Of a stretch of DNA of 64,000 nt, positions 1 through 64,000 are shown one piece after another (within the stretch, counting starts at the first letter, position 1; each line of letters begins with the position of its first letter). This stretch comes from Comamonadaceae bacterium. GTDB taxonomy: Bacteria; Pseudomonadota; Gammaproteobacteria; Burkholderiales; Burkholderiaceae_C. The stretch spans positions 7,142-71,141 of the forward strand of contig CANCER010000015.1 of the NCBI GenBank assembly GCA_947375135.1, given 5' to 3'. The notes under the pieces were generated by a model. It had not been told where the DNA came from, searched no databases, and saw only the letters and a list, made by a program, of their open reading frames with translations. The position numbers were made by a program, and so were the translations under genes.

Positions 1-800
1 TGCTCGCCCATTTGCGTGATGAGCGCGATGCCCACCGTGAGCGCAGCACCGAACAGGTGCACATTAAACACACCCGCCACCCCAAATTCACCAGCGTAGT
101 GCGTAATACCGTTGAACGCCGAGGGATCACGCACCAGAACATAGCCAAAGGGCACGACCAGCATGAGCAACCAAATGGGCTGCGTCCAGAGTTGCAGCTG
201 ACTGATGGTGGACACGCCGTGCGTGACCAGCGGGATCACCACCAACGCGCAGATCAGGTAGCCCCAGCTCGGGGGAATATCCAGTGCCAGCTCCAGCGCG
301 TAGGCCATCACGGCCGCCTCCAGCGCAAAGAAGATAAAGGTGAACGAGGCGTAAATCAGCGAGGTAATGGTGGAGCCGATGTAGCCAAAGCCGGCGCCAC
401 GGGTGAGCAGGTCCATGTCCACGCCATAGCGCGCGGCATAGACGCTGATGGGAAGGCCTGCCAGGAAGATCACCAGCCCGGTAACCAGAATGGCCCAGAA
501 GGCGTTCACAAAACCGTACTGCACCAGCAGCGTAGCGCCCACGGCTTCGAGCACCAGAAACGAGGCCGCACCAAAGGCGGTATTGGCCACCCGCCCTTCG
601 GACCAGCGCCGGAACCGCTGCGGCGTGAAACGCAGCGCGTAGTCCTCCATGGTCTCGCTGGCGACCCACGTGTTGTAGTCGCGGCGGATTTTGACCACCC
701 GCTGGCGCGCGGGTGGATTCAGTTCAGCGGCTGGAGCCGGGGCATTGGGGTCGTGTTGCACCCTGTTCGGGCTGCATGTTCCATGCCATACCCCTGTCAT
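1..800 (-). CDS. N-terminal part of a permease-like (NCS1/purine-cytosine permease-like) membrane protein, probably the sensor domain of a hybrid histidine kinase linked to urea genes; runs off the window
   Basis: Manual translation (not in the ORF track): ...QRVVKIRRDYNTWVASETMEDYALRF...YGVDMDLLTRGAGFGYIGSTITSLIYASFTFIFFALEAA..., many TM segments. Start at ATG 800 or GTG 761 is uncertain; no kinase domain visible in the window. Confidence 0.7.
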   Translation of the reverse strand, partial: MTGVWHGTCSPNRVQHDPNAPAPAAELNPPARQRVVKIRRDYNTWVASETMEDYALRFTPQRFRRWSEGRVANTAFGAASFLVLEAVGATLLVQYGFVNAFWAILVTGLVIFLAGLPISVYAARYGVDMDLLTRGAGFGYIGSTITSLIYASFTFIFFALEAAVMAYALELALDIPPSWGYLICALVVIPLVTHGVSTISQLQLWTQPIWLLMLVVPFGYVLVRDPSAFNGITHYAGEFGVAGVFNVHLFGAALTVGIALITQMGE

Positions 801-915
801 TCAGTCTGCTGTAAGGCACTAGCGCCTTCAGGTCGTGGGGCCATTGCAACAGGGCACGACCCTTGCTTAGGTGTTTCCATTAATCTGTAGTCCGAACTAA
901 AGATACGAATATTCC

Positions 916-1218
916 ATGGAACTCACTCCCCGCGAAAAAGACAAGCTGCTGATCTTCACGGCCTCCCTGCTGGCCGAGCGCCGCAAAGCGCGTGGCCTGA
1001 AGCTGAACTACCCCGAAGCCATTGCGCTGATCAGTGCGGCGGTGATGGAAGGTGCGCGTGACGGCCAGACCGTGGCACAACTCATGTCGTTCGGCCGCAC
1101 CGTGCTGACGCGCGCGGACGTGATGGACGGCATTGCCGAGATGATCCCTGACATCCAGGTGGAAGCCACCTTCCCCGATGGCACCAAGCTGGTGACCGTA
1201 CACCAGCCTATCGTATGA
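916..1218 (+). CDS. ureA: Urease gamma subunit
   Basis: [12 protein letters not shown]...LNYPEA...[14 protein letters not shown]. Confidence 0.98.
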
Positions 1219-1263
1219 GCTCTTTTTGCAAGCCTTAAATCCCAACCCACGGAGGAATTGACC

Positions 1264-1872
1264 ATGCGTACCAGCCTGAAAACCATGACCGCCCTGCTCA
1301 TCACTGCAGCCGCATCCGGCACCGTGATGGCCCATACCGGCGTGGACGCGCACCAGCACATGGGCTTTATGTCCGGCTTTCTGCACCCCTTCACCGGCCT
1401 GGACCACATGGCAGTGATGCTGGCCATCGGCCTATGGACCGCCCTGATTGCCAAACGCATGGGCCGCGAAATGCTGTGGGGCCCGCTGGGTTTTGCCAAC
1501 GTCTTGATGGTGGGTGCTGCCCTCGGCCTGAAAGGTGTCAACCTGCCTGCTGTGGAGCCACTGATTGCGGCCTCCCTGGTGGCCACAGGTTTGCTGGTGC
1601 TGACCAAGCTGCCCGTGCGGGGTGTCGGTGCAGCCCTGCTGGCCGGTGCGTTTGCACTGTCCCACGGAGTCTCCCACGGCTATGAACTGGCCAACAATAT
1701 CAACGCCTTCCCGGCCCTGGCCGGCATGGTCAGCGCCACGGTGCTGCTGCACAGCATGGGCCTGGCCCTGGGCTGGTCGCTGCGCGGCGCCAATGTGTGG
1801 GTGCCACGCCTGCTGGGTGGCGCGGTGGCCGCCTTCGGCAGCGCCCTGTTGTTGTTGCAACTGACCAACTAA
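1264..1872 (+). CDS. ureJ: HupE/UreJ nickel-binding membrane protein
   Basis: Signal peptide, GFLHPFTGLDH and HGVSHG motifs, GGAGG RBS, position in urease cluster. Confidence 0.92.
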   Translation: MRTSLKTMTALLITAAASGTVMAHTGVDAHQHMGFMSGFLHPFTGLDHMAVMLAIGLWTALIAKRMGREMLWGPLGFANVLMVGAALGLKGVNLPAVEPLIAASLVATGLLVLTKLPVRGVGAALLAGAFALSHGVSHGYELANNINAFPALAGMVSATVLLHSMGLALGWSLRGANVWVPRLLGGAVAAFGSALLLLQLTN

Positions 1873-1893
1873 CCTTTGATTGGGTATCCCTTC

Positions 1894-2205
1894 ATGACCC
1901 CGGGCGAAATCCTCACCGACGACGGTGAACACACCCTCAACGCCGGCCGGCGCACGTTGACGCTGGTGGTGCAAAACACCTCCGACCGCCCGGTGCAGGT
2001 CGGCTCGCATTACCACTTTGCCGAAACCAATGGCGCGCTGGGCTTTGACCGGGTTGCCGCCCGAGGCATGCGGTTGAACATCGCGTCGGGATCGGCCGTG
2101 CGCTTCGAGCCGGGCCAGCAGCGCACGGTGGAACTGGTGGACTACGCCGGTGACCGCGTGGTCTATGGCTTCCGGGGTTTGACGCAAGGGCCGCTGGCCG
2201 CTTGA
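1894..2205 (+). CDS. ureB: Urease beta subunit
   Basis: MTPGEI...[12 protein letters not shown]...[15 protein letters not shown]. Confidence 0.97.
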
Positions 2206-2229
2206 TGCACTGAGTGAAGGAACGAAGAG

Positions 2230-3972
2230 ATGGCAACCATCGGACGCCGCGCCTACGCGGAAATTTTTGGCCCCACCACCGGCGACCGCGTGCGCCTGGC
2301 CGACACCGGCCTGCTGATTGAAGTCGAGAAAGACTACACCCTGGCCGCCGGCGGCTATGGTGAGGAAGTGAAGTTCGGCGGCGGCAAGACAATTCGCGAC
2401 GGCATGGCGCAAAGCCAGCGCACGCGGGATGGCACGGGAACTGGGCCTGAAGCCGGTGGCGCGGTGGACTGCGTCATGACCAATGCGCTGATCATCGACC
2501 ACTGGGGCATTGTGAAGGCCGACATCGGGCTCAAGGGCGGGCGCATTGTCGGTATTGGCAAGGCCGGCAACCCCGACACGCAACCGGGCGTGGACATCAT
2601 CATCGGCCCGGGCACGGAGATCATCAGCTGCGAGGGCAATATCGTCACCGCCGGCGGCATCGACAGCCACATCCACTTCATCTGCCCGCAGCAGATTGAA
2701 GAGGCGCTGGCCAGCGGCGTCACCACCATGATGGGCGGCGGCACGGGCCCGGCCACCGGCACCTTTGCCACCACCTGCACACCCGGCGCCTGGAACATCG
2801 AACGCATGCTGCAGGCGGCTGACGCCTTCCCCATGAACCTGGGTTTCCTGGGCAAGGGCAATGCATCGCTACCCGCCGCGCTGCACGAGCAGGTAAATGC
2901 CGGCGTCATCGGCCTGAAATTGCACGAAGACTGGGGCACCACGCCCGCCGCCATTAGCAATTGCCTGGACGTGGCCGACGAGACCGATGTGCAGGTCGCC
3001 ATCCACTCCGACACGCTGAACGAATCCGGCTTTGTGGAAAACACCATTGCCGCCACCAAGGGCCGGGGACTCTGTGCCTTCCATACCGAAGGGGCCGGCG
3101 GCGGCCACGCGCCCGACATTTTGAAGGTGGTGGGCCAGGCGAACTTTTTGCCCAGCTCCACCAACCCGACCATGCCCTACACGGTGAACACGCTGGACGA
3201 GCATGTGGACATGCTGATGGTCTGCCACCACCTGGACGCGGGCATTGCCGAAGACCTGGCCTTTGCCGAGAGCCGCATCCGCAAGGAAACCATTGCCGCC
3301 GAAGACATCCTGCACGACCTGGGCGCCATCAGCATGATGAGCAGCGACAGCCAGGCCATGGGCCGCGTGGGCGAGGTCATCATCCGCACCTGGCAGACGG
3401 CGCACAAGATGAAGGCGCAGCGTGGCTCATTGGGTGAGGACACGGCCCGCAACGACAACTTCCGCGTCAAGCGCTATATCGCCAAGTACACCATCAACCC
3501 GGCGATTGCCCACGGCATCAGCCACGAGGTGGGCAGCATCGAGGTCGGTAAATTTGCCGATCTGGTGGTTTACAAGCCGGCCTTCTTTGGCGTCAAACCG
3601 GCCCTGATTTTGAAAGGCGGCTTTATCGCCTTCGCCGCCATGGGCGACCCGAATGCCAGCATTCCCACACCGCAGCCGGTGCACTACCGCCCCATGTTTG
3701 GCGCCTTTGGCGGCGCACTGCACCGCGGTTCACTGACCTTTGTGTCGCAGGCCGGCTTCAACGGCGGTATCAAGGAACGCTTCGGCCTGAACAAGTCTGT
3801 GAGCGCGGTGAAAAACATCCGAGGCGTGCGCAAGCAGCACATGATCCACAACAGCTATTTGCCTACGATGGAGATCGACGCGCAAACCTACGCCGTGCGC
3901 GCCGACGGCCTGCTGCTCACCTGCGAGCCGGCTACCAGCCTGCCGCTGGCGCAGCGCTACTTCTTGTTCTGA
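2230..3972 (+). CDS. ureC: Urease alpha subunit
   Basis: [33 protein letters not shown] motifs. Confidence 0.99.
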
Positions 3973-4181
3973 TTTGCGGCCTGAGGAAGGGCTTCTTGTG
4001 TCGGTGTATCGGCAACACCGCCTTGCACGGATTGAGGGTCAACCGTGGTGAGCGTGAACCCGCGCTCAGCTTCCGTCAGAAACAAGGTGTCGCCCACGCC
4101 CACCTTGAGGAGTTTCAGCACTTCTTCAGGTAGGACAAAGCCAAGCGAATCGCCGATTTCCAAAACTTCTATTGCATTCAT
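3957..4181 (-). CDS. AbrB/MazE/SpoVT-family small DNA-binding protein (orphan antitoxin-like)
   Basis: [29 protein letters not shown] matches the swapped-hairpin consensus. Confidence 0.7.
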
Positions 4182-4249
4182 GGCTAAGGTCTCCAAGGTA
4201 TAACGGTAGCAAATTTAGCTGCGAAACTTTCACGCGACAAGAGAGCACC

Positions 4250-4888
4250 ATGATTCAAGCATCCAAACTCATCCCCCAGGGCAAGGGCCTGGCTGCGGCC
4301 ATGCTCAAGCGGGCATCGACCATTGAACTGGACTGGGACCTGCGCCAGAAAAGCCGCTTCGAGGCCACCGATTCGGCCGGACGCAGCATCGGCGTCTTCT
4401 TGCAACGCGGCACCGTGCTGCGCGGTGGCGATGTGCTGGTGGCTGAAGACGGCTCGCTGGTACAGGTGTGGGCGGCGCCGCAGCAGGTGCTGCGCATCAC
4501 GCATTGCCAGAACCACGGTACGCCATTTGACCTGATACGCGCCGCTTACCACCTGGGCAACCGCCATGTGCCCATCGAGCTCAAGCCCGACTTTCTGCAG
4601 ATCGAGCCCGACCATGTGCTGGCCGACATGCTGCGCGCCATGCACCTGATCGTGAACCCGGTGGACGCGCCGTTTGAACCGGAGAACGGCGCCTATGCCA
4701 CCGGCGGCCATGCGCTGCACCACGGCCACGAAGCGCATGCGCAAGAGGCGCATGGACATGGCCACGGGCATAGCCATGCGCCGGCGCATGGGCACCACGA
4801 GCATGGCAAAGACCATGACCAGGGCACCGGCCACGACGACCACGGGCACCAGCACGGCCCGGATTGCGACCACGGCCACAAGCACTGA
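4250..4888 (+). CDS. ureE: Urease accessory Ni metallochaperone with long His-rich tail
   Basis: [18 protein letters not shown], poly-His C-terminus. Confidence 0.96.
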
Positions 4889-4898
4889 AGCGCTGCCG

Positions 4899-5576
4899 GT
4901 GCACGACATGTCCTTTATGCAGCTGATGTGGCTGGCGTCCCCTGCCCTGCCAATAGGCGGCTTCTCGTATTCCGAGGTGCTGGAGGCGGCCGTCGATTCC
5001 GGGCGCGTGAGCACTGAAGCCGAAGCGGCCGCTTGGTTGGTGGACCAGCTGCACCTGAGCCTGTCGCGCTCAGATTTGTCTGCCGTGGCGCAGGCCATCC
5101 CCGCTTGGCGCGCCCATGACCACGACCGCATCGCCGCACTCAACGCCTGGGTGCTGCAAACGCGCGAGAGCAGCGAACTGCGCGCCCAGACCGAGCAGAT
5201 GGGCCGCAGCCTCCTGGAGTGGCTGCGCAACCACACCACCGCCACCGCAGCACAAATTGCCACCCTGGCCGCCATGGATGCGAGTTACCCGATGGCGTTT
5301 GCCCTGGCCGCCTCGGCCACGCAAGCAAGCGTGCGCGATTGTCTGCTGGCCTATGCCTTTGGCTGGGCCGAGAACCTGGTGCAGGCCGCCATCAAATCCG
5401 TGCCGCTGGGCCAGAGCAGCGGCCAGCGCATTCTGTCTGCCATCACCGCCGAAATCCCCGCCGCCGTGGACCATGCTCTGGCGCTGGATGACAACGCGCG
5501 CCAGGCCTTCTCCCCTCTGCTGGCCATTTTGAGTAGCCAACACGAAGTCCAATATTCCCGTCTGTTTCGATCCTAG
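4899..5576 (+). CDS. ureF: Urease accessory protein UreF
   Basis: [15 protein letters not shown]...[11 protein letters not shown]; start GTG 4899 or ATG 4908. Confidence 0.95.
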
Positions 5577-5588
5577 GAAAAACCAACC

Positions 5589-6251
5589 ATGTCCTCCGCC
5601 CTGCACCATATCGCCAACCGCACCAAGAAGCTGCCGCCCCTGCGCGTGGGCATAGGCGGGCCGGTCGGCTCCGGCAAGACCACGTTGCTGGAAATGCTGT
5701 GCAAAACCATGCGTGCGCAATACGACCTGGTGGCCATCACCAACGACATCTACACCAAGGAAGACCAGCGCCTGCTGACGGTGAGCGGCGCCCTGCCCGC
5801 CGAACGCATCATGGGCGTGGAAACCGGCGGCTGCCCGCACACCGCCATCCGCGAAGACTGCTCGATCAACTTGGAGGCGATTGACCGCATGCTGGTCGAC
5901 TTCCCCAACGCCGACATCGTGTTTGTGGAAAGCGGCGGCGACAACCTGGCCGCCACCTTCAGCCCCGAACTTAGCGACCTGACCATCTACGTGATCGACG
6001 TGGCCGCGGGTGAGAAGATTCCGCGCAAGGGCGGCCCCGGCATCACCAAGAGTGACCTGTTCGTGATCAACAAGATCGACCTGGCACCCCACGTGGGCGC
6101 CAATCTGGACGTGATGGAAGCCGACACCATCCGCATGCGCACCACGCCCAAGGGCCTCAAGCCCTTTGTGATGACCAACCTGAAGACCCTGAGCGGTGTG
6201 GCCGCCATCGTGCGCTTTATCGAAACCCGGGGCATGCTGCAAGCCGTTTGA
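5589..6251 (+). CDS. ureG: Urease accessory GTPase
   Basis: [24 protein letters not shown]. Confidence 0.98.
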
Positions 6252-6304
6252 ACCGGCGGCATGATCGGGGCCGCACGCTTCAGCGGGTTAGAATAGGTGC
6301 CACA

Positions 6305-6394
6305 GGAAGCTTGGCCGAGCGGTTTAAGGCACCGGTCTTGAAAACCGGCGAGGATGTGAGTCCTCCGTGAGTTCGAATCTCACAGCTTCCGCCA
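6305..6394 (+). tRNA. tRNA-Ser (anticodon TGA)
   Basis: GGAAGCT...AGCTTCC acceptor stem, CCGGT-CTTGAAA-ACCGG anticodon arm, long variable arm, GTTCGAATC T-loop, GCCA end. Confidence 0.96.
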
Positions 6395-6395
6395 C

Positions 6396-6419
6396 AAGCC
6401 CCGCTCAAGGGGCTTTTTT
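6396..6419 (+). terminator. Rho-independent terminator after the tRNA
   Basis: AAGCCCC-gctcaa-GGGGCTT followed by a T-run. Confidence 0.85.
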
Positions 6420-6609
6420 ACGCCCCCGGAAAAACGAAACCCGGAGCTGAGTCCGGGTTTGTCCCTTTGAACAGGGCGGCCCGGATGGGTTGTTCCGGGC
6501 AATAGGCATTTGCCTGAGACGTAGATTAATCACTCCCCGGTCAATGTCAAGCTTGCAGTGCAGCAATTCCAGAGTTTGCGGATGATGGTGGCTGAGTTCA
6601 AGGGTTTCA

Positions 6610-6696
6610 TCAGTCGAAATTGGTTGCCGTGAACGACTGAATAGCCTGCGCCGCCTGACGCACATCCCACAAGAAGGCGCGGGGATCACGCTGCAT
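6610..6696 (-). pseudogene. Truncated HepT/DUF86 (HEPN) toxin, first ~28 codons only
   Basis: MQRDPRAFLWDVRQAAQAIQSFT then stop; overlaps the MNT stop codon as in MNT-HepT pairs. Confidence 0.7.
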
Positions 6697-7015
6697 ATAC
6701 AGCTTCACGATTGCGGTTGATGCTGGCCAGCACAAAGGGATTACGCACTGCGCCAGGCTCCACCAAATCGACACCACGGCCCAGCAACTGCTCCAAATCG
6801 GCCTTGGCGCCAAAAAAGGCATTCAGCCCCGGCTGCGAGCCGGATGCGAACTCCACCAAAAAGTCGGCATCGCTGGTGGCAGGGTTGAAATCATCCGCAC
6901 GGGCGGCCGAACCAAACACCTCCAAGCGGCTAATGCCGTAGCGCTGGCAGATGGCAGCTATGCCTGCGTGTGTTGGGAGATGGCGGGGTGCATGGTCGGA
7001 TTGAGGGCTACTCAT
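6686..7015 (-). CDS. Minimal nucleotidyltransferase (MNT/MntA-type antitoxin)
   Basis: VFGSAARADDF...SDADFLVEF...LLGRGVDLV. Confidence 0.88.
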   Translation of the reverse strand: MSSPQSDHAPRHLPTHAGIAAICQRYGISRLEVFGSAARADDFNPATSDADFLVEFASGSQPGLNAFFGAKADLEQLLGRGVDLVEPGAVRNPFVLASINRNREAVYAA

Positions 7016-7059
7016 CCCGAGCCAGCCCTTTCGGCGTCACGGCGGCCCTGCTGCCCTAC

Positions 7060-8292
7060 TTACCCATGCACCACATGCTGACCGATTTCCGGCCAGCGCC
7101 TGCGGATAAGCAGCCAGGCGCACAGTCCTATGCCCATCAAACAGACCGAGGTCGCAGCCAGTGCCACGGGGGAATGCATCACCAGCGGCGACACCACACC
7201 AGCCACCAGGCCGTTGGCGCTGGAGCCAATGAACATCTGCAGGCTCGACGCCATGCCGCGGCGCTCCGGGTGCAGGTCCAGCACCAGCAGCGTGATCACC
7301 GGCACCATCATGGCCCAGCCGAAGGCGAAGATGCAGATGGGAATCAGGGCCCAGGCCACATCGGCCTTGAACAGCAGGTTGGCCGCCAGGTTCAGCACGC
7401 CGATGCACAGCATGATGACAAAGCCGTTGCGGATCTGGCGCTTGGGTGCGAGCTTGCCGGCGGCCCGGCCACTGACCCATGCCCCACCCATGATGCCGCC
7501 GATGGTGAGCAGGAAGAACCAGAAAAAATGCTGGGGCGGCAGACCCAGGCCCTCGCCCAGAAAAACCGGCGCGCTCAGGACGTACAAAAACATGCCGTTA
7601 AACGGAATACCGCTAGACAACGCCAGCAGGAAGAAACGCGGGTCCGAGCCCAGCTTCCAGTAGCCCGCCAGCAAATTACGCGGGTGAAAGGGCTGGCGCT
7701 GCTCCACGTGCAGCGTCTCCGGCAGCAAGCGGTAGTTGGCAACCCACAACACCACGCCCACCCCGCAGAGGAACCAGAAGATGGCGTGCCAGGTGAAGTG
7801 AATCAGCAGCCAGCCGCCCAGCATGGGCGCAATCGCCGGTGCGGCGCCAAAAAAGATGGTGACCTGGCTCATCACTTTTTGCGCCTGCGAGGGCGGGTAC
7901 ATGTCGCGCACGATGGCGCGCGACACCACAATGCCCGCGCCGGTGGACAGCCCTTGCAGCACCCGGAAGAAGATCAAATGGCCTATGGTTTGCGACAGCG
8001 CGCAGCCCACCGAGGCCAGCGTGAACACCGCCAGCCCCGACAGCACTACCGGCCTGCGGCCCACGCTGTCGGAGAGGGAACCATGGAACAGGCTCATGAA
8101 GGCAAAGCCGAACAGGTAGGCCGAAAGCGTCTGCTGCATCTGCACAGGCGTAGCATCCAGTGAACGGGCGATGTCGGAAAAGGCCGGCAGGTAGGTATCA
8201 ATCGAAAACGGCCCCAGCATGCCCAGCAGTGCGAGAAGAATGGCAAACGCCCATTGGGGGGCGTGCCATAGCGTTTTTGCGTCGGGATTCAT
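7060..8292 (-). CDS. Bcr/CflA family drug efflux MFS transporter
   Basis: LGPFSIDTYLPAF, GSLSDSVGRRPV, about 12 TM segments. Confidence 0.93.
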   Translation of the reverse strand: MNPDAKTLWHAPQWAFAILLALLGMLGPFSIDTYLPAFSDIARSLDATPVQMQQTLSAYLFGFAFMSLFHGSLSDSVGRRPVVLSGLAVFTLASVGCALSQTIGHLIFFRVLQGLSTGAGIVVSRAIVRDMYPPSQAQKVMSQVTIFFGAAPAIAPMLGGWLLIHFTWHAIFWFLCGVGVVLWVANYRLLPETLHVEQRQPFHPRNLLAGYWKLGSDPRFFLLALSSGIPFNGMFLYVLSAPVFLGEGLGLPPQHFFWFFLLTIGGIMGGAWVSGRAAGKLAPKRQIRNGFVIMLCIGVLNLAANLLFKADVAWALIPICIFAFGWAMMVPVITLLVLDLHPERRGMASSLQMFIGSSANGLVAGVVSPLVMHSPVALAATSVCLMGIGLCAWLLIRRRWPEIGQHVVHG

Positions 8293-8433
8293 GCCACCAT
8301 TGGAACACGGAGCCTGCGCGCGCAGGAGCGCAACCAGGCGCTGCTCGACCCACTGTGGGGCTAACCCTAGAACGGATTTGGCGATATGTCCGGAGAATGG
8401 GAGAGGTTCAGTCATAACAAAAGGAATACCACC

Positions 8434-10113
8434 ATGGCCCAAGAGAAGCTGATACTGGATTACATCTACGAACACGAGTCCACACGCTCGGACCAGGTGT
8501 TCTTGTCGCAACCGGTAGGCGGCGGGCGGGTCACCGATTACACCTGGGCCCAAACCATGGACCAGGCGCGCCGCATGGCCACCCATATCAAGTCGCGCAA
8601 CTTCGGGCCCGGCGCGCGCATTGCCATCCTGTCCAAGAACTGCGCCCACTTCGTGATTGCCGAGTTGGCCATCTGGCTGGCCGGCTGCACCACGGTGGCC
8701 ATCTTCCCGACCGAGACCGCCGAAACCATCCACTACGTGCTGGAGCACAGTGGCGCCAGCCTCTTGTTTGTGGGCAAGCTCGACCTCTGGGATCACCAGG
8801 CTGCCGCAGTGCCGTCCGGCCTGCCCTGTATTGCGTTACCCCTGGCACCGCCAACGCCCTTTGAAAGCTGGGACGTGATTACCGCACGCACCATGCCGTT
8901 CACCGGCAAGGTGCAGCGTGCCGCCTCGGACATTGCCATCCTGGTGTACACCTCGGGCTCCACCGGGCAGCCCAAGGGTGTGATGCACAGCTTCAAGGGC
9001 ACAACGGCGGCCAGTGTGGGCATGCACCAGTTCATCCAGCAGCAGATCGGGGCAGACGTTGCGCCGCGCGTGCTTTCCTACTTGCCGCTGGCGCATATTT
9101 TCGAGCGCTCCTGGATCGAATGCACCGCACTGGTGGACGGGCATACCCACATCTATTTCGCCGAATCACTGGACACCTTCCTGCAGGACCTGAACCGTGC
9201 CCGTCCCAATGTGTTTCTTTCGGTGCCGCGCCTGTGGCTGAAGTTCCAGCAGGGCGTGTTCACCAAGATGCCGGCCAGGAAGCTGGACCGGCTGCTGCGC
9301 ATCCCGATTCTTGGCCGCATCGTCGCGCGCAAGGTGCTCAAAGGGTTGGGGCTGGACCAGGTGCTGCTGGCCGCCAGCGGCTCGGCGCCCATCCCCCCCG
9401 AGCTGATCACCTGGTACCGCCGCCTGGGCTTGAACCTGATGGAGGGCTACGGCATGACCGAAGACTTTGCCTACTCGCACGCGTCCACCCCCCATCACGC
9501 CTCCACAGGCTGTGTCGGTATGCCCATGCCGGGCGTACAGGTGCGGCTCACGGAGGAGGGCGAAATCCTGATCAAGTCCCCCGGGCAGATGGTGGGCTAC
9601 TTCAAACGCCCGGATCTGGACGCCGAGGTGTTCACCGCAGACGGCTACTTCCGCACCGGCGACAAGGGCCAGCGCACGCCCGACGGGCTGCTCAAGCTGA
9701 CCGGCCGGATCAAAGAACTCTTCAAAACCTCCAAGGGCAAATACATCGCGCCAGCCCCGATTGAAAACATGCTCAATGCCCACCCCATGGTCGAGATCTG
9801 CATGGTGTCCGGTGTGGGTCAGCCTGCGGCCTACGCCATGGTGGTGCTGGCAGAAGACCTGCGCCCGCGCGTCAACACGCCGGAAGTGCGGGCCGAGGTG
9901 CAGCGCGAGCTCACCGAACTGCTCCAAACCGTGAACAGCCAGTTGCCCGAATACGAGCAACTGCGCATGCTGGTGCTGGCATCCGAACCCTGGTCGATTG
10001 AGAACGGCTACCTCACACCCACCATGAAGATCCGCCGCAACCGCATAGAAACTGCAGTACACGGCGACATGGAGAAGTGGTACGCCAGCAAAGAGCCCAT
10101 TCACTGGGCCTGA
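8434..10113 (+). CDS. Long-chain fatty-acid--CoA ligase (AMP-binding)
   Basis: YTSGSTGQPKG, EGYGMTE, RTGD, LTPTMKIRR. Confidence 0.93.
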   Translation: MAQEKLILDYIYEHESTRSDQVFLSQPVGGGRVTDYTWAQTMDQARRMATHIKSRNFGPGARIAILSKNCAHFVIAELAIWLAGCTTVAIFPTETAETIHYVLEHSGASLLFVGKLDLWDHQAAAVPSGLPCIALPLAPPTPFESWDVITARTMPFTGKVQRAASDIAILVYTSGSTGQPKGVMHSFKGTTAASVGMHQFIQQQIGADVAPRVLSYLPLAHIFERSWIECTALVDGHTHIYFAESLDTFLQDLNRARPNVFLSVPRLWLKFQQGVFTKMPARKLDRLLRIPILGRIVARKVLKGLGLDQVLLAASGSAPIPPELITWYRRLGLNLMEGYGMTEDFAYSHASTPHHASTGCVGMPMPGVQVRLTEEGEILIKSPGQMVGYFKRPDLDAEVFTADGYFRTGDKGQRTPDGLLKLTGRIKELFKTSKGKYIAPAPIENMLNAHPMVEICMVSGVGQPAAYAMVVLAEDLRPRVNTPEVRAEVQRELTELLQTVNSQLPEYEQLRMLVLASEPWSIENGYLTPTMKIRRNRIETAVHGDMEKWYASKEPIHWA

Positions 10114-10187
10114 GCAGGAAAAGCGGATTGGGCGAATAATTTGCCAGGGAACCTTTCCCTTCCTTCACCCATTCAGGAGACATCACC

Positions 10188-10817
10188 ATGCAACCCCCAT
10201 CCCGCTTGAGATCCCCAACCCGTCTTGCCGCTGCAGCCATGCTCGGCCTGGGCATGCTGGCAGGCAGCACCCTGCACGCCCAGAGCGGGAATTTCACCCT
10301 GAGCAGCCCGGACCTGGCGGGTGGCAGCTTTGACAACAAGTTTGTGCTCAATGGCTTTGGTTGCAAAGGCGACAACGTGTCGCCCGCACTGGAATGGAAG
10401 AACGTCCCCGCCGGCACCAAGTCGCTCTCGCTGCTGGTGCACGACCCCGACGCCCCTACCGGCAGCGGCTTCTGGCACTGGACGGTGCTGAACATGCCCG
10501 CCGGAACCACCGGCCTGCCGCAAGGTGCGGGCAACGCGGCGGCCACCCTGCCGGCACCCGCCTTTGGCGGCAACACCGACTTCATGGACACCGGCGCCAC
10601 CGGTGCCAACGGCAATTACGGCGGCCCCTGCCCACCTGTGGGCGACAAGCCGCACCACTACCACTTCACGCTGTACGCGGTGGGCGTGGACGATGTGCAA
10701 AAGGCTGGAGGCGTGCCCAAGACCGGCAGCGCGGCGCTCTATTCTTTTGTGCTGAACAAGGGCATAGGCGCGGGCTTGCTGGGTACGGCCACCTTTACCG
10801 CGACCTACGGTCGCTAA
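10188..10817 (+). CDS. YbhB/YbcL (PEBP/Raf kinase inhibitor-like) exported protein
   Basis: HDPDAPTGSGFWHW, YGGPCPP, signal peptide. Confidence 0.93.
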   Translation: MQPPSRLRSPTRLAAAAMLGLGMLAGSTLHAQSGNFTLSSPDLAGGSFDNKFVLNGFGCKGDNVSPALEWKNVPAGTKSLSLLVHDPDAPTGSGFWHWTVLNMPAGTTGLPQGAGNAAATLPAPAFGGNTDFMDTGATGANGNYGGPCPPVGDKPHHYHFTLYAVGVDDVQKAGGVPKTGSAALYSFVLNKGIGAGLLGTATFTATYGR

Positions 10818-10899
10818 GCCCGCACACGCGGATGCCCACCGGGAGGTGCGGCACCCCTGCGGGTAGCATGACCCGCGCAAGGCAACTGCGCGGGCCGGC

Positions 10900-13164
10900 T
10901 TACACCTGTAGCGGCAGTGCGCGCTGGCGCTGGCCCGTCAGCACGAACAAGGCATTCGCCACAGCCGGTGCCAAAGGCGGCAAACCCGGCTCGCCCACAC
11001 CGGCCGGCGGGCGGGTGCTGACCACCGTCCAGGTTTCTACCACCGGTGCATCGGCCAGCGTCACCATGGGGTAGTTGTCGAAGTTGCGCTGCTGCACCAC
11101 GCCGTCGGTAATGTCGATGCGGCCATAGAGTGCTGCCGTCAAACCAAAAATCACCGCGCTTTCCATCTGCTGCGCCACAAGACCCGGGTTGATGACCGTG
11201 CCGCAGTCCACGGCGCACACCACCCGGTGTACGCGGGGCTTGCCGTCCAGCAGCGAGACCTCGGCCACCTCGGCCACGATGGAGCCAAAGGACGCGTGCA
11301 GGGCAATGCCGCGCGCATGGCCTGCTGGCAGCGTGCTACCCCAGGCGGCTTTTTCGGCAGCCAGATTAAGCACCGCCAGATAGCGCGGCGCGTCTTTCAA
11401 CAGGGCCTGGCGCAAAGCCAGTGGGTCCTGCTGGGTTTCGAAGGCCAGCTCGTCGATAAAGCCCTCGGAAAAGAACGCGTTGTGCGAATGCCCGACCGAG
11501 CGCCAGAAGCCCACCGGCACACCGGAGTGCGTAGCCACATGGGCCATGTGCTGGCTGGCGAAGCCATAGGGCAGGTCGAACAGGCCCTCCGCAGTGGTCT
11601 TGTCCGGCGTGTCCACCGGGCCTGCCAGTGCGGGCAAGCCGCGCTCCATCCAGCGCGGGGTGATGGCGTCACCGGCGGAGTGGATGCGCAGGCTGCTGAC
11701 CCGGCCTTGGGCATCGAGCGCCGCGCGCAGTTGCGCGACATGCAGGGGGCGGTAAAAGTCGTGCGTGGTGTCTTCCTCGCGTGACCACAGCAGTTGCACC
11801 GGCAGGCCGTCGCAGGCCATGGCCACGCGTACCGCCTGCGCCACGAAGTCGATGTCCAGCCGGCGCCCGAAGCCGCCACCCAGGTAGGTAACGTGCAGGG
11901 TGACCTTGTCCACATCCACACCGGCCACCTTAGCCGCCACGTCGCGGGCAAAGCCGGGTACCTGGGTCGGAGCCCAGACGTCGAGTGTGCCGTCCTTGAA
12001 TCGCGCGGTGCAGTTCATGGGCTCCATGGTGGCGTGTGCCAAATAAGGCGCGCTGTAGCTGGCCTCGACCACGCGGGCTGCGCCCGCCTCGGCCGCAGCG
12101 GCATCACCCTTTTCGTAGAAAGTAAAGCCCTTGTCGGTCTTGAGCGTAGCGCGCAGGCTTTGCTGAATGCGCGCCGAATCGAGTGCGCCCTCTTTGCGCT
12201 GCTGCCATTGCACGGCGACCGCCTGCACCGCAGTACGGGCATGCCAGCTGGTTTTGGCGACCACGGCAAAACCAGCGGTGGAGCCGGCAACCGCATCCAG
12301 GCGCACCAGCTTCATGGCGCCGGGCAGCGCCAGTGCGGCCCGGTCATCCAGTGTGGCCACGGTGCCGCCCAGCATGGGACACATGCGCACGGACGCGAAC
12401 AGCAGGCCGGGCAGGCGCACGTCAATGCCGAAGCGGGCCGTGCCATCCACCTTGGCTGGGATGTCCATGCGCAGTGCGCTTTGGCCGATCAGCGTCCAGT
12501 GCTTGCGGTCTTTCAGAACCGCCTTCGCCGGGGTGTGCAAAGCGCCGGCTACCAGCTCGCCCCAGTGCGCGCTTTTGCCGGTGCGGTGCCGCACAAGGCC
12601 CTGCTCCATCGTGAGTTCTGCCAGCGGCACCTGCCACTGCGTGGCGGCAGCGCCCAGCAGTTGCGCGCGGGCGGCGGCCGCAGCCAACGGCACGACATCC
12701 CAGGCATCAGCCAGGCTTGACGAGCCGCCGGTAGCGTTGATGCCCAGCTCGCGCGCAATCTTGCCCACCATCCATTCCCCCAGGCGCACCTTGGCGGGCT
12801 TGTTGCCGCCTTCAGACTCCAGCGGATGGAAGGGCAGCGAAGCCACCAGCATGCTGACGTTGCCATACATCTTGTCGGCCGTGGCCTGTTCCAGGCGCAC
12901 CAGGCTCAGAGGCACATCCAGTTCTTCCGCCACCAGCATGGCCAGGCCGGTGTGTACGCCCTGCCCCATTTCGCTGCGCGGCATGGCCAGAATGACGCTG
13001 CCGTCCCGGCCGATCTTGATCCAGCCATTGAGGGCCACATCCCCTTCGGTGGGCAGCATGGTCGCGGGCGTGCCCAGACGCGAGCGCGGAGGCAGCATGC
13101 CCCAACCCACCACCAGCGCACCGGTGGCGCCCAGGGCACTCAGTATCCAGGTGCGGCGCTTCAT
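10900..13164 (-). CDS. Isoquinoline 1-oxidoreductase beta-like molybdopterin subunit (xanthine dehydrogenase family)
   Basis: [28 protein letters not shown]; RR-containing N-terminus. Confidence 0.92.
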
Positions 13165-13625
13165 GCGGCACTCCCGGTCGTGGCGGCGGCCGCGCGGTGG
13201 ATGGCGGCACGCACGCGCTGGTAGCTGCCGCAGCGGCAGATATTGGTCATGGCGGCGTCGATGTCGGCATCGCTCGGTTGCTTGTTTGCCTTCAGCAACG
13301 CAGCGGCCGCCATCAGCATGCCGCTTTGGCAATATCCGCATTGCGGCACCTGCTCGGCAATCCAGGCCGCCTGCAAGGGATGGGGCACGCCGTCCTGGGC
13401 CAAGGCTTCAACCGTGGTGAGGACTTTGCCTGCGGCGGCTGACACGGGAACCACGCAGGAGCGCACCGACTGGCCGTCGAGCTGCACGGTGCAGGCACCG
13501 CAGGCGGCAATGCCGCAGCCGAACTTGGTACCGGTGAGGTTGAGCACATCGCGCAACATCCACAGGATGGGCATGTCGGGCTTCACATCCACCTCCACAG
13601 TTTTGCCATTGACATGGAGTTGCAT
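13161..13625 (-). CDS. IorA-like 2x[2Fe-2S] subunit
   Basis: [23 protein letters not shown]; 4-bp overlap with the beta subunit. Confidence 0.95.
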
Positions 13626-13684
13626 AGATTTCCTCGGTGGTGGTTTCTGTTGCTGCGGTGACTGCGGTGGCTGCTGCGCGGCTA

Positions 13685-14614
13685 CTACTGCTGTTGTTGC
13701 GCTTGCCCGAACAACTCTGCGTGCGTGGGCGGCTGGCAGCCTGCGCGGGTGCAGTTGATGGCGGCCGCGCGCATGGCATTTTTTAACGTGTCGGCGACAC
13801 GGGCTGCGGCGTTGTCGGGCTGCAGGGTCCAGTCGGCCAGGCAGTTGCCCCAGAAGGTGTCGCCAGCGCCCACGGTATCGATCACACGCACCACGGGTGC
13901 GGCATCCTGCGCCGTTTGGCCATCCACACTGAGCCAGGCACCGTCACCTCCAAAGGTGAGCGCAATGCGGCTGGCGCCCCCGGCAGAAAAGGACTTGGCA
14001 ATGCCGGCCGCCGTATTTTTGTTGGCCTGGCCAAAGCCCAGCAGTTCCAGGTCTTCGTCGCTGGCCTTGATCCAGTCGGCAAGAGCCGCCACCTGCTGCA
14101 CCGCTGCCACGTAGGCACCCAGATCGGCGGCCAGCTTGGGGCGCAGATTCACGTCCACGCTGATGGTCCAACCCTGTGCCTTGGCGCCTTGCAGAACGGC
14201 CAGCACCTTCTGGTGCTCGGGCGGCACCAGCATCAGCGAGCCGGTGTGCAGCACGCCGGGCGATTGCTGCGACAGGGCGGCCAGCACTTCGTCCACGCTG
14301 TAGTCGCGGTCGGCAATGCCCTCGCGGTAAAAGCCGTAGCTGGGTTGGCCGTCCTTCACCTGCACCACCGCCAGCGAAGTTGGCAAGCGGCTGGTGCCCA
14401 GCACCATCTGCACCCGGTCCTTGGCCAACTGGGCCTGCATTTGCTCGCCGAATTGGTCTTGCGAAAAGCGGTTCAAAAAACTCACGCTGGCGCCGCGCAG
14501 GGATGCGGCCCGCGCCAGATTGAAAGGGCTGCCGCCCACATGGGGATGCAGCAGACCGTCGGGTGTGGCAACGCAGTCCATCAAAGCTTCGCCGAGTACG
14601 TAAATGGAGGTCAT
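13685..14614 (-). CDS. PfkB family carbohydrate kinase (fructokinase-like)
   Basis: [27 protein letters not shown]. Confidence 0.92.
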
Positions 14615-14749
14615 GGTGCAGAGTGCCAAAGGGCAATAAAGAGGGAAGAAACAGATTCCGCGCCGGGCCCGTCAAAGCCGGCTCCCGGGCGGGATGGGAC
14701 AATTTTGCCACTACATTAAGGAATCACTTTTTCCAACACGAGGCCTGGT

Positions 14750-15418
14750 TTGAAAGTTTTTTTAGATTCCGCAGTCTCCACCTCCTGGCAGTTGCCCGCA
14801 GGCTGCCCACCGGTTGAAGGCGTCACCACCAATCCGACGCTGGTGTTGCAAGCGGGCCTGCCGGTCACGCTGGCAACCTACACCGGTTTGCTGCGTGCCG
14901 TGTCGGACGCCGGACTGGCCGAGTTGATGCTGCAACTGCCACGCCCGGATGTGACCGAGGCGCTGCAATGGCTGGACGTATTGCAATCCACGGCGGCCGG
15001 GGCACGCGTCAAGCTCACCATCAAGCTGCCTTGCCACCCGGACTGGCTGGCCTGCATACGGGCTGTGCAGGCCAAAGACCAGGCGATTTTGCTGACGGGC
15101 CTCAGCAACCCGGTGCAACTGCTGTGGGCGCATGGCTTGAAGGCGCAGTATGTGGCGCCCTATATCGGGCGTCTGGTGGCGGACGGGCGCGATGTCTGGC
15201 CCTTTATGCAAGCCTGCGTGGCGGTGCAGCAAGCCGATGGCCCGGCGCTGCTGGCAGCCAGCATCAAGTCACCCGATGTGTTGTCCCGGCTGATGGCTTA
15301 CGGCGCAGCCGCTGTCACCCTGCCGCCGGCCAGCCTCGTGGCCTGGTCCGGGGACGCGCTGACCCATTCCGCCATGGCGCAGTTCGACCGGGACGTGGCA
15401 AGCAGCCAGTCGCTTTAA
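14750..15418 (+). CDS. Transaldolase/fructose-6-phosphate aldolase family protein
   Basis: FLDSA, GVTTNPTL, Schiff-base IKLP, YVAPYIGR, LAASIK; TTG start. Confidence 0.85.
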   Translation: MKVFLDSAVSTSWQLPAGCPPVEGVTTNPTLVLQAGLPVTLATYTGLLRAVSDAGLAELMLQLPRPDVTEALQWLDVLQSTAAGARVKLTIKLPCHPDWLACIRAVQAKDQAILLTGLSNPVQLLWAHGLKAQYVAPYIGRLVADGRDVWPFMQACVAVQQADGPALLAASIKSPDVLSRLMAYGAAAVTLPPASLVAWSGDALTHSAMAQFDRDVASSQSL

Positions 15419-15424
15419 AAGAAC

Positions 15425-15468
15425 AAAAAAAACAGCCGCCGGAAAAAATCCTGCGGCTGCATTTTTTT
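15425..15468. terminator. Bidirectional intrinsic terminator between convergent genes
   Basis: A-run, CAGCCGC...GCGGCTG stem, T-run. Confidence 0.7.
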
Positions 15469-15505
15469 CACCAGAGGCACAAGGCCTCCGGGAAACCGGG
15501 AAGAA

Positions 15506-16063
15506 TTACTTCTTCTTGGCGGTGGTCTTGACAACAGAGTTCAGAGCCTGCTCGGTAGCCGTAGTCAATTGCTTTTCAGCTTGTTCCACAGCCTTCAGGG
15601 CGGAAGCCTTGGCAGACTCCATGGCGTTCTGGCTGGCAGCAACAGCGGACTTCACGACAGCAAACACGGACTCGGAACCGGCGGGAGCGTTCTTGGCCAT
15701 GTTGTCGAAAGCAGCCGTAGCAGCCTTTTGGGCTTCAGCAAACTTGGCTTCGGAAGCAGCCGTCAGTTCAGCGCTGGTTTCGGTAGCGATAGCGTAGACC
15801 GAACGGCCGTAAGCGATAGCTTGTTCAGCCAAAGGCTTGATCAGGGCAGTTTGGGCAGCCAGAGCATCGGCGGGGTTCTTGGCGCTGAAAGCGGAGGTGA
15901 AGTCACCGTTGTTGTCGAACATGACGGACTTGGCAGCAGCCAGGTTCAGGGTCACCAGCTTTTCGAAGCCAGCGAAAGCGGAAGCAGCCAGGGCTTGGGC
16001 TTCAGCAGCAGCAGTCTTGTTAGCGGCCAGAATTTGTTCAACGTTCAAAGTAGTAGCAGTCAT
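15506..16063 (-). CDS. phaP: Phasin (PHA granule protein)
   Basis: Ala-rich; FEKLVTLNL...YGRSVYAIA...KNAPAGSE; codon bias typical of a highly expressed gene. Confidence 0.9.
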   Translation of the reverse strand: MTATTLNVEQILAANKTAAAEAQALAASAFAGFEKLVTLNLAAAKSVMFDNNGDFTSAFSAKNPADALAAQTALIKPLAEQAIAYGRSVYAIATETSAELTAASEAKFAEAQKAATAAFDNMAKNAPAGSESVFAVVKSAVAASQNAMESAKASALKAVEQAEKQLTTATEQALNSVVKTTAKKK

Positions 16064-16121
16064 GGAATTCTCCAAAAGGGTTTAAGAAAAATCCTGCGCT
16101 ACAAACCCGCCCCGGGTAATC

Positions 16122-16196
16122 ATGTTGCAGTGCAGCATGGCGCAATCATAATTCGGTTTTTGCGCGATGCAAGACTTTTTTGTTGCGACGCAGCAT
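16122..16196. promoter_or_regulatory. Two TGTTGC-N3-GCAGCA palindromes upstream of the phasin; putative PhaR operators
   Basis: atgttgcagtgcagcat (16122-16138) and tgttgcgacgcagcat (16181-16196); PhaR assignment is inferred from position. Confidence 0.6.
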
Positions 16197-16303
16197 TTTA
16201 GAGACGGTGTCCTAAAAATGCCCCACCGCCCCGGTTTTGTCACACGCTGTTCAAACGGCTGTGGCAGGTCGCGTGGCTGGCTTGCAGACACCCAGCGTGC
16301 GGC

Positions 16304-16708
16304 TTATCCCAGTTGCACCGGCAGGCCTTGCCGGTCAAATGGCAGGTAGTTGCCCAAGTCGCCGCGCTTGATGCCTTCCACCATGGCCTGCAGCGGCAAG
16401 TCGGCATCGGTTGTGGAGGGTGGCTGTTGGCGCGTGCCGGACATGGCGGCAGAGAACACCAGCACCCAGTCATGCCCGAACTGCGCGGCCTCCGCCACCA
16501 GGGTCTCGAACGAGGCCAGTTCCTCCGGGCTCTTGTCCACACACATCAGCGGCGTGAGTGCACCCCCCTGCCCGGCTGCGAAGGCCGCGCGTTGTTCGGC
16601 GCTGGCGTCCTGCGGCAACTCTACGCCGGCAAAGACGAACAGCAGGCGCTGCGGCAGGGGTTGGGCCCGGGCTGCGCTCAGCAGGTCGTTGAAGTGTTCG
16701 ATAGTCAT
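16304..16708 (-). CDS. Conserved hypothetical protein co-transcribed with nrdJ
   Basis: MTIEHFNDLL...QRLLFVF...GGALTPLMCVDK; ATGA overlap with the nitroreductase. Confidence 0.8.
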   Translation of the reverse strand: MTIEHFNDLLSAARAQPLPQRLLFVFAGVELPQDASAEQRAAFAAGQGGALTPLMCVDKSPEELASFETLVAEAAQFGHDWVLVFSAAMSGTRQQPPSTTDADLPLQAMVEGIKRGDLGNYLPFDRQGLPVQLG

Positions 16709-17463
16709 GGGTTGTCCAGTTCGGGAATGCCAAAGCCGCGCTGCACGCCATGCGCTGGCGTCAGGTGGCTCACAAAGTCGATGGTGCGGGGGCGTAGACG
16801 GCCGGGCCTGCTGCCCACGGCCGTGCCCAGGCTGATGAAGCACAGGGCATGGTCAGCAGCCGCAAGGGAAAACAGGCGGCGCAAGCCCCCTGCCTTGAGC
16901 GCCTTGCCACTGGTCAGCGCCGAGGCAAAGCCCATGGCAGTTGCCATCAACAGAATGTTTTGCACGGCGCAGCCGGCGGACAGCAGCCGCTCGGCCAGAT
17001 CGACCTCCGGGTCGCCCCGTTGCGCATCCACCACCACCAGCAGCAGGCAGGGTGCGCGAAAGGCTTTTTCACGCGCCTGCGCAAGCTGATCGGGCAAGGC
17101 GCTGGCATCACGCTCCAGCAAGGCTTGCGCAAATGATTCCGCCAGTAAAGCGCGCACCTCCTGCGGCACCCGCACAAAGCGCCAGGGCAGCAACTGCCCG
17201 TGGTCCGGCGCGCAGGCTGCAGCACCCAGAATCCGCGCCAGCTGCGCCGCATCCGGACCCGGGCCCAACAGGCGCTTGGGCAGGATGGTCTGGCGCGACT
17301 GCATCAGCGTCGCAGCCAGATCGGCCAACTCCATGGCGGGCGCAAGGCCTGCCGGTGGCAGCGCCGGTGCCGCAACTCGCAGCGCCTCACCCTCCGTGCC
17401 CGCCATTGCCAACAAGTCGGCTATGTTCGGGCTGCCAGCGGCAGGGTGAGGGGCGCTGTCCAT
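16705..17463 (-). CDS. Nitroreductase family protein (YdjA-like)
   Basis: AAACAPDHGQLLPWRF, AGCAVQNILLMA. Confidence 0.88.
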   Translation of the reverse strand: MDSAPHPAAGSPNIADLLAMAGTEGEALRVAAPALPPAGLAPAMELADLAATLMQSRQTILPKRLLGPGPDAAQLARILGAAACAPDHGQLLPWRFVRVPQEVRALLAESFAQALLERDASALPDQLAQAREKAFRAPCLLLVVVDAQRGDPEVDLAERLLSAGCAVQNILLMATAMGFASALTSGKALKAGGLRRLFSLAAADHALCFISLGTAVGSRPGRLRPRTIDFVSHLTPAHGVQRGFGIPELDNP

Positions 17464-17465
17464 CG

Positions 17466-19898
17466 CTAGCCGCAGGTTCCTACATGGCCGCACTGGGTGC
17501 AGTAGTCGCAACCATCCTTGCGGATCACGGCATAGGCACCGCATTCGCCGCACTTTTTGCCGACCATGGCCGGAGGCGAGGCGGGAATGCTGAGGGCTTT
17601 TTCGGCAGCTGCGGCGGCTTCTTCATGCGCGGCCGGGCTTTCGTTGCGGTGCGCAATGATTTGTTGCAGGGCATAGGCAATGGCCGCCACTTCGGAGTCA
17701 TGCCACAAGGGAACGAGCGAACCGTCGGCCTTTTGGTAAGTGCCCAGACGCACCGGGCCGCGGTCCCAGGCGACCTTGCGCATGTCGCCCAGGGCACGCT
17801 CCAGGAAGCCGCCGCGGGCTGCCAGGGACATCAGGCGCATGCTAGAGGTAATCCATTGCTGCGACTCGCCACTCTGGCCCAGGGGCATGAAGAATTCGAT
17901 CGCGCGCTGCAGGGTTCCGCTGCCGTCGGCCTTGGCCACGGGCAGGAAGGACACCACCAGGTACAGGGTCTTGTGACCTTCCTGCGTCCAGTACTCCACC
18001 TTCTCGGCCACAGCCGACAGGCCCCCCTTGGGGCGCTTGTCGATCACGGTGCGCATGGGGTCCACAAGCACTTCCACCGGGGCTGCCGGCTTGGTCACCG
18101 CGCCGGTGTCGAGCACCGAGCCCAGGATGGCGTTCGGGCGGTAAGTGGCCAAGCCCTTGAGGCGGGCGCGCCAAGCTTGCTGGTACAGGCCCTTGAAGTC
18201 GTCATAGGGGTAATCGGCCGGCACGTTCACCGTCTTGGAGATGGCGGTATCCACCAGCGGCTGCACCGCTTCCATCATGGCGATGTGGTCGGAGGCGGCC
18301 ATTTCCAGCGCCGAGACAAAGTACTCGGGCAGCTTGGTGACGTCGCCGCCGAGCTCGCGGTACAGGCGCCAGGAATGGTCTTCCACCGCGTATTCAGACG
18401 TAGTGCCGTCAGACTCACGCTTCTTGCGGCGGTACATCCAGGAGAACGCCGGCTCGATGCCGTTGGAGGCGTTGTCGGCAAAGGCCAGGCTGACCGTGCC
18501 GGTGGGCGCAATGGACAGCAAATGGCTGTTGCGGATGCCGTGCTTGCGGATGGACTTCTGGATGTCTGCGGGCAGGCGGCTGGCAAAGGTGCCGGGGGCC
18601 AGATAGCCTTCGGCCTCGAATTTGGGGAACTTGCCCTTTTCCTGCGCCAGCTCGACGGAGGCACGGTATGCCGCATCGCGCATGCAGGTGGCGATTTTCT
18701 TGGCCATGTCACGACCCTCGGCCGAGTCGTAGCGCAGGCACATCATGGTCAGCGCGTTGCCCATGCCGGTAAAGCCGACACCGATGCGGCGCTTGGCGGC
18801 CGATTCGGCGCGTTGCTGCTCCAGCGGCCAGAAGGTGACGTCCAGCACGTTGTCCAGGGCGCGCACCTGGGTGGCCACCGACTTGGCGAAGGCGTCGAAG
18901 TCAAAACCGGCAATGCCGTCAAAGCCGAAGGCGTGGCGCACAAAACGGGTCAGGATGATGGGGCCGAGGTCGCAGCAGCCATAAGGCGGCAGCGGCTGCT
19001 CGCCGCAGGGATTGGTCGCGGCGATGTCTTCGCAATACGACAGGTTGTTGTCCTGGTTGATGTGGTCCAGGAACAGGATGCCGGGTTCGGCAAAGTCGTA
19101 GGTGGACTTCATGACCGTGTCCCACAGCTCACGCGCCTGCAGGGTCTGGTAGACCCACAGGCCGTCGGAGCGCTGGTAGGCGCCATTGGCCATGATGTCG
19201 GCGCCGGGCTTGGCGCGGTGCACCAGTTCCCAGGGCGCGTTGTCGTCCAGCGCGCGCATGAAGGCGTCGGGCATGCCGACCGACACATTGAAGTTGTTCC
19301 AGCGCCCGGGGGTGCGCTTGGCGGTGATGAACTCCAGCACGTCCGGATGGTCGATGCGCAGCACGCCCATCTGGGCGCCACGGCGCGCTCCTGCGCTCTC
19401 CACGGTGGAGCAGGATTGGTCAAACACATTGATATAGCTGCAAGGGCCGGAGGCCTGGGAATGTGTGCCCTTGACATCGGCGCCCTTGGGACGGATGCGC
19501 GAAAAGTCGTAACCCACACCACCACCGCGGCGCATGGTCTCGGCCGCCTCGCGCAGGGCTTCGTAAATACCGGGGTAGCCGCCATCGTCCACGCCCTGGA
19601 TACAGTCACCCACGGGTTGCACAAAGCAGTTGATCAGGGTGGCCTGGATGTCGGTGCCGGCGGCACTCATGATGCGTCCGGCGCCAATCGCACCGGCGTA
19701 CAGGTTTTCCAGGAAAACGCCTTCATAGCGCGCGCGATCGGCCTCTTTTTCTACGCTGGCCAGGGCCCGGGCAACCCGTTTGAAGACGTCCTCAAAGCCG
19801 GTTTCGCCGGGTTTGAGGTATTTCTCTTTCAGCACATCGTGGCTAATAGGCTGCACTTCACTGTTTTTAATGTTTTTTGTGGAACGATCACGTTTCAT
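17466..19898 (-). CDS. nrdJ: Adenosylcobalamin-dependent class II ribonucleotide reductase with C-terminal Zn-ribbon
   Basis: TLINCFV, TNPCGEQPL, SIAPTGT, AISKTVN, CGECG...CTQCG. Confidence 0.95.
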   Translation of the reverse strand: MKRDRSTKNIKNSEVQPISHDVLKEKYLKPGETGFEDVFKRVARALASVEKEADRARYEGVFLENLYAGAIGAGRIMSAAGTDIQATLINCFVQPVGDCIQGVDDGGYPGIYEALREAAETMRRGGGVGYDFSRIRPKGADVKGTHSQASGPCSYINVFDQSCSTVESAGARRGAQMGVLRIDHPDVLEFITAKRTPGRWNNFNVSVGMPDAFMRALDDNAPWELVHRAKPGADIMANGAYQRSDGLWVYQTLQARELWDTVMKSTYDFAEPGILFLDHINQDNNLSYCEDIAATNPCGEQPLPPYGCCDLGPIILTRFVRHAFGFDGIAGFDFDAFAKSVATQVRALDNVLDVTFWPLEQQRAESAAKRRIGVGFTGMGNALTMMCLRYDSAEGRDMAKKIATCMRDAAYRASVELAQEKGKFPKFEAEGYLAPGTFASRLPADIQKSIRKHGIRNSHLLSIAPTGTVSLAFADNASNGIEPAFSWMYRRKKRESDGTTSEYAVEDHSWRLYRELGGDVTKLPEYFVSALEMAASDHIAMMEAVQPLVDTAISKTVNVPADYPYDDFKGLYQQAWRARLKGLATYRPNAILGSVLDTGAVTKPAAPVEVLVDPMRTVIDKRPKGGLSAVAEKVEYWTQEGHKTLYLVVSFLPVAKADGSGTLQRAIEFFMPLGQSGESQQWITSSMRLMSLAARGGFLERALGDMRKVAWDRGPVRLGTYQKADGSLVPLWHDSEVAAIAYALQQIIAHRNESPAAHEEAAAAAEKALSIPASPPAMVGKKCGECGAYAVIRKDGCDYCTQCGHVGTCG

Positions 19899-20121
19899 GG
19901 TTCTAGTCTTTCTGGTATTCATTGCCCGCTGGCATGCGCGCGCAGGACAGCGAGTGTGCCACGTCGGGCCGACCATTCTTGGCCACAGGGTGATCCCGGG
20001 CTTTGCGCTAGATCAGACAAGAATACGCACTCCTCACGCGATAAAAATAGGGGTCAGTACCAGCCCGCACCGCTGCCAGCGGCAAGCCCTTGCAGGCACA
20101 GGCCTGCCAGCGAAGTGGGCA

Positions 20122-21066
20122 CTATTGCACCAAAGGCGAGTCGGCAGCATCGAGTTCAATCCCTTCCACCAGCGCCTGCCCGACCAGCAGTGTCATGTAC
20201 TGGTGCAGGGCCTTGGCACGCGATTGCATGGCCAGTTGCGCCGCCACGCGTTCGCACACTTCGTCAAACGCCAGGGTCTTGCCCTCACGCCGTTCCAGCA
20301 CGTCGATGATGTGAAAGCCAAAGCGGGTATGGATGAGACGCGGCTGCACGCCCAGGCCCACCGGCACCTCGGATTGGAAGAACAGGGTGGTGGCCAGTTC
20401 CGGCGCGCAGTCCTGCGGACCGACCCAACCCAGGTCGCCGCCCTGGGTGCTGGTGGGGCAGTTTGACAGCTCAGCTGCCAGTTTGCCGAACAGATCCACC
20501 GGCACGTTTTTGCCCAAGAGGCTGATCAGGGCCTTGTCGGCATGCACGCTCAAAGCCTGCACATTCACGCCCGGTGTCACGGCGAACAGGATGTGGCGCA
20601 GATGCACGGCCTGGCCGACGACGTACTGGGTTTTGCGGGCGTCATAGTAGCGCTGGCATTCTTCGTCTGTAGGCGCAGGCACTTGCACGGCGGCGTCCAC
20701 CATGGACTCCAGCACGGCGCGTTCGGCTTCATCCAGCTCCGGCGCTTCCAGCACGTTCTCGCGCGGCAGCAGACCGGCGGTGACGGCCTGTTGGCGCAGC
20801 AGTTCGGTGTAGGCCAGTTCGCGCAAGGACTCTTCATCCGGGCGCAGGCCTGCAATGTGCAGGTTGATGCCGTTGATGGAGGCGATAGTCTCGGGCGCGA
20901 TGTTCGCACTGCTTTGCTTGAAGGCAGCCGCGTCGTTGGCAGTTGGCGTGCCTATGGACGGATAGGCGTTCTTGTTGCCCTGTTGGGCAACACTGGCAGC
21001 CTTGGAGCCGCAGCCGCAAGTGCCGCCGCCGCCACAACCGTGGCTATTGGTTTGCGTTGTGTTCAT
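20122..21066 (-). CDS. Parvulin/PpiC-type peptidyl-prolyl isomerase associated with the nar operon
   Basis: HLRHIL, SNCPT..GGDLG, TRFGFHII; Cys/Gly-rich N-terminus. Confidence 0.9.
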   Translation of the reverse strand: MNTTQTNSHGCGGGGTCGCGSKAASVAQQGNKNAYPSIGTPTANDAAAFKQSSANIAPETIASINGINLHIAGLRPDEESLRELAYTELLRQQAVTAGLLPRENVLEAPELDEAERAVLESMVDAAVQVPAPTDEECQRYYDARKTQYVVGQAVHLRHILFAVTPGVNVQALSVHADKALISLLGKNVPVDLFGKLAAELSNCPTSTQGGDLGWVGPQDCAPELATTLFFQSEVPVGLGVQPRLIHTRFGFHIIDVLERREGKTLAFDEVCERVAAQLAMQSRAKALHQYMTLLVGQALVEGIELDAADSPLVQ

Positions 21067-21141
21067 GGGAGTTTTATTCCTGTTGAGCGTTTCAATGATT
21101 ACGTTTTGTAGAGGCCGAAGTCACAGGGACAGATTGGTGCT

Positions 21142-21401
21142 CCGAGGTCAGCGGGGTAGATGTTTCCGTCCGTGTCCCCCGCCCGCTTAAGCGGGCTCCT
21201 CCTTTACCTCCCGGAAACATCCACCCCACTGCCCTCGGCAGCCTGCACGGTTGGTGCGCAATAAATTGGGGGCCCGACACCGATGTGCTCCAAATATGTT
21301 GGCTGGCGCAGGACGGCGTGGCACTCAGCGACGGTAGGTAAAGGAGGAGCCCCGCAGGGGCGGGGGACACGGACGTCGCTGAGTGCCACGTCGGCCTGCG
21401 T
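21142..21401. repeat. Inverted doublet of ~97-nt structured palindromic units (A1 21142-21238, A2 21306-21401)
   Basis: Conserved core TCCGTGTCCCCC-GCCC..GGGC-TCCTCCTTTACCT closed by ~27-bp stems; homologous to 28438-28692 and 63226-63321. Confidence 0.9.
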
Positions 21402-21507
21402 CCCGCGTGTCTTGATCCCAACGCCGGGGGACACGAACCGAGATGAGTACCACGGCGGCGTGCGTCCAAAAGTGTCTTCACACAGGCGTGCCATGGTCAG
21501 ACAAGGT

Positions 21508-22233
21508 TCAGCGTGCGTTGCGACTCAGGGGCTCGCGCTCCACCAATCCCATGCGACGGCTGCGCACCAACTGGTGCGGGCGAATCACATAGGCCAGGGT
21601 GCCAAAGCCACTCCACACATGCACCAGCCGCGTGAACGGGAACACCAGGAAGATGCTCATGCCCAGGAACATGTGCAGCTTGAAAACCCAGCTGGCCTCA
21701 TTCAGCAGCTCGGGCGCACCAGCGCGGAAGGTGACGATGTGCTGGGCCCATTCGGCCAGCTTGATCATCATGCTGCCGTCCAGATGCTCGGCCGACAAGG
21801 GAATGGTCGCCAGACCCAGGGCGAGCTGCAGCCACAACAGCACCAGCAGCACGATGTCGCTGGTCTTGGAGTTGATGCGGATGCGCTCGTCGCTCAAGCG
21901 GCGGTGCAACAACAGGCTCACACCGATAAAACCCAGCACACCAAACGCACCACCCGACACCATGGCCATGATCTGCTTGTTGCCCGCGCTGATGAAAGGC
22001 TCGTAGATGAAGTGCGGCGTCAACATGCCCACGGTGTGACCGCCCAGCAGGAACAGCACGCCGATGTGGAACAGGTTGCTGCCCCAGCGCAACTGGCCCC
22101 GGCGCAACATCTCCGAAGAGTCGCTCTTCCAGGTGTACTGGTCGCGATCGAAGCGGACCAGGCTGCCCAGCAGGAAGATGGTCAGACAGATGTACGGGTA
22201 GTAACCGAACAAGAGGTTGTCGAGGTAAGTCAT
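21508..22233 (-). CDS. narI: Respiratory nitrate reductase gamma subunit
   Basis: RFDRDQYTWKSDSS, LFHIG, PFTRLVHVWS. Confidence 0.97.
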   Translation of the reverse strand: MTYLDNLLFGYYPYICLTIFLLGSLVRFDRDQYTWKSDSSEMLRRGQLRWGSNLFHIGVLFLLGGHTVGMLTPHFIYEPFISAGNKQIMAMVSGGAFGVLGFIGVSLLLHRRLSDERIRINSKTSDIVLLVLLWLQLALGLATIPLSAEHLDGSMMIKLAEWAQHIVTFRAGAPELLNEASWVFKLHMFLGMSIFLVFPFTRLVHVWSGFGTLAYVIRPHQLVRSRRMGLVEREPLSRNAR

Positions 22234-22970
22234 ATGCGTGCTCCTTGGGCATGGGCTTCTGGTGCTTTCTGGCCTTTGGCAAAAACGGAGGCGGCGGTAG
22301 CGGAAGCAACCGGCGCCGGGGTCTTGCGAACAATGTGAATCGGCTGGGCTTCACCCGGCTTGGACTGGCCCTTGGTCGAGCAGCCATCAAAGGCTTCCGG
22401 CTCCTGCCAGACATCGTCCATGGCCTCATCGGCCACGATGGCCACGGCCTGCACGCGCTGGCCGCAGAGTTCCAGCACAGCGGCGATGGGCGCGGCATAG
22501 GGGCTGCCGCGTTGCAGCAGCGCACTGAAGACAGCGGTGAGGATGTGGGCCATCTCGCCCATGAACTCCATCGCCAGTTTGGGCGGCTGGGTGGAGGCGA
22601 ACTCCAGCACCACGCACAAATGGTCGGGCAGCTCTTCGGGCGCCATCAGCATGCCGGCCTTCTCGTAGGTCTGCACCAGATCCACCATCGCCGGGCCGCG
22701 CTCGCGCGAATCGCCATGGATGTGCTCGAACATGTGCAGCGAGGTGGCGCGTCCGCGGTCGAAGGTTTCGACGTAACGCGCTTCCACCTCCATGGGGTCC
22801 AGGCGTGCGAGCTCTGCCGCAAAGGCGTGCAGCTCTTCGCGGCGTGCAGAGGGTATTACGGCCTCCTTGTCGATGGCCTGCAGCAGCTCGGGCAGATGGC
22901 TGCGCAGTTCAGCGTCCGGGTAGGCCATCAGCAGGGCCAAGGCACGCAGGGAATAACGGTTGTCTTTCAT
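22230..22970 (-). CDS. narJ: Nitrate reductase molybdenum cofactor assembly chaperone
   Basis: YVETFDRGRATSLHMFEH.HGDSRERGPAM, ELPDHL. Confidence 0.96.
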   Translation of the reverse strand: MKDNRYSLRALALLMAYPDAELRSHLPELLQAIDKEAVIPSARREELHAFAAELARLDPMEVEARYVETFDRGRATSLHMFEHIHGDSRERGPAMVDLVQTYEKAGMLMAPEELPDHLCVVLEFASTQPPKLAMEFMGEMAHILTAVFSALLQRGSPYAAPIAAVLELCGQRVQAVAIVADEAMDDVWQEPEAFDGCSTKGQSKPGEAQPIHIVRKTPAPVASATAASVFAKGQKAPEAHAQGARI

Positions 22971-22982
22971 GGCGTGCTTTCT

Positions 22983-24515
22983 TTAGACGTAAGACTTGAT
23001 GGGAATGGTGCGTGGCTTGGAGCCGCCAAACAGACTGGTCTCTGACGATCCGTCCGAGCACCCATTGCCGAACGAAAAGCCGCAGCCGCCGCGCAAATCA
23101 AACGCGTTTTCGGCGTACTCACGGTGGCTGGTCGGAATCACAAAGCGGTCTTCGTAGTTGGCGATGGCCATGATCTGGTACATCTCTTCCACCTGGGCCA
23201 CAGTCAAACCGGTCTGCTCCAGCACAGCCAGGTTTTGCTCCTGGTCCACATGCTTGCTGCGCTGGTAGGCGCGCATGGCCAGCATGCGTTCCAGGGCGCG
23301 CACCACGGGGGCGGTGTCACCGGCAGTCAGCAGGTTGGCCAGGTACTGCACGGGAATGCGCATCTGGGCCAGGTCCGGAATCTCGCCGTTCACGCCGATG
23401 TGTCCGGCATTCGCTGCACTCGTGATGGGCGAGAGCGGCGGCACATACCAGACCATGGGTAACGTCCGGTACTCGGGGTGCAGCGGCAGGGCCACCTTCC
23501 AGTCCACGGCCATCTTGTAGACCGGGCTGTTGCGTGCGCCTATCAGCCAGGTCTCGGGGATGCCGTCCAGGCGGGCCTGCGCAATCACCTTGGGGTCGTT
23601 GGGGTTGAGGAAGATGTCCAGTTGCGCCTGGTACAGGTCCTTCTCGTCCACCACACTCGCCGCTTCGGCAATGCGGTCTGCGTCGTACAGCACCACGCCC
23701 AGGTAGCGGATGCGGCCCACGCAGGTCTCGGAGCAGACGGTGGGTTGACCGGCTTCGATGCGCGGGTAGCAGAAGATGCACTTCTCGGCCTTGCCGCTTT
23801 TCCAGTTGTAGTAAATCTTCTTGTAGGGGCAGCCGGAGACGCACATGCGCCAGCCGCGGCACTTGTCCTGGTCGATCAGGACAATGCCGTCGTCTTCGCG
23901 CTTGTAGATCGAGCCGCTCGGGCACGATGCCACGCAGGCCGGGTTCAGGCAATGCTCGCACAGGCGCGGCAGGTACATCATGAAGGTGTTTTCAAACTGG
24001 CCGACCATGTCCTTTTGCACCTGGTCGAAGTTGGCCAGGTTGGCGTCCTTGCTGCGCTTGCTGAATTCACCACCCAGGATTTCTTCCCAGTTCGGGCCCC
24101 AAGTGATCTTCTCCATGCGCTTTCCGGTGATCAGGCTGCGCGGGCGTGCTGTGGGCGCGTGCTTGACCTCGGGCGCCGACTGCAGGTGGTCGTAGTCGAA
24201 GGTGTAGGGCTCGTAGTAGTCGTCAATCTGCGGCATGTTGGGGTTGGAGAAGATGCGCATGAGCAACTTCCACTTGCCGCCCTGCTTGGGCTCAATCGAA
24301 CCGTCGGCCTTGCGGACCCAGCCTCCGTTCCACTTGTCCTGGTTTTCCCACTCCTTGGGGTAGCCGATACCGGGCTTGGTCTCGACGTTGTTGAACCAGG
24401 CGTATTCCATGCCGGGGCGGCTGGTCCAGACGTTTTTGCAGGTGACCGAACAGGTGTGGCAACCAATGCATTTGTCCAGGTTCAGCACCATGGCGATTTG
24501 GGCGCGTATTTTCAT
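22983..24515 (-). CDS. narH: Respiratory nitrate reductase beta subunit
   Basis: CIGCHTCSVTCK and further Fe-S cluster motifs. Confidence 0.98.
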   Translation of the reverse strand: MKIRAQIAMVLNLDKCIGCHTCSVTCKNVWTSRPGMEYAWFNNVETKPGIGYPKEWENQDKWNGGWVRKADGSIEPKQGGKWKLLMRIFSNPNMPQIDDYYEPYTFDYDHLQSAPEVKHAPTARPRSLITGKRMEKITWGPNWEEILGGEFSKRSKDANLANFDQVQKDMVGQFENTFMMYLPRLCEHCLNPACVASCPSGSIYKREDDGIVLIDQDKCRGWRMCVSGCPYKKIYYNWKSGKAEKCIFCYPRIEAGQPTVCSETCVGRIRYLGVVLYDADRIAEAASVVDEKDLYQAQLDIFLNPNDPKVIAQARLDGIPETWLIGARNSPVYKMAVDWKVALPLHPEYRTLPMVWYVPPLSPITSAANAGHIGVNGEIPDLAQMRIPVQYLANLLTAGDTAPVVRALERMLAMRAYQRSKHVDQEQNLAVLEQTGLTVAQVEEMYQIMAIANYEDRFVIPTSHREYAENAFDLRGGCGFSFGNGCSDGSSETSLFGGSKPRTIPIKSYV

Positions 24516-24527
24516 GTTGTGTTCTCC

Positions 24528-27500
24528 TTATGCCTGGATAGTGGGAGCGGCTTCGCCGTCCAGCCAGTCGACCTTGCGCATCTTGCGCACCACCACAAAT
24601 TCATCGCGGTTGGTGCCAATGGTTCCGTAGTAGTTGAAGCCGTAGCTGAACTGCGCGTAGCCGCCGATCATGTGCGTGGGCTTGGTCACGATGCGGGTGA
24701 CCGAGTTGTGGATGCCGCCGCGTGTGCCGGTGATTTCTGCACCGGGTGTGTTGATGATTTTTTCCTGCGCGTGGTACATCATCACCATGCCCACCTTCAC
24801 CCGCTGGCTGACCACCGCACGGGCCGCGATGGCACCGTTGATGTTGAAGAGTTCGACCCAGTCGTTGTCCTCAATGCCGGCCACCCGGGCGTCGTCTTCA
24901 CTCAGCCAGATCACCGGGCCACCGCGATTGAGCGTGAGCATCATCAGGTTGTCGGTGTAGGTGCTGTGAATGCCCCACTTCTGGTGCGGCGTGATGAAGT
25001 TCAAGGAAATTTCCTTGTTGCCATTGGGCCGTCGTTCCATGATGCCGGTGACGGCCTTCAGGTCCACCGGTGGGCGGTAACTGGTCAACCCCTCGCCAAA
25101 CGCGATCATCCAGGGGTGGTCCAGGTAGAAGTGCTGACGACCGGTCAGGGTGCGCCATGGGATCAGCTCATGCACATTGGTGTAACCGGCGTTGTAGCTC
25201 ACGGTCTCGCTCTCAATGCCGCTCCACGTCGGTGAAGAAATAATCTTGCGCGGCTGGGCCTGGATGTCGCGAAAGCGGATCTTCTCGTCTTCGCGGTGGA
25301 TGGCCAGGTGCGTGTGGTCGCGCCCTGTGATCTTGCCCAGGGCTTCCCAGGCCTTCACGGCCACATGGCCGTTGGTCTCGGGGGCGAGTTGCAGCACCAC
25401 TTCGCAGGCATCAATGTCGCTTTCGATCTTGGCCATGCCCTTGGTGACACCCTCGGCATGCACCTTGCCGTTGAGTTCGGCGAGTTGCTGGACCTCGACC
25501 TTGGTGTCCCAGCCAATGCCCTTGCCGCCGTTGCCGACTTTTTCCAAGAGCGGGCCCAGAGCCGTGAAGCGCTTGAAGGTGTTGGGGTAATCGCGCTCGA
25601 TCACCGCGATGCTGGGCGCCGTCTTGCCGGGAATCAGATCGCAGTCGCCGCGCTTCCAGTCGCTCACGCCAAAGGGCTGGGCCAACTCAGAAGGTGTGTC
25701 GTGCATCAACGGTGTCAACACCACTTCTTTTTCCACACCCAGGTGGCCGACGCAGACCTTGCTATAGGCCTCGGCAAAGCCCTTGTAAATATCCCAGTCG
25801 CTCTTGCTCTGCCAGGCCGGGTCCACCGCGGTCGAGAGTGGGTGGATGAAGGGATGCATGTCGCTGGTATTCAGATCGTTCTTCTCATACCAGGTGGCCG
25901 TGGGCAGCACGATGTCGGAATACAGGCAGGTGGTGCTCATGCGGAAGTCCAGCGTGACCAAGAGGTCCAGCTTGCCTTCCGGCGCCTTGTCGTGCCATTG
26001 CACCTCAGCGGGCTTGGCATCGTCTACGCCCAAATCTTTGCCCTGCACACCGTGGGTGGTGCCCAGCAAATGCTTCATGAAATATTCATGGCCCTTGCCG
26101 GAGGAACCCAAGAGGTTGGAGCGCCAGACAAACATATTGCGCGGCCAGTTGGCGGGGTGGTCCGGGTCTTCGCAGCTCATCTTCAGCGAGCCGTCCTTGA
26201 TCGACTTCACCACATAGTCTTTGGGGTCCATGCCGGCGGCCGTCGCGTCCTTGACCACTTGGAAGGAATTGGTCTGCAACTGCGGCGCGCTGGGCAACCA
26301 GCCCATGCGCTCGGCGCGCACGTTGTAGTCGATCAGGCTGCCGCCGTATTTCGATTTGTCGGCCAGGGGTGACAGGATTTCTTCCACACCCAGCTTCTCG
26401 TAGCGCCACTGGTCGGTGTGCGCGTAGAAGAAGCTGGTGCTGTTCATCTGCCGGGGCGGGCGCACCCAGTCGAGTGCGAAGGCCAGCGCGGTCCAGCCGG
26501 TTTGCGGGCGGAGTTTTTCCTGCCCCACATAGTGGGCCCAGCCGCCGCCGCTCTTGCCGATGCAGCCGCACATCATCAGCATGTTGATGATGCCGCGGTA
26601 GTTCATGTCGCTGTGGTACCAGTGGTTCATGGCCGCGCCGATGATGACCATGGACTTGCCCTTGGTCTTGTCGGCGTTGTCGGCAAACTGGCGCGCCACG
26701 GCAATGATCTGGTCGCGCTTGACGCCGGTGATCTTCTCTTGCCAGGCGGGGGTGTAGGGCGTGTCGTCGTCGTAACTGGTAGCGGCGTTTTCACCCTCAA
26801 TGCCACGGGCCACGCCGTAGTTGGCCACCGTCAGGTCGAACACGGTGGCGATCAGCGCATAGCGCTCAACGCCTGCCTTGCCCAGCTTGATGCGACGCAC
26901 CGGCACCTTGCGCACCAGGATGTCGTCAATGGCGGCGCCCTGCTTGTTGGCGCTGAAGTTGGGCGTGTCGATGCCACCGAAATACGGGAAGCCGACATCG
27001 CCGATTTCGTAGTCGGCGGCCACACCTCCGGTGGAGGCTTCCATCAAACTCAGCTTGAGTTTGACGTCGCCATCATGGCGGGCTTCCTTGTCTTCCAGAT
27101 TCCACTTGCCCACGTCGGTGCGGTCTTCCGCGCCCCAACGGAAACCAATGGAGCCGTTCGGCACCACGATCTTGTCGGACTCGTCGATGGCCAATGTCTT
27201 CCACTCGGGGTTGTTGGCCTGGCCGAGCTTGCCATTGAAGTCGCTGGCACGCAGATAGGCGCCGGGCACCAGCACCGTGCGGCCATCGGGCAGCTTGCGC
27301 TCTTCCAGCTGCACCAGGTTCGGCATGTCGGTGAAGCGGCGCACGTAGTCGTCAAAGTACGCGCTGCGTTTGTCGAAGTAAAACTCTTTCAGGATCACAT
27401 GGCCCATGGCCATGGCGACGGCCGCGTCAGTGCCCTGCTTGGGGTGCATCCACAGATCGGCCAGCTTGCTGATCTCGGCATAGTCGGGCGTGATGGCCAC

Positions 27501-28334
27501 GGTCTTGGCGCCCTTGTAGCGCACCTCGGTGAAGAAGTGGGCGTCGGGCGTGCGGGTCTGGGGCACGTTGGAACCCCAGGCGATGATGAAGGTGGAGTTG
27601 TACCAATCGGCCGACTCGGGCACGTCGGTCTGCTCACCCCAGACCTGGGGCGAGGCCGGAGGCAGGTCGCAGTACCAGTCGTAAAAGCTCATGCACACGC
27701 CGCCGATCAGGCTGAGGTAACGGCTGCCCGCGGCATAGCTGACCATGGACATGGCGGGGATGGGCGAGAAGCCGATCACGCGGTCCGGGCCCCATTTCTT
27801 GGCGGTGTAAACATTGGCGGCGGCGATGAGCTGGTTGACCTCATCCCAGCTGCTGCGCACAAAGCCGCCGAGGCCACGTTGCTTGACCCATTGCGAACGG
27901 GCGTCGTTGTTTTCGACAATCAAGGTCCAGGCGTTAACCGGGTCTTTGGCCACGGCCAGCGCGGCACGCCACTGCGTGAGCAGACGGGCGCGGATCATGG
28001 GGTATTTGACGCGGTTGGCACTGTACAAATACCAGCTGTAGGAGGCGCCACGCGCACAGCCACGGGGTTCGTGGTTGGGCAGATCGGCGCGGGTACGGGG
28101 GTAGTCGGTCTGCTGGGTTTCCCAGGTGACGATGCCGCCCTTGACGTAAATTTTCCACGAGCAGGAGCCCGTGCAGTTCACGCCGTGGGTGCTGCGCACG
28201 ATTTTGTCGTGGGCCCAGCGGTCGCGGTAGGCGTCTTCCCAGGTGCGGTCTTCACCGGTGGTGAGGCCGTGGCCGTCGGAAAAGCTTTCCTTCGGTGCCG
28301 AGAAGTGGCTCAGGCGGTCCAGAAAATGGCTCAT
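24528..28334 (-). CDS. narG: Respiratory nitrate reductase alpha subunit
   Basis: RSTHGVNCTGSCSW, SFYDWYCDLPP, 1268 aa. Confidence 0.99.
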   Translation of the reverse strand: MSHFLDRLSHFSAPKESFSDGHGLTTGEDRTWEDAYRDRWAHDKIVRSTHGVNCTGSCSWKIYVKGGIVTWETQQTDYPRTRADLPNHEPRGCARGASYSWYLYSANRVKYPMIRARLLTQWRAALAVAKDPVNAWTLIVENNDARSQWVKQRGLGGFVRSSWDEVNQLIAAANVYTAKKWGPDRVIGFSPIPAMSMVSYAAGSRYLSLIGGVCMSFYDWYCDLPPASPQVWGEQTDVPESADWYNSTFIIAWGSNVPQTRTPDAHFFTEVRYKGAKTVAITPDYAEISKLADLWMHPKQGTDAAVAMAMGHVILKEFYFDKRSAYFDDYVRRFTDMPNLVQLEERKLPDGRTVLVPGAYLRASDFNGKLGQANNPEWKTLAIDESDKIVVPNGSIGFRWGAEDRTDVGKWNLEDKEARHDGDVKLKLSLMEASTGGVAADYEIGDVGFPYFGGIDTPNFSANKQGAAIDDILVRKVPVRRIKLGKAGVERYALIATVFDLTVANYGVARGIEGENAATSYDDDTPYTPAWQEKITGVKRDQIIAVARQFADNADKTKGKSMVIIGAAMNHWYHSDMNYRGIINMLMMCGCIGKSGGGWAHYVGQEKLRPQTGWTALAFALDWVRPPRQMNSTSFFYAHTDQWRYEKLGVEEILSPLADKSKYGGSLIDYNVRAERMGWLPSAPQLQTNSFQVVKDATAAGMDPKDYVVKSIKDGSLKMSCEDPDHPANWPRNMFVWRSNLLGSSGKGHEYFMKHLLGTTHGVQGKDLGVDDAKPAEVQWHDKAPEGKLDLLVTLDFRMSTTCLYSDIVLPTATWYEKNDLNTSDMHPFIHPLSTAVDPAWQSKSDWDIYKGFAEAYSKVCVGHLGVEKEVVLTPLMHDTPSELAQPFGVSDWKRGDCDLIPGKTAPSIAVIERDYPNTFKRFTALGPLLEKVGNGGKGIGWDTKVEVQQLAELNGKVHAEGVTKGMAKIESDIDACEVVLQLAPETNGHVAVKAWEALGKITGRDHTHLAIHREDEKIRFRDIQAQPRKIISSPTWSGIESETVSYNAGYTNVHELIPWRTLTGRQHFYLDHPWMIAFGEGLTSYRPPVDLKAVTGIMERRPNGNKEISLNFITPHQKWGIHSTYTDNLMMLTLNRGGPVIWLSEDDARVAGIEDNDWVELFNINGAIAARAVVSQRVKVGMVMMYHAQEKIINTPGAEITGTRGGIHNSVTRIVTKPTHMIGGYAQFSYGFNYYGTIGTNRDEFVVVRKMRKVDWLDGEAAPTIQA

Positions 28335-28437
28335 TGTTTACTCCAAGTGAAATACGTTTTGGGTGCCAACATTTGTTTGTTAACTCTTGTGGTGGCCTGC
28401 TTGCGTGCCCAGGTTTGTGTGCCTGCTTTTGTGGTGG

Positions 28438-28692
28438 CCGAGGTCAGCGGGGTAGATGTTTCCGTCCGTGTCCCCCGCCCGCTGAAGCGGGCTCCTCCTT
28501 TACCTACCGGAAACATCCACCCCACTGCCCTCGGCTGCGAACAGCGTTGGTTCGCGATGACTAAAAACATTTGTGTGCCCACCGTGCTTGCCGACGCAGG
28601 ACGGTGTGGCGCTCCGCTTCGGTAGGTAAAGGAGGAGCCCACGCAGTGGGCGGGGGACACGGACGAAGCGGAGTGCCACGCCGGCCTGTGTC
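28438..28692. repeat. Second inverted doublet of the structured unit (B1 28438-28534, B2 28593-28692)
   Basis: B1 nearly identical to A1; B2 differs from A2 by compensatory stem changes. Confidence 0.9.
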
Positions 28693-28767
28693 CAGAAGAG
28701 GCAGAGCCCGGAAGTGCCTTCATTCCCATATGCATGAACCCCGAAGTAAGCGATGACATAAGTGCCT

Positions 28768-30414
28768 TCATGGGTTCTTGAACTCAGAAGTCGGGCGCAG
28801 ATAAAACCACCAGTTCAGCACCAGACACAGCGCATAAAAAATGGCGAATCCATACATCGCAATCTGCGGCGTACCAGCCTTGATCTGCGAACCAATCACC
28901 ACTGGCGCGATGAACGCGCCGTAGGCTGCAATGGCCGAAGTCCATCCCAACACCGGGCCGGCTTGGGTACGATCAAAGATCACACCGATGGTGCGGAAGG
29001 TGGAACCGTTGCCGATACCGCTGGCCGTGAACAACACAATGAACAGCGTCATGAACGGCATGAAATACTGCTCAGGTGTGGCCGAACCATAGGCCAGCAA
29101 CATCACATAACCCACGGCAACAGATGCCAGCACCATCACGGCCGAGATCGCCTGCGTGACGATGGAGCCGCCGATCTTGTCGGAAATCCAGCCGCCAATG
29201 GGCCGCACCAGCGCGCCCACAAAGGGGCCGATCCAGGCATAGGTCAGGGCCGAGGGAGCATGGGGATTCTTTAGCGTGTGCTGCATGATGCCGGCCGCAT
29301 CGGGCACATGGCTGATGCCGAAGATCACCGTGATGGACAGGGGCAGCGCCATCGAGAAACCGATGAAGGAACCGAAGGTTACGATGTACAGCAGGGTCAG
29401 CGACCAGGTGTGCTTGTTGTGAAAAATGGCGAACTGCTTGGCGATGTTTTCCTTCATCGGCCCGAAGGCGGCCAGGCGCATGACCATCAGCGTGCTGAAC
29501 ACGATCAGCGGCATGGCAATCCACATGTTCAGGATGCCCAGACCGGTGGGTGCGGGCAGGTACAGATACAGACCCAGGCCGGCGGGAACAAACGACAGGG
29601 TGTAGAGCCAGATGATTTTCAGGAAGGCGGCAATCGTGCCGCCACTGTCCGGCGTCACCGTCTTCAGGTTGTTCATGCCGAAGAAGCACAGCACAGACAA
29701 GGGAATCAGCGACAGCAGCCAGGCAAAGCCGGCGTTCTGAATCCAGGTGGGGGTGCCGGCCGCGATCTTGCCCAGAATCCAGCCGCTGTCCTTCACCAGC
29801 ATGGTGGATTCGCCACCCAGGCCGCCGAACAGGCTCATGGTCATCACCAGCGGGATCACGATCTGCATGGTGGTGACGCCGAAGTTGCCCAGTCCCGCAT
29901 TCAGACCGAGCGCCGTGCCCTGCAGGCGCTTGGGAAAGAAGGTGCTGATGTTGGACATGGAGCTGGCAAAGTTGCCGCCGCCCACGCCCGACCACAGGGC
30001 CATCAACTGGAAGGTCCACAGCGGCCACTCGGGGTGCTGCAGCACGATGCCGGTGCCCATGGCCGGGGCCAGCAGCATGGCCGTGGTGAGGAAGATGGTG
30101 TTGCGTCCACCGGCCACCCGGATCAGGAAGGAAGCCGGGATGCGCATGGTGGCACCGGCCAGACCGGCGATGGCCGTGAGCGAGAACAGCTCGGCCTGGG
30201 TAAAGGGGAAACCCAGGTTGAGCATCTGCACCGTGATGATGCCCCACATGCCCCAGATGGCGAAGCCGCACAGGAGTGCCGGCACCGAGATCCAGAGGTT
30301 GCGGTGGGCGATTTGCTTGCCGGTGCTTTCCCAGAACCTGTCGTCCTCGGGGCGCCAGTCGGCAATGTCAGCGCCACTGGCGGCGCCGGGGGCAATGGTG
30401 GTTTGGGTGCTCAT
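28768..30414 (-). CDS. narK: NarK-family nitrate/nitrite MFS transporter (NarK2-like)
   Basis: WRPEDDRFW, GGGNFASSMSNI, GIGNGSTF. Confidence 0.93.
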   Translation of the reverse strand: MSTQTTIAPGAASGADIADWRPEDDRFWESTGKQIAHRNLWISVPALLCGFAIWGMWGIITVQMLNLGFPFTQAELFSLTAIAGLAGATMRIPASFLIRVAGGRNTIFLTTAMLLAPAMGTGIVLQHPEWPLWTFQLMALWSGVGGGNFASSMSNISTFFPKRLQGTALGLNAGLGNFGVTTMQIVIPLVMTMSLFGGLGGESTMLVKDSGWILGKIAAGTPTWIQNAGFAWLLSLIPLSVLCFFGMNNLKTVTPDSGGTIAAFLKIIWLYTLSFVPAGLGLYLYLPAPTGLGILNMWIAMPLIVFSTLMVMRLAAFGPMKENIAKQFAIFHNKHTWSLTLLYIVTFGSFIGFSMALPLSITVIFGISHVPDAAGIMQHTLKNPHAPSALTYAWIGPFVGALVRPIGGWISDKIGGSIVTQAISAVMVLASVAVGYVMLLAYGSATPEQYFMPFMTLFIVLFTASGIGNGSTFRTIGVIFDRTQAGPVLGWTSAIAAYGAFIAPVVIGSQIKAGTPQIAMYGFAIFYALCLVLNWWFYLRPTSEFKNP

Positions 30415-30448
30415 AAGCGTCCTTCGCAAGGGGAAATGGGATTTGTAG

Positions 30449-31717
30449 TTAGGCGGTGGCGGGCAGCGAACGGTCATGCTTGCCCATGACCTGGCGGCTG
30501 CGCACCTCGGTCCAGTACATCCAGATCAGCGACACCCAGACCACGCCATACATAAGCATGAAAGCGCTGGAGCGGATGCCTGTGATATCCATCAAAGCGC
30601 CAAACAGAATGGGCAAAATAAATCCGCCCATGCCGCCGGCCAGGCCGACGATGCCGCTGATGGTGCCGATGTTCTGGCTGTAGTCGTCGCTGATGTACTT
30701 GAAGACGCTGGCCTTGCCAAAGGCAAAGGCAATGCCCAGGATGAACATCAGGGCGGTGAACACATACACGTTCAGGCCGATGTGGAAGGTGCTGGGGCCG
30801 CTCACCGTCATCACGGTGAAATCGGTCTGCGGATAGCTCAGCAAAAACAGGCAGACCCAGCTCACCCACAGCACCCACCAGGTCACGCTGTGCGCGCCGT
30901 ATTTGTCCGACAGAATGCCGCCAAAGGCGCGCAGCACACCGCCGGGCAGCGAGAAGCAGGCGGCCAGCAGGGCAGCGATGCGGATGTCCAGGCCGAACTC
31001 GCCGACGTAGTACTGCACCATCCACAAGGCGAGGGCCACATAGCCGCCAAACACAATGCTGTAGTACTGGCAGTACTTCACCACCTTGGGGTCTTTGAGG
31101 GCCTTGAGCTGGTCGCGGAAGGTCAGGGTGTGGGGCACCAGGTGCTTGGGGTCGCTGTAGCTAAAGGTCCAGAACAGCACCAGCGTGCCCAGCATGATGG
31201 CCGCATACACATGGGGCACCATGGTCCAGCCAAAGGCCACCAGCAGCACGGGGGCGAGAAACTTGTTGACGGCCGAGCCGGAATTTCCGGCGCCATAAAT
31301 GCCCATGGCCGTGCCCTGTTTGTTCTTGGGGAACCAGCGCGCCACATAGGGCGTGCCCACCGAGAACGAACCACCGGCCAGGCCGACGAACAGACCGATG
31401 GTGAGGAAGTGCCAGTATTCGGTGGCGTAGCCCATCATCCAGATGGCGGGCACGGTGATGGCCATCAGCGTGGCCATCACGATGCGGCCACCAAAGCGGT
31501 CGGTCCAGATGCCCAGCGGCACGCGAATCAGGGAACCGGTGAGCACCGGCATGGCGGTGAGCAGGCCGAACTGGGTCGAGTTGAGGTTCAGCATCTTCTT
31601 GATCGGGATACCGATCACGCCAAACATCATCCAGACCATGAAGCACACGGTAAAGGCCAAGGTGCTGACGATCAACACCGACCAGGCTTGTTTTGAATTT
31701 TTGATTTCCGTAGCCAT
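30449..31717 (-). CDS. narK: NarK-family nitrate/nitrite MFS transporter (NarK1-like)
   Basis: PVLTGSLIRVPLG, GGSFSVG, GAGNSG. Confidence 0.92.
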   Translation of the reverse strand: MATEIKNSKQAWSVLIVSTLAFTVCFMVWMMFGVIGIPIKKMLNLNSTQFGLLTAMPVLTGSLIRVPLGIWTDRFGGRIVMATLMAITVPAIWMMGYATEYWHFLTIGLFVGLAGGSFSVGTPYVARWFPKNKQGTAMGIYGAGNSGSAVNKFLAPVLLVAFGWTMVPHVYAAIMLGTLVLFWTFSYSDPKHLVPHTLTFRDQLKALKDPKVVKYCQYYSIVFGGYVALALWMVQYYVGEFGLDIRIAALLAACFSLPGGVLRAFGGILSDKYGAHSVTWWVLWVSWVCLFLLSYPQTDFTVMTVSGPSTFHIGLNVYVFTALMFILGIAFAFGKASVFKYISDDYSQNIGTISGIVGLAGGMGGFILPILFGALMDITGIRSSAFMLMYGVVWVSLIWMYWTEVRSRQVMGKHDRSLPATA

Positions 31718-31866
31718 GCACACTCCTAAAGGGACAGGCATGACTTTCGGTGTTTAGGTCTGCCTTGAATATCCTCCCAAGGAACGCGTGATTACGCTAA
31801 TAAGAACTAGGGCCGCCGCAGCGGCCTAGTTCCAAAGTAGTAGAGGGCCAAGTGACGGGCCATCTG

Positions 31867-31880
31867 TTGATAAAAATCAA
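31867..31880. promoter_or_regulatory. Perfect FNR/Dnr box upstream of the narK-nar operon
   Basis: TTGAT-AAAA-ATCAA, exact consensus, overlapping the narL stop codon. Confidence 0.85.
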
Positions 31881-32560
31881 CCCAGACCGCGTGCCGCCGC
31901 GTACACCGCTACCTGCACGCGGGACGTGAGGTTGAGCTTGCGGAAGATGTGCTGCACATGCACCTTGACGGTGGTCTCGGCGATATCGAGTTCGCGGGCG
32001 ATCAGTTTGTTGCTGTCGCCACGGGCAATCAGGCCCAGGATTTCACGCTCACGCGCGGACAGGGATTCGAGCGCCGCGTCCTGCAGACCCGGCACCCGGA
32101 CCGCTGCCTCGGCCGCGCTCCCCGCACCCGGGGTCTTGGCCCGAAAGGCAGTGACAAACTTGGTCATCATGTCCGGGCTGATCACGCACTCACCGCCGAA
32201 CACTTTCTCAATCGAGTCGCACAGTTGCTCGGACTCTACCGTCTTGAGCAGATAGCCGTCTGCCCCGGCCAGCATGGCGGCGGCCAGATCGTCCTCGTTC
32301 TCGCTCACGGTCAGCATCAGGATGCGGGCCGCCGGGTAAGCATCCTTCAATGCCGGTATGCCATCGACACCGCGCACCCCGGGCAGGTGGTTGTCCAGCA
32401 GGATCACATCCGGCTGCTGCGCGCCGCAGCAGCGCAGCGCCTCTCCCATGTCCCCCGCCTGGCCCGCAATGGCAAAACGCCCGTCCTGCGACAGCAGCGC
32501 GATCAGCCCGCGGCGAAACAGATTGTGGTCATCAACGACCAGCAGGGTGATGGGGTTCAT
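31877..32560 (-). CDS. narL: NarL-family response regulator (REC + LuxR HTH)
   Basis: VVDDH, LLDNHLPG, LSAREREIL...TVKVHVQHIFRKL; adjacent to nar genes. Confidence 0.88.
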   Translation of the reverse strand: MNPITLLVVDDHNLFRRGLIALLSQDGRFAIAGQAGDMGEALRCCGAQQPDVILLDNHLPGVRGVDGIPALKDAYPAARILMLTVSENEDDLAAAMLAGADGYLLKTVESEQLCDSIEKVFGGECVISPDMMTKFVTAFRAKTPGAGSAAEAAVRVPGLQDAALESLSAREREILGLIARGDSNKLIARELDIAETTVKVHVQHIFRKLNLTSRVQVAVYAAARGLG

Positions 32561-32576
32561 GCCCCTATTGTCCGGT

Positions 32577-33269
32577 CTAAAACAAACCGGAAGCGATGTT
32601 GATGGTCAGGGCCACCAGCGTGGTGTTGAAAAAGAAGGCCAGCACGCAGTGCAGCGTGCCGGTCCGGCGCATGGTGCGGCTGGTGAAGCTCACATCGGCG
32701 GTTTGGCCCGAGGTGCCGATGACGCAGGCGAAATACAGAAAGTCCCCGTAGTCCGGCGGCTGTCCGCCGGGGAACTCCAGGCCGCCATGCGCACCGTGCA
32801 GTGCGCTGACGTAGTAGTCGTGCGCGTAGTGCAGGGCAAACATGGTCTGGGTAAAGGCCCAGGAGCTCGCAATGGTCAGCGCCGCCAGCGCAATATGGGC
32901 GTAACGTGTTTCGCCCTGCAGGTTCTTGACAACCGCCAGTTCGGCCACGATGGCGCCTATGCACATCAGCGCGGCCGTCACCACCAGCAGCAGCACCATG
33001 CTGCGGCCCTCGTCCTGTTGCAAGGCCCGGACCCGCATGCGCTCGTGGCTGGACCAGAACATCATCTTGACGGCCAGCAACAGGTACAGAATGGCGCCCG
33101 CATTCCAGCCCACAATGGCTCGGGTCACCGTGAGCTGCGCGAGGCTGTCCGGCAGATAAAAGAAGGTCGCCAGACCCACGGCAATGCTGCCCAGAAGGCG
33201 CGGCCGCGCCAGCAGAAGCCTCACCGGATAAGGCTTGTCGAGATGGGGGTGTACAGGTATTTCGATCAT
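32577..33269 (-). CDS. DUF1345 membrane protein
   Basis: [32 protein letters not shown]. Confidence 0.88.
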
Positions 33270-33423
33270 GGCCAGGGTTGTAGCACGCCCGCCCCTGTCC
33301 AACCGCAATGCGCGCGCGATCCGAATATGGGTGGGCTTATGGTGCCTTTCTGGACGCAGGGCGATTGGGGGATGCTGCTGGATACTTATATGGCGGGCGG
33401 GTGAGCAGCCGACTTCCGAAAAA

Positions 33424-34301
33424 TCAACACGCCAATGGTTGCCGCTCCATTACAGTCATAGCCAGTCTCCTCGGGACATCTCGCAAGCAGTCATAAGGCT
33501 TGGTACCAGATTGCCGGTCAATTTCGGCGGCATCAGCGATTGCCGGACTCCGGCAAGTTGAGACCCGACCAGGAGCAGGGCCGACATTGCTGACACTGTC
33601 TACCTGTGTACTCAGGTTGCGCAGGTTCTCGGACGTGGCCTTCAGGTTTTCGATGGCCTTGGGCAGGTCTTGTGACTTCAAGCGCTCCAGGGTCTTCTCG
33701 GTCTCGATGAGGGCTTTCATTGCCTGTTCACTGGTGTTAACCGAGTCTGTACCCACTTTCGGGCCGTCTTGGTTTATTGAATCGGTGATTTTCGCGAAGG
33801 TGCTTTTGACTGACTTGAGGTTCAGAGCCAACCCCATAAACTTCTTTCCTACGTCTTCAAACGGTCGTGTTATCGAGACGACCGGCTTGATCCCAATAAT
33901 CTGGATATTTGGAACGGACAATGTCCTTAGCGTATCGCCCATGGTTTGCAGCGGGCCGGCAACCTGAATCAGAACCTCAGAGGTCGCATTCAGGTCCCTT
34001 GTCAATTGTGTGCCCTGACTGAGCAGTCGTTGAGTTCCGCCTTGATATCTGTGAGCGCTTTGCGTGCTTCCACCAGCACCTGCTGGGTTTCGTTCAGCAT
34101 GGCCTGCCGGACTTCGACAGTCTCTGCCGTTCGTATCACCACATCAGACACAGCGCTGATCGATGTTGCAAGTGAACGGGAAAATTGACCGAATGACGCC
34201 TGGAAGTTCACATAGCCCCAGATGATCGCCACCGCCAGCAATACGCTGAGGGTGAGCTGCAGCCAGGCCAGAAGGGTGAAAAGAATATTTCTTGATTTCA
34301 T
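33424..34301 (-). pseudogene. TM-anchored coiled-coil protein, apparently frameshifted (99 aa + 193 aa ORFs) with a non-native C-terminus
   Basis: N-terminal TM then heptads; alternative frame RLLSQGTQLTRDLN continues across ~34020; the tail runs into repeat-like DNA. Could instead be two coupled genes (TTGA overlap). Confidence 0.5.
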
Positions 34302-34325
34302 GGGGGCTGTAGCACGGAACTGTGG

Positions 34326-34940
34326 CTACTGCATTGCAGTACGCACGGCCATCGCCAGTCCCGCAACCGCTATCAACCCAACGCCAATGCACATGCCAGT
34401 CAAGCGGCTTGTACGCGACCGTTCAACTTCAACTTCTTTCGCGAACTGGACGTTTTGGGCTTCAAGACTTTTTAGCAGTTCGCTGTATATGTCGATTTTT
34501 TTGATCAGAAGACTGTTCTGCTTCTCTAGAACCTGTATCGCCAACCCATCCGCCTCCAATCGCGCAATGAGTTGATGACTTTGCTTCTCAACCACTTCAA
34601 ATTGTTTACGAGTTACTTCAACAAAATCTGCAAAGCGAAGGCTTTGCTCAGCAAGTGCATTCGTAATCTCCAGTGACGCACGGACTTGAGTCTGTATGTC
34701 GATCAAAGCTACCCCGTCGACTGCACTACTTGAATGTAGGCCAGCCTTTGTGTCCGAGGTCGATTCAGCATCGGCAGGACTTCTCAATTCAGTTGCCCCT
34801 TTTCCAGAAACCTTACGCCAAAGGGTTTTTGCACTCTCCGCTATTTGCGGAGATGCGTCTTTAATTTCCTTCCCCGCCTTTGCCAGTTCCTTGAAGGTGT
34901 AATAGCTACCCAACACAACAGCCGTAGAAATTGGTTCCAC
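34326..34940 (-). CDS. Hypothetical coiled-coil protein with C-terminal TM anchor
   Basis: Heptad region, C-terminal GMCIGVGLIAVAGLAMAV; GTG start with GGGAG RBS. Confidence 0.75.
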   Translation of the reverse strand: MEPISTAVVLGSYYTFKELAKAGKEIKDASPQIAESAKTLWRKVSGKGATELRSPADAESTSDTKAGLHSSSAVDGVALIDIQTQVRASLEITNALAEQSLRFADFVEVTRKQFEVVEKQSHQLIARLEADGLAIQVLEKQNSLLIKKIDIYSELLKSLEAQNVQFAKEVEVERSRTSRLTGMCIGVGLIAVAGLAMAVRTAMQ

Positions 34941-34996
34941 AATACGCTCCCTAAGTTCGATCCATTTATTAGCAGTTTACTACCTAATACTTGTCG

Positions 34997-36655
34997 TCAC
35001 TTCTTGCGTCGATTCGAAAACAGAGTAATCGCTTTTGCAGCCTTACCCGCCGCATCGCGAATGGAGGCAGACGCAACAACCGCACCCTTTTCCATACCAT
35101 CTTTCAGATGGCCAAAAGCTTCTGACTTCGACAGCGCATCGGCTTTGGAAACTGCGGTGGCCCCAAGGGTTTGCGCACCTGCAGTCACAGCTTGAGCACC
35201 ACTTTTCATTTTGTTAGCCAGACCATCCTTGAAACCGGCAAGGCCATCGCCGAATGACCTGCACGCCGCATCCGCAAATATCACTTCCACGCGCTTGAGT
35301 ATCAATTCCTCGCGCTCGTCGACGACGCCATCAGACTCCATCACTTCCTTGAGAAAATCTACCAGGTCCTTGGACATCACTGCGTAGTTACAGTCCGGGT
35401 TTGACTTCTTGTAGGCGACAAGCTCGTCGGCGACGGCAGTAATTTTGAATTGATCAAGCCTTGGCTCTATCAGAGCCATACCAGCCTCAACAAAGCTTGG
35501 GTCGTATCCCCATTGATCAATGAAGTATTTTCGAATGCATTGACGTTCCTGGTCTGATATGTGCCCGTCTGCATGGGCGACCTTGAGCGCCAAGGGCATC
35601 ATCAAGTCGAACAGTTTTGTACCTATGATATCCAGAGGGGTGTTGATGCACTTGGGGATGACCGTGATACGGCTTCCGGTTGCGCCGCCCAACGCATGCA
35701 TGATGCCGAACCACGCGCCACCCGATGCCGCCGCGGCCGCTATAACCCAGCCGACAGGGGTTACAGCCGTGCCCAAACCAATCAATGCGAGAGCGCCATG
35801 TGGTGCAAAAAAAGTCGTCGCAATAATTGACGACTTGGCTATTCCAGCACCGCCGCCCACTGCCCCCAAAAGATCCCAATACTTGCGTACGGCGTTGGCA
35901 TTGCGCAACTCGGCGTAAGCGTCCTCGCCAATGGCGAGCTTTGCCTTGAATCGCATTTCATCTTTAACCACTCTCTCAACATCTGTGGGTCGCTTGTCGT
36001 TCGCCGCATCAGGTTTGGCCGACTCAAAACTGGCAGCAGGGCTGGCAAGTGGATCATTCACGCCCACCGTAAGCGAGGGCTTTGGTTCCAGCTCAACCTC
36101 GCTCAGCAAATCACTGATCAATGCGAAGGCTTGAGAAATGGGGAGGCGGCCTGATTCCACTTGCTCGATAAAACGAAACGCGACGTCAGGCGGCACCACA
36201 TCTTTGGAAATCAGGTCACGCAGTGCGATGATGAATCTCGTTCCGTCGGCATCTGCGATGTCACCCACTGCTTCTTTGGCCGCAATGTCTCGTGATTCTT
36301 CACGGTACCGATTTAACAGCTCGGTCTTCTTTCCTTCTGACATTCCGCCATTGCGAATTAGTCGTGACACTGTATAGGCCGCTGCTCCAGCTGCCGCTGC
36401 CCCGCCCAAGACCCAGCCCACTGGTGTTGCCGCGACAACTGTCATCCCAAGCCAACTCGCAACAGATGTCACACCAAAAATCGATGTTGCACCGACAGTT
36501 GCGGCAATTGTGCCGACCGCAGCAGCGCCTAGACCGGCACCAACGACAGTGATGCCTACATCACCAAGAATTCGCCCCTTATCATCCGGCCTACGTTCCA
36601 AATCATCGATCAATTGAACAAGTTGTGCTTTTGTGAGTTTGGTGGGAACTGACAT
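34997..36655 (-). CDS. Multi-domain protein: N-terminal glycine-zipper domain, second glycine-zipper region, C-terminal TerB-like repeats
   Basis: GAGLGAAAVG..ATPVGWV (motif twice), VAHADGHISDQE and VMESDGVVDERE TerB-type motifs. Confidence 0.8.
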   Translation of the reverse strand: MSVPTKLTKAQLVQLIDDLERRPDDKGRILGDVGITVVGAGLGAAAVGTIAATVGATSIFGVTSVASWLGMTVVAATPVGWVLGGAAAAGAAAYTVSRLIRNGGMSEGKKTELLNRYREESRDIAAKEAVGDIADADGTRFIIALRDLISKDVVPPDVAFRFIEQVESGRLPISQAFALISDLLSEVELEPKPSLTVGVNDPLASPAASFESAKPDAANDKRPTDVERVVKDEMRFKAKLAIGEDAYAELRNANAVRKYWDLLGAVGGGAGIAKSSIIATTFFAPHGALALIGLGTAVTPVGWVIAAAAASGGAWFGIMHALGGATGSRITVIPKCINTPLDIIGTKLFDLMMPLALKVAHADGHISDQERQCIRKYFIDQWGYDPSFVEAGMALIEPRLDQFKITAVADELVAYKKSNPDCNYAVMSKDLVDFLKEVMESDGVVDEREELILKRVEVIFADAACRSFGDGLAGFKDGLANKMKSGAQAVTAGAQTLGATAVSKADALSKSEAFGHLKDGMEKGAVVASASIRDAAGKAAKAITLFSNRRKK

Positions 36656-36705
36656 TTTGTTGGCTTTTTTGAATTGGAATTGGGTAGACGTGGCTGTGGG
36701 GAAAA

Positions 36706-37281
36706 TCACTTTGGTGGTTGTGTTTCCATGCAGGCCTTTGACATGGCTAGAGCCTGTGAAAGCGGCATGCGGCCTGCCTCCACCATTTCAATAATTCTGA
36801 AGACGCTTGCTATTGGGATGACATCAGCATTGACAAGTTCGCGCAAAGAAATGATGAACTTTGTTCTGTCATCGTCCGTTATCGATGTGGATTGCTCGGC
36901 AGCTTCGATATCCTTGACTTGAATCCGGTATTTTTCCAAGAGCGCGGCTTTATGCCCTTCCGCTACGCTACCGCTGCGGACCATATTCGCTAGGGCATAT
37001 CCCAATAGCCCCAAGCCAGAGGCGAAACCGATCAATAAAGTCAGCGACAGACCCGTCAAAAACAGCGCCGGTATCCATCCGAAAAATTGCGCCGCAACGG
37101 ACAAGTCAAAGACAGACTTTATTCCCGCAACCGCTGCAACTGAAGCCAAGTGAGCGCCAGAAGCACTGACTGACACTATTCCCACTTCACCTAAGACGCG
37201 AATTTTGTCATTCAGATTATTCTTCAGTTCGTCTATCAATTGCAGCAGTCTCTCCTTGGAGACCTTTGGCAGCGGCGCCAT
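36706..37281 (-). CDS. Hypothetical membrane protein, paralog of the N-terminal domain of the TerB-like protein
   Basis: Colinear similarity visible by eye (QLIDEL/QLIDDL, TKFIISLREL/TRFIIALRDL, EAGRMPLSQA/ESGRLPISQA). Confidence 0.8.
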   Translation of the reverse strand: MAPLPKVSKERLLQLIDELKNNLNDKIRVLGEVGIVSVSASGAHLASVAAVAGIKSVFDLSVAAQFFGWIPALFLTGLSLTLLIGFASGLGLLGYALANMVRSGSVAEGHKAALLEKYRIQVKDIEAAEQSTSITDDDRTKFIISLRELVNADVIPIASVFRIIEMVEAGRMPLSQALAMSKACMETQPPK

Positions 37282-37282
37282 T

Positions 37283-37801
37283 TCAAGCGCCCTGAATACG
37301 TGCCCCGTTCAGTGCCAGATTGAATATATCGATCAATAGTTTAAAGAACGCTGTCGCAATCTCTATGACGTCTTGCCCGATGGTGAGGATGCCAGAGTTC
37401 TGAGACCGACCTATTGCCGCCTTATCAAGCCGATGACCAGCCAGAGCCCCAACGGCAACACCCAACATGGTTGCAATTGGCGCGAGAAGCGGCCCAATCA
37501 ATGGGACTGTGTTGACCAATGCACCAAGCGCAGCGCCAATTGCAATGCCGATGGCCATGTTCGGATGCGCTTTCACGAACTCAATGATCTTCATCAGAAC
37601 CATTTTTCCGACGTTGACCACACGCTTTCCAACTTCGGCAGTGATCTCAGCCACACCCTCGAGCCGAATCGCCACTTCGTCTGGCAAACCGAGGTCCTTG
37701 AGCCAAGCGTAAAAGTCGCTGCTGGACATTGACTCTGACTCCGCATTCAAAATGGCCAGTTCCAGATTGGCCTGTGCGGGGGTCAAAACATTGGCTGCCA
37801 T
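37283..37801 (-). CDS. Glycine-zipper-containing hypothetical protein
   Basis: AIGIAIGAALGALV..IPLIGP-like..LGVAVGALAGHRLD; CAGGAGG RBS. Confidence 0.82.
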   Translation of the reverse strand: MAANVLTPAQANLELAILNAESESMSSSDFYAWLKDLGLPDEVAIRLEGVAEITAEVGKRVVNVGKMVLMKIIEFVKAHPNMAIGIAIGAALGALVNTVPLIGPLLAPIATMLGVAVGALAGHRLDKAAIGRSQNSGILTIGQDVIEIATAFFKLLIDIFNLALNGARIQGA

Positions 37802-37853
37802 GGGATCCTCCTGTAATGCGCAAATTTATGTAGATCCACAGCATATCCCTAAA

Positions 37854-38027
37854 TCACTGGCTTTCCTTGTGTTTCGGGCGACGGAAGAGCAGTGCAAACC
37901 CCATGACTACGATGACACCTACTGCCAATATCAAGGCAAACTTCAACAGCGAAAACCAGACAGAGATTTGCCCCAAGGTCACTGCGAAAGCCATCAAACC
38001 GGCAAGTGCCGTAAATATCCAGAACAT
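37854..38027 (-). CDS. Small 57-aa two-TM membrane protein (below the ORF-track cutoff)
   Basis: MFWIFTALAGLMAFAVTLGQISVWFSLLKFALILAVGVIVVMGFALLFRRPKHKESQ; AAAGGA RBS; basic C-terminal tail. Confidence 0.72.
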   Translation of the reverse strand: MFWIFTALAGLMAFAVTLGQISVWFSLLKFALILAVGVIVVMGFALLFRRPKHKESQ

Positions 38028-38064
38028 GATCAATTTCCTTTCATGGCAACATCGCCATGAGGGG

Positions 38065-38100
38065 AAGATAGTGTGGTCGAATGACAGGTGGTGTCGTTTC
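38065..38100 (-). promoter_or_regulatory. Putative WYL-activator operator/promoter
   Basis: Minus strand reads AAACGAC-ACCACCT-GTCATTC (DriD-like CGAC-N7-GTC), and TGTCAT-N10-TATCTT (PafBC-like TGTCGG-N10-TA-N3-T spacing). Confidence 0.6.
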
Positions 38101-39057
38101 TCAAAGGGTTTTGAGTTCAGCAGACCTTTGTTTTTGCGGCATGGCTTGCTGCAAGTAATCTGTCAGCCCCTGTTCCAGCAGTTGCTGGTATTGCGGCGGC
38201 TCAATTATGCGGACATGTGGAATCCAGTATCGAATGATCGGCAGCACCTCGTCGCTATGCACAACGGTGGTGGACACCAGAATGTCTCCGCCTTCTGTTT
38301 CAGTTTCAATGACCTGGTTCGGAAGCAATTTGCGCCGCCGGAAGAATGTGGCGGCCTGACTGCTGACTTGAATGAGCACCCGATGACGCACTGCACCAAG
38401 CCAGATTCCGTCACTATCCGCTAACTCCTTCTCAACCTGTGGCCTTGGAACGAAAATAGCGTCGTCCACCATCAGCGCTTCCATCCTGGAAATGGCGAAA
38501 GACTTCAGCTTTCCATCATTCCAGGCAGCCAGATACCAGATACCTTTTTGGTTGATCAGTTTGTACGGTTCCACCGCACTGCGGACCCTAGTTTCGCCAT
38601 CGGTCTTGTTGTAGCGAAATTGAACGGTATGTTTTTCCACTATAGCTTGCTCAATGGTGGCGAACATTGCGCGATGTTCTCGCAAGTCTTCGTAACTATG
38701 GCCTTTCACGAGCCATGCATCATGGGCGTTGGAAGCAAAAACTTCTTTCAGAAACTGCCCGCTCATCTCAGGAAAGAGCCCACTGACGCCAGTAAAGGCT
38801 GCGAACCTTTCAATGTCGCGGATTGTGAGTTTGCCCAAATGCGCTTCATCCATCTTGTAGCGACCGTTTGTTTTGATCAGCGGCAGCCCAGCGAATCGCA
38901 CATTCAGATCACGCTGAATGGTGCGCAGGTTCACACCGAATTCATCTGCAAGCGCTTGAGGATTAAGCGACTCGCCTTGGTTCAGTTTGGTAAGGACTTC
39001 AGACAGGCGGTACACGAGGGTGTCATGTGCTCTGCTGGGTCGATTTGAAGAACTCAT
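38101..39057 (-). CDS. HTH-WYL-WCX transcriptional regulator (YafY/DriD/PafBC-like)
   Basis: LADEFGVNLRTIQRDL HTH; VEPYKL..GIWYLAAW..KSFAISRM; RYWIPHVRIIEP. Confidence 0.93.
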   Translation of the reverse strand: MSSSNRPSRAHDTLVYRLSEVLTKLNQGESLNPQALADEFGVNLRTIQRDLNVRFAGLPLIKTNGRYKMDEAHLGKLTIRDIERFAAFTGVSGLFPEMSGQFLKEVFASNAHDAWLVKGHSYEDLREHRAMFATIEQAIVEKHTVQFRYNKTDGETRVRSAVEPYKLINQKGIWYLAAWNDGKLKSFAISRMEALMVDDAIFVPRPQVEKELADSDGIWLGAVRHRVLIQVSSQAATFFRRRKLLPNQVIETETEGGDILVSTTVVHSDEVLPIIRYWIPHVRIIEPPQYQQLLEQGLTDYLQQAMPQKQRSAELKTL

Positions 39058-39282
39058 GGACAGGTTTCCAACGTCACAAAGCAGCAATCATAGTTTGGCG
39101 CTCCTTGGCAAGATGCACCCGCCAATTCTTCGCTCCAGCATTGAATTGAAACAGACGGGACTCAAGTTCATTTTTAAGCTGCCGCATTGCGGGCATTGGC
39201 GACCGACTCCTTCCGCGGCACAAGAGCTGACTACTTCTCTGCCCTGTGTGACTGCCAAGGGCACGGAGGCGCCTAGCGGACA

Positions 39283-39705
39283 TCAGCCCGCCAAGTACAA
39301 ATCTACGCGGTCGGAAGTCCAGGTTGCAACACCGGTGCCAAAGAAGTCCGCATCCTCAGTCCACACCGGGCAACCGATCGTCAAGGCGCACGCAAGGACG
39401 GGCCAATCATCGGCATCACGTATCGCAATCCTTTGGAGTGCCTGGGTTTGCAGACCTTGATAGACACCAAGTTCCAGCGGTCGGACTATGGATTCCAGAA
39501 CGTCTAAAACAGCCATCGCGGGCTCACTTTTAACGCCTCTTTTTTCCAATAGGGAGGGAAGGTATTTTCGGGCGTCAGCGTACGCACCATCTGGTGCAAA
39601 AAATTGAACCACATCCGCATTGTCAACAATGAGCTCACGCACTCGTTTGCCCAGCACAGCCCGGATCAGGATGTTGGCATCCAGAATGATCGCTTTGTTG
39701 CTCAT
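39283..39705 (-). CDS. PIN-domain toxin (VapC-like)
   Basis: ILDANILI, RDADDWPVLA, VWTEDADF. Confidence 0.9.
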   Translation of the reverse strand: MSNKAIILDANILIRAVLGKRVRELIVDNADVVQFFAPDGAYADARKYLPSLLEKRGVKSEPAMAVLDVLESIVRPLELGVYQGLQTQALQRIAIRDADDWPVLACALTIGCPVWTEDADFFGTGVATWTSDRVDLYLAG

Positions 39706-39722
39706 GCCAGCGAGGGAGTGGA

Positions 39723-39989
39723 CTACTTTGCTGCGTTGGCCCGCTTACGTGCTGCTTTGAAATTAGCAACTACGGCGTCCACATCAACGCTCTTAGCCGC
39801 CAGCAGACGATCCAACGTCTTGCTCGCTTTCTTTAGCGAGGTAACGTCATCCTCAGCCTGCCCCTGGGTAGGAATAAAGTAACCGATGGTTTGACCGTGG
39901 CGCGTCACCGCTACCGGCGTGCTTGACGCAATGAACTCGGCCATCCCGGCACGAAATTCTCGAATGCCTACTTTGGTAGCTTCCATCAT
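39723..39989 (-). CDS. Phd/YefM-like antitoxin
   Basis: KVGIREFR...PVAVTRHGQTIGYFIP, directly upstream of the PIN gene; GTGTACAC palindrome at 40026-40033 upstream. Confidence 0.88.
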   Translation of the reverse strand: MMEATKVGIREFRAGMAEFIASSTPVAVTRHGQTIGYFIPTQGQAEDDVTSLKKASKTLDRLLAAKSVDVDAVVANFKAARKRANAAK

Positions 39990-40086
39990 TTTTCCTTGTA
40001 TGTTGAACTGAATTTGTGAATCAAAGTGTACACAAATAACCAAAAGGGGCATAGTCCCATCCCCTTCACTCTTAAGGAGCCTCTCC

Positions 40087-40485
40087 TTGTCTCGATGCCA
40101 CAAAGCAGCCAATGCGAACGACAGCTCTGCCAAGTGGTTGCAGAGAACCCACAGCGAGTCCAGCAACAATGCGCCGCTGCTGGCCCAGCTGGTGAATGCC
40201 ATGCAGCGTTGGCCTCGGCCGGAGGTGAACCCGCCGCACGCCATCCTGAACTGCGCACGTGCGCATTGCTAACGCTTGCTGGCATCCATACCCGGCGTGC
40301 ACATGGCCTAGAGGCAGCGGCTGCGCCAGGGTGATGCGCTGGAGATGGACTACCCCGTCACGCTGCGCCCCATTGAAACCCAGGGCGGCGAGGGGCTGGA
40401 GCGCATAGGCACGGCGCAGGAACTGGCGACCTATTTTGCAGAGCATCCGGCGCCAGCCTATTACGCCGCGCAACACATTGACTAA
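40087..40485 (+). pseudogene. Decayed gene of unknown function
   Basis: One frame with host-like codons and two internal stops (...LRQGDALEMDYPVTLRPIETQGGEGLERIG...). Confidence 0.4.
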
Positions 40486-40587
40486 GGCTCTGCTGGCGGA
40501 CTTTTCTCGAGCCGCGCAAGGTGCCAACCGGCGCTGGGCGGCAACCAAGGCTGCGGCCCTGCCAGCGATGCACCGGCTGGCAGGCGC

Positions 40588-40983
40588 TTATTCGAATTCG
40601 ACCAGCACATCACCCGTCTGCACCCTGCCCCCCTGCGCCACCTTGATGGAGGCGATCACGCCGGACTGCGGTGCGGTGATGTTGGTTTCCATCTTCATGG
40701 CCTCCAGCACCAGGATGGAGTCACCGGCGTTGATCTTGTCACCGGCCGCAGCAATCACCTTCACCACCACGCCCGAGACCGGGCTGCGGCAGGCCTTGCT
40801 TTCGTCGGCCACGGCCACCGGTGCGTTGCCACCACTGGCCGCTGCGCCGGGTGCTGCGGCGGCACTGCCGGACAGGCGGGCCGTACCTACGGGATAAGCC
40901 GGCGGCAGATTGGCGTGGTCTTCTTGGGCCACTTCGACTTCGACTTCAAAGGTACGTTCGTCCAGGGTAATACGGAGTTTCAC
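40588..40983 (-). CDS. Biotin carboxyl carrier protein (transcarboxylase 1.3S-like)
   Basis: GTG start MKLRITLD..FEVEVEV, Ala-rich linker, EAMKM biotinylation motif. Confidence 0.92.
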   Translation of the reverse strand: MKLRITLDERTFEVEVEVAQEDHANLPPAYPVGTARLSGSAAAAPGAAASGGNAPVAVADESKACRSPVSGVVVKVIAAAGDKINAGDSILVLEAMKMETNITAPQSGVIASIKVAQGGRVQTGDVLVEFE

Positions 40984-40994
40984 GGTGCTTCCAA

Positions 40995-41321
40995 TCAGTG
41001 TGTGTGGTGCGAGGCGTGCGTGCCCATGCGCCCGACCTGGGCCCAGGCGCTGGAGTGCACCAGGCGCACCTGGCGGATGCGCGCACGCACCCCGAGAAAG
41101 GCCGCCACGGCGGCAGAGATGGCGATCATGTCTTCTTCGGTCACCGGGGCCGGTGCGGCGGCAGCCTTGGCCGCGCTTTGCTCCAGCGCGTTGACGTGCA
41201 ACTTGAGGGCGTTGAGCTCTTCGCGCACCGCGTCCAGCACATTCACGCGCAGGGTGAGGGCGGCAATTTCTGCGCGCATCTGCTCCATCAGGGCCAGGGT
41301 GTCGTTGTGGTGTTCTGTCAT
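40995..41321 (-). CDS. Small accessory protein of the carboxyltransferase operon
   Basis: Coiled coil, AISAAVAAFLG..IR..SAWAQVGR (epsilon/OadG-like tail), no TM segment. Confidence 0.8.
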   Translation of the reverse strand: MTEHHNDTLALMEQMRAEIAALTLRVNVLDAVREELNALKLHVNALEQSAAKAAAAPAPVTEEDMIAISAAVAAFLGVRARIRQVRLVHSSAWAQVGRMGTHASHHTH

Positions 41322-41330
41322 GGCAGCGTC

Positions 41331-42878
41331 CTACAGCGGCATCAGGCCGTGCTTTTTGTGCGGACGCGGCACGCGCTTGATGCGCAGGTATTCCAGCGCC
41401 TGCGCAATGTGACGGCGCGTGTGCTTGGGCTCGATCACGGTGTCGACCAGGCGCAGCTCGGCGGCCACATAGGGGTTGGAGAAGGTGTCGCGGTATTCCT
41501 GGATCAGCTCGGCGCGGCGTACGGCCGGGTCGGCGGCCTCGTTGATTTCCTTGCGGAACACGATCTCGGCGGCGCCCTCGGCACCCATCACCGCGATCTC
41601 GGCGGTGGGCCAGGCGAACACGCGGTCGGCATCCAGGTCCTTGCCGCACATGGCCAGGTAGGCTCCGCCATAGCTCTTGCGCAGGATCACGGTGATCTTG
41701 GGCACGGTGGCCGACGCATAGGCAAACAGCAGCTTGGCGCCGTGGCGGATGATGCCGCCGTATTCCTGCTCGACGCCGGGCATGAAACCCGGCACATCGA
41801 CAAAGGTCACCAGCGGGATGTTGAAGGCGTTACAGAAGCGGATAAAGCGCGCGGCCTTGTTGGAGGCATTGATGTCCAGCGCACCGGCCATCACCGAGGG
41901 TTGGTTGGCGATGATGCCGACCGAGCCGCCGCAGACGCGGGCAAAGCCCACCACGATGTTCATGGCGTAGCCGGACTGCACCTCCAGAAAATCGCCGCCG
42001 TCCACCACCTGCGCGATCACGCTGCGCACGTCATAGCCCTGCTTGCTCTCTTCGGGGATGATGGCCTCCAGCGCCGGATTCGGCTCCACCGACAGATCGC
42101 CCTCCACCTGAGGCGGGTCTTCCATGTTGTTGGAGGGCAGAAAGCTCAGGAGCTTGTGGCAGAGCTGGATGGCGTGGTGGTCGTCTTCGGCAATGAAGTG
42201 GATCACGCCGGAATGCACCATGTGCGCGTCCGCCCCACCGAGTTGCTCTGCTGTCACGTCCTCACCGGTGACCTGCTTGATGACCTGCGGGCCGGTGATG
42301 AACATCTGCGCCTGGCGCGTCTGGATGATGAAGTCGGTCAGCGCCGGGCTGTAGGCGGCACCACCGGCGCAGGGGCCGCAGATCAGCGAGATTTGCGGCA
42401 CCGCGCCCGACAGCAGCACATTGGCGTGGAACACCTTGCCGTAACCCGAGAGCGAGCCAATGCCCTCCTGCACGCGGGCACCGCCCGAGTCGTTGATGAA
42501 CACAAAGGGAGAACCCGCGCGCAGCGAGGCCTTCATGATGTCGGCCACCTTGATGGAGTGCACCTCACCGGCCGAGCCACCGGCCACGGTGAAGTCCTGG
42601 CTGGCCAGATGCACCAGGCGCCCGCCCACCGACGCCGCACCGGTAACCACGCCGTCTGCTGCCAGCTTGTTGCCCTGCATGCCGAACAGGGTGGAGCTGT
42701 GGGTGGCAAATTGGCCCACCTCGGCAAAGCTGCCGTCGTCCACCAACTCGGCCACGCGTTCGCGTGCGGTCATACGGCCGGCCTTGTGTTGTTTGGCCTG
42801 CTTGTCGGCACCACCGCCGAGTTCGTTCTCGGCCTGGCGGCGGCGCAGTTCTTCGATCTTGTCTTGCATGACGGTCAT
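41331..42878 (-). CDS. Acyl-CoA carboxyltransferase (transcarboxylase 12S-like)
   Basis: DFTVAGGS, DSGGARVQEG, GPCAGGAAYSPAL, VDVPGFMPG, KKHGLMPL. Confidence 0.93.
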   Translation of the reverse strand: MTVMQDKIEELRRRQAENELGGGADKQAKQHKAGRMTARERVAELVDDGSFAEVGQFATHSSTLFGMQGNKLAADGVVTGAASVGGRLVHLASQDFTVAGGSAGEVHSIKVADIMKASLRAGSPFVFINDSGGARVQEGIGSLSGYGKVFHANVLLSGAVPQISLICGPCAGGAAYSPALTDFIIQTRQAQMFITGPQVIKQVTGEDVTAEQLGGADAHMVHSGVIHFIAEDDHHAIQLCHKLLSFLPSNNMEDPPQVEGDLSVEPNPALEAIIPEESKQGYDVRSVIAQVVDGGDFLEVQSGYAMNIVVGFARVCGGSVGIIANQPSVMAGALDINASNKAARFIRFCNAFNIPLVTFVDVPGFMPGVEQEYGGIIRHGAKLLFAYASATVPKITVILRKSYGGAYLAMCGKDLDADRVFAWPTAEIAVMGAEGAAEIVFRKEINEAADPAVRRAELIQEYRDTFSNPYVAAELRLVDTVIEPKHTRRHIAQALEYLRIKRVPRPHKKHGLMPL

Positions 42879-42890
42879 GGGGATTCCTGC

Positions 42891-44399
42891 TTATTCTGTA
42901 ACGGGGGTGACGGACACGCGGTGCGAGCGGCCGTTGAGCTTGACGTCGTAGGTCACCGGGGTCTTGAGGGCCTTGTCGGCGGCAGCGGCCGGTTTGCCAT
43001 CGGCGGCGGGCTTGGCAGCCTCGGGGTCGGTCCCCAGATTCAGCGGACCCTGGTCACGCTTGGCAAAAAAGGCGGCTGACACCTGCGGGAACATGGCATA
43101 GGTCAGCACATCTTCCTCGCTGCCGTTAAAGCCGGGCAGGGCCGCTGCTGCGGCCTGCAGGGTTTCCCATTCGGGCTTGAGCAGATCGGCCGGGCGCTCG
43201 GTGATGGCGGGCTTTTTTGCCTGGGCCTCGGCCATTGCCAGCACCTCGGGGTCACGCTCGCCCGGGGTCTTGCCGTAGTAGCCCAGCATCAGGTCGGAGA
43301 ACTCGCTGGACAGCACCTTGTAGCGGCCCATCAGCACATTGAACACGGCCTGGGTGCCCACGATCTGGCTTGAGGGTGTGACCAGCGGCGGGAAGCCCGC
43401 GTCCTCGCGCACACGCGGCACTTCAATAAACACCTCTTCGAGGCGGTCGCCGGCGCCCTGCTGCTTGAGCTGGCTTTCCATGTTGGAAATCATGCCGCCG
43501 GGAATCTGGCTGTCGAAGATGTCGGTCTCCACGCCGATGATGTTGGACATAAAGGCCTGGTAGCGCGGACGCAGCAGGGCAAAGTGTTCCTTGGTGCGGT
43601 GCAGGCAGGCCTTATCGAGGTCGGCATGGAAGCCGGTGCCGTCCAGCATGGCGACCAGGCTCTCGGTCGGGTTGTGGCCAGGGCCGAGGCTGAGCGAGCT
43701 GATGGCGGTGTCCACGCAGTCGGCGCCGGCCTCGATTGCCTTCATCAGTGACACCAGCGTCACTCCGGTGGTGGCGTGGGTGTGCACATGGATGCGCACC
43801 TGCTCGCCGCAGCGCGTCTTGATGCCCTTGACGATGTCATAGGCGGCCTGCGGCTTGAGCAGCGCGGCCATGTCCTTCAGGCAGATGGAATCGCAACCCA
43901 GCTCCAGCAGACGCTCAGCCATTTCGACAAAGGTCTCGGTGGTATGCAGCGGGCTGACCGTGTAGCAGATGGTGCCCTGGGCATGCTTGCCGTTGCGGCG
44001 CACCGCTTTCACCGACTGCTTGATGTTGCGGATGTCGTTGAGGGCGTCAAAGATGCGGAACACATCCATGCCGTTCTCAGCAGCCTTGTCGACAAAGCGG
44101 TCCACCACGCTGTCTTCGTAATGGCGGTAGCCCAGGAGGTTTTGCGCGCGCAGCAGCATTTGCAGGCGCGAATTGGGCAGCAGGGTGCGGAACTGGCGCA
44201 GGCGCTCCCAGGGGTCTTCGTTCAAAAAGCGGATGCAAGCGTCAAAGGTGGCGCCGCCCCAGCATTCCACCGACCAGTAGCCGGCCTTGTCGATGTCGGC
44301 ACAGGCCGGCACCATGTCTTCCATAGCCATGCGCGTGGCCAGCAGGCTTTGGTGCGCGTCGCGCAGGCACAGTTCGGTGATGTCGATGGTTTTGGTCAT
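42891..44399 (-). CDS. Methylmalonyl-CoA carboxytransferase 5S subunit-like (pyruvate/oxaloacetate carboxyltransferase, no biotin domain)
   Basis: LRDAHQSLLATRMAMEDMV..CADID.AGYWSVECWGGAT, LKDMAALLKPQ, LGPGHNPTE: close to Propionibacterium 5S as I recall it. Confidence 0.9.
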   Translation of the reverse strand: MTKTIDITELCLRDAHQSLLATRMAMEDMVPACADIDKAGYWSVECWGGATFDACIRFLNEDPWERLRQFRTLLPNSRLQMLLRAQNLLGYRHYEDSVVDRFVDKAAENGMDVFRIFDALNDIRNIKQSVKAVRRNGKHAQGTICYTVSPLHTTETFVEMAERLLELGCDSICLKDMAALLKPQAAYDIVKGIKTRCGEQVRIHVHTHATTGVTLVSLMKAIEAGADCVDTAISSLSLGPGHNPTESLVAMLDGTGFHADLDKACLHRTKEHFALLRPRYQAFMSNIIGVETDIFDSQIPGGMISNMESQLKQQGAGDRLEEVFIEVPRVREDAGFPPLVTPSSQIVGTQAVFNVLMGRYKVLSSEFSDLMLGYYGKTPGERDPEVLAMAEAQAKKPAITERPADLLKPEWETLQAAAAALPGFNGSEEDVLTYAMFPQVSAAFFAKRDQGPLNLGTDPEAAKPAADGKPAAAADKALKTPVTYDVKLNGRSHRVSVTPVTE

Positions 44400-44539
44400 G
44401 GGTCACTCTTTTTTGAAGCACGCGGGTGGCGTGGGTTTGCTGGCCCCATGCGAGACCGGGCGCTTGTGCCCGAAACCTAGGGTTTACCCTTTCATGGTAC
44501 TTCCACGCCCCATGTTGCGGTCAAGAATCAGGGCAGCAC

Positions 44540-44553
44540 TTGAGTTGCGTCAA
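44540..44553. promoter_or_regulatory. FNR-like box upstream of the transcarboxylase operon
   Basis: TTGAG-TTGC-GTCAA (8/10 match to consensus). Confidence 0.45.
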
Positions 44554-44564
44554 TTACCACGAAG

Positions 44565-46526
44565 TTACATGGCCGGGTATGGCCGGGCAGCCGGCGTGTC
44601 CAACGCCATCGCCGCCAGCGCCTCGGCACCCAGGTTCATGGTGCCCATACTGACACCGGAGACCGGGTGCTCCGGCAGCGTCAGGACCACGGTGGTGCCC
44701 TGCCCCACCTCCGACAGCACCTGCACCGTGGCACCGATGCGGGCGGCGCGCTCCTGCATGATCTTCAGGCCCACATGGATGCCTTGGTTGGGCGACTGGA
44801 CGCCGGCAAAGCCATGGCCGTCGTCGCGCACCACAAAGCGCCAGCCCGCGCCCTTGGTCACCTGCAGAAACACCTGGCTGGCACGCGCATGCTTGCGCGT
44901 GTTGGACAGGGCTTCCTGCACCACGTGCAGCACCTGCACCTGCACATCGGCCGGCAGGGGCAGGCCCTCGCCACTGACCTGGAAGTGGGTGGGCAGGCCG
45001 CTCTGGTGCTTGAACTTCTGCAGCGTCTCCTGCAGCGCGGTTTCAATGTCCACCGTGTTGGTGCGGGTGCGGAAGTGCAGCAGCAGTTCGCGTACGTCGT
45101 TGATGCTTTCGCGCAGGCCCGCATCCAGCTCGTCCAAGGCGGTCTGAACTTTGTCGGCCTGGGCTTTTTGCGAGGCATTGCGCAGCAACTGCACCTGAAT
45201 CTTGAGAAAGGCCAGGCTCTGCGCAATCGAGTCATGCAGCTCACGCGCCAGCAGGGCGCGCTCTTCGCCCACGGCGGCCTCACGCTCCAGAGCGGCCGCG
45301 CGCAAGCTCTCCAGGCCACTGGCCAGGTGGCTGGCCAAGGCGTCCAGCAGATCGCCCTCCTCGGCCGTGAGCTGCACGGTGCTGCGGAAAAACAAATCGA
45401 TCTCGCCCAGCAGGCGCTGCTGCAACCGTACCGGCACGCTCACCAGGCTCTCGTACCCGGCGCGGGCGCAGTTGCGCATGGGCGAGGAATCCACGCTGAG
45501 AATGGGAATAACGCGGGTGCGCGCATCCGCTTTCAGGCTGCCGCAGGCGCAGGCCCCGGCCAGCAGGCTGCGTTCGTCCTCCACCATGTCCTGCGGCAGG
45601 CAGTCGGAGGCCAGCATCAGGTAGCGCTGGTTGGCGTCATCCGACCAGCGCACCGCCACGGCGTCGGCTTTCATCACCTGGCGCACGCGCTGGGCAAAGC
45701 CGCGTGACAATTCTTCGATGCTGTTGGCTGCTGCCGAGAAGGCGCTGATTTCGTACAGCGTCTCCAGCCGCGCCCGCTGTGCCTCGATGTGCTGCGTCTT
45801 GAGCTGCACCTGCGCCTCCAGCCCGGCGTACAGGGTTTGCAGCTCGGCCGCCATGCCGTTAAAGCCCTGCGCCACGCGGCCGAATTCGTCCTGGGTCTCC
45901 ACCTCCACCCGCGTGGAAAAATTGCCCGACTCAATGCTGCGCAAACCCTGCTGCAGATGGGCCAGCGGGTTGATCACATACAGGTAGCCGGTGTAGAGCA
46001 TGATGACGGCGCCGGCAATGGCCAGCGCCATCATCACCAACTGAAACAGGTTCAGGATAGCCGTCAGGCGCGAGAGCTGCTGCTCGATGGACAGCACCAA
46101 GCCGTCCACCGCCTGCACCGTCTGCGCCGTGACCGCCAGCGAGGCATCCACATCGGGCGGCGTGCGGCCCAGCCAGAGGTTTCTGTGCGTGGCCCACATG
46201 TCCTGCACCTCGGCAAAGCGCTGGTTCACCTTGTCGTCCAGTGGCATGAACAGGGGGCGGCTGGCGTCCCCGCTCTTGAGCAGCGCCAGACTCTGGTCAA
46301 ACTGCGCCACCAGACCGGCCACCGCCTGCGGCGAGCGGCTGGACTGCGCCGTGCTGGCCAGGCGCCAGGCCTGCATGCGCATGCGCCCGGCCTCGTTCAC
46401 GGCAGCTGCCCCGCCTTCGAGCTGCCAGGTCACCCACAGCGTCAGACCGATCGAAGTCAACGCGACGATGAGCAGCACCGCGCCAATGGACACCAGCTTG
46501 GTGGAGAGGGAATACTTTCCGGGCAT
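44565..46526 (-). CDS. narX: Nitrate/nitrite sensor histidine kinase
   Basis: P-box AAAVNEAGRMRMQAWRL, HAMP, GAF, ARELHDSIAQSL (HisKA_3). Confidence 0.93.
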   Translation of the reverse strand: MPGKYSLSTKLVSIGAVLLIVALTSIGLTLWVTWQLEGGAAAVNEAGRMRMQAWRLASTAQSSRSPQAVAGLVAQFDQSLALLKSGDASRPLFMPLDDKVNQRFAEVQDMWATHRNLWLGRTPPDVDASLAVTAQTVQAVDGLVLSIEQQLSRLTAILNLFQLVMMALAIAGAVIMLYTGYLYVINPLAHLQQGLRSIESGNFSTRVEVETQDEFGRVAQGFNGMAAELQTLYAGLEAQVQLKTQHIEAQRARLETLYEISAFSAAANSIEELSRGFAQRVRQVMKADAVAVRWSDDANQRYLMLASDCLPQDMVEDERSLLAGACACGSLKADARTRVIPILSVDSSPMRNCARAGYESLVSVPVRLQQRLLGEIDLFFRSTVQLTAEEGDLLDALASHLASGLESLRAAALEREAAVGEERALLARELHDSIAQSLAFLKIQVQLLRNASQKAQADKVQTALDELDAGLRESINDVRELLLHFRTRTNTVDIETALQETLQKFKHQSGLPTHFQVSGEGLPLPADVQVQVLHVVQEALSNTRKHARASQVFLQVTKGAGWRFVVRDDGHGFAGVQSPNQGIHVGLKIMQERAARIGATVQVLSEVGQGTTVVLTLPEHPVSGVSMGTMNLGAEALAAMALDTPAARPYPAM

Positions 46527-46588
46527 GGCACGAGGTTAACCGCTGCGGCTTTGATGACCCGCGAAATCATCCCACAGCAGCGATGGCG

Positions 46589-47920
46589 CTAAAGAATCAG
46601 CAGGGCCCGGAAATCGTTGACGTTGGTGTGCGTGGGGCCGGTTACAAACAAGCTGTCCAATGCCTCGAAAAAACCATAGGCATCGTTACGGTCCATGTAC
46701 GCGCTGAGCTTCATGCTTTTTTCCGATGCCCGTGCCAGTGTGTCGGGCATGACAAAGGCACCGGCGTTGTCCTCAACCCCGTCAATGCCATCGGTGTCTG
46801 CCGCCAGCGCATAGATGCCCGCCTGGCCTTGCAGCGCCTGGGCCAAGCCCATGCAGAATTCGCCGGCACGGCCGCCCCGGCCCTTGGGCGCGCCGGGTAT
46901 GCGCGGGCGGATGGTGACGGTGGTTTCGCCGCCGCTCAAAATCACGCAGGGCCTCTGGAACGGCTGGCCTTTGAGTGCCACGGCGCGGGCCAGTGCGGCA
47001 TGCACCTTGCCGACTTCGCGCGATTCACCCTCGATCTCGTCGCTCAGGATGTAGGCGGACAGCCCGGCGGCCCGCGCTGCTTCAGCGGCTGCGTCCAGCG
47101 ACTGCTGCGGCGTGGCAATCAAATGCACTGCACTGTTCGCAAACACCGCATCACCCGGCTTGCGGGTTTCCAGCGCGCCACTGTGCAATTGCGCAGCCGC
47201 CGCCGCGGGAATATCGATGTGGTAGCGCGCCAGAATGGCCAGGGCATCGGCACAGGTGCTGGCATCCGGCACGGTGGGCCCACTGGCAATCACGCTGGCC
47301 TCGTCACCCGGCACATCGCTGATCAGGAGCGTGAGCACGCGCGCCGGGGCGCAGGCTGCCGCCAGACGCCCGCCCTTGATACGCGACAGGTGCTTGCGCA
47401 CGCAGTTCATCTCCACAATGCTGGCACCACAGTCCAGCAGCGCCTGGTTCACGCGCTGCTTGTCTTCCAGGGTCATGCCCTCGGCCGGCAGTGTCAGCAA
47501 CGAAGAGCCGCCGCCCGAGATCAGGCACAGCACCAGGTCGTCTTCGGTCAGTCCCTGCGGAAACGCCATGATGCGCTCGGCCGCTACCAGCCCTGCGGCA
47601 TCCGGCACGGGGTGGGAGGACTCCAGAATTTCGATGCGCTGCGCCAAGCCTTCCGGGCGTGGTGGCGTGTGGCCATAGCGCGTCACGACCAGCCCGGTCA
47701 GGGGTGCGTCCTGCGGCCACAGGGCTTCCAGCGCATGGGCCATGGCGCCCGCTGCTTTGCCGGCGCCCACCACGACCGTGCGGCCTTTGGGCGGCGGTGG
47801 CAGGAAGGCGCCCAGGGTGTGCAGCGGCATGGCGCGGCGCACGGCGGCGGCGTACAGCTGCTGGAGGAGTTCCAGCGGGTTCGATGCCGGGTGTGAAGGG
47901 TGTGACGGTGGGCTTTGCAT
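46589..47920 (-). CDS. Glycerate 2-kinase (TtuD/MOFRL family)
   Basis: GAGKAA, HPVPD, ISGGGSSLL, SGGETTV, TDGIDG, TNVND. Confidence 0.93.
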   Translation of the reverse strand: MQSPPSHPSHPASNPLELLQQLYAAAVRRAMPLHTLGAFLPPPPKGRTVVVGAGKAAGAMAHALEALWPQDAPLTGLVVTRYGHTPPRPEGLAQRIEILESSHPVPDAAGLVAAERIMAFPQGLTEDDLVLCLISGGGSSLLTLPAEGMTLEDKQRVNQALLDCGASIVEMNCVRKHLSRIKGGRLAAACAPARVLTLLISDVPGDEASVIASGPTVPDASTCADALAILARYHIDIPAAAAAQLHSGALETRKPGDAVFANSAVHLIATPQQSLDAAAEAARAAGLSAYILSDEIEGESREVGKVHAALARAVALKGQPFQRPCVILSGGETTVTIRPRIPGAPKGRGGRAGEFCMGLAQALQGQAGIYALAADTDGIDGVEDNAGAFVMPDTLARASEKSMKLSAYMDRNDAYGFFEALDSLFVTGPTHTNVNDFRALLIL

Positions 47921-47980
47921 GCTGGCTCTCCAGATTTTCGGCAATCGAAATGTGACCGGTCAAAATCAGTCATCATACAA

Positions 47981-48757
47981 CTACACGAATTCTATTTGCG
48001 ATTTTTTGAGGCGGTCCTTGCTGTTGGACAGGTGGGTGCGCATGGCGGCGCGGGCGGCATCGGTGTCCTGGTTATGGATGGCACTGAAGATGCTCTCATG
48101 CTCACCATGGACCCGTCGCAAGTAGGCCAGTCGCCCCTCGGGTGCGCTGTTGGGCGTGTTGACGCGGGCGCGCGGAATGATCATGGTGCCCAGGTAGTTC
48201 ATCAGGTCGGAAAAGTGGCGATTGCCGGTGGCGCGCGCCACTTCCAGATGGAACTGGAAGTCGGAAGGAAGGGCATCCGAATCGTCTTCTATGGCGGCGG
48301 TAAAGGCGTCCAGCATGTCCTGCATGGCCTGCAGATTCTGGGCGGTGCGGCGCTGTGCGGCCAGACCGGCCGCCTCAGTCTCCAGACTGATACGCAACTC
48401 TAGCAAGGCAATCACATCGGACACGGTGGCGAAATCCACGTCAGCAATCCGGAAGTTGCCATTGTCCTGCGCAGGTGCCAGGGCGAAGGTGCCCACGCCG
48501 TGGCGCGTCTCCACCAGGCGGTTGGCCTGAAGCCGGGAAATCGCCTCGCGCACCACGGTGCGGCTGACGTCAAAGCGGGCCACGATTTCGGACTCGGTGG
48601 GCAGTTTTTCGCCGGGTTTGATAACACCCTCCCGGATGCTCGTTGCCAGACTCTCCATGACTTCATTGACCAGGCCGCGCACACGGCGCGGACGCGCCAG
48701 CGATGCATCGGCCAACGTTTTGTCCGGCAGCGATCCAGGGGGTTGAACCAGGTTCAT
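47981..48757 (-). CDS. FadR/GntR family transcriptional regulator
   Basis: PGEKLPTE, VSRTVVREA, FCD domain. Confidence 0.93.
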   Translation of the reverse strand: MNLVQPPGSLPDKTLADASLARPRRVRGLVNEVMESLATSIREGVIKPGEKLPTESEIVARFDVSRTVVREAISRLQANRLVETRHGVGTFALAPAQDNGNFRIADVDFATVSDVIALLELRISLETEAAGLAAQRRTAQNLQAMQDMLDAFTAAIEDDSDALPSDFQFHLEVARATGNRHFSDLMNYLGTMIIPRARVNTPNSAPEGRLAYLRRVHGEHESIFSAIHNQDTDAARAAMRTHLSNSKDRLKKSQIEFV

Positions 48758-48838
48758 AGAAAAATTCTTGACGCGAACGATGTGGATACAGGCAATTTAG
48801 CACATACGACATCAGACAACCTACAAGGTTTACGCAAA

Positions 48839-48922
48839 ATGACAATCAAAGTACACCCTGCACTGTTTTTGACCGGCGCAGCGGGCGGACTCGGAACCGC
48901 GTTGCGCGAGCGCCTCAAAGCC
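48839..48922 (+). pseudogene. N-terminal fragment of an NAD-dependent epimerase/dehydrogenase (uronate dehydrogenase-like)
   Basis: MTIKVHPALFLTGAAGGLGTALRERLKA, then sequence switches to an iorB fragment on the other strand. Confidence 0.6.
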
Positions 48923-49276
48923 GCCGATAAACCGGAACCCGTACCTATTGGCGTTGGCGCCGCCGTGGGCCGCATCGACGGGCGCATGTTCGACCTTGAT
49001 CTTGCTCCAGTCCACCAGAAGCTGGTCGGCCACCAGGGCGGCCAGGCCCGTCATCGTTCCCTGGCCCATTTCGGTGATCGGCACCAGCAGGGTGACCGTC
49101 TCATCGGCGCCGATGGTGATCCAGGCGGTGAGATTCGACGACATGGTGGCCGCTTGCGCCAGACCGGGCCGGCCCGGCCCCGGCAGCGCGAAGCCGACCA
49201 TCAGGCCGCCGCCCACTGCGGCACGAACCAGTAAATCGCGCCGGGTGAGACCGGCAGCGGACGCGCCATTCTTCAT
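48920..49276 (-). pseudogene. IorB-like molybdopterin subunit, N-terminal fragment only
   Basis: Tat motif LTRRDLL, EMGQGTMTGL..DWSKIKVE; truncated at ~115 aa. Confidence 0.8.
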
Positions 49277-49312
49277 CAGAGGGGGATGTTCTTCAACATA
49301 GTGGCTCTCACT

Positions 49313-49614
49313 TCACAGTCCTTGAATGGCCGCTTTGATGCGCGGGTAGGTGCCGCACATGCAGATGTGGTTCAGGTCGGAAGCAATCTCGTTGCCATGG
49401 TGGCCTGCCTTAACCGACCCGGTGCACGCCATCATCATCCCGGGCTGGCAGTAGCCACACTGCGGCACTTGGTTGTCCGTCCAGGCCTTTTGCACTTTCT
49501 TCCCCACCGCATCGGCCGACAAGCCCTCCACCGTCACCACCTGCTTGCCGACTGCAGAGGATGCGTGGACGTTCGGTTAACTCCGTTGACGTTAAGCGTG
49601 AGTGTGCTCGCCAT
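49313..49614 (-). pseudogene. IorA-like 2Fe-2S subunit with internal deletion/frameshift
   Basis: MASTLTLNVNG start, first Cys cluster missing, then [11 protein letters not shown]...ICMCG in another frame. Confidence 0.75.
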
Positions 49615-49820
49615 GCTGCTTTCTCCTATTGGGTTTCATATATTTGAATGAAATGAGCCGCGGCTTCATTCCACCTGACACCTGGACGCAAACGAAAAAA
49701 TTACGCCCTGGTGCGCGGCAGATTGTGCTGGAACACATTAATCTGAACACGGTTATTTTCGCGTTGTTACAAAGATGGTTTTGGATTGGCACCGTACCCC
49801 GGGGCGACGAATCCGATCGC

Positions 49821-49913
49821 TCACGCAGTTGAGAAAGGGCTTGCCCCCTCGGCTTCCAGCAAGTCGGCAATCTCCAGAAAGACGGCAACCCCGTCGGCGT
49901 TGGCCGTGGGCCT
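49821..49913 (-). pseudogene. Remnant of the N-terminus of PolX (DNA polymerase X/PHP)
   Basis: PTANADGVAVFLEIADLLEAEGASPF resembles the PolX start (N..IA.VF.EIADLLE..GANPF); no start codon (AGG in its place), early stop. Confidence 0.55.
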
Positions 49914-50198
49914 GCGCTGCTGCCTGGCGCTACTCGCTGATCAGGGCGTATGCGTCCACCGGTGGCATGGGGCCGCTTTGCTCCGGCGTGCTGCAGTCCT
50001 GCTCCATGGCCAGGTAGTGCATATAGCTCAGATGGTGAAAGCCGCTAAAGGGGCCGAGCGGCAGGAACAGCGGTGGCGCCTGCAGCGCAGAATCCAACGG
50101 CGTGTGTGCCCGCAGGCCGTGCACCGTCTGCCCGCCAGCCCCGCTGTGCTTGGCCCGTGCGGCAGACGCAGCCGAAGGTGTGCGCTGCATGGCCTGCC

Positions 50199-50855
50199 TT
50201 AGCCTGCGGAAGGCTTGGGCTGCCCTATGGTCTGGGTCAGCAAAATTTGCTGATCCGGTCCGAGCAGCATGGCCTGCGCCAAGGCCTGGCGGTCGAACCA
50301 GGCGCGCACCACGTTGGCCAGACCCGCAGAGGCGCAGTAGAGCGCAACGTTCTGCGCCATGGCGCCGGCACTCACCACGCAATAGAGCACCCGCTTGGAC
50401 GCAGGCACCAGGCTCATGCGGGTGTGGTCCGCCACAAAAACCAGATCCAGCGGAGCGTTGTCCACAAAGTCCTGGTAGCCGGTAACACGGCGCACGTCCT
50501 GGGCCACCACCTGCTCCAGCAGATTGCGCCGGGGCAGGTAGCGGTACAAGCCCTGCGGCAAGGCCAGGTACAAATCCACCTCCTGCGCGTTCAGGGCCGA
50601 CGGTACGGTGCGCCCGTCCAAGTCCACGCGGTTGACGCCGCAAGCCGCCCATGCCAAGTCGGACAGGGTTTGCAGGCTCAGCGGCTCGGGCAGGAATTCG
50701 CGCTGCGACTGCCGGCGCTGCAGTGCCTCCATCAACTCCAGCCCACCCGAGGTCTGCGGCGGCGGCAGAACCAGGTTGGTGAGCGCATTGCCCTCTGGAG
50801 CCTTTAACTGCAGGCGCCCCATCATTCCCAGTGCCAGTTTGGTGAGTGTGTTCAT
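50199..50855 (-). CDS. SagB-like nitroreductase family protein
   Basis: LMEALQRRQSQREF, LSDLAWAACGVNR, RTVPSALN. Confidence 0.88.
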   Translation of the reverse strand: MNTLTKLALGMMGRLQLKAPEGNALTNLVLPPPQTSGGLELMEALQRRQSQREFLPEPLSLQTLSDLAWAACGVNRVDLDGRTVPSALNAQEVDLYLALPQGLYRYLPRRNLLEQVVAQDVRRVTGYQDFVDNAPLDLVFVADHTRMSLVPASKRVLYCVVSAGAMAQNVALYCASAGLANVVRAWFDRQALAQAMLLGPDQQILLTQTIGQPKPSAG

Positions 50856-51009
50856 GCCGCCAATGTAGTGAATGGCGGCAAAACGCATTTGCGAATTCGC
50901 AAGCCCTGCAACGCTGGGCGGGTCTGTTTCACCGGGCGCAGTGGCCGACCCCACCGTGGAGCAGCGCGCTTGGGGGGTGCTGCATCGGGCGCAGGCCCGC
51001 TCCTGTGTT

Positions 51010-52092
51010 TCAGGTTCTACCCATGGCGATGGGGATGCGGCGCCGGCCAAACCCGCCGGCACTGGCGCCAAAGCGCCCTGCCACCGAAGTGCCGCAGTCC
51101 GGGCAACAGCCATTCGCGTTCACGCGGTACTGCAAGATGTCGAACCAGTCGCGCACGATCAAGGTCGCATGGCAGTTCGGGCAGAAGGTGGTGTCGCCCT
51201 CCTTGTGGTGCACGTTGCCGGTGTAGACGTGGTGCAGGCCCTGCTGCAGGGCGATGTCCCTGGCACGCACCAGCGTGGCAGCGGGCGTGGCCGGCACGTC
51301 CGGCATTTTGTAGGCGGGGCGAAAGGCCGAGAAGTGCAGCGGCACTTCCGGGCCCAGCTCCCGCATGATCCAGCGGCACAGGGCGGTGAGTTCAGGGTCC
51401 GAGTCGTTATGCCCCGGAATCAGGAGGGTGGTCATCTCGAACCAGACCCGGGTTTCGTGTTTCAGGTAAGTCAGCGTGTCGAGCACCGGCTGCAGGTGCG
51501 AACCGGTGAGCTTGAAATAGAAGTCGTCGGTGAAGGCCTTGAGGTCCACATTGGCCGCGTCGATGGTGGAGAAGAAGTCGCGCCGCGCCTGCGGGTGCAG
51601 ATAGCCCGCCGTCACGGCCACGGTCTGCAGGCCTTGCGCGTGGCAGGCATCGGCCACGTCCATGGCGTACTCGGCAAAGATGACGGGGTCGTTGTAGGTG
51701 AAGGCCACGCTTTTGCAGCCTTGCTGCACGGCAGCGGCGGCAATGGCTTCGGGCGATGCCTGGTCCATCAATCGGTCCATGTCGCGGGACTTGCTGATGT
51801 CCCAGTTCTGGCAGAACTTGCAGGTGAGGTTGCAGCCCGCTGTGCCAAAAGAGAGCACGCTGCTGCCGGGGTAAAAGTGGTTCAGCGGCTTCTTCTCGAT
51901 CGGATCTACGCAAAAGCCCGACGAGCGCCCGTAGGTGGTGAGCACCATCTGCGCGCCCTGGCGCATGCGCACAAAGCAGGCGCCGCGCTGGCCCTCATGC
52001 AGGCGGCAGTCGCGCGGGCACAGGTCGCATTGCATGCGGCCGTCTTCCAGCAGGTGCCAATAGCGTGCGGGGTAGTCAGATTCCTGGGTCAT
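51010..52092 (-). CDS. amrS: AmmeMemoRadiSam system radical SAM enzyme
   Basis: CDLCPRDC, DPIEKKPL, GCNLTCKFCQN, AFTYNDP. Confidence 0.95.
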   Translation of the reverse strand: MTQESDYPARYWHLLEDGRMQCDLCPRDCRLHEGQRGACFVRMRQGAQMVLTTYGRSSGFCVDPIEKKPLNHFYPGSSVLSFGTAGCNLTCKFCQNWDISKSRDMDRLMDQASPEAIAAAAVQQGCKSVAFTYNDPVIFAEYAMDVADACHAQGLQTVAVTAGYLHPQARRDFFSTIDAANVDLKAFTDDFYFKLTGSHLQPVLDTLTYLKHETRVWFEMTTLLIPGHNDSDPELTALCRWIMRELGPEVPLHFSAFRPAYKMPDVPATPAATLVRARDIALQQGLHHVYTGNVHHKEGDTTFCPNCHATLIVRDWFDILQYRVNANGCCPDCGTSVAGRFGASAGGFGRRRIPIAMGRT

Positions 52093-53468
52093 GGCGGGCC
52101 TTGCGGTTGCGGTTGCGGTTCGCTGAATGGATGCACGGTGTAGCGCTGCAGCGTGACGTCAGGGGCCCAGAAGTCTGCGGGCAGTCCGGCCTTGCGTTTG
52201 AGCTGCGCCATGAACTGCACAGCCTCAGGCAACTGCTCCCAGACCTGTGGCAAAAAGGTGCTGCGGTGACGGCCATATTCCAGCACCACCCCATCCACGC
52301 CGGGACGCAGCTGCGCCAGTGCCTCGGACTCGCTGGCAAACACCAGGGGCTGCAAGGCGGACAGCAGGGAGACCTCGATCTGGGTGGCGTCCAGCTCCTG
52401 CGCCGTCAGCGGGGCAAAGCGCGGGTCATGCAGCGCAGCGGCTACGGCGTTGGCCTTGACATCGGCCAGCAGGGAGCGACGCGCTTGCAGGCTGCCGATA
52501 CAGCCACGCAAGCGGCCCTGCCGGGTCAAGGTCACAAAGCTCGCACCCTCCTGCTGCAGCCAGGGCGCATCTACTGCGGCCACGGGCTTGCGCCCCAGGG
52601 CCTGCGCAATGGCCGCACGGGCAATGGGCAGCAAGACGCGGGCCTGTTCCTGTTCCGAGGGCAAGGCCTGGACCTCTGTGAAGGCGACAGACGCGTAGCC
52701 CACCACCCGCTCCTTGTCGCCGGCCGTATCGCCCGAATTGCACAGCCCCAGAAGCCGGGCTTGCAGTGCATGCCGTTGCGCCGCCAGCAGCAGGCCGTTC
52801 ACGGGCGTGGCGCCGCAGGCCTGCTGGTGGTTGAGCGAAGCATCCAGCTGCAGGATGTGTTCGACGGTGTCCCGGTCCATGGCCTGCGCCGCCTGGCTGG
52901 GCAGGTAGTGGGAGAGGTCCGAGCTGATCACCAGCAGCGTTTCCGGCCCGCCCCACAAGATGTCCAACACCTGCGCCACTTCCGCCGCACTGGCGTGACC
53001 CACCACCAGCGGCACCAGTTTGAAGTCCTCCAGCACCGCCTGCAAAAACGGCAGTTGCACTTCCAGCGCGTGCTCCTGGGCGTGCACGGCCGCGCTCACC
53101 ACCACCTGCGGCAGCCGGGCGATGGCCTGCATGGCCTGCAGGTCCAGCGCGACCTCCCCCAGGGGGGTAGCGAACGCCTCCACACCAGGGAGCGCCAAGC
53201 CACGCACCGCCACGCGGTGGGCGGGGCCCAGCAGCACCACGCGCCGTATGACGCTGCGCTTGGCCGCCAATTGCGCATAGGCCCGTGCGGCGGTACTGCC
53301 CGAATAGACGTAACCCGCATGGGGCACGATGAGGGCCTTGGGCGCTTCACGCGCCACCTGCGTATCGGGCGCTGCCGCAGCCAGCAGGGTCTGCACGGCG
53401 CGCAGCAGAGTGTCCCTTGGGCCTGGATAAAAGGCGCCGGCAACGGCGGGTTGGCGAACAGCGTGCAT
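52089..53468 (-). CDS. amrB: AmmeMemoRadiSam protein B (MEMO) fused to protein A (AMMECR1)
   Basis: VRQPAVAGAFYP, PHAGY.YSG, EHALEVQLPF, SSDLSHY; C-terminal LRGCIG, DPRF, TFLPQVW. Confidence 0.93.
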   Translation of the reverse strand: MHAVRQPAVAGAFYPGPRDTLLRAVQTLLAAAAPDTQVAREAPKALIVPHAGYVYSGSTAARAYAQLAAKRSVIRRVVLLGPAHRVAVRGLALPGVEAFATPLGEVALDLQAMQAIARLPQVVVSAAVHAQEHALEVQLPFLQAVLEDFKLVPLVVGHASAAEVAQVLDILWGGPETLLVISSDLSHYLPSQAAQAMDRDTVEHILQLDASLNHQQACGATPVNGLLLAAQRHALQARLLGLCNSGDTAGDKERVVGYASVAFTEVQALPSEQEQARVLLPIARAAIAQALGRKPVAAVDAPWLQQEGASFVTLTRQGRLRGCIGSLQARRSLLADVKANAVAAALHDPRFAPLTAQELDATQIEVSLLSALQPLVFASESEALAQLRPGVDGVVLEYGRHRSTFLPQVWEQLPEAVQFMAQLKRKAGLPADFWAPDVTLQRYTVHPFSEPQPQPQGPP

Positions 53469-53510
53469 GAAGACCTCCAGGTGTTGTTCCGTGCCGTGTG
53501 AGGGTGCGGC

Positions 53511-54281
53511 TCAGCGCACCAGCCCCGGATACAAGCGCGCTGCAGTCAGCAGGAACGCCAGAAAGACACCGACCATCACGCCAAAGCTGGTGGACAGTGG
53601 GTACACGGCATGGCCACCGGTGATCATGGCGCCACGCAACGCGTCCACCAGATAGGTCAGCGGGTTCACCAGGGCAATCGCCTTGAGCCAGCCGGGCATC
53701 AGCTCAATCGGGTAGATGGCATTGGAGGCAAAAAACAGCGGCATGGTCAGCACCTGGCCTATGCCCATGAAACGCTCACGTGTCTTGACCACGCAGGCAA
53801 TCACCAGCGAGAAGGTGGAAAAAATGCAGGAGCCCAGAAACACGGCGACCGACACGGTGAGCATTCCCACCGGGTCCCAGCGGATGCCCACATGCAGCAA
53901 CAGCGCCACCAGGTAGACCACCACCGCCTGCACCAGGCCACGCAAGCCCGACGCAAAGGCCTTGCCCAGTACCAGCGCGCTGCGCGGTGCGGGTGTGACC
54001 AGCAGCTTGTGCACGATGCCCAGATCGCGCTCCCAAATGATGGCAATGCCATAGAAGATCGCGCTGAACAAAATGCTCTGCGCCAGAATGCCCGGCGCCA
54101 TGAAGTCCAGGTAACTGATGGCGCCTGTGGGAATGCCGCGCACCTTGCTGAAGACTTCGCCGAACACCGCCAGCCAGAGCACGGGCTGCACGGCGCGTGA
54201 GAACAGTTCCATGGGATCGCGCATGAGCTTGCGTATTTCGGCGCGGGTGACCGCAGTGGTGGCATAGACAAAATTGTTCAT
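53511..54281 (-). CDS. ABC-2 type transporter permease (DrrB-like)
   Basis: YLDFMAPGILAQ, NPLTYLVDALR. Confidence 0.9.
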   Translation of the reverse strand: MNNFVYATTAVTRAEIRKLMRDPMELFSRAVQPVLWLAVFGEVFSKVRGIPTGAISYLDFMAPGILAQSILFSAIFYGIAIIWERDLGIVHKLLVTPAPRSALVLGKAFASGLRGLVQAVVVYLVALLLHVGIRWDPVGMLTVSVAVFLGSCIFSTFSLVIACVVKTRERFMGIGQVLTMPLFFASNAIYPIELMPGWLKAIALVNPLTYLVDALRGAMITGGHAVYPLSTSFGVMVGVFLAFLLTAARLYPGLVR

Positions 54282-54284
54282 GCA

Positions 54285-55097
54285 CTACCCCAGCCGCCGC
54301 GCGGTGCCGCGCGTCTCCCGTACTTCACGGTAATGACCCCCCTGCTCCAGCTCCACGCCGCTGTAGGCCACAAACACATCACTCAGGCTGGCCTCCGGAC
54401 CCACCTGGCCCTTGAGCGCGTCCGGTGTGCCCACCACGGCGAGCCGGCCCTGGTGAAGAATGGCCAGTTGGTCGCACAGGTAATCGGCCTCCTCCATGTC
54501 GTGGGTGGTCAGGAGTATGGTCATGCCGGTGGCGGACTTGAGCTCCCTCAGGCGCTCCCACACACTCCTGCGTGCCATGGGGTCCAGGCCTATGGTGGGT
54601 TCATCCAGAAAAAGCACCTCCGGTCGGTGCACCGTGGCCTGGGCGACTTCCAGACTGCGGATCATGCCGCCCGAATAGGTTTTCACCAGATGCCCGGCCA
54701 CCGCCTCCAGCCCGGCAAAACGCAGTGCCTCGCGTATGCGCGCATCGCACTCGGCGCCGCGCAGGCCATAAAGACGTGCCGAAAGCTGCAGGTTCTCGGT
54801 GGCCGTCAGCGCGCCGTCGGCCGATAGCATTTGCGGTACGTAGCCAATGCGTTCGCGCACCCGCACGGGCTGAAGGGCCACGTCGTAGCCCGCAACCCGG
54901 GCAGAACCGGACGTGGCCTGCAACAGCGTGGTGAGGATCTTGATCGCAGTGCTCTTGCCCGCCCCGTTGGGGCCCAGCAGGCCAAAAATACAGGCGGCGG
55001 GAACGCGCAGGCTCAGCCCGTCCAAGGCGTGCATGTCCCCAAAACGCTTGCTCAGAGACTCGGTCTCTATCGCGTAAACGGCGGGCGCGTGGTCCAT
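54285..55097 (-). CDS. ABC transporter ATP-binding protein (DrrA-like)
   Basis: GPNGAGKS, YSGGM, LFLDEPTIGLD, TTHDM. Confidence 0.93.
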   Translation of the reverse strand: MDHAPAVYAIETESLSKRFGDMHALDGLSLRVPAACIFGLLGPNGAGKSTAIKILTTLLQATSGSARVAGYDVALQPVRVRERIGYVPQMLSADGALTATENLQLSARLYGLRGAECDARIREALRFAGLEAVAGHLVKTYSGGMIRSLEVAQATVHRPEVLFLDEPTIGLDPMARRSVWERLRELKSATGMTILLTTHDMEEADYLCDQLAILHQGRLAVVGTPDALKGQVGPEASLSDVFVAYSGVELEQGGHYREVRETRGTARRLG

Positions 55098-55220
55098 GGT
55101 TGAAGGGCTTGCATGGACCCTATTTTTAGTGCCCGTGCGCAGGGCGAGCTTGACAATTCGCAAGGTGCCGCCCGCGTCGCGCAGTCCAATGGGGATCTGT
55201 CGGTTTCACGGGATATTGCT

Positions 55221-56459
55221 ATGGAATGCATTGCACGCCTGCTCCGGGTTTCGTGGGTAGTCGCTCTGGCCCTGTTGTGTTTGCTACCCGCCGCGCAGGC
55301 GCAGGAAGCGTCCGTCGGCTCCGGCCCGGCCTTTAGCCAGCAGGAGCTCGATCAGATGCTCGCGCCCATCGCGCTGTATCCGGACAGTCTGTTGTCGCAA
55401 TTGCTCATGGCGGCCAGCTACCCGCTGGAAGTGGTTGAGGCGCAGCGTTGGGTCGTGGCCAACCCGGCGCTGACGGGAAGCGCTGCAGTGCAGGCTGTGG
55501 AGCACAACAGTTGGGATCCCAGCGTCAAGTCTTTGGTCGCTTTTCCGAGAATTCTGCAGACCATGGGCACCCAACTGGACTGGACACGGCGCCTGGGCGA
55601 TGCCTTCCTGGGGCAGCAGCAACAGGTCATCGACACAGTTCAGGCCTTGCGCAAAAAGGCCTATGCGGCGGGCAACCTGGTGTCCGGCGCACAGAGCCAG
55701 GTGAGCGTGGTGGACGACTACATCACGATCCTGCCCACCGACCCGCAGATTGCCTACGAGCCCTATTACGATCCCGCTTGGGTCTATGGCGCCTGGTGGT
55801 GGCCGCAGTATCCCCCCATGGCTTGGGCGCCGTGGCCCGGCTATGCCTATGGCACTGGATTGGGGCCGGGTCTGGTGTGGGGCGTGGGCGTGGCGGTGGC
55901 GGCGGACTTTCTCTTCGGCGCCTTTGACTGGCGTGGGCGCCATGTCACCGTCAACTACGCCCGCTTCCATGACAACCGCTTTGCGCACAGGGACGCGGGC
56001 ACAGGCCCTTGGGAACACAACCCCAACCACCGCCAGGGTGTTGCGTACAGCAAGCCTCCGCCTGCGGGCCACTTTGCAGCGCCGCTACCGGCACCCGAAG
56101 CGCGCCGCGACTTCCGGGGCTTCGAGCCCTTGCCCGTGCGTCCCGCACGGGCGGGCGGTTTTGCCCTACCGGCACCCGCGCGGGTGCGGCCCGTTGTGCC
56201 GCCACCGGCTCCTGCGTTCGCGGCTCCGGCGGTCCCTGCGCATGCGCCAAAACCCCTCGTGCCCGGCACGCCCCGGCCTCATGCATTTGAGAACATCGGG
56301 CAGGGTCGGGCCGTGCGTGATTTCAGCGCCAGAGGGCAAAGCAGTGTTCACCCCTTGCCACCGCCGGCCGTCTTGCCCTGCCCGCCCGGGGGGTGCAACC
56401 CCGGTGCGGGCCCTGGCCACCGCGCACCGGGCACGGACATCCCGCGCCCGCGCCACTAG
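55221..56459 (+). CDS. DUF3300 exported protein with Pro-rich tail
   Basis: ELDQMLAPIALYPDSLLSQ, WDPSVKSL. Confidence 0.88.
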   Translation: MECIARLLRVSWVVALALLCLLPAAQAQEASVGSGPAFSQQELDQMLAPIALYPDSLLSQLLMAASYPLEVVEAQRWVVANPALTGSAAVQAVEHNSWDPSVKSLVAFPRILQTMGTQLDWTRRLGDAFLGQQQQVIDTVQALRKKAYAAGNLVSGAQSQVSVVDDYITILPTDPQIAYEPYYDPAWVYGAWWWPQYPPMAWAPWPGYAYGTGLGPGLVWGVGVAVAADFLFGAFDWRGRHVTVNYARFHDNRFAHRDAGTGPWEHNPNHRQGVAYSKPPPAGHFAAPLPAPEARRDFRGFEPLPVRPARAGGFALPAPARVRPVVPPPAPAFAAPAVPAHAPKPLVPGTPRPHAFENIGQGRAVRDFSARGQSSVHPLPPPAVLPCPPGGCNPGAGPGHRAPGTDIPRPRH

Positions 56460-56524
56460 CGCAGTGCACACACGCGAGCGCAGTCCGGCACACCCGCATG
56501 GCTTTTCAACCTGGAGATCTGGCA

Positions 56525-57430
56525 ATGCACACTCTGGCAATAAAGGGTAACAACAGTGGGCGACGCAGGGCCCTACGCCCTTCGTGGGCGGGCCTGCTGG
56601 TGCTGGCGGCTGCAGCATGGGTACCGGTTAACGCGGCAACCCTGGCACCGGAATTTGCGACACCGGACGCTGCCGTTGCGGCCTTGGTGGCTGCCGTGCG
56701 CACCCACCGCACCATGCAGCTGCGTTCGATTCTGGGCCCGGGCAGCGGCAAGCTACTGCGCTCGGGTGACCCGACGGAAGACGCCATCAGCCAACACCGG
56801 TTTGTCGTGGCATACGACACGGCGCATAGCATCGTGTATCCGGAGAACGCCGCCGGTACGGCCGAGTTGCTCATTGGCCCTGCGGCTTGGCCTTTGCCGA
56901 TTCCCCTGGTCCAGGCGAAAAATGGCCGCTGGCACTTCAACACGGCCCGCGGTGCAGCGGAAATTCTGGCGCGGCGCATCGGACGAAACGAACTGTCGGC
57001 CATGCAGGTGTGTCTGGCCATCATCGATGCCGAGTACGCGTATGCGCAGCGCCATAGTTCCCCGGACGGCTTGGGTGAATACACCGCACGCATTCGCAGC
57101 AGCCCGGGCAAGCACGTGCCTTACCAGGGCTATTACTACAAAATCCTGACCGCCCAGGGCGCCAGCGCGCCGGGCGGGGCCTATGACTATGCGGTTCAGG
57201 GCAGGTTGGTAGGCGGCATTGCCGTCATGGCATACCCCGCGCGCTATGGCGCATCCGGTGTGATGAGCTTCATGGTGGACCAGAATCGCATCGTCTATGA
57301 AAGCAATCTGGGCCGGGCCACGGCCACCGCCGTGCAGGGTCTGAAGGCCTTCAATCCCGATGCCGGCTGGCGTGAAGTGCAGCCCCATCCGGACAGCGCG
57401 CATGATGGGCTACCCGGCCCGGGTTCTTGA
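56525..57430 (+). CDS. DUF2950 family protein
   Basis: WPLPIPLV, RRIGRNEL, PYQGYYYKIL, YGASGVMSF; follows DUF3300. Confidence 0.85.
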   Translation: MHTLAIKGNNSGRRRALRPSWAGLLVLAAAAWVPVNAATLAPEFATPDAAVAALVAAVRTHRTMQLRSILGPGSGKLLRSGDPTEDAISQHRFVVAYDTAHSIVYPENAAGTAELLIGPAAWPLPIPLVQAKNGRWHFNTARGAAEILARRIGRNELSAMQVCLAIIDAEYAYAQRHSSPDGLGEYTARIRSSPGKHVPYQGYYYKILTAQGASAPGGAYDYAVQGRLVGGIAVMAYPARYGASGVMSFMVDQNRIVYESNLGRATATAVQGLKAFNPDAGWREVQPHPDSAHDGLPGPGS

Positions 57431-57504
57431 CGTGCCCTGGGGTTTTACGCATGGAGTCCGGCGGGACTTGGTGCATTTTTCATACGCAACAAAGGAGTAT
57501 TTGC

Positions 57505-57942
57505 ATGTACAAGCAGCTATTGGTTCCCCTGGACGGGTCGCCCACCTCGGAGGCCGCCCTGACCCACGCCATTGCACTGGCACAGACCTGCGGCGCCGCC
57601 CTGTCTGTGATGATGGTGTTCGACCCCTTTCCCTACATTGCGGCCGCAGCTGAATACGGGAGTTACCAGGTGCAGCTGGCCGAAGACCTGCGCCTGGAGG
57701 CCGAGCAAACCGTGAATGCGGCCTGCACCCGCGCGCGCGCTGCGGGCTTGCAGGTGGTGCCCCACGTGGTCGAATTGCAGAAGGTATGGCAGGCCGTGCT
57801 CGACATCGCCCAGTCCGACAAGGCCGACCTGATCGTCATGGGTTCGCACGGGCGCAGCGGCCTGGACAAATTGGTCATGGGCAGTGTCACGCAGCGCGTG
57901 CTGCAGCACACCCAGCTGCCGGTGCTGGTGGTGCGCGCTTAA
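57505..57942 (+). CDS. Universal stress protein
   Basis: LLVPLDGS, DLIVMGSHGRSG..MGSVTQRVL. Confidence 0.93.
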   Translation: MYKQLLVPLDGSPTSEAALTHAIALAQTCGAALSVMMVFDPFPYIAAAAEYGSYQVQLAEDLRLEAEQTVNAACTRARAAGLQVVPHVVELQKVWQAVLDIAQSDKADLIVMGSHGRSGLDKLVMGSVTQRVLQHTQLPVLVVRA

Positions 57943-57969
57943 GGGCCCGCAGGGATTGCGGGCACACCC

Positions 57970-58725
57970 ATGAATACCAGCGTGCACTGGACCAGCACCG
58001 ATGCGATGCGCCCTACGCAATGCGCGGTGGGCTTTTTGGAAGTCGACTTGAAGATGCAGGAGTTGCGCGCGCGGGCGCGCAAGCCCGGCAATCTGGAGAA
58101 GTACCTGAAGGGGCATCCGATTCCTGCGGTGCGGGGGCCGGATTGCCGGATGTACCTGACGGACCACCACCACATGGGGCTGGCCTTGGTCCAACTGGCC
58201 GATGCGTGGGACGCCAGCGACAGCCCGGCCGCCGGCAACCCCTTTCGCGCCTGCGGCTTTCAGATCATCAAGGACTTATCCGACCATCAGAACCTGAGCA
58301 TGAAGCAGTTTTTCGCCAAGTTGGAGGAGCACCACCTGAGCCATCCCTTTGACGGTCGGGGCCAGCGGGTCAATACCCTGCCCAAGTACTTATCGGATCT
58401 GGTGGACGACCCCTACCGCAGCCTGGCGGGGCTGGCCCGCAAGGCGGGAGCGTATGACAAAGTCGATGTGCCATTTACAGAGTTCCTATGGGCGGACTAC
58501 CTGCGCGACAAGGTCCCTGCCCGGCTCCTCTGCAAGGAACACCTTGCTGCGGCCATTCAACAGGCGGTCGTATTGGCCCACCAGGCCGGCGCATCCGGTT
58601 TGCCCGGCTTTCATGGCGTCAAGCCCGTGGTGGAACTGGCGTCCTTGGCTGAGATCCAGGAAAGGCTGTCTACACGTTTTGGCGCGGACAACGCGGCTCC
58701 GGACTTGCCGCCGATCGTTCGATAA
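57970..58725 (+). CDS. ParB-like nuclease-fold protein (ParBc_2 type)
   Basis: RPTQCAVG, YLTDHHH, DDPYRSLAG, PFTEFLWADYLR. Confidence 0.8.
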   Translation: MNTSVHWTSTDAMRPTQCAVGFLEVDLKMQELRARARKPGNLEKYLKGHPIPAVRGPDCRMYLTDHHHMGLALVQLADAWDASDSPAAGNPFRACGFQIIKDLSDHQNLSMKQFFAKLEEHHLSHPFDGRGQRVNTLPKYLSDLVDDPYRSLAGLARKAGAYDKVDVPFTEFLWADYLRDKVPARLLCKEHLAAAIQQAVVLAHQAGASGLPGFHGVKPVVELASLAEIQERLSTRFGADNAAPDLPPIVR

Positions 58726-58755
58726 GCCACCCCGCAGCGAGCGGCCAGTGCCGCA

Positions 58756-59154
58756 TCACACGTTGCGCATCCAGTCGGCCGTCTGAAAAAATGACTCCTG
58801 CAGACGCGCGCGCAGCCCCTCGTGCACCGCCACCTCGCCCATGGCCTGGTTCATGCAGGCCAGCCACTGGTCGCGCTCCAGAATCCCGATCTTGAAGGGC
58901 ATGTGGCGCGCGCGCAGGCGCGGGTGGCCGAAGCGCTCCACATAGTGCTGCGGGCCGCCCATCCAGCCGCACAGAAACCAGTTCAACTTCTCGCGTGCAG
59001 AAGCCAGGTCCGGCCCGTGGGCTGCGCGCAGTTCGGCATAGCCGGGCTCCAGGTCCATCAGGTCATAAAAGCGCTCCACCAGCGCGTGGATGGCGGACTC
59101 GCCGCCCATCAAGGTGAAGGCGGTTTCGCCCTGCTGCTGCTCTTCATCACTCAT
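58756..59154 (-). CDS. Group II truncated hemoglobin
   Basis: LVERFYDLM, GGPQHY..FGHPRLRARHMPF, RDQWL. Confidence 0.93.
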   Translation of the reverse strand: MSDEEQQQGETAFTLMGGESAIHALVERFYDLMDLEPGYAELRAAHGPDLASAREKLNWFLCGWMGGPQHYVERFGHPRLRARHMPFKIGILERDQWLACMNQAMGEVAVHEGLRARLQESFFQTADWMRNV

Positions 59155-62100
59155 AGGTTCTCGCTTGAAAAATGCCGGGCGTTGAGGGTGCCCCGCCAAT
59201 CGCCCTCAAACACCATGTCGCAAACCAGGGTCTGGCCTTGGGCCACCAGCTCCAGCTCCCCTGCGCGCGCAAAGCGCTGGTCGGCATAGGCGCGGGTCAG
59301 GCGTTGCAACAGGGCGTGCTTGTACAGCGTGTCATCAGAGCCCTTCAACTGCAGGCCCTTGGTTTCCAGCACCACCAGTTTGCTGGCGCTGCCCTCGGCA
59401 ATGCGCGCAAACACAAAGTCCGGGTAGACCTTGTTGCGCTTCCAGCCCTGCAGGCCATATTGGGCCTTGGCCACATTGCGGTGCCACCACTGCAGGGCTG
59501 CTTTGCCATCCAGGTAACAGGCCACGTCGCGCTCCAGGCCGGAGTCGGTCAGCGCCGTCAAGGCGGGCTCAAACAGGCTCTTGGCGACTACGGTACCGTC
59601 GTCGTCGCGCACCAGGGGCTGCAGCTTGCCCGACAGTTCCTGCGCAAATTCGGCAGGGATTTCATAGTCCGTCGCATCCGCGCGCAGGCTGAACTCAATC
59701 TGGCCGCCGGCCACACACTGCTCAAACACCGCCTGGGCCAACCGGTCGCGCTCGCACTCCACATCCATGCGCAGGCGCTCCAGCAAAGAGGCACTGCTTA
59801 GTGCAATGGCCTCTTGCGCCAAACCCTGCGCCAACAGGCGCTGCACCACCGCCTCTACCCATTCCCACACGCACCAGGCGTTGGGCGCGATGTCCAGCAG
59901 CCCACGCACCAGCGCGGCGCGGTCCAGCACCGCCTCGCGCCACTCCGGCACACCGGCATCTGGCAATGCGGCGTCTTCCAGCAGGTCCAGACCCAGGGCA
60001 AAGCGCCGGCCCAAGGCGGCTTGTGCAGACGGGGCCCAGCCAGGCAGATCGCCCCGCGCGGCGCCCAGGCCAGCAACATCCAGCTGCGTCCAGTCAATGC
60101 GCGACAACACATCACTTTCATAAGCCAGTTCGCGCCGCTGCTTGGCGCCCGAGGCCTCGGTCTCCACCCACGTCACGCGCGGCAAAAAGACCCGCAATTG
60201 CGCGAACTGCGCACGGCGCTTGAAGTGCACCGGCTTGGGGGCAGCCGGGTCGGCCGCATCGCCATGCACCGCCAGGGCCAAGTCGCCCATCCCTTCGGTT
60301 TCCAGGGATTGTTTGATGGCCTTTACCACCTCACCCGTCTTGGCGTTGTAGCAAAGTACGTAGCAGGCATCCAGCGCCGGGCGGCCCGTCTTGGCCACAT
60401 GCGGCAGGCGCAAGATGCGCCCGGTCAGCTGCGTCATGGCGCGCACGTCTTTGCCCGCAGCCAGCGCGCACAGCACATAGGCGAAGGGGCAATCCCAGCC
60501 CTCTTGCAACGCCTGCTTGGTGATGATGGCGCGCACCTCGCATTGGGGACTCAGCAGGTCCAGGTTTTCGGGCGACTTGAGTTCGTCCTTGTCCGATGTC
60601 TTGATGGCAATCTGCGCGGGCGTAAAGCCCAGCTGCATCAGGTAGGCCTTGGCGTCTTCGGCGTGGATGAAGCCGCTGTCGCGCAAGTCCTTGCCCGTGC
60701 GCTCCACCTGCACCAGCAGCATGGGGCGTATGTAGCGGTTGGTCTCGGCGCGCAAGCCGGCCGCCTCGGCCTGCAACAGGTCGAGCTGCTGCACGCTGGC
60801 AGCCAGACAGCTTTGCCAGTCGGCCCAGCCGCGCATGTCCACGTTGATGGGCAGCTTGATCATCTCCGCACCATCCAGGTCGGTGCCGCGCACGTCCACC
60901 AGAATGTTGGAGCCCGACGCTGCATCACCCTTGGCCGCAGCCTTGCTCGCGTCTTTGGCACTCACCACCCGGGGCGTGGCCGACAGCTCCAGCATGAAGC
61001 AGGGGTTGAAGCCATCCAGCGTGCGCAAGGCATTCTCGGTGTAGGCGTGGTGCCCTTCGTCAATCACCACCATGGGGCGTACCAGCCGCAGCACATTGCC
61101 CAGCGAGCTTTTCACAATGCTGCCCTTGGTGGCGCGCGCCTCGGCCTGGCTGGTTCCCCAGGCGGTGTAAGCATCCAAATTGGGCACCGCGTTCAGCAGC
61201 TTCCAGTGCGCCTCAATGTCATCCTCGCGTGGCAGAAAGCCCAGCACGTTACCTCGATCCCTGAAGGCCTTGAGCTTGCGCTGCGCCTCGTCCTTGCGCG
61301 CGGCCGACTGCAGCATCAACAGCATCACGCACAGGTTGGAGTCCAGGTCCAGCCGCGTCAGGGGCGAGTCTTTTTCCAAAATCTTCACGCGCCCGGCGCC
61401 TGCCACATTCAGCATCTGCCGATACGGGTGGTCACGGTTGGCCAGCGTCTTCAAGGTCTGGCGGTAGATCGCCTCGTTGGGAACAATCCACAGCACCAGC
61501 CCGGCGTGGCGCTGCAGGTAGCTGCCAAACACCTGGCCCACGCTGGCCGCTGCCAGCAGGGTCTTGCCGCCACCCGTGGGCACCTTCAGGCAGACATTGG
61601 GCACGGCGCTGCCAGTGCCGTCAAAGCGACTGGAATAGGGCTGCTCGGCAAAGGCCTTGGGCAGCTTGCCGCTGGCCCTCAGCGCGGCCCATGTTTTCTT
61701 GGGGAAGTCACCTGCGTCACGCAGCACGTCTTCCATGCCCTCCATCGCCCGCAAGGCGGACTGGGCCGCCACCGTGTGGGCCTGGTGCTTTTTAAGTTCG
61801 GCCAGATAGGTGCCCAGTTGCTCCAGCACCTTGGTCTGAAATTCCTTGGGCTGCACGCTGCCCAGGTGGTGGCGCTCCACCGCATGGCGGCGGGGCTCCC
61901 AGAAGACCTTGCGGTCCTGCTCTATGCGGGCTCTGAATTCCGCACTGATTGGGTCTGCCAGATTCAGCACATCGGTGCGGTAGATCAGCTCCAGGTCTTC
62001 CACATCGGACGCAATGCCCACCGCATCCGAACCGGCCTCGTGCGCAAAGGCCAAGTCAATATCCGAGGTGCTGCGGTGATCGCCACGCGCCCTGGAGCCA

Positions 62101-62213
62101 TACAGCCACACCTTCAGCAAGCCCGGCGTCTTGTCAAACAAGGCCTGCAGCCGCGCGAAGCTAAGGGGTGCAATCCCAAAGGGCCAATCCTTTTCGGCGT
62201 CAGGCACCGTCAT
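59151..62213 (-). CDS. Type III restriction (Res)-like DEAD/DEAH helicase-nuclease with N-terminal fused MNT nucleotidyltransferase domain
   Basis: N-terminal LYGSRARGDHRSTSDIDLA; PTGGGKT, IDEGHH, ALQEGWDCP, QLTGRILR; C-terminal YPDF..LETKG. Confidence 0.9.
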   Translation of the reverse strand: MTVPDAEKDWPFGIAPLSFARLQALFDKTPGLLKVWLYGSRARGDHRSTSDIDLAFAHEAGSDAVGIASDVEDLELIYRTDVLNLADPISAEFRARIEQDRKVFWEPRRHAVERHHLGSVQPKEFQTKVLEQLGTYLAELKKHQAHTVAAQSALRAMEGMEDVLRDAGDFPKKTWAALRASGKLPKAFAEQPYSSRFDGTGSAVPNVCLKVPTGGGKTLLAAASVGQVFGSYLQRHAGLVLWIVPNEAIYRQTLKTLANRDHPYRQMLNVAGAGRVKILEKDSPLTRLDLDSNLCVMLLMLQSAARKDEAQRKLKAFRDRGNVLGFLPREDDIEAHWKLLNAVPNLDAYTAWGTSQAEARATKGSIVKSSLGNVLRLVRPMVVIDEGHHAYTENALRTLDGFNPCFMLELSATPRVVSAKDASKAAAKGDAASGSNILVDVRGTDLDGAEMIKLPINVDMRGWADWQSCLAASVQQLDLLQAEAAGLRAETNRYIRPMLLVQVERTGKDLRDSGFIHAEDAKAYLMQLGFTPAQIAIKTSDKDELKSPENLDLLSPQCEVRAIITKQALQEGWDCPFAYVLCALAAGKDVRAMTQLTGRILRLPHVAKTGRPALDACYVLCYNAKTGEVVKAIKQSLETEGMGDLALAVHGDAADPAAPKPVHFKRRAQFAQLRVFLPRVTWVETEASGAKQRRELAYESDVLSRIDWTQLDVAGLGAARGDLPGWAPSAQAALGRRFALGLDLLEDAALPDAGVPEWREAVLDRAALVRGLLDIAPNAWCVWEWVEAVVQRLLAQGLAQEAIALSSASLLERLRMDVECERDRLAQAVFEQCVAGGQIEFSLRADATDYEIPAEFAQELSGKLQPLVRDDDGTVVAKSLFEPALTALTDSGLERDVACYLDGKAALQWWHRNVAKAQYGLQGWKRNKVYPDFVFARIAEGSASKLVVLETKGLQLKGSDDTLYKHALLQRLTRAYADQRFARAGELELVAQGQTLVCDMVFEGDWRGTLNARHFSSENL

Positions 62214-62605
62214 AGCGTTTGCAGCTTGTCGCGCAAGGCGTCAAACACAGCCAGCGCGTGCGTGCGCACATAGGCATCCACGGTCACCGCCGTGGCTTCG
62301 TTATAGGTGTGGCTGGTTTGGTTGCGCTGCTCTTTGATTTGCTCCCATATCTGTGGGTCGGCAATCAGGCCACAGCGGAAGGCCGCCTGCAAAATGGCGC
62401 GCTGCATTTCGGGCGTGTTTTCGCCCTGGTTACGCAGCCAGTTGAACATGCACTTCCAGGCCAATTCGTAGGTGAACTCAAAGCGCTGAATCAGGCTGTC
62501 GCGAATGATGTCGGTCTGGTCCAGGGCCACCACTTCATGCAAGCGGTCCAGTGCCCGGAAGTATTGCTTGCGCGTCAATTCAAAACGTTCTCTGAAAGTG
62601 TCCAT
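62210..62605 (-). CDS. HI0074-family HEPN protein (nucleotidyltransferase substrate-binding subunit)
   Basis: RDSLIQRFEFTYELAWK, RNQTSHTY (Rx4H). Confidence 0.9.
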   Translation of the reverse strand: MDTFRERFELTRKQYFRALDRLHEVVALDQTDIIRDSLIQRFEFTYELAWKCMFNWLRNQGENTPEMQRAILQAAFRCGLIADPQIWEQIKEQRNQTSHTYNEATAVTVDAYVRTHALAVFDALRDKLQTL

Positions 62606-62606
62606 C

Positions 62607-64000
62607 TCAAGCCTCCCGATACAAAGCAAAGGGCAGCGGCGCATAGTCCACGCCGTGTTCGAGCAACTGCTTGTTGCTCATGTATTTGGCCGGGGCAAAC
62701 ACCAGGTGGCGCTTGCCGTCGCCCTTGCCGCCCTGCTTGGCCTGGCCCCAGGCGGCAAACTCCTTGGCGCGGCTCAGGGTCAGGGCTGCGTCGGGCGATT
62801 TCAAAAATGACAGCTCGGGCGCATACACCAGCCAGACATGCGCGTCGCTGGCCTCGCCCAGGTACCACGGGGGCGCGCCCTTGGGGCTTGGCAACAAGGT
62901 GCCGCCGGTGGCGGTGTAAAACAGCCAGGCACCCAGCGCGTCGAAGGCGGGAAGCACTTCGCCACTGAGCAGTTTTTCCACGTCCAGCGGTTCGCCCAGC
63001 GTGCAATAGGTGAACTCGCCGCCCAGGCCATCGGCCATTTCGGACAAGCGCTTTTCGCCTTCCACCCGTAGCACGCCGTCTTTGAGTTCGACGTTGATTT
63101 TGTGGAAGCGCTTGCTTTTTGGGGGGGCACTGGCGGTGTTGGCGGTGTTGGCGGTGTTGGCGGTGTTGGCGGTGTTGGCGGTGTTGGCGGTGTTGGCGGT
63201 GTTGGCGGTGTTGGCAGGGCCCGCTGGCTGGGTGGGCGGCAGGCGGTTCTGCTCCGTGTCCCCCGCCCGCTGCGCGGGCTCCTCCTTAACCTGCGCAGAA
63301 CCGTCTGCCGCCCATCCGTCCAGCTCCATTTGTGCCGCTGCTTCCACAAAGCCTTCCTGCACCTTGATGGCTTCCACCTTGGCTAGCCATTGGTCGGCTT
63401 TTTTGAACTGGGTGAAGGTGATTTTTTCTTCGAGCAAGGTCTCGCGCTGCGTGCCCTGCCAGGCGTAACCCATGATGGCACGACGTACGCGCTCGGCGGT
63501 CAGCTTGTCGGCATAGTCTTCGCCTTCAACCAGAATGAACTTGCGCCGCCCCCCGTCCTTGGCATTGGCCTTGAGCACGGCATGGGCGGTGGTGCCGGAG
63601 CCAGCGAAGCTGTCCAGGATGAGGGAATCACCATGCGTGGCCAGATCAAGAATTCGACCAAGAAGACGCGTAGGTTTTGGATAGTCGAACGGGTTGGCTG
63701 CACCAAGAATTTCGTTGATTTCCTTTTTTGCCTCTTGGTTGTGACCGACCTCCTCGTTGCTCCACCAGGTCCAGCCACTCACTCCCTGACTTTCGTCCAG
63801 ATAGGTTTTAATTCGCGGCTTCGCATTTCCTGAAACGCCAAACCATATCTTGCCCTCACGCCTGAGCCGCAAAAACTCAGGCTCCAGCATGGACCAGCAC
63901 CGTCCAGGTGGCGCGGCCACCAGTTCTCCGCTTGGTAACGCTACTTTGTATTGCTGGTCTTTTCGCTTGGTTGCGTCCGGATTTTGGGCCGTCATGTCGG
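62607..64000 (-). CDS. Type III modification (Mod)-like N6-adenine DNA methyltransferase, C-terminal part; start lies beyond the window
   Basis: FDYPKPTRL, ILDSFAGSGTTAHAV, KFILVE..YAD..TAERV. Confidence 0.9.
   Translation of the reverse strand, partial: DMTAQNPDATKRKDQQYKVALPSGELVAAPPGRCWSMLEPEFLRLRREGKIWFGVSGNAKPRIKTYLDESQGVSGWTWWSNEEVGHNQEAKKEINEILGAANPFDYPKPTRLLGRILDLATHGDSLILDSFAGSGTTAHAVLKANAKDGGRRKFILVEGEDYADKLTAERVRRAIMGYAWQGTQRETLLEEKITFTQFKKADQWLAKVEAIKVQEGFVEAAAQMELDGWAADGSAQVKEEPAQRAGDTEQNRLPPTQPAGPANTANTANTANTANTANTANTANTANTASAPPKSKRFHKINVELKDGVLRVEGEKRLSEMADGLGGEFTYCTLGEPLDVEKLLSGEVLPAFDALGAWLFYTATGGTLLPSPKGAPPWYLGEASDAHVWLVYAPELSFLKSPDAALTLSRAKEFAAWGQAKQGGKGDGKRHLVFAPAKYMSNKQLLEHGVDYAPLPFALYREA
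63132..63212. repeat. Tandem 9-bp repeat (GGCGGTGTT)x9 encoding (ANT)9 inside mod
   Basis: Counted directly in the sequence and in the translation. Confidence 0.95.
63226..63321. repeat. Fifth copy of the structured palindromic unit, in-frame within mod
   Basis: TCCGTGTCCCCC-GCCCGC-tgc-GCGGGC-TCCTCCTTAACCT core with a different ~27-bp closing stem. Confidence 0.88.

Follow-up and report, generated by a model that had tools for sequence, protein, structure and literature searches.

Three described families of bacterial repeats and one selected DNA molecule come closest to the units analysed here. The REP/BIME/REPIN elements, as described in PMC8266576 and PMC6006769, share with our units a large number of intergenic copies, the inverted pairing of unlike units across a variable linker, tandem arrays of doublets, occasional in-frame copies and structure on one strand. 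REP units are 20–50 nt long and conserved at the hairpin foot, whereas the units here are ~100 nt long and conserved in a central internal loop, with a free stem sequence, a fixed stem length and no linked RAYT. At 0–2 nt 5' of the hairpin foot in 52 units, the REP tetranucleotide GTAG occurs 0 times on either strand; GTGG occurs at 3 feet and CGTC at 1, on the pyrimidine strand only. BRE repeats (Hot et al., 2011; PMC3110155) occur in the same host group, are ~90 nt long, lie between genes and sometimes in coding sequence, and have an inner hairpin of the GCCCGC-A-CAGCGGGC type between G runs. BRE copies, however, stand in tandem head-to-tail, have no GGAGGA strand and differ in sequence outside the inner hairpin. 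Identity with BRE was ruled out because the core words are absent from the BRE list: GGACACG or its complement was found 0 times in the two supplementary files of that paper. The TIRYT repeat consensus is GGGGWSAS (PMC3733652 and PMC6006769); this motif is shared with our units, and some TIRtron TIRs form dispersed families in dimers (PMC3733652), but our units do not flank a TIRYT gene and their motif is internal to the hairpin loop.

The selected molecule is the ATP/adenosine DNA aptamer of Huizenga and Szostak, whose 27-mer has the order GGGGGA-G...C-GGAGGA (PMC8468449, Table 1). Its loop consensus is GGGGGA...GG(A/G)GGA, with G/G permitted (PMC12674096), and the loop motif recurs in independent ATP selections (PMC12674096; PMC5737652). 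PMC5737652 also describes two symmetric binding sites and abolished binding when the outer closing stem is removed. Residues G7 and A20 are flexible, and the zipper pairs have been described (PMC11481096); binding data were also drawn from PMC7609719.

The window is the whole stretch of DNA that was analysed, 64,000 nucleotides from a Comamonadaceae bacterium. Four units of 97–100 nt form two doublets at its nar genes (Table 1), all in the intergenic regions named by a sequence-only reading of this DNA. The ~27-bp outer stem of that reading measures 27–29 bp in the four units, all of which contain the invariant purine-rich strands and the inner hairpins that it quoted, and the flanking genes (PPIase-narI and narG-narK) are those it named. 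Folding z-scores of the four units range from -6.0 to -8.3 over both strands, and 0 of 200 shuffles folded equally well. The short imperfect inverted repeats at the bounds of the first linker are present in most doublets. The sequence-only reading overlooked two further features, a fifth unit, which lies within the ORF of a DNA methylase, and a partial copy comprising the right half of an older unit. The half unit resembles a single unit found at this site in a related genome (G009), which makes it likely that the doublet inserted into an older copy or took the place of part of one. In the fifth unit the stem mismatches are A·C on the purine strand, the expected outcome of a recent flip of the core.

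Table 1. Repeat units and their gene context in the window.
Feature	Coordinates	Strand	Remarks
A-type unit, PPIase-narI doublet	21142..21238	-	27-bp outer stem; core 21175-21202
Variable linker of doublet 1	21239..21304		short imperfect inverted repeats at its bounds
B-type unit, PPIase-narI doublet	21305..21402	+	29-bp outer stem; core 21343-21367
Older B-type unit, right half only	21422..21467	+	resembles single unit at this site in G009
A-type unit, narG-narK doublet	28437..28535	-	28-bp outer stem; core 28471-28498
Variable linker of doublet 2	28536..28592		
B-type unit, narG-narK doublet	28593..28692	+	29-bp outer stem; core 28631-28657
Fifth unit, single, third stem subfamily	63223..63324	-	in frame within DNA methylase ORF
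DNA methylase ORF hosting fifth unit	62607-63890	-	
Peptidylprolyl isomerase-like gene	20122..21066	-	context
narG, narH, narJ, narI	21508..28334	-	context only
narK-family transporter	28768..30477	-	context

The source genome (G000) contains 52 units (56 pattern matches minus 4 without an outer stem), and 42 of them form 21 divergent doublets. The search that yielded these first 52 units allowed mismatches evenly; shuffled-genome controls gave 0–2 matches compared with 49 in the real genome. Within the genus the core pattern was present in 107 of 124 genomes, at 0 to 62 copies per genome, and it was found in ~3,200 GTDB stretches; the carriers are widespread among related freshwater and soil bacteria. 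A wider sample of the class gave matches in 6 of 251 genomes, 3 of which were chance-like single rows, and one other family had 13 matches. Plasmids searched with the unit pattern gave no match; viral contigs gave 13 pattern matches, 12 without an outer stem and one a true unit at a contig end. Rfam covariance models gave nothing at the gathering threshold at the units and, far below it, only weak miRNA hairpin matches, which in 4 loci had E values of up to 1. Comparison with Rfam and BRE likewise found no named family for the unit, which the earlier reading could not assign to one. The main texts of three structured-RNA surveys (PMC11109978, PMC8632094, PMC5737381) do not name these hosts, and their supplements could hold the motif. 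Three RNA runs held 5–7% of the unit words, a figure for contigs only, mostly from other organisms.

Comparison of orthologous sites shows that relatives have gained, lost and flipped units, and the nar locus is only one landing site. Among 11 genomes with narK and narG adjacent, 6 have a doublet in the spacer, 1 has a single unit there and 4 have none; the narI-PPIase spacer is empty in G011 and holds one single unit in G009. Units do bracket narGHJI, as had been claimed, but the placement is incidental, with 52 units across the genome. The suggestion that they set nar subunit stoichiometry is not supported, given the empty spacers and the neighbours of the remaining units, which are unrelated metabolic genes. 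Most units are intergenic, often directly after a stop codon, and in several genera units occupy the site between the two genes for carboxylase subunits. In-frame units account for 4 of the 52 (in mutL, an AraC regulator, nasA and the methylase), at sites where the unit is absent from some orthologues. Relatives differ in core orientation at one and the same codon of nasA, and likewise of the AraC gene. The nasA unit is flanked by a 5–7 bp direct repeat; shorter alleles may be deletions, one retaining a remnant of an arm. Adjacent unit pairs are divergent in 143 of 152 cases, and one genome (G103) carries tandem arrays of 2–3 doublets. The REP/REPIN-like mobile unit put forward earlier is supported by presence and absence at orthologous sites, by the divergent doublets and by the tandem doublet arrays. 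Different loci share arms, which led us to abandon the idea that the outer arms are copies of target sequence.

The units follow one plan: an outer stem of 25–30 bp, a 4-bp junction helix (Watson-Crick or G·A, and rich in G·A pairs), an invariant loop (RTNAA-GGAGGA / GGGGGA-CA) and a variable inner hairpin, in a total of 97–102 nt. The outer stem measures 25–30 bp in 374 of 474 units, with a mode of 29, whatever the stem sequence. The bias toward G-U-type mismatches in the purine-rich orientation, noticed first in the nar units, extends genome-wide: among 46 units detected by the core only, the purine-rich strand has 74 G·T and 4 A·C mismatches, and two further sets detected in this way gave 277 and 27, and 296 and 36. 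Only the fold of the purine strand is maintained, and the earlier proposal of selection on a single-strand structure is upheld for that fold. Covariation was assessed by direct counting of units. Since copies are related by descent and copying, the counts overstate the number of independent events, and core conservation is partly built in because the search patterns fixed most core positions.

The G·T bias is compatible with RNA as much as with DNA. The inner loops (n = 300) comprise 190 cGNAg and 38 cANAg triloops, 4 GNRA loops and 0 UUCG loops. GCGNAGC is an extra-stable DNA mini-hairpin, and the tested RNA counterpart is much less stable (PMC13037366). This loop type favours, indirectly, DNA as the folded molecule. 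We consider it distinctly unlikely that the unit acts as RNA, whether as an mRNA processing or stability element (at nar, adjusting subunit ratios), a protein-binding RNA or a small ribozyme. Such a role would suit the G·T/G·U bias, the prevalence of units between genes and right after stop codons, the occupation of the carboxylase site in several genera and the presence of AAGGAGG. It fits poorly with the DNA-type triloops and near absence of GNRA and UUCG, with the lack of a purine-sense preference among single units between co-directional genes (purine strand in the mRNA in 13, compared with 21), with the occurrence of both core orientations at a single codon position in nasA and in the AraC gene, with the lack of units in the nar spacer of 4 of the 11 genomes and with the absence of an Rfam match. 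The first two of these points disfavour the RNA and ribozyme reading offered earlier. A ribosome-binding role of AAGGAGG is not supported either: more than 100 nt separate the cores from the next start codon, and the start of narG is preceded by a separate GGAG.

The mismatch asymmetry also bears on a neutral origin, in which template switching between inverted repeats keeps the arms complementary and the covariation is mutational. Flips of the core between arms at orthologous sites indicate that arm-to-arm events do occur, but template switching cannot produce an excess of G·T over A·C, which largely refutes this account, nor can it produce the fixed stem length or the non-complementary purine covariation. 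We regard it as scarcely credible.

The core has a sequence counterpart in the ATP aptamer. The likeness extends over the 12-nt internal loop GGGGGA/GGAGGA (12 of 12 positions) and the inner closing pair, with variation confined to two linker bases, a covariation at the equivalent of G6·G21 and a molecule that is likely DNA. The common natural form is the aptamer loop with its two strands exchanged; a swapped form, found in 96 units, equals the aptamer loop order letter for letter. The match was spotted post hoc, with a chance of ~0.01 by a rough sum given G-rich purine strands. The ten pocket positions are retained in 489–498 of 498 distinct units, and the inner closing pair is Watson-Crick in 488 of these (G-C 485, A-T 3). 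Because its sequence is that of the aptamer core, the unit's core is predicted to fold alike as single-stranded DNA. Unlike the aptamer, the unit is natural and genomic, lies within a 29-bp hairpin, has RTNAA/CA in place of the outer closing pair and avoids the G/G variant. The outer Watson-Crick pair (aptamer T4-A24) is replaced by A opposite C, followed by RTNA and A before the junction helix.

Covariation occurs at two pairs of core positions. At the equivalents of G7 and A20, G on the left goes with A on the right in 96 of 103 units (hand count), and A on the left goes with A on the right in only 7 of 139 (hand count, 150 listed rows). The G/G combination is depleted (4 of 103 units), and a metagenome set (n = 158) has AG 127 times, GA 22, AA 5 and GG 0. 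At the equivalent of G6·G21, A is paired with T in 27 of 32 units from 13 genomes (hand count, setting aside 9 chance rows without an inner hairpin and 2 C rows). This covariation was looked for only after the aptamer idea arose, as its prediction. G with a non-G partner occurs at these positions in 8 rows (4 T, 3 C, 1 A) against 1,932 G/G units, and single-step Watson-Crick variants are scarce (C-G 2, G-C 3), so this pair is likely non-Watson-Crick. At the symmetric equivalent of G8·G19 there is no A·T swap among ~9 variant units in 17 rows; 5 are G-C. As far as sequence can indicate, the two non-Watson-Crick covariations, the central A/G swap and the change of G·G to A·T, fit the aptamer fold. 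A stack of five purine pairs that forms no pockets would likewise accommodate the central covariations. Readings as a K-turn, loop E or mirror-repeat triplex were dropped, since the bases that covary here differ from each other (A with G) and are not alike.

A possible, though rather unlikely, alternative is that the same mobile DNA repeat has a core that is a rigid purine-mismatch zipper read by a protein, with no adenine bound, and that the aptamer likeness reflects the few ways in which G-rich DNA loops can zip. The missing outer closing pair, the extra invariant RTNAA/CA module and the depletion of G/G, which the aptamer permits, favour this alternative; the two central covariations suit any register that opposes these bases, and G·A pairs are abundant in the junction helix too. 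It would, however, have to treat as incidental a 12/12 identity with a recurrently selected ATP motif, and the inner site retains all aptamer features, including the G-C/A-T closing pair (488/498). A two-tier G-quadruplex (GG-A-GG / GG-G-GG) stacked between two duplex stems appears highly doubtful. The core does have four invariant GG tracts, with its variable bases exactly in the one-base loops, but two would-be quartet guanines jointly change to A and T in 27 units, and G/G loops are depleted although expected to fold equally well. A quadruplex model was reportedly the first proposed for the ATP aptamer itself and later replaced by an NMR zipper structure, a history that also weighs against a quadruplex here.

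No RAYT, for which linkage had been suggested as a check, adjoins the units. The Y1_Tnp loci of G000 and ten repeat-rich genomes have no flanking units; G000 has one Y1 gene, without adjoining units, and none of 24 Y1 loci inspected carries a stem-bearing unit. Conversely, 317 unit loci gave no Y1 match and no mobilising gene nearby. DUF559 and GIY-YIG searches in five genomes returned only weak matches or long open frames, clustered ORFs adjoining units are host genes only, and genes between spaced units are host genes or one toxin-antitoxin pair. A Pfam search of 55 proteins adjoining G000 units found no transposase or nuclease except the Y1 control. Mobilisation in trans by a single-copy TIRYT-type HUH transposase (TnpA-Y1 subclass 2.1) seems very unlikely. 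The gene is present, in single copy, in 120 of 124 genomes, and the right strand of the unit contains GGGGACAC in the common core, which fits GGGGWSAS with a chance of ~0.006 per 40-nt core. Against this, no unit lies at the 24 Y1 loci, presence of the gene does not track unit copy number and is equal in genomes without units, the catalytic tyrosine is replaced in G000, G019 and G009 (44, 32 and 34 core matches), and the swapped and A/T core variants interrupt the GGGG run.

We favour, at about even confidence, a non-autonomous BIME-like mobile element whose single-stranded DNA hairpin is under selection and whose loop is predicted to be aptamer-like, holding adenine in at least the inner pocket. 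The DNA would fold when exposed during replication or transcription. Its loop would zip with sheared G·A ends, two G·G pairs and two unpaired recognition guanines, an arrangement suggested by sequence identity and two covariations. The putative pockets would take the adenine of free ATP, AMP or adenosine, or the unit's own invariant adenines beside the loop. A trans-acting nicking or strand-transfer enzyme may bind the core and act ~29 bp from it, near the stem foot. Such an action would account for the constant length of the stem as well as for the divergent doublets, the tandem arrays and the insertion into older copies.

Small-molecule-binding aptamers are known in cells as RNA riboswitches. 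To our knowledge, no small-molecule aptamer obtained by selection has a described natural counterpart in DNA, and literature searches listed no such report. We raise, tentatively and as an unlikely extension, that these units are a natural DNA aptamer arrived at by convergence: thousands of Burkholderiales hairpins, once single-stranded, would bind an adenine nucleotide or capture an adenine from target DNA, and would use that binding to fold, be recognised or spread. A widespread repeat has the core of the best-studied DNA aptamer as its invariant central part, where covariation fits solved non-canonical pairs. The DNA mini-hairpin loops, the fixed-length outer stems and the aptamer-type internal loop are new features. 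Even without a ligand, the units constitute an apparently undescribed BIME-like class with an inverted logic, in which the central loop and the stem length are fixed and the stem sequence is free; this class lacks a known transposase and has in-frame copies in mutL and other genes, and its thousands of natural variants in effect provide a mutational scan of a DNA fold that is non-canonical.

The four nar-flanking units lie where the sequence-only reading placed them and, on inspection of the sequence, have the form first described. They are 97–100 nt long with outer stems of 27–29 bp, and their folding is far above that of shuffled sequences (z -6.0 to -8.3). No named family had been proposed for the repeat, and an Rfam covariance search matched nothing at the unit positions in the window. 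A fifth unit lies in a DNA methylase ORF resembling the Mod gene of a type III restriction-modification system; directly after it, within the ORF, a 9-bp tandem array of ~10 copies encodes Ala-Asn-Thr in frame. A short word, GAAGTG(A/C)C, occurs one to three times just past B-type stems and also adjoins the nasA unit; it may be an element end or the scar of repeated insertions.

Positions of units and other features in the window and in source genome G000 (C-numbers, G000 contigs)
Feature	Position	Strand	Remark
Unit	21142–21238	-	between PPIase gene and narI
Unit	21305–21402	+	between PPIase gene and narI
Half unit	21422–21467
Unit	28437–28535	-	between narG and narK
Unit	28593–28692	+	between narG and narK
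Fifth unit	63223–63324	-	in frame inside DNA methylase gene
9-bp tandem array	63113–63233		DNA methylase ORF
GAAGTG(A/C)C word (example)	28693–28720		past B-type stem
Rfam 5' ureB sRNA motif	2421–2703	-
tRNA	6305–6391	+
Doublet linkers with tandem 6–8 bp words	C3:182243, C10:44890, C11:72552, C19:67761		G000
Two-GGGGGA-run word	C14:38263, C21:55166, C21:13645		G000; offsets on searched strand

A loose core pattern matched 49 times in the 4.2-Mb G000 genome and 0–2 times in three shuffled genomes. A second core pattern gave 56 matches, 52 of them with an outer stem; the four without were dropped as chance. Forty-two of these 52 units are arranged as 21 divergent doublets, usually of two unlike stem types, and the genes beside the units are unrelated metabolic and transport genes. 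Four of the 21 doublet linkers contain three tandem copies of a 6–8 bp word, different in each. Another G-rich word of this genome, in which an A-rich spacer separates two runs of GGGGGA, occurs in three copies, perhaps as insertion-sequence ends. Within the genus, 107 of 124 genomes contain the exact core pattern (1,932 matches, 0–62 per genome; reversed-pattern control, 0 matches), as do 42 of 151 across the family and 6 of 251 across the class. It occurs in an estimated 3,200 or so stored GTDB stretches (named matches include Rhodoferax, Polaromonas, Hydrogenophaga, Curvibacter, Roseateles, Ideonella and Herbaspirillum), and a wider core pattern in about 6,700 metagenome stretches. A plasmid search with the core pattern gave no match, and one of 13 matches in viral sequences was a true unit.

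The units appear to be mobile. In 11 genomes the narK–narG spacer holds a doublet in six, one unit in one and no unit in four, so the nar genes do not need the units, and the idea of nar-tied elements is not supported. The narI–PPIase spacer is empty in one relative (G011) and holds one unit in another (G009); because a different palindromic repeat occupies it in a third (G012, locus L129), it may be a general landing spot. Four of the 52 G000 units lie in frame within genes (the mutL linker, an AraC regulator, nasA and the window methylase). Among 30 mutL orthologues the core is intact in 19, disrupted in two, cut by a contig end in one and absent from eight; in close relatives the units in the AraC gene and in nasA have unchanged arms and an unchanged codon position, with the core inverted. 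No target-site duplication could be pinned down at the nasA unit. New copies often lie inside or against older ones, 143 of 152 adjacent unit pairs are divergent, and in one genome doublets are arrayed in tandem, 2–3 at a time. Many species (L226–L255) have the unit translated within the MutL linker, giving a peptide of the QVKEEPA-RAGDTEQ type, and its hairpin arms still covary despite the coding location. At one locus (L029:2500–3500) a divergent unit pair encloses a vapBC-like toxin-antitoxin pair, named from its translation rather than by family search, as if a doublet had carried cargo.

The suggested REP/REPIN-like nature is supported as to mobility and the BIME-like organisation (as defined in PMC8266576) of divergent doublets and tandem arrays. 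The units differ from REP elements in size and in lacking the REP tetranucleotide, and no linked RAYT was found at the G000 Y1 gene, other Y1 loci or unit loci. BRE (PMC3110155), the single published repeat of the same host group that the searches turned up, has only the inner hairpin in common with the units. Neither the repeat nor a natural copy of the aptamer discussed below is described in the literature searched, which included few subscription papers and, of three structured-RNA surveys, the main text. G000 encodes a single Y1 transposase, which is of the TIRYT type (L001:1468–2166, contig C41; subclass 2.1 in PMC6006769). A TIRYT-type HUH transposase acting in trans is an unlikely candidate mobiliser, its repeat consensus GGGGWSAS (PMC3733652) matching the right strand of the unit, but the gene is present in 120 of 124 genomes whatever the unit copy number, has no units on its flanks, and in G000, G019 and G009 encodes a protein without the catalytic tyrosine. 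The tyrosine is replaced in one clade (these three, G191 and G269) in an otherwise intact gene. The gene looks domesticated, being single-copy in nearly all genus genomes (L322–L351).

It is the purine strand whose structure is under selection. In units detected by core only, purine-strand stem mismatches are G.T rather than A.C by 74 to 4 (46 G000 units), 277 to 27 (156 GTDB units) and 296 to 36 (168 metagenome units), an asymmetry that arm homogenisation alone would not give. The four base pairs beside the loop also covary, switching between Watson-Crick and G.A pairs. By rough gene calls, 13 single units between co-directional genes would put the purine strand into the mRNA, against 21 for the opposite strand; the RNA data examined were uninformative. 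Inner loops of 300 units comprise 190 cGNAg, 38 cANAg, 4 GNRA and 0 UUCG; GCGNAGC is an extra-stable DNA mini-hairpin whose tested RNA counterpart is much weaker (PMC13037366), and the folded molecule is likely DNA. Outer stems measure 25–30 bp in 374 of 474 units with unrelated stem sequences, which suggests that some factor measures stem length from the core. We consider it probable that the units are a mobile, BIME-like repeat selected as single-stranded DNA.

In sequence, the invariant loop is identical to the core of the Huizenga–Szostak ATP/adenosine DNA aptamer, a 27-mer containing GGGGGA, a G...C-closed hairpin and GGAGGA (PMC8468449, Table 1). About 5% of natural units (96 rows) have this exact strand order; in the common form the strands have traded places, which, since the aptamer's two binding sites are symmetric (PMC5737652), is the same loop from the other side. 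The aptamer pairs G5.A23 in sheared and G6.G21 in reverse Hoogsteen geometry; AMP is bound by G22 and G9, and G7 and A20 serve as flexible linkers (PMC11481096). Of 498 distinct natural units, 489–498 retain each of the ten pocket positions, a conservation partly built into the searches, and the two linker equivalents vary.

The linkers covary: with G left, A is right in 96 of 103 (rest 4 G, 2 T, 1 C; hand count), and with A left in only 7 of 139 (listed rows, genus set). An independent metagenome set (n=158) gave AG 127, GA 22, AA 5, GG 0 and other 4, and the swap is also seen at one fixed site in mutL. Three odd units hinted that the G6.G21 equivalent covaries too, and this was then tested across the genus. 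After setting aside nine rows without inner hairpin and two with C from 43 with non-G left, A left has T right in 27 units (13 genomes) of 32, and G left has a non-G partner in only eight rows (4 T, 3 C, 1 A). Because the A.T double change outnumbers every single change and one-step Watson-Crick variants are rare, the pair is probably non-canonical. Reverse Hoogsteen geometry is available to both A.T and G.G. The covariation also speaks against a plain quadruplex. A stack of five purine pairs is likewise compatible with the central covariations. The symmetric inner pair has no A.T swap (17 rows, about nine true units, five G-C).

Other points weigh against the aptamer reading. The outer closing pair is missing from the units, where A faces C and an invariant RTNAA/CA module is added, and loss of the outer closing stem abolishes aptamer binding (PMC5737652). 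G/G linkers, allowed in the aptamer consensus (PMC12674096), are avoided in natural units. Unit copies are not independent of one another, which limits all of these counts. The likeness was noticed after the fact, and rough sums put a chance match at about 0.002 allowing 1,000 known motifs, or about 0.01 given G-rich purine strands. Because the aptamer is reported to bind ATP with modest affinity (133 and 498 micromolar; PMC7609719), a sensing role in cells is speculative, and the unit's own invariant adenines are as good a candidate ligand as ATP. On balance we lean slightly towards an aptamer-type fold of the loop; adenine-nucleotide binding in vitro is possible but doubtful, and its use in vivo unlikely.

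Follow-up and report, generated by a model that had tools for sequence, protein, structure and literature searches.

A type III restriction-modification operon with an embedded HEPN-MNT pair whose MNT domain is fused to Res

HEPN-MNT systems belong to the commonest toxin-antitoxin (TA) modules, and what triggers them is an open question according to the part of Yao et al. 2020 (PMC7641770) drawn on here. The class I HepT/MntA systems treated there combine a PF08780 HEPN protein carrying an RX4HXY motif with an MntA, their genes overlap, and the AMPylation involved is covalent. The nearest solved pair to the one described below is Lpg2920/Lpg2921 (PDB 8xeh/8xdj; Jin et al. 2024, PMC11586414, accessible portion), and HI0074/HI0073 is also among the closest HEPN-MNT pairs. 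A general proposal that HEPN serves as back-up to restriction-modification (R-M) was made by Anantharaman et al. 2013 (PMC3710099); the portion of that paper used here describes HEPN domains joined to R-M subunits as well as HEPN-MNT clusters near R-M, and contains no MNT-Res fusion. In PrrC/PrrI (EcoprrI), a HEPN RNase gene lies in an R-M operon and release upon restriction failure is proposed, PrrC being an ABC-ATPase-HEPN protein held through binding to the type I complex. Embedded genes within Hma, BREX, DISARM and type I R-M are reported in the available part of Payne et al. (bioRxiv 10.1101/2024.01.29.577857).

The locus studied here lies in a window of 64,000 nucleotides, by which we mean the whole stretch of DNA that was analysed. 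Its features are as follows.

62607..64000, minus strand: mod, 3' part, type III methyltransferase (682 aa in full)
G000:C15:71796, minus strand: start of mod, 655 nt outside the window (mod end at 62607)
62210..62605, minus strand: HEPN gene, 131 aa, HI0074/PF08780 family
59151..62213, minus strand: fused MNT::Res ORF of 1020 aa, its start codon overlapping the HEPN stop (ATGA)
61899..62186, minus strand: MNT domain, aa 10-105, with G39-S40, D51 and D53 (GSX10DXD), and D81
61848..61898, minus strand: linker, aa 106-122
59151..61847, minus strand: Res moiety, aa 123-1020
61926..62606, minus strand: exchangeable HEPN-MNT block, edges taken from six relative pairs and projected onto the window
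61887..61925, minus strand: conserved last codons of MNT (IExDRKxFWEPRR), the 3' edge of the exchanged block

Coordinates and profile matches bear out the order read by the first-pass annotation, namely mod, HI0074-type HEPN and a single 1020-aa MNT::Res ORF, all on the minus strand. The tight coupling noted there is equally real, as mod stop and HEPN start are spaced by 1 nt and the next two genes overlap. The fusion ORF has zero internal stops. A contig from run X1, possibly from the same DNA source, covers 59000-63160 with 0 differences, and a 151-nt contig from X3, another study, covers 61757-61907, likewise with 0 differences; over 61850-61920, where the annotation had called for read support, the X1 contig covers the whole junction and the X3 contig the linker, the latter reaching only 9 nt into MNT. 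Contigs of RNA run X2 lie on parts of mod and res and none on HEPN or MNT. A promoter and terminator scan of the locus gave a signal near chance.

With type III R-M systems (PADLOC REase_III PDLC03653, MTase_III PDLC03640) the locus shares the mod-res order, the SF2 helicase and the C-terminal PD-(D/E)xK nuclease in Res. The mod product, encoded upstream of res, carries DPPY and FAGSG (FxGxG) motifs and matches MTase_III with an E of 1e-101, while the REase_III match spans aa 123-1007 of the fusion ORF (E 7e-191) and the top fold match of Res is EcoP15I Res (4zcf_C, E 5e-10). Walker A K217, DEGH D385, QxxGRxxR and D932/E950/K952 of the PD-(D/E)xK nuclease are all present; among homologues the helicase motifs are kept in 86/86 and the nuclease in 85/86. 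Unlike known type III systems, this one has an N-terminal MNT lying outside the Res profile match and a HEPN gene between mod and res.

The HEPN protein matches PF08780 (E 6e-30) and scores over the cut-off of TIGR01987. The RNQTSH noted earlier as intact is part of RNQTSHTY, a complete RX4HXY motif with R94, H99 and Y101 (62326-62303), and Q40/E43 (62488-62477) match the Q44/E47 metal site reported, in the sources as far as used, for known HepT/MntA. RX4HXY is kept in the HEPN of 52/52 loci in which HEPN, MNT and Res could all be scored; in L116 a Cys replaces the motif Tyr. Two loci, L136 and L145, have lost only the middle of HEPN, in frame, and retain MNT::Res, which fits the expectation for a costly toxin.

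The MNT domain is short like class I MntA, without a long C-terminal helix. It was modelled with a pLDDT of 93 and a TM of 0.88 to PDB 8xeh_E, its fold is nearest to TA antitoxins, PF18765 matches aa 22-106, and a weak match to PADLOC PDC-S09 was found. GSX10DXD is intact in 86/86 homologues and in 200/203 proteins of a larger set, three proteins being without the start of the GS motif. By sequence, the pair fits the definition of class I HepT/MntA, with a PF01934/PF08780 HEPN bearing RX4HXY and an adjacent MNT (PF01909) bearing GSX10DXD, except that the small stand-alone antitoxin is replaced by a domain fused to Res, which scores 38 bits with NF047752 against a cut-off of 60. Unlike in class I systems, MNT here makes up the N-terminus of a Res of 1020 aa, and the pair sits within an R-M operon and is swapped as a block. 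As in PrrC/PrrI, a HEPN gene is found inside an R-M operon; unlike PrrC, the HEPN is a single-domain protein of 131 aa without ABC-ATPase, and the presumed enzymatic antitoxin is borne by Res. As in the embedded genes reported in the available part of Payne et al., cargo is nested between defence core genes; unlike those, its antitoxin is fused to a core subunit. In the literature searched, neither an earlier description of an MNT-Res fusion system nor a guard for type III R-M came up.

The linker measures 17-19 aa in 86/86 homologues, and its pLDDT falls below 50 at aa 109-117. The full-length MNT::Res model (pTM 0.45, nuclease region unreliable) served for domain boundaries only. In the window, the ancestral Res start slot within the linker is a GTG without Shine-Dalgarno-like motif. 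An ATG or GTG occupies this slot in 15/39 loci, where a separate Res product is therefore possible. A conserved internal Res restart was rejected as a rule, because the slot holds a non-start codon in 24/39 loci and any linker start with a Shine-Dalgarno-like motif exists in just 2/39; Met is found at the ancestral Met slot in 4/202 proteins.

A search for the fusion elsewhere, proposed with the first annotation, found it again in 85 further sequence clusters at 90% identity, so that neither chance nor sequencing error accounts for it. Phylogenetic analysis shows a single origin: the 214 fused tips group in one clade (SH 0.925) that includes 0/70 unfused rows and reaches down to 64% helicase identity. 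A search with Res only returned, among its best 120 matches, 118 that list PF18765 and 2 that keep the C-terminal half of MNT; none of these 120 closest Res has thus cleanly lost the TA block as a whole. An intact HEPN lies directly upstream in 10/10 fused loci of the genome scan and in 44/49 metagenome loci, some of them near-duplicates. The latter were collected with a 7-row junction alignment, as a 12-row version was too variable; this set is consequently biased to a conserved MNT tail and unable to show MNT loss. It includes L107, uninformative at a contig edge, and L144, a probable chimera joining MNT to topoisomerase repeats. L175 (genome G323) was excluded from all analyses. For ten pairs of loci, dN/dS values of 0.05-0.25 (HEPN), 0.03-0.19 (MNT) and 0.05-0.23 (Res), several of them with dS > 1, show purifying selection on both the HEPN and the MNT genes. 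An intact HEPN accompanies a frameshifted MNT in G342 (L185/L196) and L139, possibly through assembly errors. Operon neighbours are mostly housekeeping genes rather than defence islands. Among viral contigs, 57 pattern matches gave 0 confirmed cases; 51 plasmid records match Res only, and none of the 15 listed matches from a residue < 110.

Comparison of the loci shows that HEPN-MNT blocks have been swapped between R-M backbones at fixed edges, an exchange that is new here. Over 39 loci, MNT correlates with HEPN (rho 0.58; Mantel p 0.0005) and not with Res (rho 0.08; p 0.38), HEPN-Res likewise gives 0.03, and the C-terminal end of Mod correlates with Res at 0.86; an AU test gave a p of 0.0005. 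The objection that HEPN might be independent of MNT fails on this co-variation, which is expected of a cognate antitoxin. Near-identical Res proteins carry very different HEPN-MNT pairs, e.g. in L003/L138 and L109/L114. DNA comparison sets the exchanged block at about 690 bp, bounded by the mod stop on one side and the last MNT codons on the other, so that the fusion survives exchange. Fast evolution alone does not explain how the TA parts diverged, since there are reciprocal pairs such as L127/L133 (MNT 82%, HEPN 80%, Res 69%). Repeated capture from outside was rejected on present sampling, as the 39 fused pairs, set against 28 stand-alone ones, group in a single clade, supported at 0.966 in the joined tree and 0.923 in the HEPN tree; the MNT-only tree lacks that clade.

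The reading that we prefer, at a little under an even chance, is that HEPN is a back-up defence whose antitoxin supply is coupled to Res. A HEPN-MNT pair would have been captured once between mod and res, and MNT fused to the Res N-terminus. By homology with the pairs described in the parts of Yao 2020 and Jin 2024 used here, HEPN would be an RNase neutralised by oligo-AMPylation, MNT likely silencing it at Tyr101. This brake would be made, located and degraded along with Res; if Res is broken down, sequestered or no longer produced, or if ATP drops, HEPN that is newly made or freed of its AMP would remain active and cleave RNA, likely as a second-line, growth-arresting defence. Against this reading, AMPylation is covalent, and loss of MNT would leave modified HEPN inactive without new synthesis or a de-AMPylase. 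The intact HEPN next to a frameshifted MNT in G342 and L139, the three proteins without the start of the GS motif and the intact HEPN-MNT next to a broken Res in G003, all of which may be assembly errors, also weigh on that side, as do the mostly housekeeping neighbourhood, the lack of MNT-Res co-variation and the 15/39 loci in which a separate Res product is possible. Block exchange would vary toxin and antitoxin specificity while the conserved arms hold MNT in frame. Neither MNT nor HEPN co-varies with Res over the 39 loci, and nothing in this points to a specific interface of MNT with Res, so that Res would be a carrier rather than a sensor. The guard proposal of the first-pass annotation is partly supported: a coupling through joint synthesis and joint degradation may hold, and a PrrC-like version, in which Res senses an inhibitor and relays this via a specific interface, appears less likely given this absence, the divergent pairs on near-identical Res and the low-confidence linker.

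MNT has also joined type I HsdS independently, in an MNT lineage separate from the Res clade. Such fusions were found in L176 and in Zymomonas mobilis pZMOB01 (WP_014466389.1), both viewed loci having an HI0074-type (PF08780) HEPN directly upstream, and in 10/19 long proteins scanned. PDB entries 9z7q/9z7v/9z7x hold a chain named Cmr1-MntA, the likeness being one of chain name, for which the literature search returned no paper. The HsdS fusions and this chain name show that MntA has been tethered to subunits of immune systems repeatedly. A general design, in which MntA hangs on Res, HsdS or CRISPR Cmr1 so that destruction or shutdown by phage frees the HEPN RNase, and in which the Res-clade pair is a plug-in that is swapped between constant arms to keep ahead of the phages' defences, is less likely than not.

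The most serious competitor of the coupled-supply reading, to which we assign a substantial but minor probability, is a frozen accident: the pair would be autonomous type VII TA cargo, e.g. an ATP or stress sensor, whose stop codon and downstream Res start were each lost, the fusion persisting only as Res needs the MNT start and arm recombination preserves it. Stand-alone pairs have the HEPN-then-MNT order in 22/27 cases, predisposing MNT to fuse with the next gene, and in unfused relatives other cargo often lies between mod and res, among it a class II HEPN-MNT without fusion in sister locus L028; one lost stop codon therefore explains the origin without selection. The single origin, the free exchange of blocks, the rarity of Met at the ancestral slot and the adjacent, unfused HEPN, MNT and hsdS of Acetobacter agree with this. 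It accounts poorly for a TA block never cleanly lost among the 120 closest Res of so deep a clade, for the constant linker length and for the repeated fusion of MNT to other immune subunits.

That the pair is an addiction module, which would serve to keep the locus in place and not to fight phage because a cell that loses or silences mod or res would be deprived of the antitoxin and suffer for it, is unlikely. The operon occurs at many chromosomal sites and in 6/159 genomes of the genus, and Res extends to its C-terminal nuclease in 29/30 loci with room for it, as such a module would predict; the Res level of EcoP1I/EcoP15I depends on Mod, which also counts in its favour. Against it, MNT is N-terminal and breaks further down res leave it intact, as in G003, where HEPN-MNT stands next to a broken Res (possibly an assembly error); a deletion runs through mod and HEPN in L126; and modified toxin should remain inactive once the locus is lost.

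Still less probable is a re-purposed MNT that controls restriction through modification of Res, of Mod or of nucleic acid, with HEPN as an accessory subunit. Its covalent attachment to Res and its intact motif where HEPN is deleted (L136, L145) could be so explained, but MNT tracks HEPN and not Res, the acceptor Tyr is present in 52/52 loci and the fold is closest to TA antitoxins. A one-off loss of a stop codon or an assembly error, for which the sole argument is that the window comes from a metagenome-derived assembly, is refuted by the 85 further clusters, the contigs without differences, the 120 closest Res and the 214-tip clade.

The fused antitoxin and the swapped cassettes on near-identical Res (L003/L138, L109/L114) make this lineage a natural construct for the trigger question, and such tethering has arisen again on HsdS. 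In more than 200 sequence clusters, the TA layer is hidden behind the labels 'DEAD/DEAH box helicase' and 'type III restriction enzyme'.

The first-pass annotation had described the locus as mod, a HEPN gene and a type III Res carrying an N-terminal MNT antitoxin domain (MNT::Res), and gene order, coupling, profile matches and contig support bear this out. The window covers positions 7142-71141 of its contig, and the operon comprises (window coordinates):

starts 655 nt beyond the window end, minus strand: mod, 682 aa, MTase_III (PADLOC)
62605-62210, minus strand: HEPN, 131 aa, PF08780/TIGR01987 (Pfam, NCBIfam)
62213-59151, minus strand: MNT::Res ORF, 1020 aa, PF18765 at aa 22-106 and REase_III at aa 123-1007 (Pfam, PADLOC)

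A single nucleotide separates HEPN from the mod stop, and the start of the 1020-aa ORF falls inside the HEPN stop. One contig of a sequencing run, possibly the source run, covered 59000-63160 with 0 differences, and the linker was spanned by a short contig from another study. The variable loop of Mod contains repeats (63131-63215 and 63246-63314), namely a perfect 9-bp tandem repeat of 9.4 copies translated ANT-ANT and an in-frame arm of a dispersed repeat, which has 43 genomic matches, often arranged as inverted pairs about 150-230 bp apart; Mod of genome G342 carries a peptide similar to that of this repeat loop. A ParB-like nuclease gene (PF08857; 57970-58725, plus strand) lies two genes downstream of res, past a truncated globin.

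The fusion, whose recurrence the first-pass annotation had left to a search, exists in other genomes: a query with aa 1-135 yielded 439 candidates, among them 85 further clusters which all list PF18765 and PF04851. Alignment of these with the query (86 rows) revealed GSX10DXD, the third acidic MNT residue (84 D, 2 E) and the Res Walker A and DE motifs in every row, the nuclease residues in 85, and a linker of 17-19 aa. A second search used Res aa 123-620 alone so as not to select for MNT; among the best 120 of 7941 matches, PF18765 was listed in 118 and the remaining two start within MNT. Scanning 8 of the genome collection's 64 parts for a helicase pattern yielded 80 loci, ten of them fused (Burkholderiales, Dechloromonas, Rhodanobacteraceae and a proteobacterium), all with HEPN directly upstream and nine with mod in view. 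In a helicase tree of 284 rows, the 214 fused rows formed one clade (SH 0.925) containing none of the 70 unfused rows, whose sampling was limited; another helicase tree gave a fused clade of 208 rows (support 0.917). Among 159 genomes of the window's genus, the fused type occurs in 6; in 10 others HEPN and MNT form a related stand-alone pair. Fused loci L001 (7805-12008), L017, L022 and L031 adjoin the same FtsX-like permease/globin/Smr/LytB region, possibly a preferred insertion site, and other loci occupy unrelated sites. Genes with a SEC-C motif border the operon in L133, in L136 and in the genome of the window.

A metagenome scan by linker pattern gave 49 loci, some of them near-duplicates, with an intact HEPN in 44 (43 with RX4HXY, one with Cys). 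HEPN is inactivated by in-frame internal deletions in L136 (3707-3871) and L145 (2016-2222), which retain MNT::Res, and by an in-frame deletion running through mod and HEPN in L126 (282-623); all three leave the overlap with the MNT::Res start in place. Of the remaining two loci, one lies at a contig edge and one is apparently chimeric. Res was complete in 29 of 30 loci having room for it, and dN/dS values of 0.03-0.25 for HEPN, MNT and Res alike (ten pairs) show purifying selection. Protein P0204 (265 aa, on a 2.5-kb contig) is a HEPN::MNT fusion whose MNT is of the Res-fused type.

The available text of Yao et al. (2020, PMC7641770) defines class I HepT/MntA by RX4HXY and GSX10DXD, PF08780 toxins included, and reports AMP transfer onto the Tyr. 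By homology, the window's HEPN is a putative RNase that MNT would AMPylate. The nearest solved relatives of the pair are Legionella 8xeh/8xdj and HI0073/HI0074, and the MNT model (pLDDT 93) superposed on 8xeh_E with a TM of 0.88. According to the available text of Jin et al. (2024, PMC11586414), the active site of the Legionella pair is put at Q44/E47, corresponding to Q40/E43 in the window's HEPN (Q motif present in 36 of 52 loci), and its short MNT functions without a C-terminal helix; this helix-free end is the one to which Res is attached in the fusion. In the full-length model MNT is well folded and aa 109-117 have low confidence; EcoP15I Res ranks first among the fold matches. MNT::Res with its upstream HEPN is a real, conserved combination of two known kinds, and its function is a prediction from sequence. 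Fusion of MNT to Res or HsdS was not found in the available text of the HEPN, TA and defence literature (Anantharaman 2013, Makarova 2009 and 2013, Yao 2015, Yao 2026, a 2025 review, Payne 2024), whose supplements, like subscription papers, may list the architecture.

HEPN and MNT are exchanged as a block between restriction backbones. Of 52 loci with all parts, 39 non-redundant ones were compared (10 were removed because of gaps and 3 because they were duplicates). Pairwise distances correlated for MNT-HEPN (rho 0.58, Mantel p 0.0005) and Mod C-end-Res (0.86) but not for MNT-Res (0.08, p 0.38) or HEPN-Res (0.03), and the 12 genome-derived loci alone showed the same pattern (MNT-HEPN 0.40, p 0.002; MNT-Res 0.06, p 0.35). 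The Res data rejected (AU p 0.0005) a group of five loci that form a clade in the TA tree and were picked after seeing the distance and tree results. In pairs such as L003/L138, L109/L114 and L104/L132, DNA flanks are mostly 75-97% identical and block interiors mostly 30-65%; the boundaries of the divergent stretch coincide with the mod stop codon and the last codons of MNT. Assembly chimeras could mimic single cases, hardly the whole pattern. As the fused pairs form one lineage versus 28 stand-alone pairs, we infer a single capture, then divergence, then shuffling by recombination in the conserved arms.

We tentatively favour, at somewhat less than even chances, a role of HEPN as second-line defence whose antitoxin is made and lost with Res. 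Res would be the carrier that makes the supply of antitoxin depend on the restriction subunit. AMPylation is covalent, so freeing HEPN would take newly made toxin, removal of AMP or a low ATP level, and because blocks exchange freely, a specific sensing interface between MNT and Res is unlikely. Against this role count the mostly housekeeping neighbours of fused operons, frameshifted MNT next to intact HEPN (G342, L139) and an intact HEPN-MNT pair with broken Res (genome G003).

It is quite possible, if not our first choice, that the fusion is a frozen accident, left from a single lost stop codon and carrying an autonomous TA cargo. HEPN precedes MNT in 22 of 27 stand-alone pairs, and of 202 fused proteins 4 have a Met at the position of the ancestral Res start. 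The mod-res gap of unfused relatives often holds other cargo (HicAB, DUF3800, DUF4160/DUF2442, DUF559). MNT of an unrelated lineage is joined to HsdS, downstream of a PF08780 HEPN, both in type I operon L176 and on Zymomonas pZMOB01, Acetobacter has the unfused counterpart, Methylase_S occurs in 10 of 19 long MNT representatives scanned, and a Cmr1-MntA chain is listed in the PDB. Such convergence is compatible with adaptive tethering and also with how readily a single stop codon is lost. That the tether acts as an addiction module, penalising loss of the R-M operon, seems improbable, and re-purposing of MNT to modify Res, Mod or nucleic acid and so regulate restriction very improbable.

L176 (G266:C16, 1909-12748) reads hsdM, YaaA-like, unknown, HEPN, MNT::HsdS, DUF4268, reverse transcriptase and hsdR, and some HsdS proteins bear two MNT domains (P0314, P0317, P0320). 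In a sister unfused type III locus from Nitrospirota (L028, 5557-6800), a class II HEPN, a separate MNT and a GIY-YIG gene lie between mod and res.
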